From the NCBI GenBank assembly GCA_040880705.1, contig JBBDHU010000001.1, positions 417,408 through 481,407 of the forward strand: a stretch of 64,000 nt of DNA, given 5' to 3'. Every line of letters starts with the position of its first letter. Position 1 is the stretch's first letter. Below are positions 1 through 64,000 of this stretch, piece by piece. The notes under the pieces were generated by a model. It was given only the letters and a program-made list of their open reading frames with translations, did not search any database and was not told the DNA's origin. The stretch is from Actinomycetota bacterium. GTDB taxonomy: Bacteria > Actinomycetota > UBA4738 > JBBDHU01. The translations under genes were made by a program, and so were the position numbers.

Positions 1-325
1 CCAAATCGGTCGCCATGCGCGACACTATGCAGATCTGTTCACCTTGGCAGGAACACCCGAGGTGAAAAACATGCTTTCCTCCGACGAGTTCAAGGAAATC
101 CGTTTGGACTACGACGAGAAGAGCAGACGTTTCTACCCGAAATTCTACCGTCCTCCTGATGACCTGTCCTTCCGAGACAGCCCGGCTCTATTCCCTTCCG
201 ATGATCTGCGCGCCCAACTGGCGGGCGACTATGAGAAGGAGTGCTCGCGACTATTCTCTGGTGGAGATTACCCTGCGTTTGACGCTGTCCTCGCTCGGTT
301 ACAGGAAACGAGAGACCTGCTCTAA
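1..325 (+). CDS. 3' end of a hypothetical protein; the start lies upstream of the window
   Basis: ORF-track entry 44..325 starts at a TTG. The same frame has no stop back to base 2. No recognisable motif. Stop codon at 323-325. Confidence 0.3.
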   Translation, partial: QIGRHARHYADLFTLAGTPEVKNMLSSDEFKEIRLDYDEKSRRFYPKFYRPPDDLSFRDSPALFPSDDLRAQLAGDYEKECSRLFSGGDYPAFDAVLARLQETRDLL

Positions 326-524
326 CGGGAATTTGCTTATCGAAAGTCTGAGACAGCCCCCCGACATCTTTCGGCCGCGCTGGATCGACCGGGTTAAGCC
401 TCCCAGGATTGCCTTGCTCGTTCCTCCAGCACTTCTCGACACTTGACCCATTCTGTGACCGTGGCTCGCCTCCTCCTGCCCTCCGCGCACTCGCTGGGGT
501 GATTCCGGACGAAATGCTGGCGGT

Positions 525-1685
525 TCACACGCTGACACAACGGGTGCGTGAGATCCCCCTACCTCTTCCTTTCTGTTGGGACTCCTTGGCCGATTCCGGT
601 GCGAACAGCTGATCCAGGACAGATGGCCAAGTGAGCGTTACGTCAAGGCTCGCGGTAAGGCGTTCCCACCTTGCGTCGGTCGGGCGTGACTGCACTGCCA
701 GGATGCCGCGAATGCTGTGGTATCCGCGCTCCGAAAGTTGAGCGCGGTAGTCCAGAATCTGTCCAAGGCCCAGCCTCAGTTGCTTGGTCTGATTTCGTCT
801 GGAAAGGCTCTTCACTTCGACGCAGTTGAGGCAACCCTCGGAGATCCAACCGATATCAAACTCTACTCCACCCCTCACCCGAATTGGACTGTGACCGTGC
901 GCCCGGATGGTCCGCTCGATTTCCCGTTCGATGCGCTTATGAGCCGCTGTTGCGCGGTCAAGCTTGTCGGGATCAACGGTCCAAGGATCTCTACGCTGGC
1001 CAGGGGGCGAGGTAGACGGGCTGTAAGGAACGGCGCGCAAGGATGAAGTCTTTGCTACATCGTCGGGAAGAGCTGCCACCAGTTCGTAACCAGTCCTTGC
1101 AAGGGTCCGGGCGTAATCGAGTTTGGCGGGCAATTCCCGAATCGGAAGCCGCGCGTAGTCGGGTCCTAGCGCGATCGTGGAATTCCTGAAGAGTTCGAGC
1201 TCCCCTCGATGGAAGAACTGGAGACTCTTCCCAGGATAGATGTACAGGAATCGATCAGCCGGCTTGGTTGAGCCACGATGGAAGACTATTCCTCGCTGCT
1301 TAGTCGGCCTTTTTGCGTACCTGACCTGAGACCACCCGAGAATGGTTTCGATCAGAGAATTGAGCGCCGCACGCACGTTCGGATTCGCTACGGTATCGAC
1401 AAGTTCCTGAGATTGTCGAGGCAGTAGTTCTTGGGGTTTTCCGCGATCTATGAACCACCACCGCCCGTTCTCGCGACGTTGGCCCGTTATCTCACCCTTG
1501 CGAAGAATATACCTAAGGGGGAGGCCTGGCCGGTCGCGTGAGTCCCGAAGAATTCCGGCGGAATCGAGCCACCGCGCTGCCTCGACCGCCCGAACGGAGT
1601 CCAAATCCCGACGGCGAAGCTCCGCCTGAAGAAATGCGTTGATTCGATCCACGTTCGGGTCTCGCCCCTGACGCTTGGCTGTCAT
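525..1685 (-). CDS. PD-(D/E)XK (restriction-endonuclease-fold) nuclease-like protein, DUF3883/NOV-C-like C-terminal domain
   Basis: C-terminal motif FDIGW...LNCVEVKS...GLGQILDY matches the D...E-V-K signature of PD-(D/E)XK nucleases. The ATG at 1685 overlaps the upstream gene's stop (ATGA). The Arg/Pro-rich N-terminal extension in ORF-track entry 525..2063 is discarded. Confidence 0.6.
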   Translation of the reverse strand: MTAKRQGRDPNVDRINAFLQAELRRRDLDSVRAVEAARWLDSAGILRDSRDRPGLPLRYILRKGEITGQRRENGRWWFIDRGKPQELLPRQSQELVDTVANPNVRAALNSLIETILGWSQVRYAKRPTKQRGIVFHRGSTKPADRFLYIYPGKSLQFFHRGELELFRNSTIALGPDYARLPIRELPAKLDYARTLARTGYELVAALPDDVAKTSSLRAVPYSPSTSPPGQRRDPWTVDPDKLDRATAAHKRIEREIERTIRAHGHSPIRVRGGVEFDIGWISEGCLNCVEVKSLSRRNQTKQLRLGLGQILDYRAQLSERGYHSIRGILAVQSRPTDARWERLTASLDVTLTWPSVLDQLFAPESAKESQQKGRGRGISRTRCVSV

Positions 1686-3208
1686 TCCACCGAGTCGGCT
1701 CTCGGGATCAACTTCGGGCACCATGCGGTAAGGGGGCATGCGGGGCATTCGGGGCCGGTCGGATGACACCAGCCGACGCCGATGCGCCAAGCGGGAAGAT
1801 CGAGCTCGCCTGGGCGCTGGGGATGTAGCTCGCGCGCCACCGCGATCATTTGCGTGGGGTCGTCCCGCTCCGCCAGGCCGGTTCGCAGGAACACTCGCCG
1901 GATATGGATGTCGTAGGCGATGTCGCTTCCTTGCTGCTCGCGGACCGTGAGCTTTCGTTCGCGCATGAGAAGCTCCACGGCCATCGCGGCCTTCTTCTGG
2001 CCGATGCCGGGGAAGCGCTTCAACCGTGTCTGTAATTCGTCTGCGGTCGGTTGATCGTTCCAAATATTGCCGGCATCGCCCTCATACTCCTCGATGACGA
2101 TTCGCGCCGCGGCCACGAGCCAACCCGGAACGTTGTTCACGTACCTATGAAGGGCGGGCGGTTGTTTGACCGCTCTCAGCACGGCATCCGGATCGGCAGC
2201 GATCCTCTCGGGATCGAGGTAGCCGAGCCGTTGTTTCAGCAGATACGGCCCTTGCCAGGCGCGTTCGTACGGGATCCCCTGATCGAAGATGACCGACAGC
2301 AGGAAGGCGAAGTCGTCGCTCAAGACGAGAGCGTTCGCCTCGGGGTGCGACGTGAGGGCGGGCGCCTTGTCCTGTTCCGACCGGTCGAAATCGAGGAGCG
2401 CCTTCACGATCGCCTGCTTGTCGACGTGGACGGGCGGCTGGGGGGTGGGTTGTATGTGTGGCGCCTCCGCGGGAGCGGGTAGTTGTTCCAGTCGTCCCGT
2501 GAACCCGCGATCGGTGTACCAGGCGAGTTGCTCACCAAATCTCAGCCCCTCGAGGGGCCGGACTATCTCGGCGCCTTCCTTACGAAGACGGGATCCGATC
2601 GGCGTGACGTACTCGTCGCCTGCGTGTATCTCGAAAGCCTTTCCCTTCAGTTCCCCGAAGCGCTGCCGAAGAGCGGAGGTCACCCCTTCGCCCCACGAGA
2701 GCCGTTCAGGTCCGCGGAGCTTCACCATCTCGACGTCGTAGGGTTCGATCGATTCGTCGGGATCGATCAAGCCGTACTTGGCGCTCAGGATCAGCCAACG
2801 GAGGCCGCTCGCCTCGGCGTACGCGCGCCGCTTTCGCCACAGATCGGAGATGTACAGGTCCTTCGCTGCCGCAGCGACTGGTCCCTTCGTCGACACGCAG
2901 CCGAGGAGAATGGCTGCCGGTGCCCGACCGGGGTCCGGGATTGCCTTCGGGCTTGGCAGCGCGGTCGCGGTCCCGACACGTACGAACACGATCGTGCCTG
3001 TTGGAACGCCCGCCGCGGTTGTGTTGTAGCCGGCCTCCCGCCAGGCGCGCGAGTAGAGGTTTTGTTCCGAGTTCGACCAGAACTGCCGATGTTCGCGCGC
3101 GCTCTCCGGGAGCCGCTCACCGATGATCCCCTCGATCCGACGGAGGGTGAGTTCCAGGCGGCCCTCTTTGGAGTTCCTTAGGAAATCGGTCAGAGGCCGC
3201 AGCCGCAT
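1682..3208 (-). CDS. Fusion protein: uncharacterised N-terminal domain (about 280 aa, possibly Rossmann-like) plus C-terminal endonuclease III-like HhH-GPD DNA glycosylase with an Fe-S cluster loop
   Basis: HhH motif FPGIGQKKAAMAVELL. DIAYDIHIRRVFLRTGL aligns with the EndoIII catalytic-Asp segment (VDTHIFRV). C-terminal CHPTGPECPACPLTAWC has C-X6-C-X2-C-X5-C spacing. Stop at 1682. Start chosen at the ATG at 3208; the alternative at 3316 would overlap the divergent DUF3800 gene. Confidence 0.6.
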   Translation of the reverse strand: MRLRPLTDFLRNSKEGRLELTLRRIEGIIGERLPESAREHRQFWSNSEQNLYSRAWREAGYNTTAAGVPTGTIVFVRVGTATALPSPKAIPDPGRAPAAILLGCVSTKGPVAAAAKDLYISDLWRKRRAYAEASGLRWLILSAKYGLIDPDESIEPYDVEMVKLRGPERLSWGEGVTSALRQRFGELKGKAFEIHAGDEYVTPIGSRLRKEGAEIVRPLEGLRFGEQLAWYTDRGFTGRLEQLPAPAEAPHIQPTPQPPVHVDKQAIVKALLDFDRSEQDKAPALTSHPEANALVLSDDFAFLLSVIFDQGIPYERAWQGPYLLKQRLGYLDPERIAADPDAVLRAVKQPPALHRYVNNVPGWLVAAARIVIEEYEGDAGNIWNDQPTADELQTRLKRFPGIGQKKAAMAVELLMRERKLTVREQQGSDIAYDIHIRRVFLRTGLAERDDPTQMIAVARELHPQRPGELDLPAWRIGVGWCHPTGPECPACPLTAWCPKLIPRADSVE

Positions 3209-3295
3209 TCCTCGATCGTAGCGGTGAGGGCAAGGCGAGCGCCAACCAACCGCGGAGTCCGCGATGTTGTCGTAGGTCCGGGATAGCCTCGCCCG

Positions 3296-4093
3296 ATGAG
3301 AGGCGACCTCTGGCACGCTTATGTCGACGAGAGTGGAGATCGTGGCTGGCGCCCTCGACCGGATGATCTGGAGCCGGGTCAGCGCCGGGGATCATCACGA
3401 ATATTCTCGCTGACGGCCATCCTGCTTCCCGACGGGAGCCAGACGCAGTATCTCGAGCAATGGATGCGCGTCGGTATCCAAATCGGTAGGCGCCCTTCGG
3501 ATGTTATCCACTGGCAGAATGTGCGGGCTCCAGGGCAGAGGAAGCTACTGAGCTCGGTAGTAGCAGGTATGCCCGGCATTCAGGTCATCAGCGTCGTCCT
3601 ATGCAAGTGGCATCTGCCCAATGCGGAAGCACTAAGAGATCCCGGGCGACTCTACAACTGGACGCTCAGATTGCTGATCGAAAGGCTGTCATGGTTCGGC
3701 GAGAGAAATCAGGTACGAGTGGCTTCGACCTTCTCGCAGGTAAAGGGCATGCCGCCGGAGAGACTCCAGTCGTATCTACTTAGGCTGCGTGACATAGAAA
3801 CGCAAATCAGTTGGCCGTTCCTGAAACTTCCACCGCGCATCGACACTCCGGCCAACCGCCATATGCTTCAGATAGCCGATACGGCGAGTGGAGCTGTGTA
3901 TGCGGCCTTCGAATGGGACGATTACGGCTTCACGGAGCAGTCGTATCTCCAGCTCCTTCGTCCCGCTTTGTGGCGACGATCCGGCCGACCTCTGTGGAAG
4001 GACGGATTGAAGTATGGGCCTTGGCCCAACGAAGGTTGTCTTGCCGAACACGGGTGGTTCGACGATTTCTGCCAAGGAGGGGATTCAGAATGA
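3296..4093 (+). CDS. DUF3800 family protein
   Basis: N-terminal YVDESGD motif typical of DUF3800. Coherent 265-aa ORF. Confidence 0.55.
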   Translation: MRGDLWHAYVDESGDRGWRPRPDDLEPGQRRGSSRIFSLTAILLPDGSQTQYLEQWMRVGIQIGRRPSDVIHWQNVRAPGQRKLLSSVVAGMPGIQVISVVLCKWHLPNAEALRDPGRLYNWTLRLLIERLSWFGERNQVRVASTFSQVKGMPPERLQSYLLRLRDIETQISWPFLKLPPRIDTPANRHMLQIADTASGAVYAAFEWDDYGFTEQSYLQLLRPALWRRSGRPLWKDGLKYGPWPNEGCLAEHGWFDDFCQGGDSE

Positions 4094-4865
4094 AAAAAGG
4101 CCCAGGCCGTCGTCCGCACTCGGCGGTGTCACCGTTTCCGGCGACTGACGGTTGACCCTGAACCTGAATGCATTCTAGCGGAACCGAACGACAATTACGA
4201 GCACCCATTCAACTAAAGGCTAAGAGACCGGAACCTGGGATCGGAGCAGGTGTTCGCGAAGCTGCGGCTGACGGACACGCTCATTGCCGAGGCGGAGCGG
4301 GACTCCGCTCTCCTGCGCCGAAAGGGTCGCCTGATGCAGGCGGCCATGGCCGCGATGACCACGGCCATCTTGATCACTGTGCTGGGCACGGGGCTAAGAT
4401 GACCGCGGAGGAGCCGATGGATCGAACCCCCGGACAACCAGTGGGCAGTTCCGGCAACACCGGCGTGCCGCAGGAGGAGAAGCCCCCGCCCTTCGATCCC
4501 GACTGGGATCTCATCACCTTCCTCGAGGGCGGATCCAAAAGAGCGGTCGCGAGGTGGCTCCGCAGGGCGGAGCCCAGACCTACCTGAGGCGTCGCCGGAC
4601 GGGGAAGGACTCCAAGATGGCGGCCGGGAGCGCGCTGAGCCAGCGCGGGCGCTCGCGGCGACGGAAGTTCAAGTAGGAGATTCGACAACTAGCGTCTCGT
4701 CGATCGACTCTTGCCTGCGAGGCGAGCCTAGCCCAGCCATGTCCTATGCGAGTGTTAACGTCGCGCTCGGAAGGCAACCCCGTCGCGCTGCCCGCCGGCG
4801 GGTGGTGTCCTACATTGAAGCCGGGAACGATGCCTGGCTATGATGACGAGAGAAGGGGGAACCTG

Positions 4866-4997
4866 ATGACGAAGCCCACGCCCAAGCGGGGTCGAAAGAA
4901 GAGCACGAGAGTGATCCGGACTTCGGGCAAGCGCGCAAGCGTGTCGAGGAAGGTTATCCGACAAGCCATTTCCCGTGTCACAAAGAAGAGCGCCTGA
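4866..4997 (+). CDS. Very basic 43-aa protein (copy 1), partner of the downstream TIR-like protein
   Basis: MTKPTPKRGRKKSTRVIRTSGKRASVSRKVIRQAISRVTKKSA. RBS-like AGAAGGGGGAA upstream. A paralog at 7177..7308 differs mainly by synonymous or conservative changes. Confidence 0.45.
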   Translation: MTKPTPKRGRKKSTRVIRTSGKRASVSRKVIRQAISRVTKKSA

Positions 4998-5616
4998 CGT
5001 TCAAGCCCTCCCCGCCCGATACAACGACAACGTTTTCATCAACTGTCCCTTCGACGAGAAGTACCGTCCCTTCTTCCGGGCAATGGTCTTCACCATTTAC
5101 GACGCGGGATTCGTCGCGCGTTGCGCTCTGGAGGTGAGCGACGCTACCCAGAACCGCCTCCAGAAGATCATGGGGATCGTCGCTGAGTGCCGTTATGGCA
5201 TTCACGACGTCTCCCGTACCGCCCTCGGCCCGAATCGACTCCCCCGATTCAACATGCCGATGGAACTCGGAATCTTCCTGGGATCGAAAGAGTTCGGCGT
5301 CGACCACCATCGGCGAAAAGCTTGCCTGATTCTCGATACTAGGCAATACAGGTACCAGAAGTTCATTTCCGACATCGCAGGGCAGGATGTTCATGCGCAC
5401 AAGGGCAGCGTCCATGAATCGGTTGTGATCGTTCGCGACTGGCTCAGGACTGCATCCCACAGGACTCGTGTGCCGGGGGGAGAAAGGATCTGGGGCCGCT
5501 ATCAGAAGTTTCGCCGAAAACTGCCCGAAATCTGCCGGGAAACCGGACTGCGACACAAGACGCTGGCCTTCCTCGATTACACGGCTCTCGTCGAGGAGTG
5601 GCTGCTGAAGACCTAG
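4975..5616 (+). CDS. TIR-like / DUF4062-like (flavodoxin-fold) domain protein, copy 1, intact
   Basis: N-terminal NVFINCPFDEKY resembles the VFIS(Y/S)x(D/E) beta-A strand of TIR/DUF4062 domains. Later MPMELG may carry the acidic catalytic residue. The GTG start at 4975 overlaps the small upstream ORF by 23 nt in another frame. Confidence 0.45.
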   Translation: MSQRRAPDVQALPARYNDNVFINCPFDEKYRPFFRAMVFTIYDAGFVARCALEVSDATQNRLQKIMGIVAECRYGIHDVSRTALGPNRLPRFNMPMELGIFLGSKEFGVDHHRRKACLILDTRQYRYQKFISDIAGQDVHAHKGSVHESVVIVRDWLRTASHRTRVPGGERIWGRYQKFRRKLPEICRETGLRHKTLAFLDYTALVEEWLLKT

Positions 5617-5682
5617 GCTTAGAACTCTCCCGGGGGCGCTGTCGCCGGAACCATTCTCTGCATCGCGGCATAGAGTTGAGGA

Positions 5683-6468
5683 GTGCCCCGACTCGTCCCC
5701 GTGCTTGTGCTCGTTGTGCTGGCGGCGTGCGCGCCGCGTTCCTCTCCGGAGTCTTCGGAGGCGCCTTCGGAGGGCCTGCCGTCCGTCGACACCCGGGCCG
5801 ACAAGCCGGCGCCGGCTTCCCCGTCGCCGCGCCCGGAAAAGCACGATAAGAAGGAGGAGCGCGCAACCGAGCGGCGGCCGTCGGGCCGCCGGGTCCTCGT
5901 CACTCGCGTCATAGACGGCGACACCATCGAGGTTCGACTCGGCGGACGAATCGTCGACATCCGTCTGATCGGCGTCGACACGCCCGAGACCGTCGCGCCC
6001 GGCCAGCCGGTCGCTTGCTACGGACCCGAGGCTTCGCGGTTCACCGGCCGCGCGCTCGAGGGCTCGAGGGTGCGTCTCACCTACGACGCGGAGCGCCGCG
6101 ATCGCTACGGGCGAACGCTCGCCTATGCGTTCCGCGGCGGGCGGATGTTCAACATGGCCCTGGTGTCGCGCGGGTTCGCAACGGTCGAGATTTATCCGCC
6201 GAACGACCGCTACGCCCCGCGCCTGTACGCCGCCGAGCGCTCCGCCCGCGCGCGCGGCAAAGGGCTGTGGCACGCCTGCCGCGACGGCGGAGGCCAGAAC
6301 AAGCCGAAGACATCAGGCGGATGCGATCGCTCGTACCCGGCGGTCTGCATCCCGCCGCCGCCCCCCGACCTCGACTGCGACGACGTGAAGGCCCACCGCT
6401 TCAGGGTTCGCGGCTCCGATCCGCATTACTTCGACGGCGACCGCGACGGAGTCGGCTGCGAGACCTGA
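5683..6468 (+). CDS. Thermonuclease (staphylococcal-nuclease-like) lipoprotein with C-terminal Excalibur calcium-binding domain
   Basis: Signal peptide plus lipobox LAAC. SNase-like core (RVIDGDTIEV...IGVDTPE...RYGRTLAY). C-terminal DCDD...DPHYFDGDRDGVGCE Excalibur motif. Confidence 0.8.
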   Translation: MPRLVPVLVLVVLAACAPRSSPESSEAPSEGLPSVDTRADKPAPASPSPRPEKHDKKEERATERRPSGRRVLVTRVIDGDTIEVRLGGRIVDIRLIGVDTPETVAPGQPVACYGPEASRFTGRALEGSRVRLTYDAERRDRYGRTLAYAFRGGRMFNMALVSRGFATVEIYPPNDRYAPRLYAAERSARARGKGLWHACRDGGGQNKPKTSGGCDRSYPAVCIPPPPPDLDCDDVKAHRFRVRGSDPHYFDGDRDGVGCET

Positions 6469-6527
6469 ATGTCGTAGACGGGTGATAGCTTCACGCGGAC
6501 TCTCCCCGTTCGATCCTGGGAGGTAGC

Positions 6528-6815
6528 ATGAGATTCCGAACCAATCGAGGGAGTCCTGTGGGAGATCGGACCCGGAGTCCGGAGGAGGTCCTGAAGGAGT
6601 TCCTGGAACGGGTGTCCTCGATCGAGGAGCAACTCGGGGAGCTGAGGCGCGAGATCTCGCTCCACTTGCGGGCGCGCGAGATCTCCGAGGATTCAGAAAT
6701 CAGGCGGCTCGCCGATGAGGGGGTCCGCCAGCACGACTCGGGACGGCTTGCATCCGGCCCCTCCGACGCAGGGGACTGGGCCGAACACTTCAAGGGGAGA
6801 GACGCGCAGAAGTAG
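6528..6815 (+). CDS. Putative antitoxin (coiled-coil small protein) of a ParE/RelE-type pair
   Basis: Small ORF immediately upstream of a RelE/ParE-like gene. An internal GTG is a possible true start. No specific motif. Confidence 0.35.
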   Translation: MRFRTNRGSPVGDRTRSPEEVLKEFLERVSSIEEQLGELRREISLHLRAREISEDSEIRRLADEGVRQHDSGRLASGPSDAGDWAEHFKGRDAQK

Positions 6816-6827
6816 TCCGGCCCGGTC

Positions 6828-7091
6828 TTGTACCGCCTTCGTCTCTCGAAGCCGGCCGAACGCTGGCTGGAAGACCAACCCGATCATGCCTATCGCGTTG
6901 AAGTCCTGGATGGAATTGGTGCGCTTTGCGAGGCTGCCGAGGACCCGATCGGCGCTCGCATCCCCGGGTTCGAGCCTCCGGCTTTCTTGGCTTTCCTAGG
7001 AGAATCGGATGTGGCGGCAACCTATGTCGTTTTCCACGGGACGCGAGACCTTCTGGTGTTGACCCTCGAACGGCGCCCCGATTTCCTCTGA
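6828..7091 (+). CDS. RelE/ParE family toxin
   Basis: N-terminal MYRLRLSKPAERWL and C-terminal ...ATYVVFHGTRDLLVLTLERR follow the RelE/ParE pattern. Confidence 0.5.
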   Translation: MYRLRLSKPAERWLEDQPDHAYRVEVLDGIGALCEAAEDPIGARIPGFEPPAFLAFLGESDVAATYVVFHGTRDLLVLTLERRPDFL

Positions 7092-7176
7092 GCCCGCGCT
7101 TGCCTCAGAAGCGTCATTGCCCGGTGCTAGAGTTCAGTTGAGCCGCTCGATGCGATGGGACTTCGAAGGAGGGAGT

Positions 7177-7308
7177 ATGAGCAAGTCCGCGACCACGAAA
7201 ACCTCGAAGGGCAGCGCGCGAGTGATTCGGACTTCGGGTAAGAAAGCCAGCGTTTCGCGCAAGGTCATGCGACGGGCCGTATCCCGTGCCTCGAAGAAGA
7301 GCGCCTGA
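7177..7308 (+). CDS. Very basic 43-aa protein (copy 2)
   Basis: MSKSATTKTSKGSARVIRTSGKKASVSRKVMRRAVSRASKKSA. GGAGGGAG RBS 5 nt upstream. Paralog of 4866..4997. Confidence 0.45.
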   Translation: MSKSATTKTSKGSARVIRTSGKKASVSRKVMRRAVSRASKKSA

Positions 7309-7554
7309 GAATCAGCCCCTCCCCGCACGGTACGACGACAACGTCTTCATTAACTGCCCGTTTGACGAGAAGTACCGGCGGTTCTTCCGGGCGGTTACCT
7401 TCACGATCCACGACGCTGGCTTCGTCGCTCGCTGTGCATTAGAGATAAGCCACGGAACCCAGAACCGCCTAGACAGGATCATGGGGATCGTTTCCGAGTG
7501 GTTCTTGATTACACGCTGGCCATAGAGGAGTGGTTGGTCCGGAACCCTACCTAG
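7286..7554 (+). pseudogene. Internally deleted and frameshifted copy of the TIR-like protein gene (copy 2)
   Basis: The first 62 aa are collinear with 4975..5616, then the frame ends at 7525. The +1 frame directly downstream encodes FLDYTLAIEEWLVRNPT, matching the C-terminus (FLDYTALVEEWLLKT) of copy 1. This implies loss of about 130 codons. Confidence 0.5.
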
Positions 7555-7739
7555 CCCAAGTGCGAGCGCTCGCCGACGAGTACCGGCCGGATCGCCGCGC
7601 AGCGTTATCTAGAGGCCGGTGAGAGCTTCCTTCGGCGACGAGGTACCGCCTCCAGCCGCAGCCCGACCGCGTCGGCCGCGGCGACAGGGGTGTTCACGGT
7701 TGGATTTGGTTCGGAAGTCGTGAGAAGTCGCCGTCAAGA

Positions 7740-8381
7740 GTGCTCCTCTCGCCATCCTCATATACTTCCGGCGCTGTGGAGACCTCCGTGACCAGCAGGA
7801 TCGCCACCGCGGACGATCTCGATGCGATAACGGAAACGATGTCCTCCGCGTTCGCCGGGGATCCGCTTTGGGGCGGCTGGGCCTTTCCCGACCCCGCACG
7901 CGCCGACGAGCAAAGACGCGCCTGGTGCCGCCTTTACCTGAACAGCGCGCTTCGCTACCCCTGGCTTCGCGGGACGGACGGCTGTGAGGCCGCCGCGCTT
8001 TGGATCCCCCCAGGCGGGACCGAGCTATCCGAAGAGGAGGAGGCAGAGATAGTCCCCCTCTACGAGGAATGGTTCGGAGAAGCTGCCGCCATTCATTTCG
8101 AAGGGTTCGAGCTGTTCGAAGGCGCACATCCGCGCGACAGGCCTCACTACTACTTGGCCTTGCTCGCGACGCATCCGGAGCACAAGGGCCGCGGCTTGGG
8201 GATGAGCGTGCTCCGCGAGAACCTGTCGTTGATCGACGCCGAAGGGTCACCCTCGTATCTCGAATCCACGAATCCCGTCAACACCCCCAAGTACGAGAAC
8301 CTCGGGTTCGTGAAGGTGGGGGAGTTCACGTTTTCCAACGGCGGTCCGACGATCGAAACGATGTGGCGCGAACCGGCCTAA
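7740..8381 (+). CDS. GNAT family N-acetyltransferase
   Basis: Acetyl-CoA-binding motif region (...LLATHPEHKGRGLGMSVL...). An internal GTG start is possible. Confidence 0.75.
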   Translation: MLLSPSSYTSGAVETSVTSRIATADDLDAITETMSSAFAGDPLWGGWAFPDPARADEQRRAWCRLYLNSALRYPWLRGTDGCEAAALWIPPGGTELSEEEEAEIVPLYEEWFGEAAAIHFEGFELFEGAHPRDRPHYYLALLATHPEHKGRGLGMSVLRENLSLIDAEGSPSYLESTNPVNTPKYENLGFVKVGEFTFSNGGPTIETMWREPA

Positions 8382-8719
8382 CAGGTCAGGTGCAGGGCGG
8401 CGGCAGTGTCCTTGGGGTCCAACTCCAGAAACCGAGCGATCGCCTGATCGGTTGGCAGACCCTCTACCTCAACGCCTCGTTCGCGCAGGGCTTCGATCGT
8501 CTTGGGGTCGGGCCGCATGCGAGAATCGGCACCCATTCCGACGACCAGCCGCGCCGGCAGTTCCTCGAGCACGTCCTCGAGGTCTTCCATCACCAGCGAG
8601 TGGCCATCCTTGCGCCACCAGTTCGTCACGACTCGGCCGGGGAGAACGATCAGGTCGCGGGTCTGCTCCTCCCCGTCGACCAGCACGCTTCCGAAGCGGT
8701 ACTGCTCGAGGCGAGCCAT
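8378..8719 (-). CDS. Mth938-like domain protein (DUF498)
   Basis: 113-aa ORF with the architecture typical of Mth938-like proteins (GRVVTNW..., ...VVGMGA...). Confidence 0.6.
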   Translation of the reverse strand: MARLEQYRFGSVLVDGEEQTRDLIVLPGRVVTNWWRKDGHSLVMEDLEDVLEELPARLVVGMGADSRMRPDPKTIEALRERGVEVEGLPTDQAIARFLELDPKDTAAALHLTC

Positions 8720-8779
8720 CCGCTCTAGCTTGCCTTATCTGCGGACGACTCGCCGGAGCCGGATTCTCTTGCCGGCCTA

Positions 8780-9034
8780 CTAACTACCTTCGACGACCTC
8801 GAAGATCTTGTCGGCGACCAGCCCGTGCGCTTCCTTGTGGACCTTCACCGCCGTGTCGGCGTCCGGCGCCTCGACCAGGCAAAACACCTTGCCCTGGCTG
8901 TCGTCGACCCAGTAGCTCTTGTAGTTCACCCCGTACTGGGCCTGGATCTTGACGTCGGCCGCGTGGGCTCCCGCCACGTCGCTCGCGGTCGCGCCTTCCG
9001 GCAGGGACTCGTGCATGTCCATGAAGAGCGGCAT
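8780..9034 (-). CDS. DUF4242 domain protein
   Basis: MPLFMDMHE... N-terminus and size typical of DUF4242. Confidence 0.55.
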   Translation of the reverse strand: MPLFMDMHESLPEGATASDVAGAHAADVKIQAQYGVNYKSYWVDDSQGKVFCLVEAPDADTAVKVHKEAHGLVADKIFEVVEGS

Positions 9035-9262
9035 CGCCGCCTCCTTTCGTGCGGCGGGCCCCGACGGCCCGCGCTCGCCACCCTATTTTACGGGGCGGCC
9101 GTCCGAAGCAAAAGGATTGGGCCAGCTGGCCTCGGGGAGCGCCCTATATCCGAGATGAGAGATCTCACAAACGATATGACCTCTCTTGTGCGACGACCCG
9201 GTGGCCAAAAGATGCCGGGGCAAGATCGTCGAGCGGCTCACAAACGCTGGTTCCGGCCGGCG

Positions 9263-9424
9263 CTAGGCCGCCTCGCGCTCGCGCCTTCGAGCCTCGCGCT
9301 TTCGCTCCTTGCGCGCGCGCTTCTCGTCGGCTGCCTGACGGCGTGCCTCTGCGGCGCGCCTCGATCTCTCCGCCTCGCGGCGGCGATCCTCTGCAAGTGA
9401 CCTTGCTATCTCCAGGTTGAACAT
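9263..9424 (-). CDS. Small Arg/Glu-rich helical protein (53 aa), not in ORF track
   Basis: MFNLEIARSLAEDRRREAERSRRAAEARRQAADEKRARKERKREARRRERE AA. Strong GGAGGG RBS 7 nt upstream of the ATG. Below the ORF-track size cutoff. Confidence 0.25.
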   Translation of the reverse strand: MFNLEIARSLAEDRRREAERSRRAAEARRQAADEKRARKERKREARRREREAA

Positions 9425-9941
9425 CTTCAATTTCCCTCCTTTCGCTTTCCTAGGTGCTTCTGCCGGCGCATCCGCATCGCGCGTACGACCTCGGGATCCC
9501 TTGGGTCGAGGGGCGGCAAAGGGCCGGACCCGTGCCGGTCCCTAGGTCGTTTCGACTTTTCGATCCTGATGCGTCGCACTTTCTCCTCCATTTTTGGGGC
9601 CACGCGATCGCTTCTTGCGGAAATGCGATGCAGGGAGCCCGCTAAGGGCGTTTCGTGTGGCGCGCGGCTTGGTGGTTAGGCGTCTCTGCGCGTGTGCGCC
9701 GGGAGACATACCGCCGCGGCCGGAGGAGTAAGGAAACGACTCCGGCAGGCAGCGCCGGGCACGAGATGCATCTGCATCTCCCGCCAGCTATTTGCCGTAA
9801 TGTTCTGCCGCTTCATGTCGTTTCCTTTTGTACGAGGTAGTCATGTTACCGAAACGAGGACGCCGGCGTCACATTTTCGCCGGCGGGGGGATGTCGTACC
9901 CCCCGGTTATCGTTAGCGAAGCCTCACCAGCTAGTGGTAAA

Positions 9942-9961
9942 GTGACTACCTAGGTGGTCAC
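9942..9961. promoter_or_regulatory. Imperfect 20-bp palindrome GTGACTACCTAGGTGGTCAC flanked by CTAG half-sites; probable operator of the downstream antitoxin-toxin operon
   Basis: The inverted repeat is centred on CCTAGG, 12 nt upstream of the antitoxin start and overlapping its RBS region. Confidence 0.4.
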
Positions 9962-9973
9962 TAGGAGCAAACG

Positions 9974-10210
9974 ATGGCGGAAATCGGAGTCAAGGAACTG
10001 AAGGCAACCGCCTCAGCGGTGATCGACGAGGTGGAGGACGGCGCATCCTACGTTGTGACTCGTCGCGGGCGTCCGGCGGCCGTGCTGCTGCCGGTTGAGG
10101 AAGCCGAGGATCTCGTCCTTGCCAATGCCGATGAGTACATCAAGATGCGGCGACAGGGCCGAGCAGCCTATGCGAAGAGGCGGACCACGCGCCTTCGGGA
10201 TCTCGACTGA
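9974..10210 (+). CDS. Phd/YefM family antitoxin
   Basis: MAEIGVKELKATASAVIDEV...YVVTRRGRPAAVLLPVEE matches the Phd/YefM fold sequence pattern. Confidence 0.75.
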   Translation: MAEIGVKELKATASAVIDEVEDGASYVVTRRGRPAAVLLPVEEAEDLVLANADEYIKMRRQGRAAYAKRRTTRLRDLD

Positions 10211-10503
10211 AGTCGTATTCCCTAGAGCTCTCCCCCTCCGCCGTCCGCATTTGGAAGAAGCTCCCCACTGAGACAAGGGTCCGGCTTCGGAAGGCACTCG
10301 AGAAGCTCGCCAAGGATGCTGCGACGCCGGGCAGGATCGGTGGCAAGTCGGTCAAGACCATCCGGGGGGTGTCCGATTCGTTTCATCGCCTTCGATCGGG
10401 CGACTATCGGGTGATATTCGATGTGATCGACGAGGACCGCGTGATTCTCGTGCTCGGGATCGTTCATCGTCGTGACCTGGAGCGCTGGCTGCGTAGCAGG
10501 TAG
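10207..10503 (+). CDS. RelE/ParE family toxin with no canonical start codon
   Basis: Translation is (L)KSYSLELSPSAVRIWKKL...DYRVIFDVIDEDRVILVLGIVHRRDLERWL, classic RelE/ParE. The frame has no ATG/GTG/TTG. The first candidate is a CTG at 10207 overlapping the antitoxin TGA (CTGA). Absent from the ORF track. Confidence 0.65.
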   Translation: MKSYSLELSPSAVRIWKKLPTETRVRLRKALEKLAKDAATPGRIGGKSVKTIRGVSDSFHRLRSGDYRVIFDVIDEDRVILVLGIVHRRDLERWLRSR

Positions 10504-10537
10504 GCCTGCGTGTCGCTATTAGTAGGGTTGAGTCCTC

Positions 10538-11713
10538 GTGCTCGCGGTCGAAACCACGTCCACGCTCTTCCTGGAACTAGGCGGCGTGCTCATCGGCCTC
10601 GCAATCCTGGCCAGGGTCGCAAATCGTTTTCGCCTGAGCCCGGTTCCTCTCTTCCTTCTTGCCGGCCTCGCGTTCGGCGAGGGCGGCGTGGTCCCGCTGG
10701 TGACGGCCGAAGGATTCATCCAGGCCGGCGCGCAGATCGGCGTGATCCTCCTTCTGTTCGTCCTCGGTCTGGAATACGGAGCCCAGGACCTGGTTCAGGG
10801 GCTTCGCCGCCGCGCCGGGTCGGGCCTGGCCGACCTGGTTCTCAACTTCACGCCTGGGATGGCGGCGGCCCTTCTATTGGACTGGGGTTTGCTTCCCGCG
10901 GTGTTTCTCGGGGGGATCACCTACGTGAGTTCGTCGGGAATCGTGTCGCACCTTCTTACCGAAGGGCACTGGAAGGGGACCCCCGAGTCGAAGTCCGTCG
11001 TCTCGATCCTGGTGCTCGAGGACCTGGTGATGGCGGTGTACCTCGCGTTCACAGCCGTTTTGGTGAGCGGCCGCGGTCCGGTGGTGGGTGTGGCGTCGGT
11101 TTGCATCGCGATCGTGGTGGTTGCCGCCGTCCTTTGGATCGCCCTTCGTTTCGGCGACGCGCTCAGCCGGTTGGTGTTCAGCAAGGCCGACCAGCCGCTC
11201 GTTCTTCTGATTATCGGCATAACGCTGGTTGCAGCCGCGCTCGCCGATCGCCTTCAGATCTCGGCGGAAGTCGGCGCGTTCCTTGTCGGGCTCACGCTTT
11301 CGGGACGAACGGCGGAGCGGGCGCGAAGGGTGCTCGGTCCGGTCAAGGACCTGTTCTCGGCGTTCTTTTTCGTGTTCTTCGGGTTCGGGATCGATCCCTC
11401 GGGGATCTCGCCGGTTTTGCTCGTGGCGCTGGCGCTCGCTCTGGTGACGGCCGGAACGAAGATCCTGACCGGAATCGTGAGCGCGCGCATGGAAGGCGCC
11501 GACCTCCGCGCCGGTGTGCGGGCAGGCGTGCTGTTGATTCCCAGAGGCGAGTTCTCGATTGCAATCGCGGGGATAGCGATCGTCGCCGGTTTGGAGCCGG
11601 AGATCGCGCCGCTGGCCGCGACCTACGTCCTAGTGCTGGCGATCGCCGGTCCCTTGCTCGCGAGGGCGATCGGCCGCGCCGCTTCAGACCCGAGTGTCAT
11701 GCACCCCGACTGA
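10538..11713 (+). CDS. Cation:proton antiporter (CPA2 / Na+/H+ exchanger family) membrane protein
   Basis: About 12 TM helices with CPA2-like segments (LLLFVLGLEY..., ...GEFSIAIAG...). GTG start. Confidence 0.8.
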   Translation: MLAVETTSTLFLELGGVLIGLAILARVANRFRLSPVPLFLLAGLAFGEGGVVPLVTAEGFIQAGAQIGVILLLFVLGLEYGAQDLVQGLRRRAGSGLADLVLNFTPGMAAALLLDWGLLPAVFLGGITYVSSSGIVSHLLTEGHWKGTPESKSVVSILVLEDLVMAVYLAFTAVLVSGRGPVVGVASVCIAIVVVAAVLWIALRFGDALSRLVFSKADQPLVLLIIGITLVAAALADRLQISAEVGAFLVGLTLSGRTAERARRVLGPVKDLFSAFFFVFFGFGIDPSGISPVLLVALALALVTAGTKILTGIVSARMEGADLRAGVRAGVLLIPRGEFSIAIAGIAIVAGLEPEIAPLAATYVLVLAIAGPLLARAIGRAASDPSVMHPD

Positions 11714-11714
11714 G

Positions 11715-12155
11715 TCAGGCGGTTTTCTTTATCTTCTCCGCCGTCTCTTTCGCCGCGCGGACACCTTCGTCTACCGCCTGTCCGGCCTTCTCGGTGATCT
11801 CCTCGAAGTCGAAGTCCCGCCCCGGCGCGACCTTGTTCCAAGTGTTGCGGAACCACGCCTGGAATTGGTCGTAGCGCTTGCGGCCGGCCTTGGCCCCCAT
11901 GAGGTATGCGGCGCCGCCTACGATGACCCAGCGGAAAATCCTAGGTCCGCGCCGCTTCTTGCCGACGCTCTTCTCCAGGGACTCGAGCAGGTCGCCTCGC
12001 TCGTCCCTGGTCTCTTCGAGGGCTTCTGCGAGGGCCCTGTTCTCTTCCCTCAGGCGCTCGGCCTCCTCCTGGGTGCGCTCCAGCTTCGATTCCAGGCGGT
12101 GCTGGCGAAACTGCTCCTTGGCCTTCCCGAGCTTCTCGATCGTATTGGTTTGCAT
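11715..12155 (-). CDS. Hypothetical coiled-coil protein with one TM segment
   Basis: Coherent codon usage. EE/RR-rich coiled coil followed by a hydrophobic helix. Confidence 0.5.
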   Translation of the reverse strand: MQTNTIEKLGKAKEQFRQHRLESKLERTQEEAERLREENRALAEALEETRDERGDLLESLEKSVGKKRRGPRIFRWVIVGGAAYLMGAKAGRKRYDQFQAWFRNTWNKVAPGRDFDFEEITEKAGQAVDEGVRAAKETAEKIKKTA

Positions 12156-12259
12156 GGCCGATCCCTCCCCTTCCTAGGGTCTTCCCTTGGTCCTTCCCCC
12201 TCCTGCGCCCGCCCAAACGTGCCTGATTTGTCGGACTTTGCCGATGTAGGCTGCGCGCC

Positions 12260-12871
12260 GTGAGGAGGCACCCCGAGGAGCACAGGCCCACCGAGGGCAC
12301 CACCCGCTTGGAGACCTTCTGCGACGGCGTGTTCGCGATCGCGATCACCCTGCTGGTCCTGGGTATCGAGGTGCCCGACACGACCGAGGGGCTCGGGCGT
12401 GCTCTTGCCGAACAGTGGTACTCCTACGTTGCGTACGGGCTGTCGTTCCTCACTATCGGCATCGTCTGGGCGAACCACCACGAGATGTTTCGCCTCGTCT
12501 CGAAAACGACCCACACGTTCTTGATGATCAACGTCGTCCTTCTGATGTTCGTGGCGCTGATCCCCTTCCCCACGCAGCTCGTCGCGCGTTACTTCGGCGA
12601 CCCCTCACAGCGCAGACTGGTCGTGCTGATCTACGGAGGGACCGGGATCTGCTTGGCCATCGCATTCAATGCGGTTTGGCAGTACGCGGTGCGACGCGGA
12701 TTGCTCTTCGAGGACCTCGACCCGCACGTGATCGAGAAACGGACGATAAGGAACTACATAGGGCCGGTCGTATACACGTTCGGGACGCTGCTGGCGATAC
12801 CGAGCCCGGAGGCCGGCCTCGCGGTGTTCATAATGGTGGCGCTCTTTTACCTGATCCCGACGGCCCATTGA
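12260..12871 (+). CDS. TMEM175 / DUF1211 family (putative K+ channel) membrane protein
   Basis: Hallmark RLETFCDGVFAIAITLLVL motif of DUF1211. Confidence 0.8.
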   Translation: MRRHPEEHRPTEGTTRLETFCDGVFAIAITLLVLGIEVPDTTEGLGRALAEQWYSYVAYGLSFLTIGIVWANHHEMFRLVSKTTHTFLMINVVLLMFVALIPFPTQLVARYFGDPSQRRLVVLIYGGTGICLAIAFNAVWQYAVRRGLLFEDLDPHVIEKRTIRNYIGPVVYTFGTLLAIPSPEAGLAVFIMVALFYLIPTAH

Positions 12872-13658
12872 TCTGAGGTGCGGCGGCGTCGGCCACCGCG
12901 AACAGCGCCTCCTGGTTTTGTTCGGCGAGCACCCGCACGATCGGAAGGTCGAGCGCGGACTGATACGGCGCCAGTCCTTCGGCGGCCTGCGGGCGCCAAG
13001 GGGCGGCGACGCCGACACTTCCGAGTGGAACGTCCATGGCTTCGAAGTGCTTGCGATGCCCCTCATTGACGTTGCGGTAGTAACCCTCGGCCTCCTGGAG
13101 CCGGGCCATCGCACCGTCGCCTACGGCAACTCGGATGTACGAAGCGACGAGCGGGTGGGGACGACCGGCCTCTTCGGCTCCCTCCAAGACCCACCGCCGC
13201 GACTCCGCCGCTTGCTCGGGAAGCATCCAGTTGAGCAAGACGCCGTCGGCGAGTTCGCCACCCAGGTGGCACAGCTTCGGCCGCATGGCCGCCGTGACGA
13301 TTCGCGCGTCCGGGAGGAGTTCGCGCAGCTCGGCGACGGATCGCCGGACGATCTCCAGCTGCGGACGGAGCGAACCGGATCCGATCCCGATCCAGAGCCT
13401 CGCCGGATCGAGGTTCAGACGATCTATGTCCGCCGCGATCCGAGCCGGCGAATACCGGTGTAGGGGCAGGACGCCCACGCCCAACTCGAGTCCCGGGGCT
13501 CCCGTGGCGAAATGGGCGAGGGTCTCAAAGCCCGGATCCTCCGCCTCGTCGTTCGACCAGAGCGAGTGATAGCCGAGATGCCCGCATCGGGCCGCCAGTT
13601 CGCGAGCAAGTCCGGCTTCGAGACCGGCATTGATGCCGAGCCCGCGGCGCAGCGTCAT
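12828..13658 (-). CDS. LLM-class (luciferase-like) F420/flavin-dependent oxidoreductase
   Basis: TIM-barrel LLM-like sequence. Start set at the internal Met (MTLRRGLGINAG). The upstream gene's stop lies 8 nt away. Confidence 0.65.
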   Translation of the reverse strand: MTLRRGLGINAGLEAGLARELAARCGHLGYHSLWSNDEAEDPGFETLAHFATGAPGLELGVGVLPLHRYSPARIAADIDRLNLDPARLWIGIGSGSLRPQLEIVRRSVAELRELLPDARIVTAAMRPKLCHLGGELADGVLLNWMLPEQAAESRRWVLEGAEEAGRPHPLVASYIRVAVGDGAMARLQEAEGYYRNVNEGHRKHFEAMDVPLGSVGVAAPWRPQAAEGLAPYQSALDLPIVRVLAEQNQEALFAVADAAAPQINGPSGSGKRAPPL

Positions 13659-13665
13659 GTCCGTT

Positions 13666-14790
13666 TCAGCCCGGACAGAAGATCCCGGCCAAGGCCTCGG
13701 CCGGGCCGCCGTCGTCCTTTTCTCCGGCGGCGAAGACGAATCCACTCGGCGCTATGGAGGCCCCGTCGAACGAGTTCTCGGCGAGGCCCGGGTTGGGCGG
13801 CGACGTCAACACCCACCGGCGCCCGTTCCACCGAAGGGCCAAGGTGTCGTCGTCGGTCATGCCGACCGCCCACACGGGCCGGCGGCCTCTGGCAGTCACG
13901 TCGTTCAGCGCCGCTTGCATGCTGCCGCCGCTGGGAGCCTCCTTCTTCGACCAGGATTTGCCGTTGTAGTGAAAGGTCACCGGCCGGAAGTTCGCGACAG
14001 AGCCGAAGAAGCCGACGGCCCATACGTCGTCCTTTCGGATCACCTCCACGCCGAGAAGCGTCGTGGGGTTGCCCGTGGCGGGAGGGTTCATCTTCTTCCA
14101 CTTCGCGTGGTCCTTCACGAGGATGAGGGGCTGCGTGGGGTTCAAACCGCTCTGGTAGCTCCCCACGGCGAAACCGGTTCGCGGTCCGAGCATGTCGACA
14201 TCGGTCAGGCGGTTGAAGATCGCGCCGGGGTTCGCGCTCTCGAAGGTGACCCACTCGTCGCCGTTCCAGCGCTGAACGAGGGTCAGCTCCTTGGTCGGCC
14301 CTTCCTCGCTCCCTACCGCCCAGACGGCGTTTCCGGCGACCGCGGAAACGCCGTTGAACTGGCCCTCCTCGGCGGGCGAGGGCGACATGATCGTCCAGTC
14401 GATGCCGTCCCAATTCATGGCCAGGGGGAAGTCGTTGCCGGTCGCGCTGTAGCGGCCCACCGCCCAGGCGTTCAATTCGCCGATCGCATCGACGGCGTTG
14501 AGAACGTTCGCCTCGCTGTTCTGATTCGGACTCGTGACAACAGACCATAGGGTCCCGTCGAAGTGCTGGATCATCGTTTGGGGTGACCCCCCGAGATCCT
14601 CGTAGGAACCGACCGCCCATACGTCGCCCAGGGTCCGAGCGTCAATCCCGTTGAACCCGCGCTCGTTCGTGCCGGGATTCTGGGTCGAAGCCATTTCGTA
14701 CCATCCGGGCGTACATGCCGCGGCTGCGGGACCGGGATTCATGATCCCGATGACGAGCGAGATAAGCGCGGCCGCGGCTATGCGTCTCAC
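13666..14790 (-). CDS. Secreted repeat protein of unknown function (about 7 repeats ending in VWAVG)
   Basis: Signal peptide. Repeats of the form ...HFDG..W..V.......L.GV.A.....VWAVG. Paralog of 38910..40175. Confidence 0.65.
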   Translation of the reverse strand: MRRIAAAALISLVIGIMNPGPAAAACTPGWYEMASTQNPGTNERGFNGIDARTLGDVWAVGSYEDLGGSPQTMIQHFDGTLWSVVTSPNQNSEANVLNAVDAIGELNAWAVGRYSATGNDFPLAMNWDGIDWTIMSPSPAEEGQFNGVSAVAGNAVWAVGSEEGPTKELTLVQRWNGDEWVTFESANPGAIFNRLTDVDMLGPRTGFAVGSYQSGLNPTQPLILVKDHAKWKKMNPPATGNPTTLLGVEVIRKDDVWAVGFFGSVANFRPVTFHYNGKSWSKKEAPSGGSMQAALNDVTARGRRPVWAVGMTDDDTLALRWNGRRWVLTSPPNPGLAENSFDGASIAPSGFVFAAGEKDDGGPAEALAGIFCPG

Positions 14791-14848
14791 GAAGCCGTGA
14801 GTCTATCCGAGGCTGTAGTTTTTCGGCGATTCTGCCGATCCCTAAGGT

Positions 14849-15781
14849 ATGAGGCGCGTATTCGTGATCGCCGTATGCGGTTCGGCGGTGCTCTTTTTGG
14901 GGATACCAGCCCCGGCCGGCGCCGCGCCCGTTCCCGGAACGCAGTGCCGGGTCTTTCCGTCGAATCACATCTGGAACACGCCGGTCAACAAGCTGCCGGT
15001 TCACGCGAAGTCGAAGGTCTGGCTTCGCTCCTCGCATGCCGGATCGACGAGGCTTCACCCCGACTTCGGCGGGTCACCCTACGGGCTTCCCTTCCAGGTC
15101 GTTGACGGCTCGGGGCCGAAGGTGGCCGTGGACTTCTACTACGACGATGAGAGCGACCCCGGACCGTATCCCTTCGGCCCCGACACTCCTTTAGAGGGCG
15201 GATCCGACCGCCACGCGCTGATGGTGGACTCGGACGAGTGCGTGCTCTACGAGATCTTCGACGCCGACTGGAACGGCGGCGATCCGCAGGGGGGTTCCGG
15301 GGCCGTTTTCGACCTTTCGTCGAACGCCCTTCGTCCCGACACATGGACCTCGGCGGACGCCGCCGGGTTCGCGATCCTTCCGGGGCTCGTGCGATACGAC
15401 GAGGTCCAGGCCGGCGCGATCAACCACGCGATCCGCTTCACCGTCGATTGCACGCGCAATCGCCACATATGGCCGGCGCGCCACGACGCCGGCGTGAGCG
15501 ACTCGAGCTGCCCCCCGATGGGTGCGCGCTTCCGAATGAAGGCCGGCTTCGACATCTCACGGTTCAGCGCGAGCGCGCGGGTGATCCTTCGAGCAATGAA
15601 GCGTTACGGGATGTTCGTCACCGACAACGGATCCGACTGGTACTTCCAGGGGACGATGGATCCGCGATGGTCGGACACGCTGCTCGACCAGCTGAAGAGC
15701 GTCCCGGCCTCGGCGTTCGTCGCGGTGGACGAGTCGGCGTGCAAGGTCTCCCAGAATTCCGCCCGGGCGAACTGTCCCTGA
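14849..15781 (+). CDS. Secreted hypothetical protein
   Basis: Signal peptide (AGAAP). Coherent 310-aa ORF. No family recognised. Confidence 0.6.
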   Translation: MRRVFVIAVCGSAVLFLGIPAPAGAAPVPGTQCRVFPSNHIWNTPVNKLPVHAKSKVWLRSSHAGSTRLHPDFGGSPYGLPFQVVDGSGPKVAVDFYYDDESDPGPYPFGPDTPLEGGSDRHALMVDSDECVLYEIFDADWNGGDPQGGSGAVFDLSSNALRPDTWTSADAAGFAILPGLVRYDEVQAGAINHAIRFTVDCTRNRHIWPARHDAGVSDSSCPPMGARFRMKAGFDISRFSASARVILRAMKRYGMFVTDNGSDWYFQGTMDPRWSDTLLDQLKSVPASAFVAVDESACKVSQNSARANCP

Positions 15782-15795
15782 CGTCCCCACAGCTG

Positions 15796-15826
15796 TTGAC
15801 TTAGTCTAGGACTTAGTCTATCCTTG
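15796..15826 (+). promoter_or_regulatory. Putative promoter/operator of the vapBC-like operon: TTGACT, tandem ACTTAGTCTA x2, TATCCT
   Basis: -35-like TTGACT (15796-15801), 17-nt spacer, -10-like TATCCT (15819-15824). The 10-bp direct repeat overlaps the spacer and the -10. Lies 8-30 nt upstream of the antitoxin ATG. Confidence 0.35.
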
Positions 15827-15833
15827 GGGCAAG

Positions 15834-16067
15834 ATGCATGACCCGATCAACGTTCACGAGGCGAAGACGCATTTCTCCAAGCTGATCGAGCGCGTCTTGC
15901 TGGGGGAGGAGGTCACCGTGGCCAAGGCCGGGCACCCGGTCGCCAAGTTGGTCCCGGTTGCGCCAGAGCTCCCCAAGCGCGAGCCTGGGAGTGCGCGGGG
16001 CGATGTGTGGATGTCGACGGACTTCGACGCGCCTCTTCCCAAGGACTTGCAGCAAGCCTTCGAGTGA
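15834..16067 (+). CDS. vapB: Type II antitoxin (Phd/YefM-type, VapB partner)
   Basis: MHDPINVHEAKTHFSKLIERV...EVTVAKAGHPVAKLVP matches the antitoxin family pattern. Confidence 0.8.
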   Translation: MHDPINVHEAKTHFSKLIERVLLGEEVTVAKAGHPVAKLVPVAPELPKREPGSARGDVWMSTDFDAPLPKDLQQAFE

Positions 16068-16450
16068 GAGTTCTTCTCGACACACATGCATTCATCTGGT
16101 GGATCGGCGACGACGCGAAGCTTTCGCCCGATGCCCGTCAGCTGGTGTCCGATGGATCCAACGAGGTTTTCTTCAGCGCCGTCAGCGCCTGGGAGATCCT
16201 TTTGAAGAAGGGGTTGGAAAGAGTGGAGATACCCGAGCCGTTGGAGCCCTTCATCACTTCGCAGGTCCTCGCGAATGCCTTTCAGGTTCTTCCCATTAAC
16301 CTTCGACATGTATTTGCTCTGAGCGCTCTTCCGGATGTCCACCAGGATCCCTTCGATCGCATGCTTGTGTCCCAGGCTGTCGCCGACGACCTGACGATCC
16401 TGAGCGCGGACCGTCACTTTCAGGCTTATCCTGTGGACGTGGTCTGGTAG
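16064..16450 (+). CDS. vapC: PIN-domain toxin VapC
   Basis: (V)RVLLDTHAFIWW...D...SAVSAWE...DPFDRMLVSQA. PIN acidic residues present. GTG start overlaps the antitoxin stop (GTGA). Confidence 0.8.
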   Translation: MRVLLDTHAFIWWIGDDAKLSPDARQLVSDGSNEVFFSAVSAWEILLKKGLERVEIPEPLEPFITSQVLANAFQVLPINLRHVFALSALPDVHQDPFDRMLVSQAVADDLTILSADRHFQAYPVDVVW

Positions 16451-17625
16451 ACGCTCCGTTCGAATCTTCCGAAGATCACGATCAGGATCGCGAGGAAGAT
16501 CGCCGGGACGATAAGGAATAGCGGGCGCTGGATCCACCACGACGGTGTGCTGTCGGTCTGACGGCCGAGCCCAAGCGGCCAGAGCACCAACAGCGCGAGC
16601 AGATAGGCCGTCATGTGCCAGAGGTAAAGGGTCATGATCACGCTGTTCAGGTAGATGGTGACCATCCACGGCCGCGTGCGTTGCAACCATTTGGCCGCGA
16701 AGGGCCGCAGGAGCGTCGCTACCCCGATAGACCATAAGATCATCCCGACCATGACGATCGTCGGCGGATAGGTGTTCGCGATCGGCTCGATGTCGGTGCC
16801 GAGCATGCTTTTCGGGAACGAACGCAAACCCTGGAACCATTCGGGCCCGTGACCGAAGAAGACGGGCGGATTGGTCAGCAGGACCATCGCGGCGAGGCCC
16901 GCGCCCGCTATCAGGGCGAGTCCGCGTTTGGACATCTTCGCGAGGCGGCCGTCGGCGTAGAAGTAGCCGATCTGGTGGGGCAGCAGCCACACGAAGGCCA
17001 CGTTGAAGTACCGAACGCCCGGATGGCCGCCGGCGAAGGCGATCACGTCGACCGCGGCGATCGCCACGACCAACACGGCCGGTACAGCCAGGCCGAAGCG
17101 GCGATGAAGCTTGATCGTCCACGGCGCCAGCACGATTACGAAGAGATAGACGGGAAGGAACCAGAGCGGGCCGAACGGCACCGTGGCACCGGGAGGGAGC
17201 ATGCCCCGGAGGAAGGACGTTTCGTCGCTGGTTCCACCGATGTCGGCGAGGTGCATTACGATCTGGATGACGGCCCACACTCCGATGAAGACCGCGCTCG
17301 GTTTGATGAGGCGCATCGCCCTGGTTCGAAGGAACGCCCTGGTGGACTCGCCCTTCCTCTTGAACGAGTCGTAGGTGACGAGGTTAGAGAACCCTCCCAC
17401 GAAGAAGAACAACGGCATGACCTGGAAGACCCACGTCGCCAGCCACATCCACGAGGTCTTGCCGATCGCGCTCGTGGTTCGGATGATCCCGTTGTGCCAC
17501 TCGTTGATGCCGATGAACCAGTGCCCGAGGACGACAGTAACGATGCTAAACGCGCGAAGGAAGTCGACGTAGCGGTCGCGCGTGGACGGCGTTCGCTCCG
17601 CCAGCTCGCGAAGCCGCCCGTTCAC
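16426..17625 (-). CDS. Acyltransferase family 3 (membrane O-acyltransferase)
   Basis: RYVDFLRAFSIVTVVLGHW... N-terminal motif and about 10 TM helices. The GTG start at 17625 overlaps the upstream gene's stop (GTGA). The Arg-rich 5' extension in the ORF track is discarded. Confidence 0.7.
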   Translation of the reverse strand: MNGRLRELAERTPSTRDRYVDFLRAFSIVTVVLGHWFIGINEWHNGIIRTTSAIGKTSWMWLATWVFQVMPLFFFVGGFSNLVTYDSFKRKGESTRAFLRTRAMRLIKPSAVFIGVWAVIQIVMHLADIGGTSDETSFLRGMLPPGATVPFGPLWFLPVYLFVIVLAPWTIKLHRRFGLAVPAVLVVAIAAVDVIAFAGGHPGVRYFNVAFVWLLPHQIGYFYADGRLAKMSKRGLALIAGAGLAAMVLLTNPPVFFGHGPEWFQGLRSFPKSMLGTDIEPIANTYPPTIVMVGMILWSIGVATLLRPFAAKWLQRTRPWMVTIYLNSVIMTLYLWHMTAYLLALLVLWPLGLGRQTDSTPSWWIQRPLFLIVPAIFLAILIVIFGRFERSVYQTTSTG

Positions 17626-18563
17626 CCCATTCCGGGGGTCCCCGTCTCCGGTCCGGCCGTTCCCGTAACCGCCGCGCGCGGGCGAGACACCATTAGAACC
17701 GCGACGACGATCAAGGCTCCTATGACCGCGAGGATCACTCCGCCCGGCAAGGAGTCCTGAACGTACTCGGCCGTTATCGCGCCCGGATAGGTGAGTGCGC
17801 CGAGAGCCACGAAGCCGGTCACGACCGGCATGCGCAGTTGCGCTGCGAGCCAGATCAGCCAAAGGAGCGTTGCGACACCGATGACGTAGCCGAGCCAACG
17901 GTGAGGATCGAACGAAAGCGGAGCGAACAGCGCGGCGATCGATCCGAGTGCGTAGCCGGTTCGCTCGGGCGAGATCGTCCCGCGCCTCGCGAGCACTATC
18001 CAAACGACGCCGAGTGCCCAGACGAGGATCCCGACGGAGGGAAAGGCCGGCTCGTTTCCGAACTCGCCTTCACTACTGGTAAAGGGAAGGAGGTTCCCGA
18101 TCGCGCCCACGAGCGAGGCCAAGCTCACGAACAGGGCTACCTGTTGCAAGCATCTGCGCCGCATCATCCAAAGAGCACCCGAGTAGACCGTGATTCCGGC
18201 GGCAGTCAGGATCGCCGGCCCGTCGCCTTCCATCTCGAGTACAACCGTGGAGAGAAGAACGAGGAACACCCCAACCCCGAACGTGGAAAGCAACCATTGA
18301 ACGCTTCCCAGGCGTGCCATGTCCTCCCTGTCGCTGCCGCCGGCGATCCACCCGGCGACGAAAAGCAGGACCGTGATCACGGCGACGGCAACGAGTTGTC
18401 CGTTCGACCCCAGATCCTCCATCGAGCCCACCGCCGCCGCGTACCCGGTTATCGCCAGCGCGGTCCCGATGTATCCGGCCGCTGCTGTGAAAGCCGCCGG
18501 ATCGAACATTCCAGGTCCTGCGGTTTGCGGTGCCGTCATGTCGCCCGGCATGGTTTCGCTCAT
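17622..18563 (-). CDS. Hypothetical polytopic membrane protein
   Basis: Multiple hydrophobic helices. Start set at MSETMPGD to avoid overlap with the divergent gene. Confidence 0.5.
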   Translation of the reverse strand: MSETMPGDMTAPQTAGPGMFDPAAFTAAAGYIGTALAITGYAAAVGSMEDLGSNGQLVAVAVITVLLFVAGWIAGGSDREDMARLGSVQWLLSTFGVGVFLVLLSTVVLEMEGDGPAILTAAGITVYSGALWMMRRRCLQQVALFVSLASLVGAIGNLLPFTSSEGEFGNEPAFPSVGILVWALGVVWIVLARRGTISPERTGYALGSIAALFAPLSFDPHRWLGYVIGVATLLWLIWLAAQLRMPVVTGFVALGALTYPGAITAEYVQDSLPGGVILAVIGALIVVAVLMVSRPRAAVTGTAGPETGTPGMG

Positions 18564-18630
18564 CTGACATCCCTCCCCTCGGGCGACCCTACCCCCGCGG
18601 AAGGCAGCGGCAAAGGACCCTCCTAGTATC

Positions 18631-19653
18631 GTGGCCGTCATGAGCGAAGCTGCACCCGCCGTTTTCGCGCGAGCCCGCGAGCTGATCGCGCCGGCCCTTC
18701 AAGCCACCGTCGAGCGGCTTTCTCCTGGGATCCGCCGCGTGGTGTCGTACCACTTGGGGTGGGAGGACGCCGACGGAGTTGCATCGCCTGGGGATGAAGG
18801 CAAAGCCGTGCGGCCGGCGCTCGCGATCGCGGCGGCGGAAGCGGCCGGAGGCCCGGGGGCGTCAGCCGTTCCGGGAGCGGTTGCCGTCGAACTGGTTCAC
18901 AACTTCTCGCTGTTGCACGACGACGTCATGGACCGCGATCGCGAGCGCCGTCATCGCGCCACGGCGTGGTCTCTGTTCGGTATCGGCCCGGCGATCCTGG
19001 CCGGCGACGCGTTGCTCGCTATCGCGCAAGAGCTCTTGATCGAACCGCCCGAGCCGGCTCGGTTGGAGGCCGCGGCCGCGCTGTCCGACGCCACGGGCGC
19101 CATGATCACCGGCCAGGCCGAGGACCTCGCATTCGAAACACGCATCGGCGTGACCGTCGAACAGTGCATCGAGATGTCGGCCCGGAAGACGGCGGCGCTG
19201 ATGGCCTGTGCGTGCAAGATCGGTGCGATCCTCGGCGGCGGCGATCAGGTGATCGCGGGCCGGATGGCTTCATTCGGAAGCAGCCTCGGGCTCGCCTTTC
19301 AGGCGGTGGACGACGTTCTCGGGATCTGGGGGCAGCCGGAGGTGACGGGCAAGGCCGCCGGCAGCGACCTTCGCCAGCGAAAGAAGACGCTGCCGGTGAC
19401 GGCCGCACTCGCGGCCGGCGGTCCGGCGGCCGAGCGCCTCGGCGTGCTGTTGTCCGGCGATATGGACACCGACGAGGACGTCGCGCTTGCGGCGAAGCTC
19501 GTCGACGAGAACGGCGGGCGCGCCCGCTCGCTGGAGGAAGCCGAACGCCGGCTGGACGTCGCCCTGAAGGCCTTGCGGGAGATGGACGTGGACCCCGACG
19601 CCCATCGGGACCTCGAGGAGATAGCACGCTTCATCACCGCGCGCGACTTCTAG
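18631..19653 (+). CDS. Polyprenyl synthetase family protein (geranylgeranyl/farnesyl diphosphate synthase-like)
   Basis: First DDxxD motif (LLHDDVMD) and second (FQAVDDVLG). Confidence 0.85.
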   Translation: MAVMSEAAPAVFARARELIAPALQATVERLSPGIRRVVSYHLGWEDADGVASPGDEGKAVRPALAIAAAEAAGGPGASAVPGAVAVELVHNFSLLHDDVMDRDRERRHRATAWSLFGIGPAILAGDALLAIAQELLIEPPEPARLEAAAALSDATGAMITGQAEDLAFETRIGVTVEQCIEMSARKTAALMACACKIGAILGGGDQVIAGRMASFGSSLGLAFQAVDDVLGIWGQPEVTGKAAGSDLRQRKKTLPVTAALAAGGPAAERLGVLLSGDMDTDEDVALAAKLVDENGGRARSLEEAERRLDVALKALREMDVDPDAHRDLEEIARFITARDF

Positions 19654-20648
19654 GCGAGGCGGGGAATAACCTCTTCGGCGAACAGCCGCGTCGAAGAGCG
19701 CATCAGCGGGCGATCCATTCCGGGGTAGTAACCCCGCGCGATGAAGGTGAATCGGGGACCGGCGATCTCTTGCAGTGAGCGGATGCGGGCGGCGACCTCG
19801 TCGGGCGTTCCGCAGATCATCGTCCGGCGCAGGATCTCCTCGGCCTTCGGATCCAGCTTCGGGGCTTCCTTCAAAGGCTCGGTCCTTCCTCTCGCCCCCT
19901 CGGCGTCCTCGTATTTCCAGTCGACGTAATGATCGGATTCGCGAACGAGTTCCCACGCGTCGCCGTCGTTCGAAACGAAAACCGGCCAATAGCCCGCGAT
20001 CTCGAAGTCATCGCGCGAGCCGAGCGCATCGCGAAGCCATTCCAAGTGCTCGGCAAACTCTTCCTTGGTGGGTTCTGCATCGATCCAGCCGTCCGCGATC
20101 TTCGCCGCGCGGCGAATGGAACGGTCGGCGTTCGCTCCGAGCCAGATCGGCGGCCCGCCGGGGCGCGCCGGCTTGGGGTAAATGCCGACTCCGGCCGATT
20201 CGACTCGGCCGGGGCCCCATGCCTGGCGGCAGATCTCAATCGCGTCGACCGTTCGCGCGACTCGTTCCCTGATCGGCACGCCAAGCGCCTCGAACTCCCA
20301 TTCGTTCCAACCCATCCCGAGGCCGAGTATCAGCCGGCCGCCTGAGATCACGTCGACGGTGGCCGCGTCCTCGGCAAGTCGCAGGGGGTGGTACAGCGGC
20401 GCGAGGACCAGTCCGGTTCCGATCTCGATCCGCGAGGTCCTGGCGGCCACCGCGGCCGAAAACGTGAACAAGGAAGGCATGTAGGAGTCGTCGTTGAAAT
20501 GGTGCTCGCTCGTCCAGACAGAGTCGAAGCCGAGCGTTTCGGCTTCCGTGCAGAGTTCCAGGGCTTCGCCGTAGATCTCCGAATCCGTCCGGGTCTCGCC
20601 GGGATATCGTTGGCAAGTGATGAGGCCGTATCCGAAACGCACGCGCAA
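19650..20648 (-). CDS. LLM-class flavin/F420-dependent oxidoreductase
   Basis: Luciferase-like monooxygenase pattern (GFDSVWTSEHH..., ...GLGMGW...). Confidence 0.8.
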   Translation of the reverse strand: MRVRFGYGLITCQRYPGETRTDSEIYGEALELCTEAETLGFDSVWTSEHHFNDDSYMPSLFTFSAAVAARTSRIEIGTGLVLAPLYHPLRLAEDAATVDVISGGRLILGLGMGWNEWEFEALGVPIRERVARTVDAIEICRQAWGPGRVESAGVGIYPKPARPGGPPIWLGANADRSIRRAAKIADGWIDAEPTKEEFAEHLEWLRDALGSRDDFEIAGYWPVFVSNDGDAWELVRESDHYVDWKYEDAEGARGRTEPLKEAPKLDPKAEEILRRTMICGTPDEVAARIRSLQEIAGPRFTFIARGYYPGMDRPLMRSSTRLFAEEVIPRLA

Positions 20649-20707
20649 ACCCTACAGCGTCGGCAGCGTGCTACCCTGAGGCAGTTTCTGCAGGTCAGAG
20701 GCCCTAG

Positions 20708-23700
20708 ATGACTGACGACCCGGTAACGCCACCCTTCGACGCCGGGAACATCCTTCAAGGATCCGGCGAACTGCTGGCGCGCGTCCTGGATGCAAGCTCC
20801 GATCTGATCACGATCGTTCGCGCCGAAGACGCCGTCTTCCTTTACGTCAACGACGCAATGGTTCGGGCGACCGGTTACGCGCGCGAGGAATTGGTCGGCC
20901 ACAGCGAGTCCGAGTTCGAGTTCTTCACCAATCCTGGGCTTCGAGAAGAGATGGCGAAGGAGATCCAGGAGAAGGGCTTCTTCGAAGGAATCGAGGGACA
21001 GTATCGGCGTAAGGACGGGACGATCCAGACCTCGATCACGTCGGTTCAGATCGTCGACATCGGCGGCGAGGTGTGCGTGTTGTCGCTTGGCCATGACGTC
21101 TCGGACAGGCGCGAGACGGAGGAACAACTTCGCGAAGCCGAGAACAGCTACCAGCGGATCGTGGAGGAAATCCCGATCGTCACCTATCGCGAGCTGGTGG
21201 GCGGCCCAGACCGGCCGGGGACCACGACTATCTACTTGGGACCACACACCGAATCGATACTCGGGTACACGCGAGAGGAACACGAGTCTGATCCGCATCT
21301 ATTCTGGAACAAGATTATTCATCCGGACGACCGGGAGCGTGTTCGCGAGGAAGCGGCGCGAGCAAACAAGACCGGCGAGCAGTTCAGATCCGAGTATCGC
21401 GCCATCGCGAAGGACGGGCGAACCGTGTGGCTCCTCGACATGTCCAACCGCGTCTCACTGAGCGAGGACGGATCACAAGTGTGGCGGGGCGTGACGATGG
21501 ACATCACGGAGCGAAAGGAAGCGGAAGAGGGATACCGCAGGCTTGTCGAGCAGATCCCAGCTGTGACCTACATCGAGGAAGAGGATTCCTCGGTGGCCAC
21601 GGGCTGGGCGGAGTTCTACATAAGTCCCCAGGTCGAATCGATGCTCGGGCATCCACGGGAGCATTGGGGCGGAAGGAAGTGGTTGGAGTCGCTTCATCCA
21701 GACGATGTCGAACGCGTCCGGGCCGTCGAGGCTCGATCGAGCGAGACGAGTGAGCCGTTCGTCTGCGAATACAGGCTCCTCGCCGCCGACGGACACTACG
21801 TCTGGGTCCACGACGAGGCTTGGATCCTCGACGATACGCCCCCGCGGCGGTGGCAGGGAATCATGATGGACATAACCGACCGCAAGCTGGCGGAGGAACA
21901 GACGACCCGTCGCGAGCGGATCATGAGTGCCGTGGCGTTCGCCTCGGAGAGATTCCTTCGAGCAGGGTCGTGGGAGGAATGCATCGACGAGGTATTGAGC
22001 CACCTCGGTGAGGCGGCGGAGGTCTCTCGCGCATATGTTTTCGAGAACCACGAGGACGACCAGGGCCGCCTCCTCAGCTCTGTTCGCTACGAGTGGGTAA
22101 GCCCGGGCACGCCATCCCAGCTCGAATATCCGGAGAACCACGGGTACCCGTACGAACAAGGTTTCGAACGATGGAAGAGCACGCTCGGGAGCGGCGGCGT
22201 CATCCAGGGGCTCGTGCGCGACTTGCCGGAAAGCGAGCGCGTGCAGTACGAGAGCGGTGAGACCCGTGCGCTGGTCGCGGTGCCGATATTCGTCGAAGAC
22301 AAATGGTGGGGTTACCTCGGCATGTCGGAGGCTCGCCGTGACCGGGAGTTCATGCAGTCCGAGGTCGAAGCGCTGAAAGCCGCCGCCGGAACGCTCGGCG
22401 CGGCAATCCAACGCCGTTTCGTGGAGGAGCGCCTGCACCAGGTCGAGGTCACGCACCGCACTCTGATCGAACGGATGCCGGCTTTCGTCTACCTAGAGGC
22501 GACGGACGAGAACAACACAGACCTTTACATGAGTCCTCAGTACGAGCAGATATTCGGTTACCCGTTGGAGGAGCGCCTGGCCGATCCCGGGCTTTGGGAG
22601 AGGCTCATCATTCCCGAGGACCTCGACTACGTGCAAAAGGTCACGCGCATCGCCAACGAGACGGGCGAGCCGTATTCAGCCGAGTACCGGATCAAGAGAG
22701 GTGACGACGGCCGGACCGTTTGGATTCACGACGATGCGGTGATCGTGCGGGATGAGGACGGGGAACCCCTCTACTGGCTCGGGATCGTGGTCGACGTGAC
22801 GGTCAGAAAAGAGGGGGAGCAGAGAGTACGGGAGGCGGAGGAGAAGTACCGGACCCTGGTGGAGCAGATCCCTGCGGTGTCCTACATCGACGCCATCGAC
22901 GAGGTCAGCACGGCTCTCTACATCAGCCCGCAAGTTGAAGGCCTCCTCGGCTACTCCGCAGAGGAGCGAATGCAAAAGCCCGGCCTGTGGATGGAGCACC
23001 TTCACCCGGAGGATCGCGAAAAGGTCCTGAACGAGTCGAAGGAAAAGAACGCCTCGGGTGAACCCTTCTCCATGGACTACAGGATGATCCGGCGCGACGG
23101 GAAGATGATCTGGGTCCACGACGAATGCGTCTTGGTACACGACGAGGAGGGCGCCCCTCTTTACTGGCAGGGCGTCATGGCCGACATCACGGATCGCAAG
23201 GACGCTGAAGCGGAACTGCAGCGCGCCCTCGAGTTGGAGCGCGAGGCCGGCGACCGCCTCCGGAGCCTCGACGAGATGAAGAACACATTCCTTACGGCCG
23301 TCTCACACGATCTGCGCACGCCGCTGGCGGCGATGCTCGGCTTGGCGCTCACCCTCGAGCGCGAGGAGATCGGGCTTGCGCCTGCGGAGATGCAGGATCT
23401 GGCGAGGCGCATCGCCGTCAACGCACGGAAGCTCGACCGCCTTGTGATGGATCTGCTCGATCTGGACCGGCTCTCCAGGGGGATCCTCGAGCCGAAACTC
23501 AACGAGACGGACGTCGGCTTCCTCGTCCAGCAGGTCGTAAACGAGGCGGACTTCGTCGGCGAGCATCCCGTCGACGTGCAGGTGGAATCGATCGTCGCGA
23601 AGGTGGACACCTCGAAGATCGAAAGGATGGTGGAGAACCTGCTCGCGAACGCCGTCCGCCACACGCCGCCCGGGACACAGGTTTGGGTCAAGGTGCTCGC

Positions 23701-23962
23701 CAAGGACGGCGGAGTGTTGATCGCGGTCGAGGATTCAGGTCCCGGGGTTCTGGCCGAACTCAAGGACGAGATCTTCGAACCGTTCCGGCAGGTGGGCGCC
23801 TCGCTCGACAATCCATCGCCGGGCGTCGGCATAGGCCTCTCGCTTGTGGCGCGGTTCGCCGAGCTTCACGGCGGGAAGGCCTGGGTCGAGGATCGCGACG
23901 GCGGCGGGGCTTCGTTCCGCGTGTTCCTGCCACTGGAAGGTGCGCTGGCTAGCGCCCCTTGA
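20708..23962 (+). CDS. Multi-PAS-domain sensor histidine kinase (HisKA + HATPase_c)
   Basis: At least five PAS-like repeats, each ending ...DITERK/DITDRK. H-box FLTAVSHDLRTPL. G-boxes (GPGV, GIGLSLV). Confidence 0.85.
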   Translation: MTDDPVTPPFDAGNILQGSGELLARVLDASSDLITIVRAEDAVFLYVNDAMVRATGYAREELVGHSESEFEFFTNPGLREEMAKEIQEKGFFEGIEGQYRRKDGTIQTSITSVQIVDIGGEVCVLSLGHDVSDRRETEEQLREAENSYQRIVEEIPIVTYRELVGGPDRPGTTTIYLGPHTESILGYTREEHESDPHLFWNKIIHPDDRERVREEAARANKTGEQFRSEYRAIAKDGRTVWLLDMSNRVSLSEDGSQVWRGVTMDITERKEAEEGYRRLVEQIPAVTYIEEEDSSVATGWAEFYISPQVESMLGHPREHWGGRKWLESLHPDDVERVRAVEARSSETSEPFVCEYRLLAADGHYVWVHDEAWILDDTPPRRWQGIMMDITDRKLAEEQTTRRERIMSAVAFASERFLRAGSWEECIDEVLSHLGEAAEVSRAYVFENHEDDQGRLLSSVRYEWVSPGTPSQLEYPENHGYPYEQGFERWKSTLGSGGVIQGLVRDLPESERVQYESGETRALVAVPIFVEDKWWGYLGMSEARRDREFMQSEVEALKAAAGTLGAAIQRRFVEERLHQVEVTHRTLIERMPAFVYLEATDENNTDLYMSPQYEQIFGYPLEERLADPGLWERLIIPEDLDYVQKVTRIANETGEPYSAEYRIKRGDDGRTVWIHDDAVIVRDEDGEPLYWLGIVVDVTVRKEGEQRVREAEEKYRTLVEQIPAVSYIDAIDEVSTALYISPQVEGLLGYSAEERMQKPGLWMEHLHPEDREKVLNESKEKNASGEPFSMDYRMIRRDGKMIWVHDECVLVHDEEGAPLYWQGVMADITDRKDAEAELQRALELEREAGDRLRSLDEMKNTFLTAVSHDLRTPLAAMLGLALTLEREEIGLAPAEMQDLARRIAVNARKLDRLVMDLLDLDRLSRGILEPKLNETDVGFLVQQVVNEADFVGEHPVDVQVESIVAKVDTSKIERMVENLLANAVRHTPPGTQVWVKVLAKDGGVLIAVEDSGPGVLAELKDEIFEPFRQVGASLDNPSPGVGIGLSLVARFAELHGGKAWVEDRDGGGASFRVFLPLEGALASAP

Positions 23963-24728
23963 ACTTCGGGTCGCGTTTTTCTGTGAAGGCCGCGGCGGCT
24001 TCCTGGGCGTCTTCGGTCTGTGCCAGCGTTCCGTATGCGAGTCTTTCGATCAGGACACCGGCCTCGCGCGAAGAATCCGACATCGCGTCGACGGCTTGTT
24101 TCGCTACCTGAAGTGCCAGCGGCGGCATCTCGGCGAGTTCCTTGGCAATGTCGAGCGCCCTGGTCAAGGCCGCACCTCGCTCCACGACCTCGTTGACGAG
24201 TCCCCAGTCCAATGCCTCGCGCGCGCCGAAGCGTTTGCCGAGCAGGATCAGTTCCTTCGCTCGTGCCGGACCGGCCAGCCGCACGAGCCGGTGTGTCCCG
24301 CCAGACGACGGGATGATCCCGATACCGGTTTCGGGCAGACCGAATTCCGCGGAGTCGTCGGCGATCCGAAGATCCGCGGCCATTGCCAGCTCGAAGCCAC
24401 CGCCCAAGCACCATCCCGAGATCGCTGCGATCACCGGCTGCGGCAGGCGCGCGATCGTCTCGTAGACCTCGCCGGTTTCCTTGTAGTACTCGAGGATCGC
24501 GCCGGGAGTCGCTTCGCGGAACTCGTTGATGTCGGCGCCCGCGGAGAATGCCTTGCCGGAACCTGTTAGAACGACCACGGAAGTCTTCCCGACCTCTTCG
24601 CCCTCGAGCGCCGCGGCGATCTGCTTCTCGACCTCAGTCGAAAGCGCGTTCAGTTTCTCCTCGCGCTTCAAGGTGATCACGCACGCCCGGCCCTCCGTCC
24701 GGACATCCACGAAGCTCTTGTCGCTCAA
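23949..24728 (-). CDS. Enoyl-CoA hydratase/isomerase family protein
   Basis: Crotonase-fold motifs (GSGKAFSAGADI..., ...GWCLGGGFELAMAADLRIA...). Confidence 0.85.
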   Translation of the reverse strand: MSDKSFVDVRTEGRACVITLKREEKLNALSTEVEKQIAAALEGEEVGKTSVVVLTGSGKAFSAGADINEFREATPGAILEYYKETGEVYETIARLPQPVIAAISGWCLGGGFELAMAADLRIADDSAEFGLPETGIGIIPSSGGTHRLVRLAGPARAKELILLGKRFGAREALDWGLVNEVVERGAALTRALDIAKELAEMPPLALQVAKQAVDAMSDSSREAGVLIERLAYGTLAQTEDAQEAAAAFTEKRDPKFKGR

Positions 24729-24773
24729 CGGCCCTCCTCCAAGAGGCCCAAGTCTGCACTATTCTCAGGCGTC

Positions 24774-26042
24774 ATGCCCGGGCATACGTCTTCGCACGAG
24801 GTCCCAAACCGCATCGAGGTCGACGTGTCTCCCGGCGAGCGAGTGTTCGTCGTTTCCGACATGCACCTCTGGCCGAAGCGAACGAAGGCGTCCGCGTGGG
24901 CAGCCATCGAGGTCGCGCGAAGGCTCAACACGTGGGAAGGGCCGGGCGTCCTCGTTATGGCCGGGGATATCCTCGAGATGTGGTTCGTGGAGCCGCCGGA
25001 TCCTACGGGCTCGTTGGACGCGCATCCCGAATTCGTCGAGGCCGTGCAGTCCTTCGGGTCAAAGGAGGGGCGGCGAGTCGTCTACCTGGTCGGCAACCAC
25101 GACGGGCGACTGGGCTGGGACGAGAAAGCAATATCGGTCGTGAAAGACCGGCTTCATGCGGAGCTTGCGCTGACGGCGGAGCTGGTGTTGCGGACCCCGA
25201 AGGGAGAGCGCCGCGTCCGGGTGGAACACGGTCACGCATACGATCCGGCGAACGAGTTCAAGAACCCGCACGACCCGGGTGAGACTCCGCTGGGTCAGCA
25301 CATCGTGCAGGAGATCTTGCCCGAGATGACCTTCGCGGATCAGGGCTGGCTCTCGGGAGTCGACAGCCTTTCGGATCCGAGAACGTTCCCGGCGTTCCTG
25401 ACCTCTCGTCTCTTCTATCGCCGGGTCCTCAAAGACGCGAAGTGGCTGCTGATCCCGGTGGTCCTGTTCCTGTTGGTGCGAATACCCGTGACATACCTCT
25501 TCCTCGGCGAGAGGGGTCAGGACTTGCTTCCGAGGGTCACGCGCAGGTTGGTAATGGTCGATGCGATCTTCATCGCCTTCGTGCTCTTGATGGTCGTGAT
25601 CCTCCTGATCGGGGCGCGCCGGGCCTGGCACACGGCCAGCAGCGCCGTCGCGACGAAAAGGGGCGCCGGGCAAAACGACAACACCCGGGCGGCCGCGAAG
25701 GCGTTCATCGATCAGGGATTCGCAGGAATGGTTTGCGGGCATACACACCATCCCGAGATCTCGGAGGTCGAAGGCGGCTTCTACGTCAACACCGGCTCCG
25801 GCACCCAGGTAGTCGATCGCGTTCCCGCCAAGATGGGATTGCCGCACGTGTTCGTGCCGCGGGTGCAGTTGTCCTTTGTCGAGCTGGAGGCGGGCGATGA
25901 CTGGACGGTTGTCTTGACCGCGGGGCGACAGGCGGTGCCCGGGAGCACCACGACCGAGCGTCGTATGCAGCGCAAGCGCACCGACGCGCCGCACGACCTT
26001 ACGGTCGTTGGGCGGTGGCCCGGCGGCCCGTTCACGGAGTAG
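24774..26042 (+). CDS. Metallophosphoesterase (calcineurin-like) with transmembrane segments
   Basis: Motifs VSDMHL, GDILE, GNHD, GHTHH. Two hydrophobic helices in the middle. Confidence 0.75.
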   Translation: MPGHTSSHEVPNRIEVDVSPGERVFVVSDMHLWPKRTKASAWAAIEVARRLNTWEGPGVLVMAGDILEMWFVEPPDPTGSLDAHPEFVEAVQSFGSKEGRRVVYLVGNHDGRLGWDEKAISVVKDRLHAELALTAELVLRTPKGERRVRVEHGHAYDPANEFKNPHDPGETPLGQHIVQEILPEMTFADQGWLSGVDSLSDPRTFPAFLTSRLFYRRVLKDAKWLLIPVVLFLLVRIPVTYLFLGERGQDLLPRVTRRLVMVDAIFIAFVLLMVVILLIGARRAWHTASSAVATKRGAGQNDNTRAAAKAFIDQGFAGMVCGHTHHPEISEVEGGFYVNTGSGTQVVDRVPAKMGLPHVFVPRVQLSFVELEAGDDWTVVLTAGRQAVPGSTTTERRMQRKRTDAPHDLTVVGRWPGGPFTE

Positions 26043-26092
26043 CCGTCATTGCGAGGCTACGGGTTCGTTACGGTTTCGGAATTACTCGCCGC

Positions 26093-26284
26093 CTAGGCGG
26101 GCTCGGCCGGCTCCGACTTCGCCGCGGCGGCAACTCTTCCGGCGCGAATCCACCCCTTGTTCTCGGAGAGGATCCAGCGTGCGCTGCAAGCCGAGCAGAG
26201 GATCTCGATGGTGTCGTTCAGAACGAGTACGACGTCCGTGGACGTGCAACTCGGGCACTTGACTATTCCGCGAACCTCTTCCAT
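26093..26284 (-). CDS. Small zinc-ribbon protein (63 aa)
   Basis: MEEVRGIVKCPSC...LCSAC has two CxxC pairs. GGAGGAAG RBS 5 nt upstream of the ATG at 26284. Confidence 0.45.
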   Translation of the reverse strand: MEEVRGIVKCPSCTSTDVVLVLNDTIEILCSACSARWILSENKGWIRAGRVAAAAKSEPAEPA

Positions 26285-26442
26285 GCAACTTCCTCCGTTG
26301 CCCGCGGGGATTGATCCGGTCAACCCGGATCGCGGGGAAGAATACCAGTAAGGGCAGCCCCGATGTGGGACGGGCGCCTCGAAACCCGCGGTCATCTGTG
26401 CGACTTCTTTCCGAGCTTTACCCACCGAAAGGAATCCCCATG

Positions 26443-26922
26443 CGTCGGGTTTTTGTCATTTTCGCCGTCGCCGCGCTGGCGATGGCCGCAGGTCGACCAC
26501 GACTCCGAGTCCGGCGCCTACCTCATCCAAGGTAGTCAAGCCTTCCCCCTAGTCAGTCTCCGGCCGTTCGAGGGGGCGATTGCCAGATCCAACCCGGCAC
26601 CGACTGCCGTGCCGACGACCTGCACGGCGCGGACCTTCGATACGCGCACCTGAACGGCGCGAACCTGACGGACGCCAACCTGGCAAACGCGGACCTAACC
26701 TACGCCAGCCTGAAGGGCGCGACGATCACGAAGTTCGACATCCCGGCGAAGGCGGACTGCCTCAAGCAGGAGAAGCCGACGGTTGCCTCCGGTCTGCCGC
26801 CCAGCGGCAGCACGCGAGTACGGGTCCCTTGCGATGCGAACAGGATCGTCGTCGAAATGATCGCGTCGAAGGGCGCAAACCGGGTGTCGCAGAAGGTGGC
26901 GGTCAAGACCGGCATCACCTGA
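26443..26922 (+). pseudogene. Disrupted pentapeptide-repeat lipoprotein gene
   Basis: A signal-peptide-like ORF (MRRVFVIFAVAALAMAAG...) stops at 26535. A different frame downstream encodes pentapeptide repeats ([31 protein letters not shown]...) up to the TGA at 26920-26922 but has no start codon. This needs at least one frameshift. Confidence 0.3.
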
Positions 26923-26972
26923 GAACCGGCACTCTGGCACCGGGTTTGCGGCCTGGCGCTACGCTTGGGGCG

Positions 26973-27284
26973 ATGGCTGAAGGCGCGGCAGACGTAATGG
27001 AAGCGCCGGCCGAGACAGACCGGCCGGCCGGCGAAGAGGATGTGGCCGGGGACATTCCCTGGGTCGTGATCGTCTGGAACGACCCCGTGAACCTGATGTC
27101 CTACGTCGTGTTCGTATTCCAGAAGCTGTTCGGTTTCGGCCGCGAGAAAGCCACGAAGCTGATGATGGACGTCCATCACAAGGGGAAGGCCGCGGTCTCG
27201 CACGGCTCGCGGGAGAAGGCCGAGCTGGATGTTTCCCGCCTTCATGCGCACGGATTGTGGGCGACGATGCAGAAGGACCGCTAG
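26973..27284 (+). CDS. clpS: ATP-dependent Clp protease adaptor ClpS
   Basis: [21 protein letters not shown]...HGSREKAE matches ClpS. The 5' extension in ORF-track entry 26580..27284 is discarded. Confidence 0.8.
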
Positions 27285-27758
27285 GTGTTCGTTAACCCGG
27301 TGAAGCGAACGAAGAAGGGCGATTTCGAGCTTCAGATATCGCAGGGAGAGCGCGACCTGCTGAAGGGGATTCCGATTCAGCTGCGCGAGCTTCTGGAGAA
27401 CGGTGATCGTGAACGGGATCCGGCCCTCTTGCGCCTGTTTCCGGATGCCTACCGTGACGATCCGGAACGAAGCTCCGAGTACCGGGAGATGATGGGCGGC
27501 GAACCGGCATCGGTTCGCCTTTCGGCGGCCGCCGTCATGGAGAGGACGATCGAGGCCGAGCGCCTATCCGAGGAGGAGATGACCGCTTGGCTATCGTCGA
27601 TTAACGGCGTTCGGATCGTGATGGGAACCAGGCTCGAAGTGACCGAGGAGACGAGGGCGGAGGACTTCGAGGACGACGAGGATCGCGGTGGCGCGTTCGC
27701 TGTGTACCTGTATCTGACCTATCTGGAGGATCACATCGTCACAGCACTGCAGGAGTAA
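27285..27758 (+). CDS. DUF2017 domain protein (conserved ClpS neighbour)
   Basis: Immediately follows clpS (stop/GTG adjacent). Acidic protein; size and pattern typical of DUF2017. Confidence 0.65.
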   Translation: MFVNPVKRTKKGDFELQISQGERDLLKGIPIQLRELLENGDRERDPALLRLFPDAYRDDPERSSEYREMMGGEPASVRLSAAAVMERTIEAERLSEEEMTAWLSSINGVRIVMGTRLEVTEETRAEDFEDDEDRGGAFAVYLYLTYLEDHIVTALQE

Positions 27759-27769
27759 CTCGGCGAGGA

Positions 27770-28732
27770 TCAGTCCGTCGAGATGTAGCGAGCTGCGTAG
27801 GTCTCGTAATCGGATTCCACGAGCGGGATCAAACCGATCACATAGCGGCCGTTGGTGCAGCCCGCGCACCAGGAGGATCGCTTGATGGCGCGGGCGGTTC
27901 TGCGCGCGGGAGCGCAATTGCGCAGGCGTTTGACTATCCGGCCGTAGCCGTAGTCGTTCCAGCCCCGCTCGATGGTCAGCCTCGTCGCCTCGAGTCCCTG
28001 GGCCAGTGACACGTAGTTCCTGACTCCAATCGAATTGAACTTCGACGCACCCGGCATCGGATAAGTGGTGGCGAGCGGGTTGAACCGCGCGTCCGTTCCT
28101 TCATTGACCTCCCATGCGACGACGGCGGTCAAGTTGTTCTGGCAGTCGGGCGCGTTGACTTCATCCAGGAATGACGCGGCCCACCTACCGTAGGTGATCG
28201 CTTGCCGGTGCTCGACCCAGCTCGCGTCCGGCGCGGCGTCGCACAACCCGGACGGACACAATTCGTGGAGCACCAGCACTCGCCACCAATAGGCCTTTGG
28301 CTTGTCCAACGCCGCCGGCCCGAACCTGTAGACGATGGTGCTTTCGTCGGGGCGATTGATCGTGGCGACGCCGGCTTGGCTTTGGTCGGCGGTTCGGAGG
28401 ATCAGACCGTCGCCGCAGAGCATGAATTCCCTCAGCGGGCGCCTTGCCTTCATGTGCAAGCAGGGCGCATCCGCGGTGACGAAGTCATCGTCGGCCGCGA
28501 TGGTGTGCTCCAACTTGCCCGCCGGCGTGTGGCCGTGCTGCGCCGAGACGACGTCCGGATGTCCGGCGACGCCGTCCACCGGGTCGGTGATCTCTGCCAC
28601 GTCGGCGGATGCCGGTCCGAGAGGAATGAGGCCCAGCCAGGCTCCCGTGGCCAGCGACGCGACGAGCGCGAGGGTAGCGGTATGCCGGATTCTTGCCATG
28701 CTCATATTCATCGTCCTTTGGGGGGCAAACAT
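27770..28732 (-). CDS. Secreted hypothetical protein
   Basis: Signal peptide (...ATLALVASLATGAWL...). Several possible Met starts within the first 12 codons. Confidence 0.55.
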   Translation of the reverse strand: MFAPQRTMNMSMARIRHTATLALVASLATGAWLGLIPLGPASADVAEITDPVDGVAGHPDVVSAQHGHTPAGKLEHTIAADDDFVTADAPCLHMKARRPLREFMLCGDGLILRTADQSQAGVATINRPDESTIVYRFGPAALDKPKAYWWRVLVLHELCPSGLCDAAPDASWVEHRQAITYGRWAASFLDEVNAPDCQNNLTAVVAWEVNEGTDARFNPLATTYPMPGASKFNSIGVRNYVSLAQGLEATRLTIERGWNDYGYGRIVKRLRNCAPARRTARAIKRSSWCAGCTNGRYVIGLIPLVESDYETYAARYISTD

Positions 28733-28802
28733 TTACTCACGGGAGGGTGCCAGAATCCCGCCTATCCGGCGGATTTGTACCCCCGGCGTGCCCGGACTGC
28801 GC

Positions 28803-30392
28803 CTAGCCGGTCGTGACTGCGGATTCCGCCGGGAGCCAGAACTCGATCGATGTGCCTTCGCCGGGGGTGCTGGTCACGGTGCACCATCCCCCGACCATCT
28901 CGGCGCGCTCGCGCATGGCCGAGAGGCCTAGGTGACCGCTCGGCGACTCGGGAACTTCATCCGTGTCGAAGCCTGCCCCGTCGTCCGCGATCTTGACGCG
29001 GAGGCCGCCCTGCGCCTCGGAGATTCCCACCCACACGCTCGCTGCGCGGGCGTGCTTTCGGACGTTCGTCAGCGCTTCCTGGGCGATGCGAAACGCGATT
29101 ATTTTCACCTCTCCCGAAGGCTGCGTCTCGAGGCGATCGTCGAGCGTCGTCTTCGTCCCGGTCTCGCCGCGGAGGGATTCGAGCGATTGCTCCAGCACGG
29201 CGCCGAGCCCTGCTCTGTCGAGTACCGGGGGACGAAGTTCGACCATCAGGCGTCGCAGGTGGGAGATGCTCTCCTCTATGTCCTCCTCGAGTTTCGTCAG
29301 CTTGTCCGCCCGATCGTGTCCGTCGAAGGCGGCTTTAAGCGCATGGAGTCTCAGAAGGACGGCCGTCATCGTCTGGATGGGATCGTCGTGCAGGTCGCCG
29401 GCGATCCGCCGGCGTTCCTCCTCTTGCGCATCGGTCAATCGTCCGAGTAACGCCCGGCGTTCCACGTCCGCACGGGAAAGGAGCTCCATGCTCGATTGCA
29501 GCTCGCGCTGTGTCCTGCGTCGTTCGACTATCGCCGCGGCCAGCAGCAGAGATGTCGCTGCTACGATCGCCATGAATGTTTGTGTCACCAGCAGACGTTC
29601 CGCTTCGGGGAGACGAGCGAAGGGTCCGAGGTCGTGCGCCGCGCCCCAAATGGCGATGGCGGAAATGAGGATGCTGAAGCTCGTGGCTCCGCGTCCCTCG
29701 AACCTGAGAGCCGCCCAAACGAAGAACGGGAACAATACGAACGAGTAGTGAAGCATGCTCGCTCCGGGAGGTCTCCCGAAGACGAGTAGCGCGACGGCGG
29801 TTGCCGACACAGCGAGCACGGCGAGTTCGAGGATTGCAGCCGGCCGCAACCGTGGAAGCGGCGTCTTCACGAAGATAAGGATGAGCGGGGCCAACAGAAG
29901 GTCGCCGGCCAGGTCGGCGAGCCACCAAAGCCGCCATACCTGACCGTAGTCGCTCAGATTGATCACGCCGGTCGCGAGCAGGCTCGTCACGCCGAACGTG
30001 GCGCTTACGGTTGTGCTGATGCCGGCTGCGAGTCCGGTGAACGCGAGAACGTCGCGAACGCGGCTCATCGAGAGGTCGAAACCCGTGCGGCGCAGCAGGT
30101 ATGCCCCAAGCATCGCCTCGAGCGTGTTGCCGGCGGCCGGGGCGATTGCGGCTCCGATCGGAACCTCGGTCGTGAGGTTCGCCACCAGCGCGCCTAGAGC
30201 TACCGCAGGCCAGTAGCGCCGTCCGAGTAACAGGAGTGCGGCGAGGGCAAGCCCGGACGGTGGCCACACCGGCGCTGCGTTCCCGGCGACCGCTCCCAAA
30301 GAGAAGGCGAGGCGAGCCGCGAGGACGTACAGAGCCGCCACCGCGACGATCGTCAGAACGTACCGTGGCCCCGACCAGGACTTCGCTTTCAT
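28803..30392 (-). CDS. MASE1-domain sensor histidine kinase (HisKA_3/NarL-type + HATPase_c)
   Basis: N-terminal polytopic MASE1-like region. H-box IAGDLHDDPIQTMTAV. C-terminal ATPase (VKIADDGAGF..., GHLGLSAMRERAE). Start at the ATG at 30392. Confidence 0.75.
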   Translation of the reverse strand: MKAKSWSGPRYVLTIVAVAALYVLAARLAFSLGAVAGNAAPVWPPSGLALAALLLLGRRYWPAVALGALVANLTTEVPIGAAIAPAAGNTLEAMLGAYLLRRTGFDLSMSRVRDVLAFTGLAAGISTTVSATFGVTSLLATGVINLSDYGQVWRLWWLADLAGDLLLAPLILIFVKTPLPRLRPAAILELAVLAVSATAVALLVFGRPPGASMLHYSFVLFPFFVWAALRFEGRGATSFSILISAIAIWGAAHDLGPFARLPEAERLLVTQTFMAIVAATSLLLAAAIVERRRTQRELQSSMELLSRADVERRALLGRLTDAQEEERRRIAGDLHDDPIQTMTAVLLRLHALKAAFDGHDRADKLTKLEEDIEESISHLRRLMVELRPPVLDRAGLGAVLEQSLESLRGETGTKTTLDDRLETQPSGEVKIIAFRIAQEALTNVRKHARAASVWVGISEAQGGLRVKIADDGAGFDTDEVPESPSGHLGLSAMRERAEMVGGWCTVTSTPGEGTSIEFWLPAESAVTTG

Positions 30393-30619
30393 GTCCCCCC
30401 GGATGTTCACGCCGACTCCATTATCCCCGATCCATCGGGCGAGGCTGCGTTTCGGCATTCGGCATTAAATGTGTACCCCTCGGCCTTTAGTTGCGAGATC
30501 GAAGTGCACCGTAAGGACAACAACGACCTGATCAGTGAGGTCGAGGTCTCCCGGCATGTGCCGTCTGGCGCCAAGCGCGTTACCCGATGGACGATCGAGG
30601 GGACCGTTAGTTGCCCCTC

Positions 30620-31321
30620 CTAGTCGGAAGATCCGGAGGAGTCTGTCTCCTGGCCCGGCGGCACGAAGAATTCGTCGTCACCCTGTCCGGAATCAGACGA
30701 ACCCTCGCCGCTATTGTCCTTTTCGGGCTTCGGCTCCTTCGGTTCCTTTGGTTCCTTCTCCGGCTTAGGCTCCTCGGTGGGGGTCTCGGGCGGTGGCCTG
30801 AACGTCGGCTCGTGGGCAGCCGCCAGCACCAGATCGACCTCGCTTCCCTTCGTCAGCGTGCTCCCGGCCGGAGGCTCGGTGGCTACGACGACATCGTTTC
30901 CGTCGGTGACGATTCGGCTGCCCATCTCCAGCCCGTTGTCGACAAGCGTCTGCTTCGCCGAGCGGCGGTCCATGTCGACGAGGTCGGGCACCTTCACCGA
31001 GTCGGCGGCCGGAGATGGCTGGCCCTGGGCTGCCGTTTCCGGGCCGCCGCCGGCGGTTGCAACGGCGAATATCAACGCGGCAACGAGGATCGCGGCGAGA
31101 CCGGCCGCGACCAGGCGCGATCGCCTCTTCGATCCTGCGGCGGCACGCGATGGTGAGGGCGGGTCCGAGCTTGGTGGTGCCGGCGTAGGCGAGGCGGCCG
31201 TCAACGGGATAGTTGCATCGCCGGCCACCGGAAGGACCGCCGTGAAGGGTGGCGCGTCGGCGCCGCTGCCGCCGTCCAGAGTTCTCTGCCGGTATGGACC
31301 CACCGGTGACCACAGGCTCAC
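30620..31321 (-). CDS. PASTA-domain membrane-anchored protein with C-terminal EPK-repeat low-complexity tail
   Basis: TM helix, then a PASTA-like segment (VPDLVDMDRRSAKQTLVDNGLEM...GSEVDLV), then EPKPEKEPKEPKEPKPEK. Confidence 0.55.
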   Translation of the reverse strand: MSLWSPVGPYRQRTLDGGSGADAPPFTAVLPVAGDATIPLTAASPTPAPPSSDPPSPSRAAAGSKRRSRLVAAGLAAILVAALIFAVATAGGGPETAAQGQPSPAADSVKVPDLVDMDRRSAKQTLVDNGLEMGSRIVTDGNDVVVATEPPAGSTLTKGSEVDLVLAAAHEPTFRPPPETPTEEPKPEKEPKEPKEPKPEKDNSGEGSSDSGQGDDEFFVPPGQETDSSGSSD

Positions 31322-31364
31322 CCTCGACGTCCTATACCCATTCGCGGCACGCGAAAAACTCGAA

Positions 31365-31802
31365 CTAGCGGACCGCGCGCTCCGAGACCTTGATCACAAA
31401 GGCGACCCTCAGGCGCCCGGTCTGAGTGACCCCGACGTCCACGCCCGGAAACAGCGCCCCGATGAGATCGACCCTGGCCGTGCCGACCGAATCGTGCTGC
31501 CCCGCGGGCGGCGAACTGGGGTCGGGCTCCTCGGGTGTTACCGAGAGCCCGGCGTCCTCGACTTCGACTAAGAGTTCGTCCGCTTCCCGCTTGATGGTGA
31601 CGCGGATCGGGCCCGACGCCGGGGACACTTCGCGCGACCAAATCGCATTGGTGCTGGCTTCCGACACGGCCAGCTTGACGTCCTCACGGGCCTCGGCGTC
31701 AACGCCCGCTTCGTCGGCGATCGCGGTACAGAAGGCTCTGGCTGCTCCGACGAAGGCGGTGTCGGCGGGAAACTCCAGCTTGAAGGGCCCGGAATCCTTC
31801 AT
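31365..31802 (-). CDS. Anti-sigma regulatory factor (RsbW-like Ser/Thr kinase, HATPase_c_2)
   Basis: N-box-like VSEASTNAIW and G-box region. Directly downstream of the STAS gene. Confidence 0.65.
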   Translation of the reverse strand: MKDSGPFKLEFPADTAFVGAARAFCTAIADEAGVDAEAREDVKLAVSEASTNAIWSREVSPASGPIRVTIKREADELLVEVEDAGLSVTPEEPDPSSPPAGQHDSVGTARVDLIGALFPGVDVGVTQTGRLRVAFVIKVSERAVR

Positions 31803-31813
31803 CGCTTCGCCCG

Positions 31814-32158
31814 TTATCCGGCGGCGGCCTCGTCCACGGAGTCAAAAATGGGAAAGGCTCTGTCTAGGCCGGTGATCGCCAACACCTTGAGAACGGAACC
31901 GGATGTGCACACGAGCGACATCGTCCCTTCGGTCTCTCTTAGTCTCTTCAGGCCCGAAACCAAAGCGCCCAAACCACTCGAATCCATGAAGTCGACGGCG
32001 GTGAGATCGACGATTAGCTTCTTGACGTCGGCCTCCGCCAGGCGGTGTATGTGATCGCGAAGGCGCGGGGCGGTGTGTAGATCCAGGTCACCCTCCACGC
32101 GGATGACGGTCCATCCATTAACGATCGTCTCATCCAACGAAAGGTCGATTTCGCTCAC
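31814..32158 (-). CDS. STAS-domain anti-sigma-factor antagonist (RsbV/SpoIIAA-like)
   Basis: Conserved phosphorylatable-serine motif DLTAVDFMDSSGLGAL. Confidence 0.8.
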   Translation of the reverse strand: MSEIDLSLDETIVNGWTVIRVEGDLDLHTAPRLRDHIHRLAEADVKKLIVDLTAVDFMDSSGLGALVSGLKRLRETEGTMSLVCTSGSVLKVLAITGLDRAFPIFDSVDEAAAG

Positions 32159-32197
32159 CCCTTACGCGTTTGCGGTCTCGATAGTATATGCGGCGGT

Positions 32198-32587
32198 ATG
32201 ACCGACCCGCAGACGATAGCCGTCACCGTGCCCGCCGGTTCGGAGTTCCTGCACATAGTGCGCGCTACCGTTGGAAGCGTTGCTGCAAAGCTCGACTTCA
32301 CGTACGAAGACGTCGATGACCTTCGCATCGCGGTGGATGAAGCATGCGGGGAACTCCTGTCCCTGGACGAAAAGGGTGATGCGAAAGAACTCCTCGTCGC
32401 CATTACGCCGGGCGAACGCGAGGTCGAGATCTCCGTTTCCACCGACGCCGCGTTCGACTGGCCCTCCGACGGACTCCATGGTCTGCCTTGGATTGTCATG
32501 TCGAAACTGGTCGATGAGGTGCAAACGGGCGTGGCCGAAAGGGGCCCCGAGATTCGCTTGCGAAAACACGCATCGCCGTCTCCGTGA
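32198..32587 (+). CDS. Anti-sigma regulatory factor (RsbW-like)
   Basis: HATPase_c_2-like (AVDEACGELLS...). Overlaps the sigma-factor gene by 4 nt. Confidence 0.65.
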   Translation: MTDPQTIAVTVPAGSEFLHIVRATVGSVAAKLDFTYEDVDDLRIAVDEACGELLSLDEKGDAKELLVAITPGEREVEISVSTDAAFDWPSDGLHGLPWIVMSKLVDEVQTGVAERGPEIRLRKHASPSP

Positions 32588-33342
32588 GCGAGACGGATTC
32601 CCGTTCGTCTGGGGACGACTTGGAGGTGCGCACGGCCGAGTTGTTCGCCCGGCTTCCCGGCGATGCGAAGGCCCGGGACGAACTCGTTGAGATCCACCGG
32701 AACCTGGGTGGCTATCTCGCGCGGAGGTTCGCCGGCAGAGGCGAAGCCGCCGACGATCTCGAGCAGGTGGCGATGATCGGCCTGCTCAAGGCTGTGGACG
32801 GTTTCGACCCGACCAGAGGCGTGCAATTCGCTACTTACGCGACGTCGATGATCGTCGGCGAACTCAAACGGCATTTTCGGGATCACGGCTGGGCGATTCG
32901 AGTCCCCCGCAAGCTCCAGGAAACCAGCCTGCAGGTGAACAAGCTCGCGCTGGAACTCTGGCAGGAATTGGGACGAGGTCCCACCGTGACCGAGATCGCC
33001 GAGCGCTCCGGTTTGTCCGAGGACGAGGTGCTCGAGGCTATGGATGCGGGCCGGGCGTACTCGACTGCTCCGCTGGACGTGCCTTCCGAGGAGGGCGGCC
33101 TTACGCCGGCCGACACGATCGGGGAGGACGACGAACAGCTCCTTCAAGCGGAGGGCTGGGTGAGCATTGCGCCGGCTCTGGAGGAACTCCACCCGCGAGA
33201 GCGCCAGATCCTCTATCTGAGGTTCTTCCGCGATCTCACACAGACCGAGATCGCGGAAGAACTCGGGATCTCCCAGATGCACGTCTCGCGTTTGCTGTCG
33301 CAGACGATGAAACGTCTGCGACAGACGGTCGCACGTCCCTAG
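32584..33342 (+). CDS. RNA polymerase sigma factor, SigB/SigF/SigG (group 3) family
   Basis: Region 2 (YATSMIVGELKRHFRD), region 3 and region 4.2 (TQTEIAEELGISQMHVSRL). Confidence 0.85.
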   Translation: MSETDSRSSGDDLEVRTAELFARLPGDAKARDELVEIHRNLGGYLARRFAGRGEAADDLEQVAMIGLLKAVDGFDPTRGVQFATYATSMIVGELKRHFRDHGWAIRVPRKLQETSLQVNKLALELWQELGRGPTVTEIAERSGLSEDEVLEAMDAGRAYSTAPLDVPSEEGGLTPADTIGEDDEQLLQAEGWVSIAPALEELHPRERQILYLRFFRDLTQTEIAEELGISQMHVSRLLSQTMKRLRQTVARP

Positions 33343-33356
33343 GGCTCCATCTGGGC

Positions 33357-33527
33357 TCACGCGAAGAGGCTTACGCGGCCCGGCCCAACGAGAAGTCCAA
33401 CCAAGACGAGGACTACTCCTGAGAGCACGCTTCCCCGAAGCGCGGTCACGATGCCCGCTATGACCAAGACGGCTGCGATGACCCAAAGGATCGTCGCTGT
33501 TCCGCTGGTTGCTGCAAGAAGCTCCAT
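33357..33527 (-). CDS. Small membrane protein (56 aa), not in ORF track
   Basis: MELLAATSGTATILWVIAAVLVIAGIVTALRGSVLSGVVLVLVGLLVGPGRVSLFA, two hydrophobic helices. Below the track size cutoff. Confidence 0.3.
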   Translation of the reverse strand: MELLAATSGTATILWVIAAVLVIAGIVTALRGSVLSGVVLVLVGLLVGPGRVSLFA

Positions 33528-33537
33528 GGTGCGCCCC

Positions 33538-33699
33538 TTACGTGAGTTTCGGGATCACGTACCACGCGAGGAACGCCAGGATCGCGAGAACGATGATCAC
33601 GATCGCCGCGTACTTCACGGCTGCGTAACCCACGAGTCCGTGCGAACCCTCGGGGTCCGTGGGCGGTTCCTGGTGAGCGTGCGGATACTGCTGGCTCAT
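33538..33699 (-). CDS. Small membrane protein (53 aa)
   Basis: MSQQYPHAHQEPPTDPEGSHGLVGYAAVKYAAIVIIVLAILAFLAWYVIPKLT. GGAGG RBS 5 nt upstream of the ATG at 33699. The 5' extension in ORF-track entry 33538..33780 is discarded. Confidence 0.45.
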   Translation of the reverse strand: MSQQYPHAHQEPPTDPEGSHGLVGYAAVKYAAIVIIVLAILAFLAWYVIPKLT

Positions 33700-33823
33700 G
33701 CTTGCCTCCTTCCGTCGGGCCACATCTTTCCCGCCGACGGGCCACGGCAAACCTTGCCGGTGTTTGCCACATCCGGCCACGGGGTATTTCTTGGCTATGT
33801 GAATAGGGTTCTCGCCATCCTCA

Positions 33824-34282
33824 ATGGCTGACGAAAAGCACGAGGAATCCGAAAAGCTTCACCGCGAGTTCATCGAATTGCTGAACGAGCTGCGGGTGGT
33901 GTTGCCCGGCGTCCAGGTGCTCTTCGCCTTCTTGCTGATCGTGCCTTTCAGCGAAGGTTTCGGGAAGCTGACCGATCTGCAGCGAGGTGTCTTTCTCGGG
34001 TCGTTCCTGACAACCGCCGCCGCCACCGTGTTTCTCATGGCCCCGACGGCCAATCACCGTATGCGCTGGCGCCGGCACGACAAGGAACGACTGCTTCAGA
34101 TCGCGAACCGGCTGGCGATTTCCGGTATAGCTCTCCTGGGCCTTGCGGTATCCGGAGTGACGTTCCTGGTCACGGACGTCCTTCTCGGCACCCCCTTGGC
34201 GTCGGTAATCGCCGGAGCCATCGCGGCGCTTCTGATCGTCGTTTGGTTCGTCGTCCCGTTGTCGATGGGCAACGGGGAATAG
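33824..34282 (+). CDS. DUF6328-like membrane protein
   Basis: ELLNELRVVLPGVQVLFAFLLIVPF motif and three TM helices. Confidence 0.55.
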   Translation: MADEKHEESEKLHREFIELLNELRVVLPGVQVLFAFLLIVPFSEGFGKLTDLQRGVFLGSFLTTAAATVFLMAPTANHRMRWRRHDKERLLQIANRLAISGIALLGLAVSGVTFLVTDVLLGTPLASVIAGAIAALLIVVWFVVPLSMGNGE

Positions 34283-34312
34283 AGGTTCGTCTCACAAGGG
34301 CTTACTCGAAAA

Positions 34313-34365
34313 AGAGGGCGGGGAAGGGACGGGTTTGCTTTGCCGCCCGTCCCTTCCCCGTGGGG
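34313..34365. terminator. Bidirectional intrinsic terminator-like hairpin
   Basis: GGGGAAGGGACGGG / CCCGTCCCTTCCCC is a perfect 14-bp inverted repeat around a 12-nt loop, between convergent genes. Confidence 0.5.
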
Positions 34366-34374
34366 GGGCCTGGA

Positions 34375-34527
34375 TCAGACCTTATCGATCGTCTCGTTCA
34401 TGTTTTCCAAAGCCTTCTTAGGGGTAATGTCCTCCGCTTCTGCTGCCTTGCGAAGCTCCTCGAAGACTATGTTGTCGGGGTTTCCGTGATCGTCATGCGG
34501 TTCCCCACAACCACAGGTCATGCACAT
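34375..34527 (-). CDS. Small Cys/His-rich metal-binding-like protein (50 aa), not in ORF track
   Basis: MCMTCGCGEPHDDHGNPDNIVFEELRKAAEAEDITPKKALENMNETIDKV. GGAG RBS 6 nt upstream. Confidence 0.35.
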   Translation of the reverse strand: MCMTCGCGEPHDDHGNPDNIVFEELRKAAEAEDITPKKALENMNETIDKV

Positions 34528-34554
34528 GGGATCTCCTTCCGGATCAACTTAGTG

Positions 34555-34764
34555 CTAGTCGACGGCGTCCTTCACGGCCTCCGTCGCCTTCTTGGCGGCA
34601 TCCTTCAGGTGACCGACCGCTTCCTTGGCCTTGCCCTTGGCCTGGTCCTTGCGGCCCTCGGCCTGAGTGGAGTGGTCGTCCGTTACTTCGCCGACCGTCT
34701 CCTTGACCTTGCCTTTGGCCTTGTCAACCTTGCCTTCTGCGCGGTCTGCTGTTCCTTCGCCCAT
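34555..34764 (-). CDS. CsbD family stress-response protein
   Basis: KAKGKVKE...KDQAKGKAKEAVG repeats typical of CsbD. GAAGGGAGA RBS before the ATG at 34764. Confidence 0.65.
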   Translation of the reverse strand: MGEGTADRAEGKVDKAKGKVKETVGEVTDDHSTQAEGRKDQAKGKAKEAVGHLKDAAKKATEAVKDAVD

Positions 34765-34913
34765 CGGGTCTCCCTTCGTAGTTGGGCTGATCAGGTTCTT
34801 CCCACAGGGCGCGATCTCTAACCCCCCTGTATCGATCACTATTCACGGCGTGCAGGGGCTTCGGGTAATCTCGCTTCGCTCGTCGAGCCTGATCCAGAAC
34901 AGGAGCCACAGCC

Positions 34914-35267
34914 GTGAGTGCACTTCAGATATCGCTTGAAACCCCCTCCGATGACCGGGTTGTGATTCTCCTTGGCGGCGAGCTGGACCTTGCCACGGCG
35001 CCGGAGCTCCAGGAGAGCCTTCGCTCCGTTGAGTCCAATGACGCTCTGGGATTGGTCGTCCTCGACTTGCGCAAGCTGCAATTCATCGATTCCTCCGGCC
35101 TTCGCGTCGTTATCGGCGCCGATTCCCGTGCCCGCAAGAGCGGCCGCCGGCTCGTTCTCGTGCGAGGTGGCGAAGCCGTTCACAGAGTTTTTCGCCTCAC
35201 GCTTCTCGATCAACGCCTGGAGTTTGTGGATGATCCGAGGGAGATACGGGAATCATCAAGAGAGTGA
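34914..35267 (+). CDS. STAS-domain anti-sigma-factor antagonist
   Basis: LDLRKLQFIDSSGLRVVI motif. Confidence 0.75.
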   Translation: MSALQISLETPSDDRVVILLGGELDLATAPELQESLRSVESNDALGLVVLDLRKLQFIDSSGLRVVIGADSRARKSGRRLVLVRGGEAVHRVFRLTLLDQRLEFVDDPREIRESSRE

Positions 35268-35671
35268 TCAAACTTCAACTTCCCGCCGTCCCCGAAGCGG
35301 TTCCGGAAGCCAGGCGTGCCCTGGCCGCGCTGGAGCCCGACATATGGGGAGAGCATCTCGAGAACGTCCGCCTGCTCGTGAGCGAGTTGATGACGAACAG
35401 CGTCCGCCACTCCGGGGTCGGGCAGGACGACTTGATCGAACTGCGGGTGTTCACCGAGCAGGGTTCGGTCAGGGTGGAGGTCAGGGATCTGGGGCAGGGC
35501 TTCGAGCCGCCCGAAACGACACCATCGCTCTATCAAGAGTCGGGGTGGGGCCTCTACCTGGTTCGGCAGATCGCGGACCGGTGGGGCGTCTTGAGGGATG
35601 GGGCGACCTGTGTTTGGTTCGAGATCGACCCACTCGAAAGCCGCTCGTCGCAGGGAAACCCGGCGTCCTAG
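35264..35671 (+). CDS. Anti-sigma regulatory factor (RsbW-like Ser/Thr kinase)
   Basis: SELMTNSVRHS N-box and GWGLYLVRQIADRW G-box. 4-nt overlap with the upstream STAS gene. Confidence 0.7.
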   Translation: MIKLQLPAVPEAVPEARRALAALEPDIWGEHLENVRLLVSELMTNSVRHSGVGQDDLIELRVFTEQGSVRVEVRDLGQGFEPPETTPSLYQESGWGLYLVRQIADRWGVLRDGATCVWFEIDPLESRSSQGNPAS

Positions 35672-36135
35672 CGTGCGCCAGGGCTCTTGGGGCCAAGCTC
35701 CGTTTTCAGTTCCTCCACATCCGCGCTCAGCTTTTCGAGCATTCTCACCATGCGCTCGTTACTGTCCTTCGATTCGGCGCTGCCCCTGTGGATCAGCAGC
35801 GCGGCAAGGACGACGAACGAGAAGAGCTGAAGGAATTCCGACTGCCAGTTTTCGAGCGTGGATTGGCCGAAATGCACAACGAATCCCGCCATTCCGTGGG
35901 ACTCGCCGTGCGCACCCTGCTCATCTACGTAGACCCGCCATTCAGCGAGAGCCTGCGCGACCCAACTCGTGAGAAAGAGAATGGCAAACGTGATGCTGAG
36001 ACCGAAATTCTTCCAAACCTTCCGAACGTTCGAACGCCGCCGCTCCCGCAGGATGCTCGTTAGCATCGTCCCTATCAGATAGGTTGCGATCCCGAGCGGG
36101 ACGAGAGCCGAGGTAATAACTATCAAGGTTTCCAT
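35668..36135 (-). CDS. Hypothetical membrane protein
   Basis: Four hydrophobic segments. Coherent codon usage. Confidence 0.5.
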   Translation of the reverse strand: METLIVITSALVPLGIATYLIGTMLTSILRERRRSNVRKVWKNFGLSITFAILFLTSWVAQALAEWRVYVDEQGAHGESHGMAGFVVHFGQSTLENWQSEFLQLFSFVVLAALLIHRGSAESKDSNERMVRMLEKLSADVEELKTELGPKSPGAR

Positions 36136-36249
36136 ACTCTCTCCCAGTCGCTTTCGGATTTTCCCTGCGTCGTGTAGCGGGAACCTCCGGACAGATCGAG
36201 GCGATTAGAACCGGGCGCGACGGGGAAGACTCATGCTCGTGAGAAACAC

Positions 36250-36390
36250 ATGTTGACCGAGCTGATCGTCCAGGCTGCCGGCCGCTTTAGAGAGCAGCGC
36301 GGTGCCGTTGGCTGGCTGATAGTCGGCGTGCTTCTGGGGACCGTTCTGATCGTTGTCCTGATCATCAAGTTCCTGATTCCGGGGGAATAA
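36250..36390 (+). CDS. Small membrane protein (46 aa), not in ORF track
   Basis: MLTELIVQAAGRFREQRGAVGWLIVGVLLGTVLIVVLIIKFLIPGE. Confidence 0.2.
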   Translation: MLTELIVQAAGRFREQRGAVGWLIVGVLLGTVLIVVLIIKFLIPGE

Positions 36391-36817
36391 CCCTGAGGCC
36401 CACGCCCCGGCCTCCGTAGTTATCGGTGTTGCGGAATTCGACGGTCCAGGTCCACTCGGATCCGTCGGGGGCGTTGCTCCAGGTGCGGAGGAGACCCACT
36501 TCTCCGCCGGGAAGGATCACGGGGGTCCCGATATCGGATTGCTCCGGCCAGATGTTCGCGCGCCGTACTTCCCCTCCGGCCAATTGCAGCCGGGCCATCG
36601 GCGTCGGTGTCTCATCGACGAGACCCGTGCTTCGAGCGAGGACCTCTCCGTTCGTGCGGCTGACCGTCACCTCTATCTCGCGTGGGAGGCTGTGGGCAAG
36701 AACCCGGTCGGAGGAGACCATCCGGGCTTTCGCGAATTCCAAGCCGGTGGCCCCTCCCGGAGTGCGGATCTCCCAGACATGAACCTCTTCGCCCATCCTG
36801 ATGGCGACGATACCCAC
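36365..36817 (-). CDS. Hypothetical protein
   Basis: Start set at a GTG preceded by a GGGAG RBS. The 5' extension in ORF-track entry 36365..36967 is discarded because it would overlap the divergent small gene. Confidence 0.4.
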   Translation of the reverse strand: MGIVAIRMGEEVHVWEIRTPGGATGLEFAKARMVSSDRVLAHSLPREIEVTVSRTNGEVLARSTGLVDETPTPMARLQLAGGEVRRANIWPEQSDIGTPVILPGGEVGLLRTWSNAPDGSEWTWTVEFRNTDNYGGRGVGLRVIPPESGT

Positions 36818-36921
36818 CTGGACTCCCGCACGCCAAGCGCGTGGCCCTGACGCACGGGTTCGTTTTGTGGAGCCGCGGGGTGGGTAGGGATACCCCAGCG
36901 TTTCCGATGGAGGGGGGACAT

Positions 36922-37128
36922 ATGGCTGCGACGGAAGCTGAGGTTCATTACCGCGGGACCGCGCCACTCGGTGTCGAAGTTCGGTGTTCCCGCACGTACG
37001 CGCCCCTCAGGATCTGCGATGAGGCGGGGTGCTCGACGGTCCTTTCCGTCTACAACGGGCGCGACCGCTGCTGGGTCCATGCCCCTGCGGTGTTCAGGGC
37101 GGCACGCGGCGGCCGCATGGCCGGCTAG
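36922..37128 (+). CDS. Small Cys-rich (4-Cys zinc-ribbon-like) protein, paralog of 46873..47094
   Basis: RICDEAGCSTVLSVYNGRDRCWVHAP has a C-x5-GC-x-T-x-S-x-YN-x4-C-W-x-HA pattern. GGAGGGGGG RBS upstream. Confidence 0.45.
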   Translation: MAATEAEVHYRGTAPLGVEVRCSRTYAPLRICDEAGCSTVLSVYNGRDRCWVHAPAVFRAARGGRMAG

Positions 37129-37282
37129 GGGGACCGAAACCTGTGGTGCTTCCGGATTGGACCGGCCAGTTTTTGGGTACAGCTTCATAGGAGGGTGATA
37201 GCTATGCCGCCGCGCAGCTGGACCAAAAGCGCGAACGCTAGTATGGCCACATCAAGCTCGGAGCGCTTCCTGACTGAGCGAT

Positions 37283-38239
37283 GTGAACGACACTAATCTC
37301 CTAACAGGGGTGAGACGGGGGGGCTTGGACCATCCGGCCCTCCTTTACTCGTCGATGGACGGGTTTCTCGACTACATGGTCCCCTACATCTCCGAGGGAT
37401 TGAACCGGAACGAGCCCGTGTTTGCCGCGTTAGGCCGCGAGGAAGTCGCCGCGCTGCGCGACGAGATGGGAGCTAACGACCGCCTTTTGTTGGAAGACAC
37501 GCGTGAGTGGGCACCGCACCCCGCCACTCGGCTCCGTGCGTTCTACGAACACATCTTGGATCAGCTGGGTCACGGGGCAGCCCGGATTAGGCTCGCCGGC
37601 GAGCCGGTGTGGCCGAGCGGTCCGCCCGAATTCGTCCTGGAGTGGAAGCGATACGAATCCGTTCTGAACGAAGCGCTCGAGCCATTCCCCGTGACGTTGC
37701 TGTGCACTTACCCGACCCATCGTTTGACGCGTTCGATCGCCGAAAGCGCGCGACGGACCCATCCGTTCGTAGCCGGTAACGGCAGTCGGGGTCCGAGCCC
37801 GGAATTCCGGCCTCCATCCGAACTTCTTCGGGACTGGAGTCCCGAACTCTCGCCGCCGCCTAGTAGAGCCTTCGAGTTGCCGATCGCGGTCGATCCGCAG
37901 GAAGGCCGGCGGCTTCTGAGGGAACGCGCCATACAGCTGGGCGCGCGACCCGATCGCGTGGAGGATATGTGTCTCGCCGGTGACGAGGTTCTGACGAACG
38001 CCTTGATCCACGGTGGAGGAGTTGCGCGTGCATTGATCTGGGCCGAGGGCGACCATTTGATCTGCCAGGTAGAGGACCTCGGGCCCGGAGTTCGGGATCC
38101 GCTCACCGGCTACCACCCCCCGGACTTGATCTCTGTGGGCGGTCGCGGGGTGTGGCTTGCCAGGCAGGTCGCCGACCTCCTCCAGATCGCCCCAGGCACG
38201 CAGGGCACCGTCGTCCGTCTTCACGTCCGGCTCGCGTGA
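37283..38239 (+). CDS. MEDS-domain protein fused to an anti-sigma-factor-like HATPase (sensor of partner-switching type)
   Basis: N-terminal HPALLYSSMDGFLDYMVPYISEGL is MEDS-like. C-terminal VLTNALIHGGG...VEDLGPGV is HATPase_c_2-like. Confidence 0.55.
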   Translation: MNDTNLLTGVRRGGLDHPALLYSSMDGFLDYMVPYISEGLNRNEPVFAALGREEVAALRDEMGANDRLLLEDTREWAPHPATRLRAFYEHILDQLGHGAARIRLAGEPVWPSGPPEFVLEWKRYESVLNEALEPFPVTLLCTYPTHRLTRSIAESARRTHPFVAGNGSRGPSPEFRPPSELLRDWSPELSPPPSRAFELPIAVDPQEGRRLLRERAIQLGARPDRVEDMCLAGDEVLTNALIHGGGVARALIWAEGDHLICQVEDLGPGVRDPLTGYHPPDLISVGGRGVWLARQVADLLQIAPGTQGTVVRLHVRLA

Positions 38240-38307
38240 GGGGACTCCTCAAGTAGCAGCCTCAGCCCGCCGAATTCATCTCTAAGTCCACAGCACGAGG
38301 TCATGCC

Positions 38308-38835
38308 ATGGAGGACAAGTTGGGGGTCCTCCGCCGGGGCGCAGTTCGCGGCCAGGCGGGGTTCACACTGGTAGAGTTGATGGTCGTCGTCCTGATCATC
38401 GGCATTCTCGTGGCCACGGCCCTTCCCGTCTATCTCGGGGCCCGCGAGCGAACGAGAGACCGGTCCGCCATGTCGGACCTGAGGGCGGCCGTGGCGGCGG
38501 CGAAGATTTTGTACACGGACGACCAGGACTACACAGGCGCCACCACGGCCCAGATGATGAACACGGAACCCTCCCTCTCCTTCGTTGCCGCAGGCACGGC
38601 TTCCTCCTCGGCGAATAACTACGCGGTCTCGTTCCGTGTCTGGAACTACGGAGAGGTCAACATGGCCAGGCTCTCCGAGGCGGGTAACTGCTACTACATC
38701 AGGACGATCGACCAGCAGGGGACCGCGGCTTCGGACATCCCGAGCACCTATATGGGCTTCAGCTCGGCGATGGCCTGTACAGGCAACGAGGTCGCCAGCT
38801 TCGGAACATTTCCCTTCAATTTCAGGGGCTGGTAG
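38308..38835 (+). CDS. Prepilin-type N-terminal cleavage/methylation domain protein (type IV pilin / pseudopilin-like)
   Basis: Class III signal GFTLVELMVVVLIIGIL. Confidence 0.75.
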   Translation: MEDKLGVLRRGAVRGQAGFTLVELMVVVLIIGILVATALPVYLGARERTRDRSAMSDLRAAVAAAKILYTDDQDYTGATTAQMMNTEPSLSFVAAGTASSSANNYAVSFRVWNYGEVNMARLSEAGNCYYIRTIDQQGTAASDIPSTYMGFSSAMACTGNEVASFGTFPFNFRGW

Positions 38836-38909
38836 GGGATCCGCCCCGAGCTTGACGAAACCTTGATCTGCCCGTAATCGGGCCGAGAAGTCACCTCCCG
38901 AACCCCAAG

Positions 38910-40175
38910 TTGAACCTTCGAAAGGGGAGTGACATGAACACGAACAACACAGGACGCACAGGAAAGGCCCGCTGGGCCTTCGCAGGAATCCTCGCCACGA
39001 TCGTAGGTACCGTGCTCGCGCTCGGACCGACGGCGACGGCAGGGGCCGGCGAGGTTCCGGCAACCAATGCGCAGCGCCGGATACTCGGGGACAGGCTTTC
39101 GCACTTCGGAGCGAAGGCCCCCGCCGCCAGGCTTCGCGCTGCGGCCCAGACCGGAGGCGCGGAGATCTTCCTCTACGGAATCGACGCCTTCGGGACCAAG
39201 GGAGCATTTGCGGTTGGCGACATCCTCGAAAATGGTGCCGAACGGCCATCCGCAAGGATGTACAACGGTCGCCGGTGGAACCCGGTTCCCGTCCAGGACC
39301 CCGGCGTCATGTCCGGGCTGACCGCGGTTAGCGCCATCTCGGCGAAGCGCGCCTACGCGGTCGGATTCCAGATGGGCTCCACAGTTCAGCCGCTGATCGA
39401 GCAGTTCAACGGGGCATCGTTCTCGACCATGCCGAGTCCGGATGTTCCGGGCGGCATGCTTCTCGGTGTCGACGCTATTTCCGCGACGGACGTGTACGCG
39501 GTCGGCCTTGGGCCAAGCGGCCAGCTGATCGAGCACTTCGACGGCAACGCGTGGAGTGTGGTTCCCGGACCGGCCCTGCCTCAAGGCATGCTGGTTTCGG
39601 TACAGGCCGTATCTCCGAGCAACGTCTGGGCGGTAGGCGCCTACCGCGATGGCGACGTCTTCAAGACGCTGATCCAGCACTTCGACGGAAACGCGTGGAC
39701 GGTCGTTGATTCTCCGGCGCCTGACGCGAAACGCTCCATGCTCTCATCGGTGTCGGTGGTTACTGCCAACGACATCTGGGCGGTCGGATACACGAACCCG
39801 ACCGGTGGGGCGTTCCAGGACAAGACGCTCATCATGCACTACGACGGTAAGACCTGGACGCAGGTTTCTAGCCCGAACCTGGGGCACGGGAAGAACGCGC
39901 TCTGGTCGGTCGACGCCGTGAGGGCCGGCAACGTGTGGGCCGTGGGAGAGACTGCCGGCGGCACACTGATACAGCACTACGACGGCAAGAGGTGGACCAT
40001 CGACAGCAGGACACGCAAGGGCACCGAGTCCGGCGAGACCCTCTACGGGGTTGCAGCCGCTTCCAAGAAGAGCGTGTTCGCGATTGGTGGTTGTGTCGAA
40101 GACAGCGGTACCAACAGCATGGAGTACTACGCAATGGTGAACCACTTCAACGGGAACACGTGGCTCAGCAACTAG
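38910..40175 (+). CDS. Secreted repeat protein of unknown function (VWAVG repeats), paralog of 13666..14790
   Basis: Signal peptide. About 7 repeats of the form ...HFDGN.W..V.......L..V.A.....VWAVG. Confidence 0.65.
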   Translation: MNLRKGSDMNTNNTGRTGKARWAFAGILATIVGTVLALGPTATAGAGEVPATNAQRRILGDRLSHFGAKAPAARLRAAAQTGGAEIFLYGIDAFGTKGAFAVGDILENGAERPSARMYNGRRWNPVPVQDPGVMSGLTAVSAISAKRAYAVGFQMGSTVQPLIEQFNGASFSTMPSPDVPGGMLLGVDAISATDVYAVGLGPSGQLIEHFDGNAWSVVPGPALPQGMLVSVQAVSPSNVWAVGAYRDGDVFKTLIQHFDGNAWTVVDSPAPDAKRSMLSSVSVVTANDIWAVGYTNPTGGAFQDKTLIMHYDGKTWTQVSSPNLGHGKNALWSVDAVRAGNVWAVGETAGGTLIQHYDGKRWTIDSRTRKGTESGETLYGVAAASKKSVFAIGGCVEDSGTNSMEYYAMVNHFNGNTWLSN

Positions 40176-40192
40176 GTTCCTGAAGAGTCCAA

Positions 40193-40220
40193 GGCCCGGG
40201 GGTAACCCCGGGCCTTTTGG
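40193..40220. terminator. Bidirectional intrinsic terminator
   Basis: GGCCCGGGG-GTAA-CCCCGGGCC hairpin followed by TTTTGG, between convergent genes. Confidence 0.6.
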
Positions 40221-40233
40221 ATTCAAGCGTCGT

Positions 40234-41685
40234 CTACCCGGTGTCGATACCGTGCCAGGGCGGCACCGCCACGCGTCGGTGGCCCGGTCGTCCACCAAGC
40301 CTGATCAACCGCAATTCGGAGTTGTCGGCCGTCGTCAATTCGAACAGGTTTCCCAGCGGATTCACTTCGACTTCGATGAAGTACCTCCCGTTGGGAACGT
40401 TCGTGATGTTGAAGGCCTGTCCCGCGACCGACTGGAAATAGGTGTCGCCCCAGCCCACGTCGAGGGTCTCGCGAATCCAGAGCGCGGACTCCCCGCCGCA
40501 GGCCGAGGAGAGGCCTACGATTCCGGGCTTCCAGTTGGCGTTCGGGATCGTGAGGTCGACCGCGTCGGTGGGAACCAGACAGAACGATTGCTTGGCGCTC
40601 TTGACTGCCAGGGTCTTGGTCTCGTTGAGCAACCGGTACTCGACGAACTGCGGGAAGTGCCAGTGCCGGTGACCGGTCCGCCGGTCGTAATCGAGCGAGC
40701 CGACGTTTGCGCGGGCGACCGGCTCGTCACCGTCGTAGAAGTACTGGAACGCGTCCATTTCGTCCTCTCCGGGTGTCCTGAATCCCTCGATGACCATCGG
40801 AGCCGGTCCCTCGTTCCACTCAGTTGCGGCGAAGGAAAGGAGATCGCGGCGCCCGCTCGAATAGGTGCTGATGCCCCAAGCCGGGTGCGAGATGAGGTTG
40901 GGCACCGTCGCCGGATCCGGGTCGGTGACGTCCGGGACTGCGGGCGCCGGCTGTTGTGGCTCGGGCGCCGGGGAACGAGGTGCGGTCGAAGTCTTGGACC
41001 GTGTTCTGACACGAAGATCCACTGAGACCCTCGCGTCGTCCTGGGGAATACCGAGCAAACCTAGGTACGGCTGAGCCACGGAAATATTCACCGTGTAACG
41101 GCCGTCGGGAAGGTCGAGGCGAAGGTAATCCCCGCCGAAGGGATCGACGGCCCAGCCTTGTTCGATCCCCCAGACCATGCCGCGCGTGAGCGGTGTCCCG
41201 GCGCAATACTCCGGATACGGATCCGTGTCGGGCCCGGTGTCGTCCACCCTTGCGCGATTCCACGAGTTTGGGCAGAACGGTCGGAACTCGTCGGACATGA
41301 GGCGTCCGTCGTTGCGGAGGACCCGAATCCTCATGAAGTCGTGGAGGGAATCCCAGCCATCCAGGAGGTCTGTTGGAAGCACGCGGAGGACGTCGTGCGT
41401 TTCGGCGTCGACCTGTTTCAGGCTTATCGGGGTGTCGTAGTCGGGCCGAGAGACGCGCAGTTCGAAGGGCCCGCCCGTGGAGGCGACATACAGGCCGAGA
41501 TCGAGGCCGATGGGTCTCGATCCGAACCGCAGGGCTTCGATGCTGTCGTTCGCCGTGATCAGGCGCACCGACGGGATCGGCGCGGAGTTCCCCGGCGCGG
41601 GGAGGGCCAATAGGGCGGTGCTTGCCAGCACGGCCACGAAAGGGACGGTGAGTCTCTTCAGCGAACGTTGACGGGGAAATTGCAT
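40234..41685 (-). CDS. Secreted protein, possibly a lysyl-oxidase-like copper enzyme
   Basis: Signal peptide. The His-rich HRHWHFPQF segment loosely resembles the lysyl oxidase copper site. Weak assignment. Confidence 0.4.
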   Translation of the reverse strand: MQFPRQRSLKRLTVPFVAVLASTALLALPAPGNSAPIPSVRLITANDSIEALRFGSRPIGLDLGLYVASTGGPFELRVSRPDYDTPISLKQVDAETHDVLRVLPTDLLDGWDSLHDFMRIRVLRNDGRLMSDEFRPFCPNSWNRARVDDTGPDTDPYPEYCAGTPLTRGMVWGIEQGWAVDPFGGDYLRLDLPDGRYTVNISVAQPYLGLLGIPQDDARVSVDLRVRTRSKTSTAPRSPAPEPQQPAPAVPDVTDPDPATVPNLISHPAWGISTYSSGRRDLLSFAATEWNEGPAPMVIEGFRTPGEDEMDAFQYFYDGDEPVARANVGSLDYDRRTGHRHWHFPQFVEYRLLNETKTLAVKSAKQSFCLVPTDAVDLTIPNANWKPGIVGLSSACGGESALWIRETLDVGWGDTYFQSVAGQAFNITNVPNGRYFIEVEVNPLGNLFELTTADNSELRLIRLGGRPGHRRVAVPPWHGIDTG

Positions 41686-41718
41686 GGTCGGGACATCCTA
41701 CTGCCCTGCCGTGTTGCG

Positions 41719-43131
41719 CTAGATACCCCCGACGCTGCAGATCAGATTCCCGGGCAGGTTCTCTCCGGGTGTGCAGGGGTCGCCCGGTCTGGCTCGCACC
41801 TTGACCCTGATGATTACGGTAGACGTGCTGCTTGCGAGACCCGCATGAGGTTTCTGCGACGCGACCCGGTTGAACCCCGACGAGGCATAATCTTCTTCAA
41901 TTGAATAACTGATGTCGTGAGCCTTGAGGATGCGCTTGGCGGCCGACACCTTCTTGCCGGTCACGTTCGGAATCCTGATCTTGCCGTTCGAGATCACGAC
42001 CTGGATCGCGCCGCCCGGTTCGAGCGAGGCTCCCGACGTAGGACTTTGGGAAAGGATGATGAATGCCGCCTCCTCGGAAAGACGCCGTTCGGAGACCTGC
42101 ACTTTGAGACCGGCGGAGTCAGCCAAGGTTTTCGCTTGGCCCAGGAACTGGCCTACGAGATCGGGGACTTCCTCCTCGGTGCCCACGGGCGGCGGGGCCG
42201 GCGAAGTAACGGCCTTGCTCGACCAGCCCGATGCGAATTCCGGATCGATCGTATCGGTCACTTGCGCCACGCCCGATCCGTCGGTATTCATGACGTAAAC
42301 GTCGAAGGTGCCCGTACGGGAGCTGGAGAACGCGATGCGCGTTCCGTCGGGAGACCAAACCGGCCCGCTGTCGTCGGCGGAGTGCGCGGTGATGTTGGTT
42401 ACACCGGACCCGTCGGCGTTCATCACGAAGACATCCGAATTGCCCCCGCGGTTGCTCGAGAACGCGATGCGCGTTCCGTCGGGAGACCAAACCGGCCCGT
42501 ACTCGCCTCCCGGGTCGGAAGAGAGCTGCTGCACATCCGACCCGTCGGCGTTCATGACGTAGATATCCGAGTTCTCGTTTTCGAACACGGTGTAGAGGAT
42601 CTTGCTGCCGTCGCTCGACCAGCTCCAGGGGTACTCCTGGCCCGGATCCTGGGTGAGCTTGGTTACACCGGACCCGTCGGCGTTCATGACGTACACGTCC
42701 CCGCCTCCCGACCGATCGCTGCTGAAGGCGATGCGGGCGGCATCCGGAGACCAGACCGGTGAATCCTCCGTGGTCGCGTCCTGCGTGAGGCGGCGGACGT
42801 TCGACCCGTCGGCATTCATCACGAATATGTCGAAGGTTGCCCCGCCGTCGGGGTTGCTGGAGTAGGCGATCAGCTCTCCGTCCGGGGAGGGGAAGGCCAA
42901 GGTGTCGTCCGATGACTCGTGGGTGAGCCGGAACTCCTGGGTTCCCTCTGGATCCACTGCGTAGACGTTGAAATTGTCCCCTAGGTCTTGGCGCTCGAAG
43001 AGGATCGACCCCGGACCGGACGGGGTTACCGGCTTGGGCTTGGCCGGCGTCGTGCTCCTGTTCTGGCAAGCCGAGGCGGTCAGTGCGATTGCCAGCAGAA
43101 GAACCAGCGTTACCATCCTGTCCCGTCTCAT
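41719..43131 (-). CDS. TolB-like WD40/PD40 beta-propeller lipoprotein with C-terminal PASTA-like domains
   Basis: Lipobox LTASAC. At least six PD40 repeats (D[IV][FY]VMNADGS..., ...PVWSPDG...). Confidence 0.7.
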   Translation of the reverse strand: MRRDRMVTLVLLLAIALTASACQNRSTTPAKPKPVTPSGPGSILFERQDLGDNFNVYAVDPEGTQEFRLTHESSDDTLAFPSPDGELIAYSSNPDGGATFDIFVMNADGSNVRRLTQDATTEDSPVWSPDAARIAFSSDRSGGGDVYVMNADGSGVTKLTQDPGQEYPWSWSSDGSKILYTVFENENSDIYVMNADGSDVQQLSSDPGGEYGPVWSPDGTRIAFSSNRGGNSDVFVMNADGSGVTNITAHSADDSGPVWSPDGTRIAFSSSRTGTFDVYVMNTDGSGVAQVTDTIDPEFASGWSSKAVTSPAPPPVGTEEEVPDLVGQFLGQAKTLADSAGLKVQVSERRLSEEAAFIILSQSPTSGASLEPGGAIQVVISNGKIRIPNVTGKKVSAAKRILKAHDISYSIEEDYASSGFNRVASQKPHAGLASSTSTVIIRVKVRARPGDPCTPGENLPGNLICSVGGI

Positions 43132-43320
43132 GGGCGGACGGTAACGAGCCCCAGGTATGAGTGCAAGCTCCCCTCGACCTTGCGGGTGTGCCCGCCGGGG
43201 AGTAAGTATCGCCTGGAAAAGGGGATTGCGTGAGCTCGAATGCCGATCCACCATTCATCCTAGCGGCCGCGATCCTGACGAGGGCTGAAGAGGACGCCGG
43301 AACAGATTGAGGCGCGGGAG

Positions 43321-43884
43321 CTAGCGGGTGTTTTTCTTGTACTCGATGAGACCCCCGACGAAAAGGATGGTTCCGAAGATCGCGGGGCCGTACGCAACGA
43401 AGTAGCGGCCCCCGGATGAGCTCGAGGACGCAGCGGAGTAGGTAATGATGGTGAGTAACACCCCGCCTATCGCCAGTGCCGCCCCGATCCACATGTTTCG
43501 CCGGGCGGTCTTCGCCTTCGCTTGGCGCATGATCTCTTCATGGCTCGACAGAGACTTGCGCTCCTCTTCCGACAGAGGCTGGGCGGCGTACAGGGACTGG
43601 GCCGCCTCTCGAAGTTCGCGATGCCGTCTCTTGCCGGCCGGCGTGAGGACATCCGCGAGATACGAAGTCTCGAGATTCGTTCCCTCGCCGTAAGTAACCT
43701 TGAGGCGCCCCTTCTCGTTGGCGACGCTTCGTACGTTCTTCAGCGAGGCCTTTAGCTTCTTACCGTCGAACTCGATCCGATCGGGAAAAAGGGTGACTGT
43801 TCCGCGATCCGTCGGCTGGTCCGTGAACTGATTCGCGGTGAGCCCGGTGAAGAGAAGAACTTTCTCGAACTTACGCTCTGACAT
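43321..43884 (-). CDS. Hypothetical membrane-anchored protein
   Basis: Start at the ATG at 43884 (MSERKFEKV...). Two C-terminal TM helices. The 5' extension in the ORF track is discarded. Confidence 0.45.
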   Translation of the reverse strand: MSERKFEKVLLFTGLTANQFTDQPTDRGTVTLFPDRIEFDGKKLKASLKNVRSVANEKGRLKVTYGEGTNLETSYLADVLTPAGKRRHRELREAAQSLYAAQPLSEEERKSLSSHEEIMRQAKAKTARRNMWIGAALAIGGVLLTIITYSAASSSSSGGRYFVAYGPAIFGTILFVGGLIEYKKNTR

Positions 43885-44443
43885 CTGGCACGGCTCCTTT
43901 CTGATCGGAAGTGCGCCGGAAAGTGAAGACGAGAGCAATAACGACTGCGACCACGAGCAGGACCAGCCCGGCCTTGGTAAAGATCGATCCGAACCATGCG
44001 GAGATCTGGTCGGAGCCCCGCAGATCCGCTCCTTCCTTCCCGCCCAGTCCCACGAGAAGGCCTCCCACGTAGGCGGTGAGGAATAGCGCAGCGCGGGACA
44101 AACCGCTGAAGAAGGGTGCGATCTGAATCGCGAAGCCCGCCCCCGCCAGTGGAAAGAGAACGGCGCCGATGATGACGCCGATAATCCGTTCCTCCGCGAA
44201 ACCTCCCATCGCGGCGCCGAGCATGAATCCACCGCCGAGAGCACACCCGAAGACTCCCCAAGCCTGGCCCACGGCGCGGCCTCTTGTGAGCGGTTTCTCG
44301 ACGATTTCGGGCAAGGCGCCCCCCTGGACCCCTCGGATCGGCTGGTGATACACCTGCAATCGGATTCGAGTCAAATCGGGCCCCAGCCTGGCCGCGTGAA
44401 CCGCGGACCACCCTCCGGCGCTTAAAGATTTCGCCCCGGGCAT
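43871..44443 (-). CDS. Hypothetical Gly-rich membrane protein
   Basis: Gly-zipper TM segments. The true start is uncertain. Confidence 0.4.
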   Translation of the reverse strand: MPGAKSLSAGGWSAVHAARLGPDLTRIRLQVYHQPIRGVQGGALPEIVEKPLTRGRAVGQAWGVFGCALGGGFMLGAAMGGFAEERIIGVIIGAVLFPLAGAGFAIQIAPFFSGLSRAALFLTAYVGGLLVGLGGKEGADLRGSDQISAWFGSIFTKAGLVLLVVAVVIALVFTFRRTSDQKGAVPDVRA

Positions 44444-44520
44444 GCCGATACCTAAACTGGAAAGGAGTCCTCGTCAATTCTCCCGGGTTTCGCAGACCGA
44501 CTACCGCCGTCGTACTCACG

Positions 44521-45693
44521 GTGGGCTTGATGTTGCTTACGGCTGCCCAAGCGGGAGCAGTGGAAAGCTATGGGGAGTTGGGGTCCGGACCCGCCCCCCG
44601 GCTGGTGTCGGACACCTCGCCGATCTCGCCCAGGTTCGCCGACGTCGGCCAGAAGTGGGACTGGGCCTCGAAGGCGATCAAGTACGTGGCGGAGACGCAC
44701 TCCTGGATGGACGACTTCGGGGACAACTTCGCGCCGAAGATGATCGAGAGTCGCAAGCTGTTCGCGCGCGCCGTCGTGGCCGCGTTCGCCCCGGACGAGG
44801 AGCCCGATCCCGGCATCTCCTTTCCCGACCTCGCGGGTGATTCCCCATATTTTGAAGATGCGAATGTAGCGGTGAAGCTCGGCTGGATGGCCACGACTCC
44901 GGACGGACGCTTCGAGCCCGAGGCGCCGATGACGCTAGTTACCACCTACCGCGCTCTCGTGAAGTCGCTTCCCCTGGACGCCGAGGAGGCCGCGCTCGCG
45001 GATCTGCACACGAGCGACGGGTACTACTTCGAGACCCCCGCTTCGTTCCCGACGACCGAACTCGGCATGCGCCTTTACCTTCGCTACAACCATCCGAACG
45101 AGGGCAAGGACGTCGAGCCGAAGCAGCCGCTGCCGCGGGCCGAAGTGGCATACGCGTTGTGGCGGACTGCAACGCTCGACTCCTGGGAAGTGGATGGCAT
45201 GGCCCCATTTCAGACGATCGAGCTTCCTCCTCTATCGACGAAGATGCGCAAGGTCGTCGAGTGGGGCACCGAGTACGTCGGGTACCCGTACATCTGGGGA
45301 GGGGAGTGGCACAAGAAGACGAAGGCGGGCTACTGCTGCGGAGGGCAACCGGGCGGCGGGTTCGACTGCTCGGGGCTGATGTGGTGGCTGATGAAGAGGC
45401 CGGCCGGCGGCTACAACAACGCCAGGATGCGCGACTACAACGGGTGGTCCCTTCCGCAGAGGACGTCAGCGACCATGGCCACCGGTAACCACGTGGGCTG
45501 GGGAGAAACTCGTCCTGGAGACCTTTTCTTCTACGACGGCGACGGCCACGGCGGGATCGACCACGTCGATCTGTACATCGGGAACGGCTGGGCGCTCGAC
45601 TCTTCGAGCGGCGCCGGGGGAGTCTCGATCCTGCGAGTCAGCTCGGGCTGGTATCGCGACCACTTCGTGCGGGCGCGCCACCTGGCCGGCTGA
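44521..45693 (+). CDS. NlpC/P60 family (C40) cell-wall peptidase
   Basis: Catalytic Cys context GGFDCSGLMWW and downstream His (GIDHVDLY). Confidence 0.75.
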   Translation: MGLMLLTAAQAGAVESYGELGSGPAPRLVSDTSPISPRFADVGQKWDWASKAIKYVAETHSWMDDFGDNFAPKMIESRKLFARAVVAAFAPDEEPDPGISFPDLAGDSPYFEDANVAVKLGWMATTPDGRFEPEAPMTLVTTYRALVKSLPLDAEEAALADLHTSDGYYFETPASFPTTELGMRLYLRYNHPNEGKDVEPKQPLPRAEVAYALWRTATLDSWEVDGMAPFQTIELPPLSTKMRKVVEWGTEYVGYPYIWGGEWHKKTKAGYCCGGQPGGGFDCSGLMWWLMKRPAGGYNNARMRDYNGWSLPQRTSATMATGNHVGWGETRPGDLFFYDGDGHGGIDHVDLYIGNGWALDSSSGAGGVSILRVSSGWYRDHFVRARHLAG

Positions 45694-46822
45694 CCTGCGG
45701 GACGAACCTCGCTGCCAGCCAAGTCGTGATCGGGACTGAGGCGATCAACCCGATGCTTCCGACAAGCGTGCGAATGATCTCTGTTGCGATGACCTCACCA
45801 TTCGCTGCCGTGCCAAGCGACTGTTCGGACAACACGAGAAGGACGAACAGGGGCATCGAAGCCCCCGCGTATGCAAGAACGAGGGTGTTGACCATCGATG
45901 CTACGTGCGACGAACCTATTCGCATCCCGGAACGAAACAGGTTTCGTCGGGAGATCGAAGGATTTGCCGAACTGAGCTCCCAGATAGAGGACGCCTGGGT
46001 CACCGCTGCATCGTCGATCGCGCCGAGAGCCCCGATAATGATTCCACCCAGTATCAGGCCCGAGACGTTGATGTCGGTGCCCGCCGCCTGGAGGATGAAC
46101 GCCTCGTCGGTCACGAATCCACTGATATTGGCCAGCTCGGTGAAAACTGAGGCAAGAAACGCCGCAACGATGAAGCCCCCGAACGTTCCTATCAATGCGA
46201 TCGTCGTCATCGGCGAGAACCCGTGGGCGAGGTAAAGGGCGGGATAGGCGATCACCGTGGCTCCGATGATCGAGACGAGCAATGGGCTCGAGCCGTCCAA
46301 TATCGCCGGAAGGACGAACTTCAGGAGTACCAGAAGGCTCACGGCCAGGCCGGCCAGGGCGGCAAGGCCGCGAAGGCGCCCAAGTGCGACGACGACGATC
46401 GCGAACAACGCGGCGAGCCAGATCAGCGGCGCCTTGCGATTGCGATCCAGGATTCGGTAGTCGGGGGGATCGACGCCGGGTGTCGCGCCGAGTATTACGC
46501 CCTCGCCCGGCCCAACATCCGCGAACGTCTGAGTCTTGGGGATGGCGATTTCGATCTCGTCGCCCGAGCCAGGACCTTCGGTGAGACGAAGACCGATCAC
46601 TCGGCATTGGAGCCCGTCGTCAGGGACCGCCCCGGGGCACGGCCCCTCCTCGTTCGACAAGACGACGGACTCGAAGGACACAGAACGAAGGCCTTCTACG
46701 TTCGTCTCCTCGATTTCGCCCGGCCAAAGAAGGATCATGCCGGCAACGGCAGCCGCGGCGACGAAGATCACTATGCCGGTCAGAATTCGCGAGCCTCCCG
46801 GCATGCCTGGCGCGTGAGACAT
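45638..46822 (-). CDS. YibE/F family membrane protein
   Basis: Polytopic; characteristic of the YibE/F family by size and pattern. Confidence 0.7.
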   Translation of the reverse strand: MSHAPGMPGGSRILTGIVIFVAAAAVAGMILLWPGEIEETNVEGLRSVSFESVVLSNEEGPCPGAVPDDGLQCRVIGLRLTEGPGSGDEIEIAIPKTQTFADVGPGEGVILGATPGVDPPDYRILDRNRKAPLIWLAALFAIVVVALGRLRGLAALAGLAVSLLVLLKFVLPAILDGSSPLLVSIIGATVIAYPALYLAHGFSPMTTIALIGTFGGFIVAAFLASVFTELANISGFVTDEAFILQAAGTDINVSGLILGGIIIGALGAIDDAAVTQASSIWELSSANPSISRRNLFRSGMRIGSSHVASMVNTLVLAYAGASMPLFVLLVLSEQSLGTAANGEVIATEIIRTLVGSIGLIASVPITTWLAARFVPQVSRPGGAPARSGRDTSPS

Positions 46823-46872
46823 GCGAGAAGCCTAGCCTCAAGAGCGCATTCCTTTGCCTATCTCGGTCCGCG

Positions 46873-47094
46873 TCATCGGTTCGTTCCCCAGAGATGGCGA
46901 TCTGCGTGCAGCCAGCACCTCGTCCCAGGGTTGTAGGCCGACGGCACCGTCTCGCATCCACGGCTGACGCACACGCGATGCGCGACGGAACGCTCTCGGC
47001 CTCGCGCCGTTAGCGACGCGGGGGTGTGAACCGCCCTTCGCTGGCTTGGGCGACACCGAGGGCGCGCGATGCCATCGGGATACTCGAGCTGCAC
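46873..47094 (-). CDS. Small Cys-rich protein, paralog of 36922..37128
   Basis: RVCVSRGCETVPSAYNPGTRCWLHAD shares the pattern with RICDEAGCSTVLSVYNGRDRCWVHAP. Confidence 0.35.
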   Translation of the reverse strand: MQLEYPDGIARPRCRPSQRRAVHTPASLTARGRERSVAHRVCVSRGCETVPSAYNPGTRCWLHADRHLWGTNR

Positions 47095-47297
47095 GGCTGG
47101 GACGTGAACATCTACGGCGCGGCCGATCTCGAGTCGTTCCTCGAGGCGGTGCTGCTGTTGCCCCGCTCCCCGACGGCAGTTTCAATTTCCCCGACTGGCA
47201 CTATTTCGGCCACGGTCGGGGCGAGAACGGATCACACCACCGGTACAGCCTGGCGAAGCCTTCCGACTAACCGAGGCCGCTGCTAGGCTGCGCCGTC

Positions 47298-48677
47298 GTG
47301 GAGGACCGAAGCAGCCGACGGCAATTCCTGCGGCGTTCGCTGGTGGCGGCAGGAAGCGCGTTCCTGGCCGCGTGCTCGCGAGCCGCGCGCGTCGTCCCCT
47401 CGAAAACCCCGAGCCCGTCCGTCTCCGTCCACCAGCCGTTCGACGTCACTAAGTACGAAACGCGCTGGCCGATCAAGCGGGTCGTCTACCTCATGCTGGA
47501 GAACCGCAGCTTCGACAACGTGTTCGGCGCGTTCCCAGGTGTGAACGGGGCAACAAGGGGGAACCGGTACGGCAAGCAGGTGCCTCTCACGCCTTGTCCC
47601 CCGTGGTTGCCCGACGATCTTCCGCACGACTATGGGTTTGCGCTCTTCTGCGTCAACGGAGGGGAGATGGACCAGTTCGCGTACACGCCCTCCGCGGCCT
47701 CCATGTCGTTCGCGTACTCGCAGCTGGCCAAGGAAACCGTCCCCAACTACTGGCACTGGGCGGAGAACTACGTCCTCTCGGACAACTTCTTCGCCTCGGC
47801 GCTCGGGCCCTCTTATGCGAATCACCTTTTCTTCATCGCCGGCGACAGCGCCGGGACGTTCGACGCTCCGCAGAACACGCACCTGGTCGACCTGCCGGGC
47901 GGGGGGAAGTCGAAGAGCTGGGGATGCGACAGCGCAGCGAACGCATACGTGCTGGTGAAGGAGAAGGACGGGTCGTTACGCAGGCGACGCCCATGTTTCA
48001 ACTTGGAGACGGTCGGGGACCAGCTCCTCGATCGCGACATCCCCTGGCGCTATTACGCGCCGGATCCCGATCAGGTCGGCTACATCTGGTCGGCCTATAC
48101 CTCTATAAAGCGCGTCTTCCACGACGAGGAGCTTTGGGAGAGGCACATTCACCCCGTGGACCGGGTCCTCGACGACATCCATGCCGGGGATCTTCCGCCG
48201 GTTTCCTGGATCGTTCCCCGCTACGAGCTGTCCGATCACCCGCCTTGGAACTCGACCCATGCGCACAACTGGGTGACCGAGATCGTCAACGGGATCATGG
48301 AGGGACCGATGTGGAAGAACACGGCGATCTTCCTCACTTGGGACGAGTGGGGCGGTTTCTACGATCACGTTCCGCCGCCGGAACTCGACAAAATCGGGCT
48401 CGGCGTCAGGGTGCCGATGCTGGTTATCTCGCCCTACGCGCGCAGGGGGATGATCGACAAGAAGCTAGGAGAGTTCTCTTCACCCCTGAAATTCATTCAG
48501 GACAACTGGGGAATGCCCCATCACACGCCGCGTATCAGACAGACGCACAACTTCTCGCATGCGTTCGACTTCGATCGCAAACCGCGCCCGCCAGACTCGC
48601 GGCCGCTTGCCAAAGCAGAAGGGAACGCTTTCCGGAAACCGGAACGCCATCCCGACTGGCCCCCAGAGTTCCGCTAG
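47298..48677 (+). CDS. Tat-exported phosphoesterase family protein (phospholipase C / acid phosphatase AcpA-like)
   Basis: Twin-arginine signal [20 protein letters not shown]. Phosphoesterase motifs ([14 protein letters not shown], ...[12 protein letters not shown]...). Confidence 0.8.
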
Positions 48678-48699
48678 TCGCGGCCCTTGGTCGTTCGCT

Positions 48700-49674
48700 T
48701 CAGACGGGCTGCCAGTCCGGGTCGGTGTCCTCGGCGGCATTGTGCGTAAGCGGCGTCTGTGCCGTGCCGTCGACGTTCATCGTGTAGATGTCGAAGTCGC
48801 CCTCACGCCGAGTTTCGAAGGCGATCATCGTGCCGTCGGGCGAGAAGACCGGGTTGCGGTCCTGCGCCGGATGGTTGGTCAGTCTCACTTGCCCCGATCC
48901 GTCGGCGTTCATCATGTAGATATCCGAATTGCCCTGCGTCTGGCGTGAGAAAACGATCTTCGAGTTGTCGGGGGACCAGTTCGGCGAGCTCTCCGGCCTC
49001 ACCGAGGCGGTGAGGTTCGTCGCCCCCGTCCCATCCGCGTTGGCCACGTAGATGTCGCGATAGCTCTTGGCCCGGACATATGCGATTTTGGCTCCATCCG
49101 AGGACCAGGCGGGGGAGGTCTCGCTCGCGGATGTGTCGGCGACCGAAGTCACGGTGATGCCATCCGTCGTCATGGCATGCAGGTCGAAATCGAATAGGAA
49201 GTAATTCGCAAAATAGAAGAAGTAGATATTGAAGATGTTCCTTAACGTGAGTGACCCAAAGGCCACCTTCGTGCCGTCGTGATTCCAGGCGGGGGAGAGT
49301 TCGATGATCTCCGAGCTCTTGGTCAGATTCACAGATGCCGAGCCGTTCGCATTCATCGTGAAGACATCGGAGACGAAGAACCGAACGCGTGCGAAGGCGA
49401 TCTTCGCGCCGTCGTCAGACCACGCCGGGGCGTACTCGTCTGCTCGCGTGTTCGTGATGTTCGCGCGGCCGGTTCCGTCGGGGTTGATCGTGTAGATCTC
49501 GTCGCTCGTATGGCGGGTCTCACGCACGAAAGCGATCTTGCCGTTCGTGCCCGGGAAAGCGGCTTTCGCGGGAGAGGGGACTAGTGAAACCACTAAACAG
49601 GCAAGGACTGCGCACGTGGCGGCCCGGGATTGCGCGCGCCCTCTAAACAGTCGAGTGTTCTTTAGGGCACGCAT
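48700..49674 (-). CDS. Secreted PD40/TolB-like beta-propeller repeat protein carrying an AT-rich in-frame insertion
   Basis: PD40 repeats (DIYMMNADGSG, ...SPAWSDDGAKIAF...). See finding on 49185..49250. Confidence 0.65.
   Translation of the reverse strand: MRALKNTRLFRGRAQSRAATCAVLACLVVSLVPSPAKAAFPGTNGKIAFVRETRHTSDEIYTINPDGTGRANITNTRADEYAPAWSDDGAKIAFARVRFFVSDVFTMNANGSASVNLTKSSEIIELSPAWNHDGTKVAFGSLTLRNIFNIYFFYFANYFLFDFDLHAMTTDGITVTSVADTSASETSPAWSSDGAKIAYVRAKSYRDIYVANADGTGATNLTASVRPESSPNWSPDNSKIVFSRQTQGNSDIYMMNADGSGQVRLTNHPAQDRNPVFSPDGTMIAFETRREGDFDIYTMNVDGTAQTPLTHNAAEDTDPDWQPV
49185..49250. other. Local AT-rich (about 35% GC) segment inside a GC-rich coding region
   Basis: aggaagtaattcgcaaaatagaagaagtagatattgaagatgttcc; encodes NIFNIYFFYFANYFLFDFD in frame. 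Confidence 0.6.
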
Positions 49675-49755
49675 GTTGCAAGGAGTGTACGCCGATTCGG
49701 TCGAGGAAACCCCTAAGCAGTTTTCCAGACTGGCCTGGGATTCTGGGTCGAACCT

Positions 49756-50334
49756 CTAGTAGGTGGTCATCTTTGCGACGAGGGTGTCCACCTTGCTCGG
49801 GTCTGCTTCTGAAGTGATCGTCATCACGCAGCGGTAGGAAACTCCCTCGCGGGTTGTCGGAGCGATGATGTTCAGTGTCAGTTCCACCTTCTCGCCGTCC
49901 GACGAAGGCCCGAAGTCGAAGGTCGCGGTGCCGTCCTTGAACTTCTCCGTGATCTTCTCCGAGCCGCCGGTCGGCCTCTTGTAGAAGCCGACCTGAACCT
50001 TGTTCACGCGGAAGCGGGGATTTCCCTTACAGCCCTGCAGGGTAAATGTGTCGGGGTCCGTTCCGTCGTTTTCGATCGTCAGCCAGAAACGGACGCCTTC
50101 GCCGTCCTCCATCCGAACACCGATCTTCTGGTGGTGGCCGGTGGTGTTGTAGATGTCCTTGCCCTTCCAAGGGTTGGGAAGTCCACGGATTGTGCAGCCG
50201 GTGCTCAGGCCGCAGAGCTTGATCCACGCGTCGGGCTGGACGGCAGGTGTCGGGCCCGCGCCCGCCGGAAGCGTTGCCATCGGCAGGGCGACGAGGGCCG
50301 CCAGCAGAACGAGCGAGATTGCGCGTCTTGACAC
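49756..50334 (-). CDS. Secreted hypothetical protein
   Basis: Signal peptide (ATLPAGAGP). Coherent codon usage. Confidence 0.55.
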   Translation of the reverse strand: MSRRAISLVLLAALVALPMATLPAGAGPTPAVQPDAWIKLCGLSTGCTIRGLPNPWKGKDIYNTTGHHQKIGVRMEDGEGVRFWLTIENDGTDPDTFTLQGCKGNPRFRVNKVQVGFYKRPTGGSEKITEKFKDGTATFDFGPSSDGEKVELTLNIIAPTTREGVSYRCVMTITSEADPSKVDTLVAKMTTY

Positions 50335-50446
50335 ATCACCAGTATCGGCCCGAACCGTGCTTTGCCTGAGGCCCGCGTACCCAATTCATGGGATTTCTCG
50401 TGCCTGGGACTAAAGCCGGGGGCCCCTTCTTGCCGATACCTAATTC

Positions 50447-50869
50447 GTGGTAGCCAGCGGTCGGGCCTCCTTCGCCCCAGCTGAATCGACCTCCCAGAGT
50501 GACTCTGGTATCAAGAGTCGAGGGCTCCTTCAGGTTGCCCCGGACGAGCTGGTCGCCTGCGAAATCCTTTTGACCGACGACAGAATCGAATTCAGCGCGC
50601 AGAGCCCAGGCGGCGACTTCCGCAACGTGGGGAGCTACGGGCGCTACCAATGCAAGCTCGTAGGGTCGAAGCGGATTCCCTCCGGGGAGCTGCTGCTTAT
50701 CGGCCATCCCGACGGCGTGGCGCGTCTCTACTTCCCGGCGGAGCAGCTTGAGGATGCCTTGCGAATCCGCGACGAGTTGACCGAGCCCACCATCGACCCC
50801 GTCTTCCTGGTGCAGGAGTTCGCGGGCCTGGTCGATAGCCCCGCTGGCGAAGAGGACGACGACTACTAG
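50447..50869 (+). CDS. Hypothetical protein
   Basis: ORF with reasonable codon usage. No motif recognised. Confidence 0.4.
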   Translation: MVASGRASFAPAESTSQSDSGIKSRGLLQVAPDELVACEILLTDDRIEFSAQSPGGDFRNVGSYGRYQCKLVGSKRIPSGELLLIGHPDGVARLYFPAEQLEDALRIRDELTEPTIDPVFLVQEFAGLVDSPAGEEDDDY

Positions 50870-51114
50870 GAGTCCTCGTACCACACGCGGTCCAAGCATT
50901 TGCGCACTCCCCAGCCCGATGATGTATTTTTCGGTCCCATAAGGAGCCGCGCGAACCTCAATCGCGCAAGAATCGCCGCCCTGGTGCTGACCGTGATCTC
51001 GCTCGCGGCCTGTTCTTCGGGTGGCGGTTCAGGCACGGCTGCGGGTGGCGGATCACCGAAGAGCGGCAACGTGGACGTCGGCGGATACGAGCTGTCGGAT
51101 GTGACCTGCCTTAC

Positions 51115-51822
51115 CTAAGCCAGGGCAACATCCACGAGGATGAGTTCGCTGATCGCGTTTGCGCGGATCCTGATGCCATCCGGCTCGGCGACGATCTGCG
51201 CCGCTGATCCCGTCACCATCCGTTCGCCGTTCACATTCACGTCGCCCTCGATCACGTACAAGTAGACGCCGCGGTCCGGGGGTATCGGGTGGGTCACCTC
51301 GACTCCCGGCGTCAGCCGTGAGACGAATACGTGCGAGTCCTGATGCACCAGCACGGCATCGCCTCCGTCGCCGCTGATTACCTTCAGCAGTCGGTCGGTC
51401 CTGTCTTCGGTCGTGAAGACTTTCTGTTCCACTTCGGGCTCGAGTCCCAGCTCCGCCGGCACGATCCACATCTGGATGAAGCGCATGGGCTCCGTCTCAC
51501 TGGCGTTCTGCTCCGAGTGGAAGGCGCCCGAGCCTAGGGTCATGCGCTGCACCGACCCGGCCGGCAACGGACCTGGTGGGCCGCCGACGTTGTCCTCGTG
51601 GCGAAAGAGTCCTTCCACTACATAGGTAAGCCCCTCGATGTCCTTGTGCGGGTGAATCGGCCACGCCGCGCCAGGGATCAAACGGTCGTCGTTGAACACC
51701 CGCAGCGTCCCGAATTGCACGTATTCGGGATCGAAATACGTGTCGAAAGAGTAGTGCCATCGTGCGCGGAACCAATCGCCCTGGATGTCCGGGATCTGGT
51801 CGTCGGTGCGAATCTTGAGCAT
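51115..51822 (-). CDS. Pirin family (cupin) protein
   Basis: Pirin metal-binding His motifs (WPIHPHKDIEGLTYV, ...SGAFHSEQN...). Confidence 0.85.
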   Translation of the reverse strand: MLKIRTDDQIPDIQGDWFRARWHYSFDTYFDPEYVQFGTLRVFNDDRLIPGAAWPIHPHKDIEGLTYVVEGLFRHEDNVGGPPGPLPAGSVQRMTLGSGAFHSEQNASETEPMRFIQMWIVPAELGLEPEVEQKVFTTEDRTDRLLKVISGDGGDAVLVHQDSHVFVSRLTPGVEVTHPIPPDRGVYLYVIEGDVNVNGERMVTGSAAQIVAEPDGIRIRANAISELILVDVALA

Positions 51823-51848
51823 CCGTTGGAGCTTATAGTTCCGCTGCG

Positions 51849-52874
51849 ATGACGCCGCCGGCCTCAGGGAGCATCCGGACGCCGATCAAACCGATGCTGG
51901 CCAAGCTCGAAACGGAGATTCCCACGGGCTCCGACTGGAGATACGAGCCGAAGTGGGACGGCTTCCGGTGTCTGATCACGGTTCGAGCAAAGGGCGTCTC
52001 GATCGCCAGCCGCGACGACCGGCCGCTCGAGCGTTTCTTCCCGGAATTGGCGGAGGCCGTTGCCGAAGAACTCCCGCCGGGCATCTACGACGGTGAGATA
52101 CTCTCGGCCGCCGGCGGAAAGAGCGAGTTCGATCGGTTGCAGCTCCGTCTGCACCCTGCCGAGAGCAGGATCCGGATGCTCGCCGAGTCGGCCCCCGCAT
52201 GCTTCGTCGCCTTCGACCTGCTCGAGTTCGAGCGCCGGAAGCTCATGAAGGAGCCTTTCCGGACGCGCTTCGAGCTTCTCGCGTCCGCGATTGCACAGGT
52301 AGCCGAGCCGTGCGAACTGCCTTCACGCGCAACATGCCTGCGAACGCCTCAAACCGACGACCCGGCTACGGCGCAGGAATGGTTCGAGGAGTTCGAGGAG
52401 TGCGGTGTCGACGGAATCATCGCCAAACGAGCGGATGATCCGTATCGACCGGGCGTTCGGGCGATGGTCAAGGTCAAACATCGTCGCACGGCCGATTGCG
52501 TCGTCGGCGGCTTCCGGTCGGGGAAGGAGGAGGTGAGATCCCTCCTCCTGGGCCTATTCGACGCGGACGGCGTGCTTCATTACGTCGGCCACTGCTCGAA
52601 CTTCAATGCCAAGGAGCGGCGGCGACTGTTCGAAGAGCTGAGCGAGTACGAATCGACCGCCGGCTCCTTCGAAGGGGGGCGTTCCCCCGGGGGTCCGAGC
52701 CGGTGGAGCGGAGGAAAGGATCTGTCATGGGTTTCGTTGCGGCCCGAACTTGTCTGCGAGGTTGCCTACGATCGCTTCGAGAACCATCGGTTCCGGCACG
52801 CGGCAACCCTCTTGCGGTGGCGGCCGGATCGGCGCCCCGAGACGTGCAGCATCGATCAGGTCTTGCCGCGCTGA
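51849..52874 (+). CDS. ATP-dependent DNA ligase (LigC/LigD ligase-domain type)
   Basis: Adenylation motif I YEPKWDGFR (KxDG). Motifs III-V. OB-fold region. Confidence 0.85.
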   Translation: MTPPASGSIRTPIKPMLAKLETEIPTGSDWRYEPKWDGFRCLITVRAKGVSIASRDDRPLERFFPELAEAVAEELPPGIYDGEILSAAGGKSEFDRLQLRLHPAESRIRMLAESAPACFVAFDLLEFERRKLMKEPFRTRFELLASAIAQVAEPCELPSRATCLRTPQTDDPATAQEWFEEFEECGVDGIIAKRADDPYRPGVRAMVKVKHRRTADCVVGGFRSGKEEVRSLLLGLFDADGVLHYVGHCSNFNAKERRRLFEELSEYESTAGSFEGGRSPGGPSRWSGGKDLSWVSLRPELVCEVAYDRFENHRFRHAATLLRWRPDRRPETCSIDQVLPR

Positions 52875-53899
52875 GGATTCGACTTGCGTTTCTGACCCTT
52901 GGCGCGGCGTGATGGCGCGACGCGGCGCGGCTCCTTCTCACCCTTGGGGAAATGTGGCGGCAGCGGAGCTTCCTTGTCCCCGCTTTGCTCCTGTTCTTCC
53001 GCGAGTTCCAATAGTCCGGCCAGCGATCCCGAGTGGGAGTCGATCGACTCGGATGGATCGCCCACCTTGCGGAACCGTCCGGGGACCGTCGCAACGGTGA
53101 AGAGGCCCGGGTCGGCTGCCTCGACCTCGTCCCAGGTTAGAGGAGTCGACACCCGCGCATCCTGCACCGGGCGAACGGAATAAGCGGAAGCGGTAGTTCG
53201 GTCGCGCGCGTTCTGGTTGTAGTCGACGAATACACCGAACCGTTCCTCCTTCCACCATTTGGTGGTCGCGATGCCGTCGGCGCGGCGCTCTATCTCCCTC
53301 GCGCCGGCGACCGCCGCGGCCCTCACCTCGGAAAAGCTCCATGTGGGCTCGATGCGGGCCAGTACGTGAATGCCCCGCTTACCGGAGGTCTTGGCGAATC
53401 CCTCGAGTCCGAATTCCGCGAGGACGTCGCGCGTGATGAGCGCGGTCTCTCGAACGTCGTCGAACGGGACCTCCGGGGTGGGATCGAGATCGAATCTGAT
53501 CTCGTCGGGATGATCCACATCGCGGTCACGAACCGGCCAGGGATGTATGTCGATCGACCCGAGATTGACGGCCCAAACGACATGGGCGAGATCGGCCATA
53601 ACCACCATTTGGGCGCTTCGGCCGCTCGGGAACCGAATGGTCGCGGTCTTGAGCCACTCCGGGGCACCGCGGGGCACTCGCTTTTGATAGAAGGTGTCGC
53701 CGTCGACTCCGTTGGGCATCCGCCGAAGGATGCACGGCCGGTCAGAGCACCCTCTGAGGACCGCGTCACCCACCTCTAAGTAGTAGTCGACGAGTTCGAG
53801 CTTCGTGAGGGGGATCTCGGGAAAGTAGACCTTGTCGGGGTTGCTCACGCGCAACTCGCGGCCGTTTACTTCACGCGTAACGTGTGACCGGTCGCTCAT
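52856..53899 (-). CDS. NHEJ DNA polymerase/primase (LigD polymerase domain)
   Basis: AEP primase-polymerase motifs (DIDPWP..., ...SGKRGIHV...). Confidence 0.8.
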   Translation of the reverse strand: MSDRSHVTREVNGRELRVSNPDKVYFPEIPLTKLELVDYYLEVGDAVLRGCSDRPCILRRMPNGVDGDTFYQKRVPRGAPEWLKTATIRFPSGRSAQMVVMADLAHVVWAVNLGSIDIHPWPVRDRDVDHPDEIRFDLDPTPEVPFDDVRETALITRDVLAEFGLEGFAKTSGKRGIHVLARIEPTWSFSEVRAAAVAGAREIERRADGIATTKWWKEERFGVFVDYNQNARDRTTASAYSVRPVQDARVSTPLTWDEVEAADPGLFTVATVPGRFRKVGDPSESIDSHSGSLAGLLELAEEQEQSGDKEAPLPPHFPKGEKEPRRVAPSRRAKGQKRKSNPQRGKT

Positions 53900-54042
53900 T
53901 TCGAATAGCGTATCGCTCCCACGCTTATGTCTCGCTACACCACGGGCCGGATGATGGTCGCGCGCCCTTCGACTTGACCCGAACCCTGAGTCTGACTAGA
54001 TTCCGCCCCTGTGTCGATGGCTTCCTGGGCCGATCGTAAGGG

Positions 54043-55089
54043 GTGGTCTTGTCTCGGATAAGAAACCTATCGCCCACCGTAGCGCTGCTATCGGGATTCG
54101 GCGGGCTTGTCTTGGTCGCTGTTCTCGACTACTTGACGAGTGCCGACCTGATACTGCGGTTTCTCTACATCGCGCCGGTTGGATTCTTGGCTTGGTTCGG
54201 CCCGAACTGGGCCGGCATAGGGGCCGCTCTGGTGGCCGCCGGAATGTCTCTCGAAGTCGAAATAGCGAGGCACGCGCCTTTCTCGAATGTGTGGACGCCC
54301 TACGGGAACGCAGTGTTACGCCTTCTAAGCCTGCTCCTCGTTGTGTTGGCCCTCCGCGAACTCAAACGGCGTTATCAGGTACAGCGACGGCTGGCGCTCA
54401 TGGAGCTGGAGCATGCACGACAGCTGCAGGCGGCCGCGCACGATCTCAAGGGGCCGATCACTGCGATTCTTGGAATGGCCGAAACTCTCGAGCACAACGG
54501 CACAGTCCCCGAGGATCTCCGTCGGGAGTTGATCGACCGAGTAATCGCCCGTGCCAGGGGCCTCGACCGGATGATCGATGACCTCCTAGATACGCAGGTA
54601 CTGGACCCAGCGCGTGCCCCGCTCGAACGGGAGCGAATAAACGTTCAGGAATTCGCGATGTCGATCGTCGACGGTCTTGCGTCACTCGATGAACATCCGA
54701 CCGAGGTCGAGGCGGAAGGCGTGATCGCGCTGGTCAGCCCCGCCAAGCTCGAGCGGATCTTCGAAAATCTCCTCATCAACGCCTACAAACACACTCCCCC
54801 CGGGACGCGTGTATGGGTCAGGGCCAAGCGCACGAATGGGGAGGCTTTGCTCGTCGTCGAAGACGACGGACCGGGAGTGCCGGTGGGCATGCGCAAGGCC
54901 GTCTTTGAGGCGTTCGCCCGTGGTGGTGGTGACGTGGCCGGCACCGGTCTCGGACTCTTTCTTGTCGCGGGACTCGCAGAGATGCACGGCGGCGAGGCTT
55001 GGGTCGAGGAACGCGCCGGGGGTGGGGCTTCCTTCCACGTGCTTCTGCCGGATGGGGCCGCTGCTAACGGAGTGTCTCAGGCCTCTTAG
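54043..55089 (+). CDS. Sensor histidine kinase
   Basis: TM sensor region. H-box AAAHDLKGPITAI. N, G1 and G2 boxes (LLINAYKHT, DDGPGV, GTGLGLFLV). Confidence 0.8.
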   Translation: MVLSRIRNLSPTVALLSGFGGLVLVAVLDYLTSADLILRFLYIAPVGFLAWFGPNWAGIGAALVAAGMSLEVEIARHAPFSNVWTPYGNAVLRLLSLLLVVLALRELKRRYQVQRRLALMELEHARQLQAAAHDLKGPITAILGMAETLEHNGTVPEDLRRELIDRVIARARGLDRMIDDLLDTQVLDPARAPLERERINVQEFAMSIVDGLASLDEHPTEVEAEGVIALVSPAKLERIFENLLINAYKHTPPGTRVWVRAKRTNGEALLVVEDDGPGVPVGMRKAVFEAFARGGGDVAGTGLGLFLVAGLAEMHGGEAWVEERAGGGASFHVLLPDGAAANGVSQAS

Positions 55090-55103
55090 TCCCGACCTGC
55101 CAA

Positions 55104-55331
55104 CCCTTCGATACTAACGGGATCGGTGTGTCGCCCGACGACCACGAACGGATATTCGGGATGCTGAGCAGGCTCCACTCGGAGGAGAAGTATCCGGGGA
55201 CCGGCATCGGACTTGCGATAGTCAGGCGAGCGGTCGATCGAATGGGAGGCAAGGTCGGGCTCGAATCGGAGGCGGGGCAGGGAAGCCGCTTTTGGATCGA
55301 ACTCCCCGCAGCCAAGCAGCGAAGCACGTAG
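55104..55331 (+). pseudogene. Orphan 3' fragment of a histidine-kinase ATPase domain
   Basis: GIGVSPDDHERIFGMLSRLHSEEKYPGTGIGLAIVRRAVDRMGGKVGLESEAGQGSRFWIELP spans the G1/G2 boxes and C-terminus of HATPase_c. There is no HisKA domain or start upstream. Confidence 0.45.
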
Positions 55332-55492
55332 CGTGTCAGGGTGACTGAACGAGCCCGGTGACGTTGCGGTCTGCGTCCTTAACCGACGCTGTCGGCTTGC
55401 CCGCAGACATCATCACTTTGTTGTGTCCGTTTGGATCCATGGACGACTCTGCTCACGCCCTGAGTAACCAGAAACTCCTTCGCTACTCCGAG

Positions 55493-55602
55493 TACTTGTT
55501 GGCCTTGGCGGCCTTCTTTTCCTTCTTCGACTTGCGCTTCTGTTTCAGGTCCTGGGATGCGACCTTCTTGCTGCTCTTCCCGCCCTTGTCCTTGTTGGCC
55601 AT
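55493..55602 (-). CDS. Small lysine-rich basic protein (36 aa), not in ORF track
   Basis: MANKDKGGKSSKKVASQDLKQKRKSKKEKKAAKANKYSE. GGAGG RBS 5 nt upstream of the ATG. Confidence 0.3.
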
Positions 55603-55677
55603 CACTACCTCCTGTAGGCCGCCCCGATGCGGGGCCATGCCCCATACTGGCACTTCAGCCGGGGAAAGGGGAAGGAA

Positions 55678-56074
55678 CGTGTCGGAAAGAGCCGGGGAGA
55701 TGGGTCAGGTGCTGGGGGCAAGCGTAACGCTGACGGGCTGGTCGGACGGCCGCCTGGCCGACGTCGCGAAGGCCCTCGCGGAGATCATGCCCTCAGCCGT
55801 CGCGCCGTCCGAGGACAGCCTTCCGCTCCTCGCCCTCGAGACTCCGTCGCGCGACAAGGCGGAATGGGCGCTGGACCTTCTCGAAGCCGCCGGCGGTGCG
55901 GTCTCGATAGCCCGGGTGTGGATGGCACCCGAGAAAGGCGACAACTCCCGCCCCGCTTGCCCGTCCTGCGGATCCAAACAGACCCAGCCGTTCACCCACG
56001 CAGGTCCCGTTGCCCGGGTGAACATGAAGTGCACCGACTGCGGGCACCTGTTCAAGGTGAAATCGACCCGATGA
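55678..56074 (+). CDS. Hypothetical protein with C-terminal zinc-ribbon (CPSCG...CTDCGH)
   Basis: GTG start after an AAGGAA RBS. C-terminal CxxC...CxxC. The 5' region of ORF-track entry 55358..56074 is judged non-coding. Confidence 0.4.
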
Positions 56075-56148
56075 TAGGTGGCAGGATGGGGAAAACGACG
56101 AACCCCGGCAGTGCCGGGGTTCGTCAACTGTAGAGCGGCGAGTTTGAC

Positions 56149-56856
56149 CTACTCGCAGTCGGTCTTGGTGTCGGCCGGGTCCTTGCTGCAGTTGTCCGTG
56201 CCCGGACCCCCGAAGATGGTGTCCCCGCTTGAGCTATCGACCGTGTTTAGCGTGTCGTTGCCCCCCTTGCCTCGTACCACATCGCTGTCCCCACTCGCTT
56301 GAGCCGTGATGGTGTTTGGGTCGTCGTCACCGGCGAGCTCGTCGTTGTAAGTGGAGAACGACTTTAGGTTCTCGATTCCGGTAACGGGATCATCGGAATA
56401 GCCGAACCCATCTTCCGTGACTATCGGGTGGATGGTGTTGGCGAGATCGATGTTTGCGATGTCATTTGGTTCGAGGCAGACACAGATCACGTCCGTTCCG
56501 CTACCGCCGCTTATCGTGTCGTTGCCGGCGTCGGTGTAGATGTGATCGTTTCCGCCTTCACCGTTGATCGTGTCGGCGTGCGCATTGAGGCCGGTTCTTG
56601 TGTCGGCACAGATCTGGTCGTTCCCGCCGCCCGCGTTGATTGTGTCGGCCCCCTGGAGTGCCAGGATGACGTCGTCGCCGCTGGTCCCATTGATCGTTTC
56701 GCCGCTCGTCGTACCCGTGATGGTGGGCTCTAGACCGAAACAGTTGAGTTCCGGCGGCGCCCACGCAGGACCGGCGAGAGTCGCCATGAGCACCGCAGCT
56801 CCGGCTGCAGCCCCAAGCAGCCTCGCGCGTATGGTTGGGATTCCATTCATCGTCAT
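56149..56856 (-). CDS. Secreted calcium-binding repeat protein (RTX/hemolysin-type GGxGxD repeats)
   Basis: Signal peptide. Repeats GGNDQI, GGNDHI, GGSGTD, GGNDTL. Confidence 0.65.
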   Translation of the reverse strand: MTMNGIPTIRARLLGAAAGAAVLMATLAGPAWAPPELNCFGLEPTITGTTSGETINGTSGDDVILALQGADTINAGGGNDQICADTRTGLNAHADTINGEGGNDHIYTDAGNDTISGGSGTDVICVCLEPNDIANIDLANTIHPIVTEDGFGYSDDPVTGIENLKSFSTYNDELAGDDDPNTITAQASGDSDVVRGKGGNDTLNTVDSSSGDTIFGGPGTDNCSKDPADTKTDCE

Positions 56857-56944
56857 GCCCTCCTTGATGACCCAGGCTGGGTCCGTGACTCGCAGACTAG
56901 TGACCCAACCCCGCGCGCAAGGCTTCGAATGAGCGCTCTTTTGA

Positions 56945-57295
56945 TCAGTCGGCCGGCAGATACCCAGACCGTTGCGCGTTCACGGCCGCCTGCGTGCGGT
57001 TCCGCGCGTCGAGACGGAGGAGCAGGTGGCGAAGCGTGTGTTTTACCCGGCTGATGGAGGAGTGCAGTCGTCCAGCGATTTGCATGTCGGTCATCCCGTC
57101 GGCGATGCAGCAGAGAATTTGTAGCTCGTAGTTGGTCAACGGTGCTTCGGACGGGCGGCGCGATTGCGCGGGAATATCGTGTCCAGAGGCGTCGTGTGCT
57201 CCCTGAACCCGAATCTCGAGATGTTGACCGCAATTGTCGCAGAGGACTGAAACCTCAGGATCTCGACTCTTGCCGTTTTCTCCATTCGCCGACAT
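56945..57295 (-). CDS. LuxR-family HTH transcriptional regulator (stand-alone DNA-binding domain)
   Basis: LTNYELQILCCIADGMTDMQIAGRLHSSISRVKHTLRHLLLRL is a LuxR-type HTH. Confidence 0.65.
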   Translation of the reverse strand: MSANGENGKSRDPEVSVLCDNCGQHLEIRVQGAHDASGHDIPAQSRRPSEAPLTNYELQILCCIADGMTDMQIAGRLHSSISRVKHTLRHLLLRLDARNRTQAAVNAQRSGYLPAD

Positions 57296-57361
57296 CGTTA
57301 GGACCCTACCAACCCTAGAATGCGCAAGGGAAACTCTGGCTTCGATTATTTAGATGAATGA

Positions 57362-57709
57362 CTAGCGACTAGAAGGATATTCGCTTGAGCGTTGCACTTG
57401 AGGAGGCCACTGGTCTGAGGAGAGCAAACCTTTGACTAGCGCCATCGCGATTAGCGCGGTGCGGTTTCGAGTCCCGGTGAGCTGAAGAAGCTTTCCCACG
57501 TGGTAGGAGATCGCTTGAGGGCTGAGGCCAAGCTGTGCCGCGACCTCCCTGGTGGAGAACCCGATGGCGGTCAGCTGAAGGATGCTCGCTTGTCTCTCGG
57601 TCAGAGTGGGAAGCCGTGATCGTCTCACCGGTGGTGCCGTGCGGGGAGGCCGTTCCGCTACGGATCCTGCGGATCTGGCTCCGTTGCCCTCAGGCTGCAA
57701 ATTGGACAT
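57362..57709 (-). CDS. LuxR-family HTH transcriptional regulator (stand-alone)
   Basis: LTERQASILQLTAIGFSTREVAAQLGLSPQAISYHVGKLLQL. Start set at the internal Met (MSNLQPEG). Confidence 0.6.
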   Translation of the reverse strand: MSNLQPEGNGARSAGSVAERPPRTAPPVRRSRLPTLTERQASILQLTAIGFSTREVAAQLGLSPQAISYHVGKLLQLTGTRNRTALIAMALVKGLLSSDQWPPQVQRSSEYPSSR

Positions 57710-57978
57710 ATCTATAGGTGTATTACCTATCAGCGCTTGCCGGTTCGCGTTTTCTGGGCGAAATAGTTGGTTTTCGCGGGTCAACGACGTTCTGCGCTGC
57801 ATTCTCCTCGAGCCTGGTCTTGATGATCTTCCTGTTGTCCCCCAGTACTTCGATGACCGCCTCAGTGGCGGGAAAGAGGCTGCAGGTCCTGGAACGCGGC
57901 ATAGGACACGAGGAACCGGCCATGATCTTTGAAGGCCGGCCATCTGGTAGCTGATCGTTTAGGCTGCGCGTCACGCAG

Positions 57979-59133
57979 GTGCTGAGGAGACAGCCGAGGA
58001 TGAGTCCGGCACGCAAACACACTCCGTATCATCAGAAGTTCGTCGAACTCGGGGCCGAGATCGGCGATCGCATCGGATTCGATGCCGCGGTCGTATTCAC
58101 TTCCGTCGAAGAAGAGCACCTGGCGACGCGCAATGCAGTGGGCATCTACGACGTTTATTACCAAGGTCCGATCGACATCAAGGGTCCGGACGCCGAGAAA
58201 CTGCTCGACCGGATCCTTGTTCGCGATGTCCCTAGACGGCTGATCGACGGGCGCGTGCTCTACTCGTCGGTGTGCAACGAGGCCGGAGGGATGATCGACG
58301 ACCTGACCGCATACAGGCTTTCGTCAGAGCACTTTTGGTTGATTCCTACCCCCTCGCGGGTCGAGGCGATCGAAGCGCACCTCCGCGCCGAGGCGCAGTC
58401 CCTTCGGGCCTACGTGACGAACTGCGTGTCGGGCACCGCGTACCTCTCGGTCCAAGGACCCCGTTCAAGGGAGTTGCTGGCAGGGCTAGCGCCCGATGCA
58501 GACCTGTCGACGGCGGCGCTGCCCTACTACAACTTCATCGAGACGACCGTCGCCGAAGCGCCGACGCTTCTCTCGCGCACGGGATACTCCGGTGAACTCG
58601 GCTACGAGCTTTACTACCCGCGCGACTACGCCTCGCACATGTGGGAAGCGGTCCATGCGGCCGGCGCCGGCCTCGCGGCGAAACCCGCGGGGCTCGGGGC
58701 CCTTCGAAGCACGAGGATGGAGAAGAAGTATCCCCTCTACCTTCTGGATGTCAGCGAGGAGACGACACCTTTGGAGGCGGCCCTGGGCTGGGCGGTCGAC
58801 ATCGACGGCGCGGATTTCATCGGACGCGACGCTCTCGCGAAGCAGCGCGACGATGGCGTAACTCGAATACTCGCAGGCATCGAATTCCCCGACACGACTT
58901 TTCTGCCCGCGGCCGGTGACCTGATCAGCGCCGACGGACGGGAGGTCGGGAAGGTCACTTCGTCGGACACCGGCTGGTTCCTCGGGAAGAACTTGGCTAT
59001 GGGCTATGTGGACGCCGGCACCCCGCAGGGATCGGAGGTCACGGTCGTATCAGCGGAAACCGGCGAGTCGGCCGCCGGCGTTCTAAGCGACCGGGCCTTC
59101 TACGATCCCGATCGGGAACGAGTAAGGGCCTGA
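57979..59133 (+). CDS. Aminomethyltransferase (GcvT/folate-binding) family protein
   Basis: GcvT-like motifs (GIYDVYYQGPIDIKG, ...TGYSGELGYELYYP...). An alternative start at 58000. Confidence 0.8.
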   Translation: MLRRQPRMSPARKHTPYHQKFVELGAEIGDRIGFDAAVVFTSVEEEHLATRNAVGIYDVYYQGPIDIKGPDAEKLLDRILVRDVPRRLIDGRVLYSSVCNEAGGMIDDLTAYRLSSEHFWLIPTPSRVEAIEAHLRAEAQSLRAYVTNCVSGTAYLSVQGPRSRELLAGLAPDADLSTAALPYYNFIETTVAEAPTLLSRTGYSGELGYELYYPRDYASHMWEAVHAAGAGLAAKPAGLGALRSTRMEKKYPLYLLDVSEETTPLEAALGWAVDIDGADFIGRDALAKQRDDGVTRILAGIEFPDTTFLPAAGDLISADGREVGKVTSSDTGWFLGKNLAMGYVDAGTPQGSEVTVVSAETGESAAGVLSDRAFYDPDRERVRA

Positions 59134-59250
59134 GCCCGGATTTTCGCCATTCACAACGGAGCGGGGCCACGCGAGCACGGGGACTACGTTCGTGCCGGCT
59201 TTGCCGAGCGACGACCTCACGCCTAGACTCGCCGGCGAAGGGAGGCCGAG

Positions 59251-59493
59251 ATGGCTGACGACGGTGTGATCGATCGCATCAACGAGCTGGCGGAAGAAGA
59301 ACACCGGCTGTTCGAAAAGGAGTCGAAAGGTGCCGCAACCGGTGAAGAGAGAGCGCGACTGAAGGAAGTCGAGGTTTCACTCGATCAGTGTTGGGATCTA
59401 TTGCACCAGCGCAGAGCGCGGCGAAACGCCGGGATGGATCCCGACGACGCGACAGTCCGCGACGCTAAGACTGTGGAGGGATATCTCGGCTGA
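59251..59493 (+). CDS. DUF2630 family protein
   Basis: RINELAEEEHRLFEK... pattern and size typical of DUF2630. Confidence 0.6.
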   Translation: MADDGVIDRINELAEEEHRLFEKESKGAATGEERARLKEVEVSLDQCWDLLHQRRARRNAGMDPDDATVRDAKTVEGYLG

Positions 59494-59506
59494 ACCGAGC
59501 GAGGAA

Positions 59507-60322
59507 TTGCACATCGCACATGACGTCAAGACCGTCGGGCTTCCAAACCAACTAGAGCTGCCATACATTGAACAAGGAGACCCTTCAGGGGTTCCCTTGG
59601 TGCTTCTCCACGCCATCGCAGACTCTTGGCATACCTTCGAGCTCGTAATTCCTCATCTGCCCGACTCGATCCGCACTCTCGCACTGACACAGAGGGGCCA
59701 TGGCGACGCGAGCCGCCCGGCGGAGGGATATCGTCCGCAGGACTTCGCGTCGGATCTGGTCGCGTTCATGGACGCACTCCGCATCGAGGCAGCAGTCATT
59801 GCAGGTGGTTCCAGCGGAGGCTTCATCGCGAGGCGTTTCGCCATCGATCATCCCGAGCGCACACTCGGCCTCGCACTCATCGGCTCACCGTTCACCCTCC
59901 ACGACAAGCCGGGTGTCCAGAAGATGTGGGACTCGGCCTTCTCCACTCTGACTGATCCGATCGACCCGAGCTTCGTTCGCGAGTTCGTAGAGGGCACACT
60001 CGCCCAGCCGGTACCGCAAGCGTTCTTGGAAACGATCGTGGAGGAGAACCTCAAGGTGCCCGCGCGCGTCTGGAAGGCAACGATGAAAGGTCTCCTGGAA
60101 GATGACTCCTTCGAGGAGCTCGGCAAGATACGAGCCCCGACGCTCGTTGTCTGGGGAGATCAGGATGCGATTCTTCCTCGGCGCGACCAGGAGACGATGG
60201 CGTCGGCGATCCCGGGTTCGCGGCTTCTCGTGTATCCGGGCGCGGGACACGCGTTCTACTGGGAGGAACCCGGGCTCTTTGCGTCCGACCTCGTCGCCTT
60301 CGTCGAAAGTCTCGCCGGCTGA
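59507..60322 (+). CDS. Alpha/beta hydrolase fold protein
   Basis: Nucleophile elbow GGSSGG, HG oxyanion motif LVLLHA, C-terminal GAGHAF catalytic His context. Confidence 0.8.
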   Translation: MHIAHDVKTVGLPNQLELPYIEQGDPSGVPLVLLHAIADSWHTFELVIPHLPDSIRTLALTQRGHGDASRPAEGYRPQDFASDLVAFMDALRIEAAVIAGGSSGGFIARRFAIDHPERTLGLALIGSPFTLHDKPGVQKMWDSAFSTLTDPIDPSFVREFVEGTLAQPVPQAFLETIVEENLKVPARVWKATMKGLLEDDSFEELGKIRAPTLVVWGDQDAILPRRDQETMASAIPGSRLLVYPGAGHAFYWEEPGLFASDLVAFVESLAG

Positions 60323-60438
60323 AGACCTTCGACACACGGTCTTAATAAACCGCTCCGCCATCCGCTGGGGCAAAGCCGCGGGTCGTTCCCCGCATCCGCC
60401 ACGCTCTCCGGGCTAGTAGTCGAAGAAAGGGGTTCTCA

Positions 60439-61167
60439 TCACGGTGGAGAACGGCGGCTCCGACGGCCACGCTCGATTACCCGCCTCGCAGCGTAGGCAA
60501 GACCTGAAACGACGTATCGGATCGAGTCAATGATCGGGATGGACGACGATTCTTTCGTGTACCTGGTAGGGATCGGAACCTCCACCACCCTTTGCCGCGA
60601 CGTAACCGCATCGACCAGAAACTGGGCATCGAAAGCGTGTCCCTCAGAGTAGCCTAGGTAGGGAACCGCCAGGAGGCAGTCGCGGGTGTACGCTCGCATG
60701 CCGCTATGCATTTCGGTGAAGCGGGTTCCCAGTATGAGGTTCTGCGCGATCGTGGTTAGTCGGTTGCCCAGGTAGCGGTACAGAGGCATCCCGCCGGCTA
60801 CGGGGTCCCCCATACCCGCGAATCGCGATCCGAATGTCATATCGGCATCGCCTGCGAGTATGGGAGCCAGCAGCAGCGGAACGGCCTTCGGATCGTATTG
60901 GTAGTCGGGATGCAGCATCACAACGATGTCGGCGCCTTCCTTGAGCGCGACCGTGTAGCACGTTTTCTGGTTCCCCCCGTATCCCCGATTGTGCGGATGA
61001 ACATGAACCCGAAGGCCGAGTTGCCTGGCCAGGTCGGCTGTGCCGTCCGGGCTTGCGTCGTCCACGAGGATCAGCTCTTCGGCCACTCCACGAGGGATGT
61101 CCAAGACAGTCTTGGCTAGGGTCTGCTGAGCCTTGTAGGCAGGCATCGTGATGACGACTTTGGGCAC
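60439..61167 (-). CDS. Glycosyltransferase family 2 (polyprenol-phosphate sugar transferase-like)
   Basis: VVITMPAYK...LILVDDASPDGT...DAD. GTG start at 61167 preceded by an AGGAGG RBS that overlaps the upstream gene's stop. Confidence 0.7.
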   Translation of the reverse strand: MPKVVITMPAYKAQQTLAKTVLDIPRGVAEELILVDDASPDGTADLARQLGLRVHVHPHNRGYGGNQKTCYTVALKEGADIVVMLHPDYQYDPKAVPLLLAPILAGDADMTFGSRFAGMGDPVAGGMPLYRYLGNRLTTIAQNLILGTRFTEMHSGMRAYTRDCLLAVPYLGYSEGHAFDAQFLVDAVTSRQRVVEVPIPTRYTKESSSIPIIDSIRYVVSGLAYAARRVIERGRRSRRSPP

Positions 61168-61180
61168 CTCGAGGATCCTC

Positions 61181-62569
61181 CTAGGCACCCTGGCTGTGCG
61201 TCGCCAGAGCCGATCCATGCATGGCTTGACGACCATCAGGTTCGGAGTCATGACCCTGACGGAACGCGGCGAAGAGCAGGTACGTGCCCCCGAAGATGAG
61301 CAGAAGGATTAGGGGGTCCGTGGGTACGCGGTGCCGTGGCGACGTGTAAACGACCGTTATGGTCGTTACAGCGCAATAGACCACTAGGGAAAGGGCAATC
61401 CACCATGTCTGGATCGCGGACCTGTTGCTGAACGGCCCGGCGATCGACGCGCCTAATCGGCGCGCAATGTTCAGCCCGATGACTCCTACCAACTGCACGA
61501 AGAAAGCCAGAAGCAACCCGAAATGCGCAAGCAAGAACCAAAGGGAGAAGCCGCGGGTGCCAAAGTCCGCAGATGTCCCCCCTGTGGTCGGAAGGATGTA
61601 TCTTCCGGCGTCGGTCACGACGCTCGCGGAGTATTCGCCCGGATGATGCCGGATGAGCCGAAGATTTAGCGCCAGCATGTATTGCGAGAGCGTCGCTCGA
61701 TCCATGTTTAGATCGGCTTCGAGCTGGTCAATCGCCTGCAAGGCGTACATAGGTCCCCCTCGCGGATTGGTCTCAAGGGCCCTTTCCCTTGCGGCGATGA
61801 GGAATGGTTTTGCCGGATCGTCGTCTGAAAGGTGATCGATGAGGAGCGTCGTCTTGGTGCTCAATAGCCAGCCGGTGAGAGGTGAGAACCCGGGGTACCC
61901 GAAGCGGACGGCGTTGAACAGAGTCATCCCCCCGATCAAGACTGCCGATCCGAGGATGAGCAGCCCCGCCGACCGTAATGCCTCCCCACGATGTCCTCTC
62001 CTCCAGAGCCATACGAGCACGGCAACAGCCATTAACACGCCATAGAACTGGAAGTTGGGGCGCATGAAAGCCGCAATCGCGATCGAAATCCCGGCCAGCA
62101 GAGCATCGCGCGCCTTTCTTCGTTCCATCCATCGAACTAAGAACATCGCCGTGAGCGCCACGAACAATGCGCAGGATGTCTCGCTCAACCCGAACGTCAC
62201 TCTCTCCATCAGGGGCGGACTAAGGAGGACAAAAGCTAGACCGAGCGAGCCCAGATGGGGAAGATCGAATCGTTGAGCAAGAGCGATGATCACCCAAACG
62301 GTGCAAAGGTGGAACGCGAGTTGGACGACGAAGAGTACCGGAGTGAGCTGCTCCTCGCTGCCCGTCAACACGAGAATCGCTGGGTATCCAAGCGATCGAT
62401 AAAAGAGCGTGCCGAGGTCCAGCTCGGACAGCCTTTGGGCTGCACCTTGATAAGACGATGTGTCTACCTGCACCCGCGGGGTCGTGCCCCAAAGGGCGAT
62501 GCACAGCAAAGAACCCACGACCATGAGGATCGCGACCCATACAGCTACTCGTGGCGGCACGCCGAGCAT
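61181..62569 (-). CDS. Polytopic membrane glycosyltransferase (ArnT/PMT-like, GT-C fold)
   Basis: About 12 TM helices. Start at the ATG at 62569 (MLGVPPRVAVW...). The 5' extension in the ORF track is discarded. Confidence 0.55.
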   Translation of the reverse strand: MLGVPPRVAVWVAILMVVGSLLCIALWGTTPRVQVDTSSYQGAAQRLSELDLGTLFYRSLGYPAILVLTGSEEQLTPVLFVVQLAFHLCTVWVIIALAQRFDLPHLGSLGLAFVLLSPPLMERVTFGLSETSCALFVALTAMFLVRWMERRKARDALLAGISIAIAAFMRPNFQFYGVLMAVAVLVWLWRRGHRGEALRSAGLLILGSAVLIGGMTLFNAVRFGYPGFSPLTGWLLSTKTTLLIDHLSDDDPAKPFLIAARERALETNPRGGPMYALQAIDQLEADLNMDRATLSQYMLALNLRLIRHHPGEYSASVVTDAGRYILPTTGGTSADFGTRGFSLWFLLAHFGLLLAFFVQLVGVIGLNIARRLGASIAGPFSNRSAIQTWWIALSLVVYCAVTTITVVYTSPRHRVPTDPLILLLIFGGTYLLFAAFRQGHDSEPDGRQAMHGSALATHSQGA

Positions 62570-62783
62570 TATCTTTCTCCGCCGAACTTCGTCACTGGTT
62601 GAGACTGGGAGCGCACGCGCTGTCTTGGACGGATCCACGCAGCGGATTGTCCCATGGGATTGATCCGCGCTCGTGGTCCAGCCCAGGTAGCCGGAACTGC
62701 TGGAGATCGGCGACGCGTTAAGTGCACCATTAGAAGATCCAAACTGCGACACACGGCTTAGGGAAAGTAGACTCCATCCCGAG

Positions 62784-64000
62784 ATGCCCAAACGCAAGAG
62801 GTTCGCGGGATCGATTGTGGGCTTCATTGCGGGGCTATTGCTATCGATGCCGGCCGGGACGATCGCTTCCCCGCTGCCACTTGCACCCGGCGACCTCGCG
62901 TGGTCGGTGAGCTTCGGCGCCGGCGTTCCCCTGACCCACGCAGGCTTCGACGCTGTCGCCGCACATGGCGGGTTTGTGGCAGCTGTGGGGGAAAAGTCGA
63001 CATACGGACCGGTGTCCGATCCGTTCGAGGGGAGACCTCTGCTCGAACGGGATGGTCTGGTATTCGGAATCGACGCTTCCAACGGCGACGAACTCTGGAG
63101 CCGGATGTTTCCAGGCGCCCCGAACACCTGGCAGACTCTCGATGCGGTCGCGCTTTCGCCGGATGGTTCTCGGGTGTTCGTCACCGGTTCCGAATCGCCG
63201 AAGGACGAATTCGACCGCAATGTGCTCATCCTGTGCTTCGACACTGCAACCGGCGACCTTCTTTGGGAACGACGCTACGGCGATGGAACCAAGGATCGGT
63301 GGGGGAGCTTCATCGAGGTCACGCCCGACGGCGGGACCGTCGTCGTCGGTGGCGGGGCGTGGGAGAACAGTCATCCCCCGGTTATAGGTCCAGTCGGTGG
63401 TCGATTCGTGACGCTTGCCCTCGACGCTGCTACCGGCGTCGTCGAATGGCATCGCGAGTGGCAGCACCGGTTTGGGCTCGACAGGGTCGATGAGGCCAGG
63501 GGGATGGCGCTTAGTCCGGACGGTTCGCAGGTGGTCGTAACGGGGATGAGCAACCGCAAGGCGAGAGGGATCGACTACGCGACGATTGCGTATGCGGTCG
63601 AGGACGGAACGCGGTCGTGGATAGCGTGGTTCGACGGGCCGGCGACCGGTTTGGACGACCAAGACACTCCCGAAGATGTGGTCTACGACCCGGACGGATC
63701 TCAGGTCGTGGTTACCGGCTATAGCTGGAACAACCGGAACGGGTACATGTTCGCCACGCTCGCCTATCGAGCCTCGGACGGCCACCGGCGTTGGCTGGTC
63801 CGCTACGACGGTCCGGCGCGGGGCCTGACCTCGGACATCCCGACCGGCGCGGCGTTCGCTCCAAATGGGACGCAGGTTTACGTCACCGGCGACGATCAGC
63901 GCTCCGTGTCAACGGTCGCCTACCGCGCGGGCAGCGGAAGCGAGCGCTGGGTGCGGGTGCGTTCGCACGCCGCCGGGAAGGTCCACCCGAGTGATGGGCT
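62784..64000 (+). CDS. Secreted PQQ-like beta-propeller repeat protein, 3' end beyond the window (not in ORF track)
   Basis: Starts MPKRKRFAGSIVGFIAGLLLSMPAG (signal peptide). Repeats ...PDGS.V.VTG... and ...A.D..TG...W...Y. The frame is open to the window end. Confidence 0.55.
   Translation, partial: MPKRKRFAGSIVGFIAGLLLSMPAGTIASPLPLAPGDLAWSVSFGAGVPLTHAGFDAVAAHGGFVAAVGEKSTYGPVSDPFEGRPLLERDGLVFGIDASNGDELWSRMFPGAPNTWQTLDAVALSPDGSRVFVTGSESPKDEFDRNVLILCFDTATGDLLWERRYGDGTKDRWGSFIEVTPDGGTVVVGGGAWENSHPPVIGPVGGRFVTLALDAATGVVEWHREWQHRFGLDRVDEARGMALSPDGSQVVVTGMSNRKARGIDYATIAYAVEDGTRSWIAWFDGPATGLDDQDTPEDVVYDPDGSQVVVTGYSWNNRNGYMFATLAYRASDGHRRWLVRYDGPARGLTSDIPTGAAFAPNGTQVYVTGDDQRSVSTVAYRAGSGSERWVRVRSHAAGKVHPSDG

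What the first reader, a model, noticed from the sequence alone, without database searches (positions are those of the whole stretch)
525..3316. Coupled operon: domain-fused endonuclease-III-like DNA glycosylase followed by a PD-(D/E)XK nuclease, a candidate base-excision-initiated restriction/anti-phage system
The upstream gene (1682..3208/3316, minus strand) ends in a recognisable HhH-GPD glycosylase domain. It has the HhH motif FPGIGQKKAAM, retaining the Lys used by bifunctional glycosylase/lyases. The segment IAYDIHIRRV corresponds to the catalytic-Asp segment VDTHIFRV of EndoIII. The C-terminal C-X6-C-X2-C-X5-C spacing (CHPTGPECPACPLTAWC) matches the [4Fe-4S] cluster loop of EndoIII/MutY. 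Unlike housekeeping Nth/MutY, it carries a roughly 280-aa N-terminal region of unknown function (…TIVFVRVGTA…LYISDLWRKRRAYAEASGLRWLILSAKYGLIDPDESIEPYD…). Its stop overlaps the start of a second gene (ATGA at 1682-1685). That second protein's C-terminus has a textbook PD-(D/E)XK core (FDIGW…EVK…GLGQILDY, DUF3883/NOV-C-like). A glycosylase that creates abasic sites, physically coupled to a restriction-fold nuclease, sits in an island with DUF3800, TIR-like genes and TA modules. That is the architecture expected for a modification-sensing or base-excision-initiated defence system, not for housekeeping repair. I cannot name a described system with this two-gene composition.
Basis: partly seen in the sequence, partly recalled or inferred. 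Interest (0 to 1): 0.85.

Follow-up and report, generated by a model that had tools for sequence, protein, structure and literature searches.

The report
DpdC-like glycosylase beside unrelated restriction nuclease
Two overlapping genes in a defence island encode a three-domain DNA base-excision enzyme and a restriction-type nuclease, but across about 85 related loci they are almost never partners, so the interesting object is the uncharacterised fusion enzyme itself, which probably attacks chemically modified phage DNA.

Summary
Gene A (1682-3208, minus strand, 508 aa) ends in an EndoIII-like HhH-GPD domain with the catalytic Lys and Asp and a Cys4 iron-sulfur loop. Gene B (525-1685, 386 aa) starts in an ATGA overlap and has a PD-(D/E)XK core at its C-terminus.

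The "unknown" N-terminus of gene A is DUF7662 plus DUF6884. DUF6884 has the YaaA fold and is distantly related to DpdC, which edits 7-deazaguanine in DNA.

The two-gene system idea does not hold:
- Of 85 other loci with DUF6884 and this glycosylase, one has a gene-B-type nuclease nearby.
- The closest full-length gene B relatives lack the glycosylase.
- GC3 differs (0.77 against 0.61).

The conserved link is DUF6884 with the glycosylase, either fused or as adjacent coupled genes. The same DUF7662-DUF6884 module is elsewhere fused to a GIY-YIG nuclease. Fusion loci sit among Mrr, NERD, Zac, AbiE, helicase and transposase genes. Stand-alone relatives of the glycosylase sit among housekeeping genes.

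Best reading: gene A is an autonomous, modification-dependent restriction glycosylase/lyase. Gene B is a separately acquired nuclease of a family used in type IV restriction enzymes. This is a new variant of the recently described defence glycosylases. No biochemistry exists, and the substrate is inferred.

The parts
1682..3208 (-). Gene A, 508 aa. Architecture is DUF7662, then DUF6884, then a linker, then an HhH-GPD/[4Fe-4S] glycosylase-lyase. The longest ORF runs to a GTG at 3316.
3005..3196 (-). DUF7662 domain (residues 5-68). It is a small alpha/beta module of unknown role, replaced by DUF7669 or absent in relatives.
   Evidence: Pfam E-value 1.4e-14. The AF2 model is confident here.
2513..2911 (-). 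DUF6884 domain (residues 100-232) with the YaaA 'cantaloupe' fold. Motifs are C104xxxK108, DLY, R127R128 and L141-S-A-x-x-G146. It is a distant DpdC relative.
1685..2419 (-). EndoIII-like HhH-GPD catalytic domain (residues 264-508). The HhH Lys K405 is at 1994-1996, and the catalytic Asp D433 is at 1910-1912.
1718..1768 (-). [4Fe-4S] cluster loop, C481-X6-C488-X2-C491-X5-C497.
   Evidence: Read directly from the sequence. It aligns to the EndoIII and MutY loops and is invariant.
1682..1685 (-). ATGA stop/start overlap that couples gene A to gene B.
525..1685 (-). Gene B, 386 aa. The N-terminal region (1-220) is poorly modelled and has a possible excisionase-type HTH. The C-terminus is a PD-(D/E)XK nuclease. 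GC3 is 0.61.
570..974 (-). PD-(D/E)XK nuclease domain (residues 238-372). Conserved residues are H249, D277, E290, K292, Q302, R304 and Q309xxxY313.
   Evidence: pLDDT is 85-91. Foldseek hits are N.BspD6I, NucS, Hjc and XisH. The residues are invariant in 105 relatives.
44..325 (+). 3' end of an AbiEii toxin gene. The rest of that gene, and AbiEi, lie beyond the window edge. It is convergent with gene B.
   Evidence: L001 12884-13840 AbiEii, 13837-14565 AbiEi
3296..4093 (+). DUF3800 gene, divergent from gene A, with GC3 0.63.

Best explanation
The locus holds two co-transcribed but evolutionarily independent defence-type genes.

Gene A is a self-contained base-excision restriction enzyme. Its DUF6884 domain has the YaaA fold and belongs to the same superfamily as DpdC, which hydrates the nitrile of preQ0 inside DNA. 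This domain binds DNA and flips out, and possibly chemically processes, a non-canonical base. The fused EndoIII-like domain has an intact Lys/Asp pair and iron-sulfur loop. It excises the base and nicks the strand by beta-elimination, which fragments heavily modified foreign DNA.

The most likely substrates are 7-deazaguanine-type or other hypermodified phage bases.

Gene B is a separate restriction endonuclease. Its nuclease domain belongs to a large unnamed PD-(D/E)XK family that is elsewhere fused to the modified-base readers EVE and SRA. In this lineage gene B landed immediately downstream of gene A. It may add to the damage, but gene A does not need it.

Shown here: the folds, the conserved residues, the domain combinations, the neighbourhood statistics and the composition. 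Inferred: enzymatic activity, substrate and role in defence.
For: - Architecture and active sites are established.
- DUF6884 and this HhH-GPD clade are linked by fusion in at least 492 protein clusters. They are also linked as adjacent genes with GTGA overlaps in L051, L058 and L063, and as divergent neighbours in L028.
- The same DUF7662-DUF6884 module is fused to a GIY-YIG nuclease instead. This is seen in L098 on Rhodococcus plasmids and in about 22 of the 120 best DUF6884 hits.
- The DpdC link has several supports. PADLOC DpdC models hit DUF6884 proteins at 1e-8 and 6e-4. In Variovorax a DUF6884 gene is translationally coupled to dpdB. A protein in an Enterobacter dpd cluster hits the DUF6884 profile below threshold. 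PMC11888242 lists 'DUF6884, e.g. dpdC'. DpdC activity is described in PMC10164549.
- Fusion neighbours are Mrr_cat (3), NERD (2), an MTES_1575 restriction-type nuclease, DEAD/ResIII/UvrD helicases, STAND-like ATPases, transposases, ZacB/ZacC and AbiE. Neighbours of stand-alone HhH-GPD genes are ABC transporters, catalase and dehydrogenases.
- The fusion is not found in viral contigs.
- There is precedent. HhH-superfamily Dag glycosylases with a Lys-Asp pair defend against 7-deazaguanine phages (10.1101/2025.10.29.685425). Brig3 works with BapA as a processing enzyme followed by a glycosylase (PMC13160076).
- Gene B stands alone. Its domain family has 1535 representatives, with EVE, SAD_SRA, MTaX1 and Mrr_N as partner domains. 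Its relatives sit in restriction-type clusters.
Against: - No experiment exists for any member of the fusion family, and the substrate is a guess.
- The relationship of DUF6884 to DpdC is distant and below Pfam's curated threshold: 23.6 bits against a cut-off of 30 for the dpd-cluster protein.
- No dpdA, dpdB or que genes were seen next to the fusions.
- The B. subtilis DUF6884 protein YfjM was pulled down on abasic and ribonucleotide baits (PMC10220248, PMC11701544). That fits a repair or AP-site role equally well.
- Stand-alone DUF6884 genes are common on phages and plasmids. That argues for a function useful to mobile elements, not only to hosts.
- Gene A has host-like GC3, as a long-resident or housekeeping gene would.
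- The ATGA coupling shows that in this organism the two proteins are made together, so cooperation cannot be excluded.
Confidence: 0.5

Rival explanations
1. Genes A and B form an obligate two-gene, base-excision-initiated restriction system. The glycosylase makes AP sites or nicks, and the PD-(D/E)XK partner converts them into double-strand breaks.
For: - The ATGA overlap and shared strand are confirmed.
- Both active sites are intact.
- A second, independent locus (L009) has a gene-B-family nuclease 1.7 kb upstream of a fusion homologue, separated only by an IS.
- Other nuclease families often lie near fusions.
Against: - Only 1 of 85 other fusion loci has the gene B family nearby.
- P0127 and P0128 lack a glycosylase neighbour.
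- The closest relatives of gene A (L004, L102) instead have HD_4, UDG, DUF1643 and ADP-ribosylglycohydrolase neighbours.
- GC3 is discordant between the two genes.
- PADLOC has no model for gene B.
Confidence: 0.1
2. Gene A is a specialised DNA-repair enzyme. DUF6884 recognises abasic sites or a particular lesion, and the EndoIII-like domain (or GIY-YIG in the sister architecture) incises there. Its location in variable regions is incidental.
For: - YfjM, a DUF6884 member, is enriched on abasic and ribonucleotide-containing DNA (PMC10220248). Pfam curators propose a repair role (PMC11701544).
- YaaA is a DNA-binding stress protein, and the fold match is confirmed.
- EndoIII and GIY-YIG are both classic repair-incision folds.
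- Gene A has host-like GC3.
Against: - The family is sporadic in distribution and sits in defence or mobile-element neighbourhoods. This contrasts sharply with stand-alone members of the same glycosylase clade.
- It is directly embedded after ZacB/ZacC in Micromonospora.
- The GIY-YIG version lies on plasmids between IS elements.
- PADLOC lists the DUF6884 module as defence candidate PDC-M57A.
Confidence: 0.2
3. Gene A belongs to a DNA-modification (self-marking or editing) pathway rather than to restriction. The DpdC-like domain converts a base in host DNA, and the HhH-GPD domain removes or exchanges bases to install or proofread the mark.
For: - DpdC is a modification enzyme (PMC10164549).
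- DUF6884 is coupled to DpdB in Variovorax.
- Stand-alone DUF6884 occurs on phages and plasmids, which benefit from self-modification.
- The HhH-GPD-fold queuine salvage enzyme DUF2419 ranks high in the fold searches.
Against: - No transglycosylase, DpdA/DpdB or preQ0 biosynthesis genes appeared among the fusion neighbours.
- The HhH Lys predicts strand nicking, which is harmful on self DNA.
- The alternative GIY-YIG effector is a cutter, not a writer.
Confidence: 0.07

Closest known systems
Dag defence-associated DNA glycosylases (Getz et al., bioRxiv 10.1101/2025.10.29.685425)
   Same: Both belong to the HhH superfamily and have a Lys-Asp catalytic pair. Dag1 shows bifunctional behaviour. 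Both are encoded in mobile or defence contexts distinct from housekeeping glycosylases. Dag targets are 7-deazaguanine-type bases, the chemistry that DpdC-like domains deal with.
   Different: Dags are small single-domain integron cassettes from Vibrio, and the paper mentions no Fe-S loop and no accessory domain. Gene A is an EndoIII-like [4Fe-4S] clade fused to DUF7662 and DUF6884. Sequence membership could not be tested, and no phage data exist.
Brig3-BapA and Brig1 (PMC13160076, PMC11078745)
   Same: Both use base excision as immunity. Brig3-BapA pairs a base-processing enzyme with a glycosylase in one operon, which matches the logic proposed here for DUF6884 plus HhH-GPD. An ADP-ribosylglycohydrolase gene lies next to the glycosylase in both settings.
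   Different: Brig enzymes have the UDG fold and BapA is ASCH-like. Their targets are hmC and glucosyl-hmC, and the two activities sit on separate proteins.
END nucleases (PMC12191111)
   Same: An EndoIII/OGG-like domain is combined with a DNA-cutting activity to attack hypermodified phage DNA.
   Different: In END nucleases the EndoIII domain is catalytically dead and acts as the sensor, fused to a PLD nuclease. Here the EndoIII domain keeps all its catalytic residues and is the effector, and the nuclease is a separate, non-conserved gene.
DpdC of the Dpd 7-deazaguanine restriction-modification system, and YaaA/DUF328
   Different: The similarity is at superfamily level only and below curated thresholds. 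The domain here is half the length of DpdC. No dpdA or dpdB is adjacent. Activity is unknown.
R.PabI-family restriction glycosylases (PMC10273834)
   Same: These are restriction by base excision, with an intrinsic AP-lyase activity and possible help from separate endonucleases.
   Different: They have the HALFPIPE fold, are sequence-specific, and are blocked by a cognate methyltransferase. No methyltransferase partner is seen here.
Type IV restriction endonucleases with EVE or SRA readers (for gene B)
   Same: Relatives carrying gene B's nuclease domain have EVE, SAD_SRA, MTaX1 or Mrr_N at the N-terminus, and they sit in restriction clusters.
   Different: Gene B's own N-terminal 220 residues match none of these readers and are modelled with low confidence.

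Membership tests
HhH-GPD / endonuclease III superfamily | HhH-GPD fold | tested here: met
HhH-GPD / endonuclease III superfamily | Catalytic Asp after the HhH motif, and the Lys of bifunctional members | tested here: met
   D433 and K405 align to the EndoIII Asp and Lys and are invariant in 18 homologues.
HhH-GPD / endonuclease III superfamily | C-X6-C-X2-C-X5-C iron-sulfur cluster loop | tested here: met
   C481/488/491/497 are present in the sequence, align to the known loops and are invariant.
Nth (TIGR01083), TIGR03252 equivalogs, and Pfam HhH-GPD | Score above the curated cut-off | tested here: not met
   TIGR01083 scores 18 against a cut-off of 211.7. TIGR03252 scores 104.6 against 136.5 and covers only part of the model. 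PF00730 scores 14 against 26.2. Gene A is a related clade, not an orthologue of housekeeping Nth.
DUF6884 (PF21818) | Score above the gathering threshold, plus the CxxxK and LSAxxG motifs | tested here: met
   The score is 143.8 bits against a cut-off of 30. C104VSTK108 and L141SAKYG146 are present.
DpdC (Dpd system) | Significant full-length match to DpdC models, and location in a dpdA/dpdB cluster | tested here: not met
   There is only a 52-residue match at E-value 6e-4. No dpd genes lie nearby.
PD-(D/E)XK nuclease superfamily (gene B) | D...(D/E)XK motif on an alpha-beta-beta-beta-alpha-beta core | tested here: met
   D277 and E290-V-K292 are invariant. The model is confident across the core. 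All top Foldseek hits are PD-(D/E)XK enzymes, though E-values are only about 1e-3.
   There is no hit. The only Pfam signal is XisH at E-value 0.019.
Dag defence glycosylases | Sequence or structural membership in a validated Dag cluster, and protection against phages with modified guanine | not testable with these tools
   Dag sequences and models were not available here, and there is no phage assay. Only the shared superfamily, catalytic pair and mobile context could be checked.
END nucleases | Inactivated EndoIII sensor fused to a nuclease in one polypeptide | tested here: not met
   The catalytic residues are conserved, and the nuclease is a separate gene.
PADLOC candidate system PDC-M57 | PDC-M57A plus its partner component or components | tested here: inconclusive
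   The PDC-M57A model matches the DUF6884 part at 6e-30. The other components of the candidate system are not known to me, and none matched the neighbours tested.
Conserved two-gene system (gene A with gene B) | Co-occurrence of both families across lineages | tested here: not met
   Co-occurrence is found in 1 of 85 loci, and gene B's full-length homologues have no glycosylase nearby.

The most novel reading that the evidence does not exclude
DUF6884 is a DpdC-like catalytic reader for 7-deazaguanine or another hypermodified base in phage DNA. The family is a modular single-chain 'recognise or unmask, then cut' immune enzyme. The same DUF7662-DUF6884 head is wired either to an EndoIII-type glycosylase/lyase, as in this window, or to a GIY-YIG nuclease. 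The conserved Cys-Lys-Ser pocket would convert or covalently engage the modified base so that the fused glycosylase can excise it. That would be a one-polypeptide equivalent of BapA plus Brig3, aimed at modified purines.
Probability: 0.18. Interest if true: 0.8.

Novelty: new variant of a known kind. Interest (0 to 1): 0.55.

Why it matters
Base excision has only recently been recognised as an antiviral strategy (Brig1, Brig3, Dag). The known examples are single-domain enzymes from Proteobacteria and soil clones.

Here there is a widespread family, with at least 492 protein clusters, mainly in Actinomycetota, Acidimicrobiia and Chloroflexota. In it an active EndoIII-type iron-sulfur glycosylase is permanently tied to a DpdC/YaaA-like domain, and the same head domain alternatively carries a GIY-YIG nuclease.

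If it restricts phages, three things follow:
- It would give DUF6884 and DUF7662 a function.
- It would extend glycosylase immunity to high-GC soil bacteria and their heavily modified actinophages.
- It could supply a reagent that detects or cleaves 7-deazaguanine-type DNA.

The work also shows that the attractive glycosylase-plus-nuclease 'system' reading of this locus comes from two defence genes lying next to each other. Separately, it delineates a large PD-(D/E)XK family that has no Pfam model.

Tried and rejected
1. A conserved partner for gene A. All-against-all clustering of ORFs in 80 genome loci found no neighbour family shared by the fusion loci. Cluster 4 belongs to the stand-alone Acidimicrobiia genes.
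2. Gene B next to fusions. tblastn and an HMM of the nuclease domain over 184 loci found only L009.
3. A phage origin for the fusion. Only three viral contigs matched, and all carried the stand-alone HhH-GPD part. Phage and plasmid records hold DUF6884 alone or with GIY-YIG, never with HhH-GPD.
4. Brig3-BapA as a homologue. Brig3 has the UDG fold and BapA is ASCH-like, so the resemblance is analogy only.
5. Other Pfam domains in the longer HhH-GPD proteins. None were found. They do carry a conserved unnamed N-terminal domain.
6. A promoter and terminator scan of 300-3500 gave nothing above the shuffled expectation.
7. My crude GC3-based gene caller missed gene B because of its atypical composition, so I added it by hand.
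8. The literature holds nothing on the fusion, DUF7662, DUF7669 or PDC-M57.
9. No test of DpdC membership with an authenticated DpdC sequence was possible. I used a hypothetical protein adjacent to dpdA in an Enterobacter plasmid as a proxy.

Full report
WHAT IS THERE

On the minus strand, the ORF listing gives a 544-aa ORF at 1682..3316 and a 512-aa ORF at 525..2063. The real gene A start is most likely the ATG at 3208. The identical database protein P0001 has 508 aa, homologues align from that point, and GAGGA precedes it. Gene B starts at the ATG at 1685, inside the sequence GGTGGA-ATGA. Gene A's TGA therefore overlaps gene B's ATG.

GENE A

Pfam finds DUF7662 (residues 5-68, E-value 1.4e-14) and DUF6884 (100-232, E-value 4.6e-42). 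The generic HhH-GPD model scores below its threshold. NCBIfam gives a partial match to TIGR03252, an uncharacterised actinobacterial HhH-GPD family, at 4.6e-30.

The AlphaFold2 model built on 18 homologues has mean pLDDT 86. It shows three domains separated by disordered linkers at 80-93 and 237-256.

- phmmer against PDB aligns GIGQK405 with EndoIII GVGRK. It aligns IAYD433IH with IAVDTH, and the four cysteines with the EndoIII cluster loop.
- Across 18 homologues with 44-52% identity to gene A, K405, K406, D433 and the four Cys are invariant. So are DUF6884 residues R127, R128, L141, S142 and G146, among others. C104 and K108 are nearly invariant.

Both enzymatic-looking domains are therefore under selection. 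Unlike the EndoIII domain of END nucleases (PMC12191111), this one is not inactivated.

GENE B

Pfam, NCBIfam and PADLOC give nothing except a weak XisH hit. The word-indexed search found only five partial relatives. The exhaustive representative search found 1535 clusters, nearly all matching only residues ~215-365. Only P0127 and P0128 share the full length.

The AF2 model is confident only for residues 238-372. Its Foldseek hits are uniformly PD-(D/E)XK enzymes: N.BspD6I, NucS/EndoMS, Hjc, XisH, Cdn1 and Can2. The E-values are marginal.

H249, D277, E290, K292, Q302, R304 and Q309 are invariant in 105 relatives. N-terminal partners in that family include EVE, SAD_SRA, MTaX1 and Mrr_N. One relative sits between a Dcm-type methylase, an SNF2 helicase, a HATPase and an EcoRII-N protein. 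The domain is thus a cutting module of restriction-type, often modification-dependent, enzymes.

IS IT A TWO-GENE SYSTEM?

I collected loci encoding relatives of gene A from three sources: 185,579 species genomes, metagenomes and exact-protein look-ups. Excluding the window's own lineage (L001, L002), 85 loci carry both DUF6884 and this HhH-GPD clade. Of these, 67 have at least 1.2 kb downstream and 62 have at least 1.2 kb upstream.

An HMM of the gene B nuclease domain hits exactly one of them, L009. There the nuclease lies upstream and shares only the C-terminal domain, at 32% identity. An ISAZ013 transposase gene separates it from the fusion.

The two full-length gene B relatives sit next to helicases or unknown genes, not glycosylases. 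The closest gene A relatives, at 50% identity (L004 and L102), share a different neighbourhood. It runs HD_4, a 296-aa gene, the fusion, a convergent UDG-family gene, DUF1643 and ADP-ribosylglycohydrolases.

Composition agrees. The median GC3 of 42 window genes is 0.78. Gene A is 0.77, while gene B is 0.61, DUF3800 is 0.63 and AbiEii is 0.62.

The pair is therefore a lineage-specific juxtaposition, co-transcribed here but not a conserved system. The L009 case, and the frequent presence of other nuclease families, keep a weak association alive. Those families are Mrr (3), NERD (2), MTES_1575 and an RTasPDDEXK-like gene in L006. I cannot separate this from ordinary defence-island clustering.

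WHAT IS CONSERVED INSTEAD

DUF6884 and the glycosylase go together in several arrangements:
- They are fused in at least 492 protein clusters.
- They are encoded by adjacent genes with GTGA overlaps in L051, L058 and L063.
- They are divergent neighbours in L028.

The N-terminal cap varies between DUF7662, DUF7669 and none. Longer forms of ~690 aa probably carry an extra unnamed domain between the two halves.

The same DUF7662-DUF6884 head is also fused to a GIY-YIG nuclease. This is seen in L098 on Rhodococcus plasmids between IS elements. It also accounts for about 22 of the 120 best DUF6884 hits. A constant DNA-facing head with interchangeable DNA-cutting tails is how type IV restriction enzymes are built.

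CONTEXT

The 64 genes within two positions of 27 fusion loci are enriched for defence and mobile-element functions:
- DEAD, ResIII and UvrD helicases.
- Mrr_cat, NERD and an MTES_1575 restriction-type nuclease.
- AAA_16 and AAA_22 ATPases.
- ADP-ribosylglycohydrolases and HD_4 proteins.
- Transposases.

In Micromonospora the fusion overlaps the end of a ZacB-ZacC operon. In the window it lies between AbiE and DUF3800.

As a control I took 113 neighbours of 44 stand-alone HhH-GPD genes of the same clade. These are ABC transporters, catalase, dehydrogenases and peptidases. The fusion therefore lives in the accessory, defence-rich genome, while its single-domain cousins look like housekeeping genes.

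WHAT DUF6884 MAY DO

- Pfam's curators relate it to YaaA and note the CxxxK and LSAxxG motifs (PMC11701544).
- B. subtilis YfjM was captured on abasic and ribonucleotide baits (PMC10220248).
- PADLOC's DpdC models hit DUF6884 proteins.
- A DUF6884 gene is translationally coupled to dpdB in Variovorax megaplasmids, beside a CRISPR-Cas locus.
- A protein upstream of dpdA in an Enterobacter dpd cluster matches the DUF6884 profile weakly.
- A genome-mining paper lists DUF6884 as the dpdC domain (PMC11888242).
- DpdC converts preQ0 in DNA to ADG (PMC10164549).

The link to DpdC is at superfamily level only, and it fails curated thresholds. Stand-alone DUF6884 genes are common on plasmids and phages.

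MECHANISM PROPOSED

Gene A binds DNA through DUF7662 and DUF6884. DUF6884 flips out, and perhaps chemically converts, a non-canonical base. The EndoIII-like domain then removes the base and nicks the strand through K405 and D433. Dense modification would lead to fragmentation.

Two precedents make this plausible:
- HhH-superfamily Dag glycosylases with a Lys-Asp pair restrict phages carrying 7-deazaguanine, preQ0 or archaeosine (10.1101/2025.10.29.685425).
- The BapA-then-Brig3 relay acts on glucosyl-hmC (PMC13160076).

Gene B would act as an independent restriction nuclease that may add double-strand breaks.

I give about 0.5 to the general model, in which gene A is an autonomous defence glycosylase acting on modified or foreign DNA. 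I give about 0.2 to the specific 7-deazaguanine target. The main rival is a lesion or AP-site repair enzyme, at about 0.2. The obligate two-gene system gets about 0.1.

VERDICT

The sequence observation is correct and the defence flavour is supported. The headline architecture of a glycosylase coupled to a nuclease is not a conserved system. The novelty lies in the uncharacterised DUF7662-DUF6884-EndoIII fusion family and its GIY-YIG sister. I rate it a new variant of the recently established class of defence glycosylases, with interest 0.55.

Noticed in passing
window 4746-5616 and 7117-7525: A two-gene module is duplicated. It consists of a small Lys/Arg-rich ORF followed by a protein starting ...NDNVFINCPFDEKY... 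The first copy of that protein has 213 aa and the second is truncated. A 288-nt direct repeat at 78% identity links 4902-5189 to 7213-7500.
   Followed up: partly
L046 3567-4643, L055 5373-6359, L086 8353-9339, L102 5403-6799: ADP-ribosylglycohydrolase genes lie within a few genes of DUF6884-HhH-GPD fusions in four independent loci. The Brig3-BapA locus in PMC13160076 also has one next to its glycosylase.
   Followed up: no
L004 and L102 (closest full-length relatives of gene A): The two loci share a neighbourhood: HD_4 protein, a 296-aa gene, the fusion, a convergent UDG-family glycosylase and DUF1643. In L102 two ADP-ribosylglycohydrolase genes follow further downstream. This may be a multi-enzyme base-modification or base-excision cluster.
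   Followed up: partly
L051 6411-7709, L058 6411-7745, L063 6417-7748, L017 5419-6798: HhH-GPD proteins of 430-460 aa carry a conserved N-terminal domain of roughly 180 aa (FxFRWP..ExFExGW...YGLGxRxVYGRxR). It has no Pfam match. It is probably the insert that makes many fusions about 690 aa long.
   Followed up: partly
window 570-974 (gene B C-terminus) and P0127-P0275: The gene B nuclease domain defines a large PD-(D/E)XK family with 1535 representative clusters at 50% identity. No Pfam model covers it. It is found fused to EVE, SAD_SRA, MTaX1, Mrr_N and HTH domains.
   Followed up: partly
L087 1-7599, also L006 and L007 (Micromonospora): The DUF7669-DUF6884-HhH-GPD gene overlaps the stop of a ZacC-like helicase in a DUF6361-ZacB-ZacC operon. 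This suggests a four-gene variant of the Zac candidate defence system. A PD-(D/E)XK-like gene (RTasPDDEXK, E-value 3e-6) follows in L006.
   Followed up: partly
L097 7934-9501 (Variovorax plasmids): A DpdB homologue (E-value 1e-111) is translationally coupled to a 157-aa DUF6884 protein, next to a type I-E CRISPR-Cas locus. No dpdA is annotated nearby.
   Followed up: partly
window 1-4100: AbiEii, gene B and DUF3800 have GC3 of 0.61-0.63, against a window median of 0.78. Gene A, lying between them, is host-like at 0.77. This suggests piecemeal assembly of the island around an older gene.
   Followed up: yes
L087 upstream, L104 6617-7285, L092 5709-6494: DUF429 genes recur near fusion loci and also near a gene B homologue.
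   Followed up: no
window 5683-6468: A staphylococcal-nuclease-like protein carries a weak Excalibur motif and has very high GC3 (0.85). It matches PADLOC model C3a212 (SNc+LTD) at E-value 2e-32.
   Followed up: no
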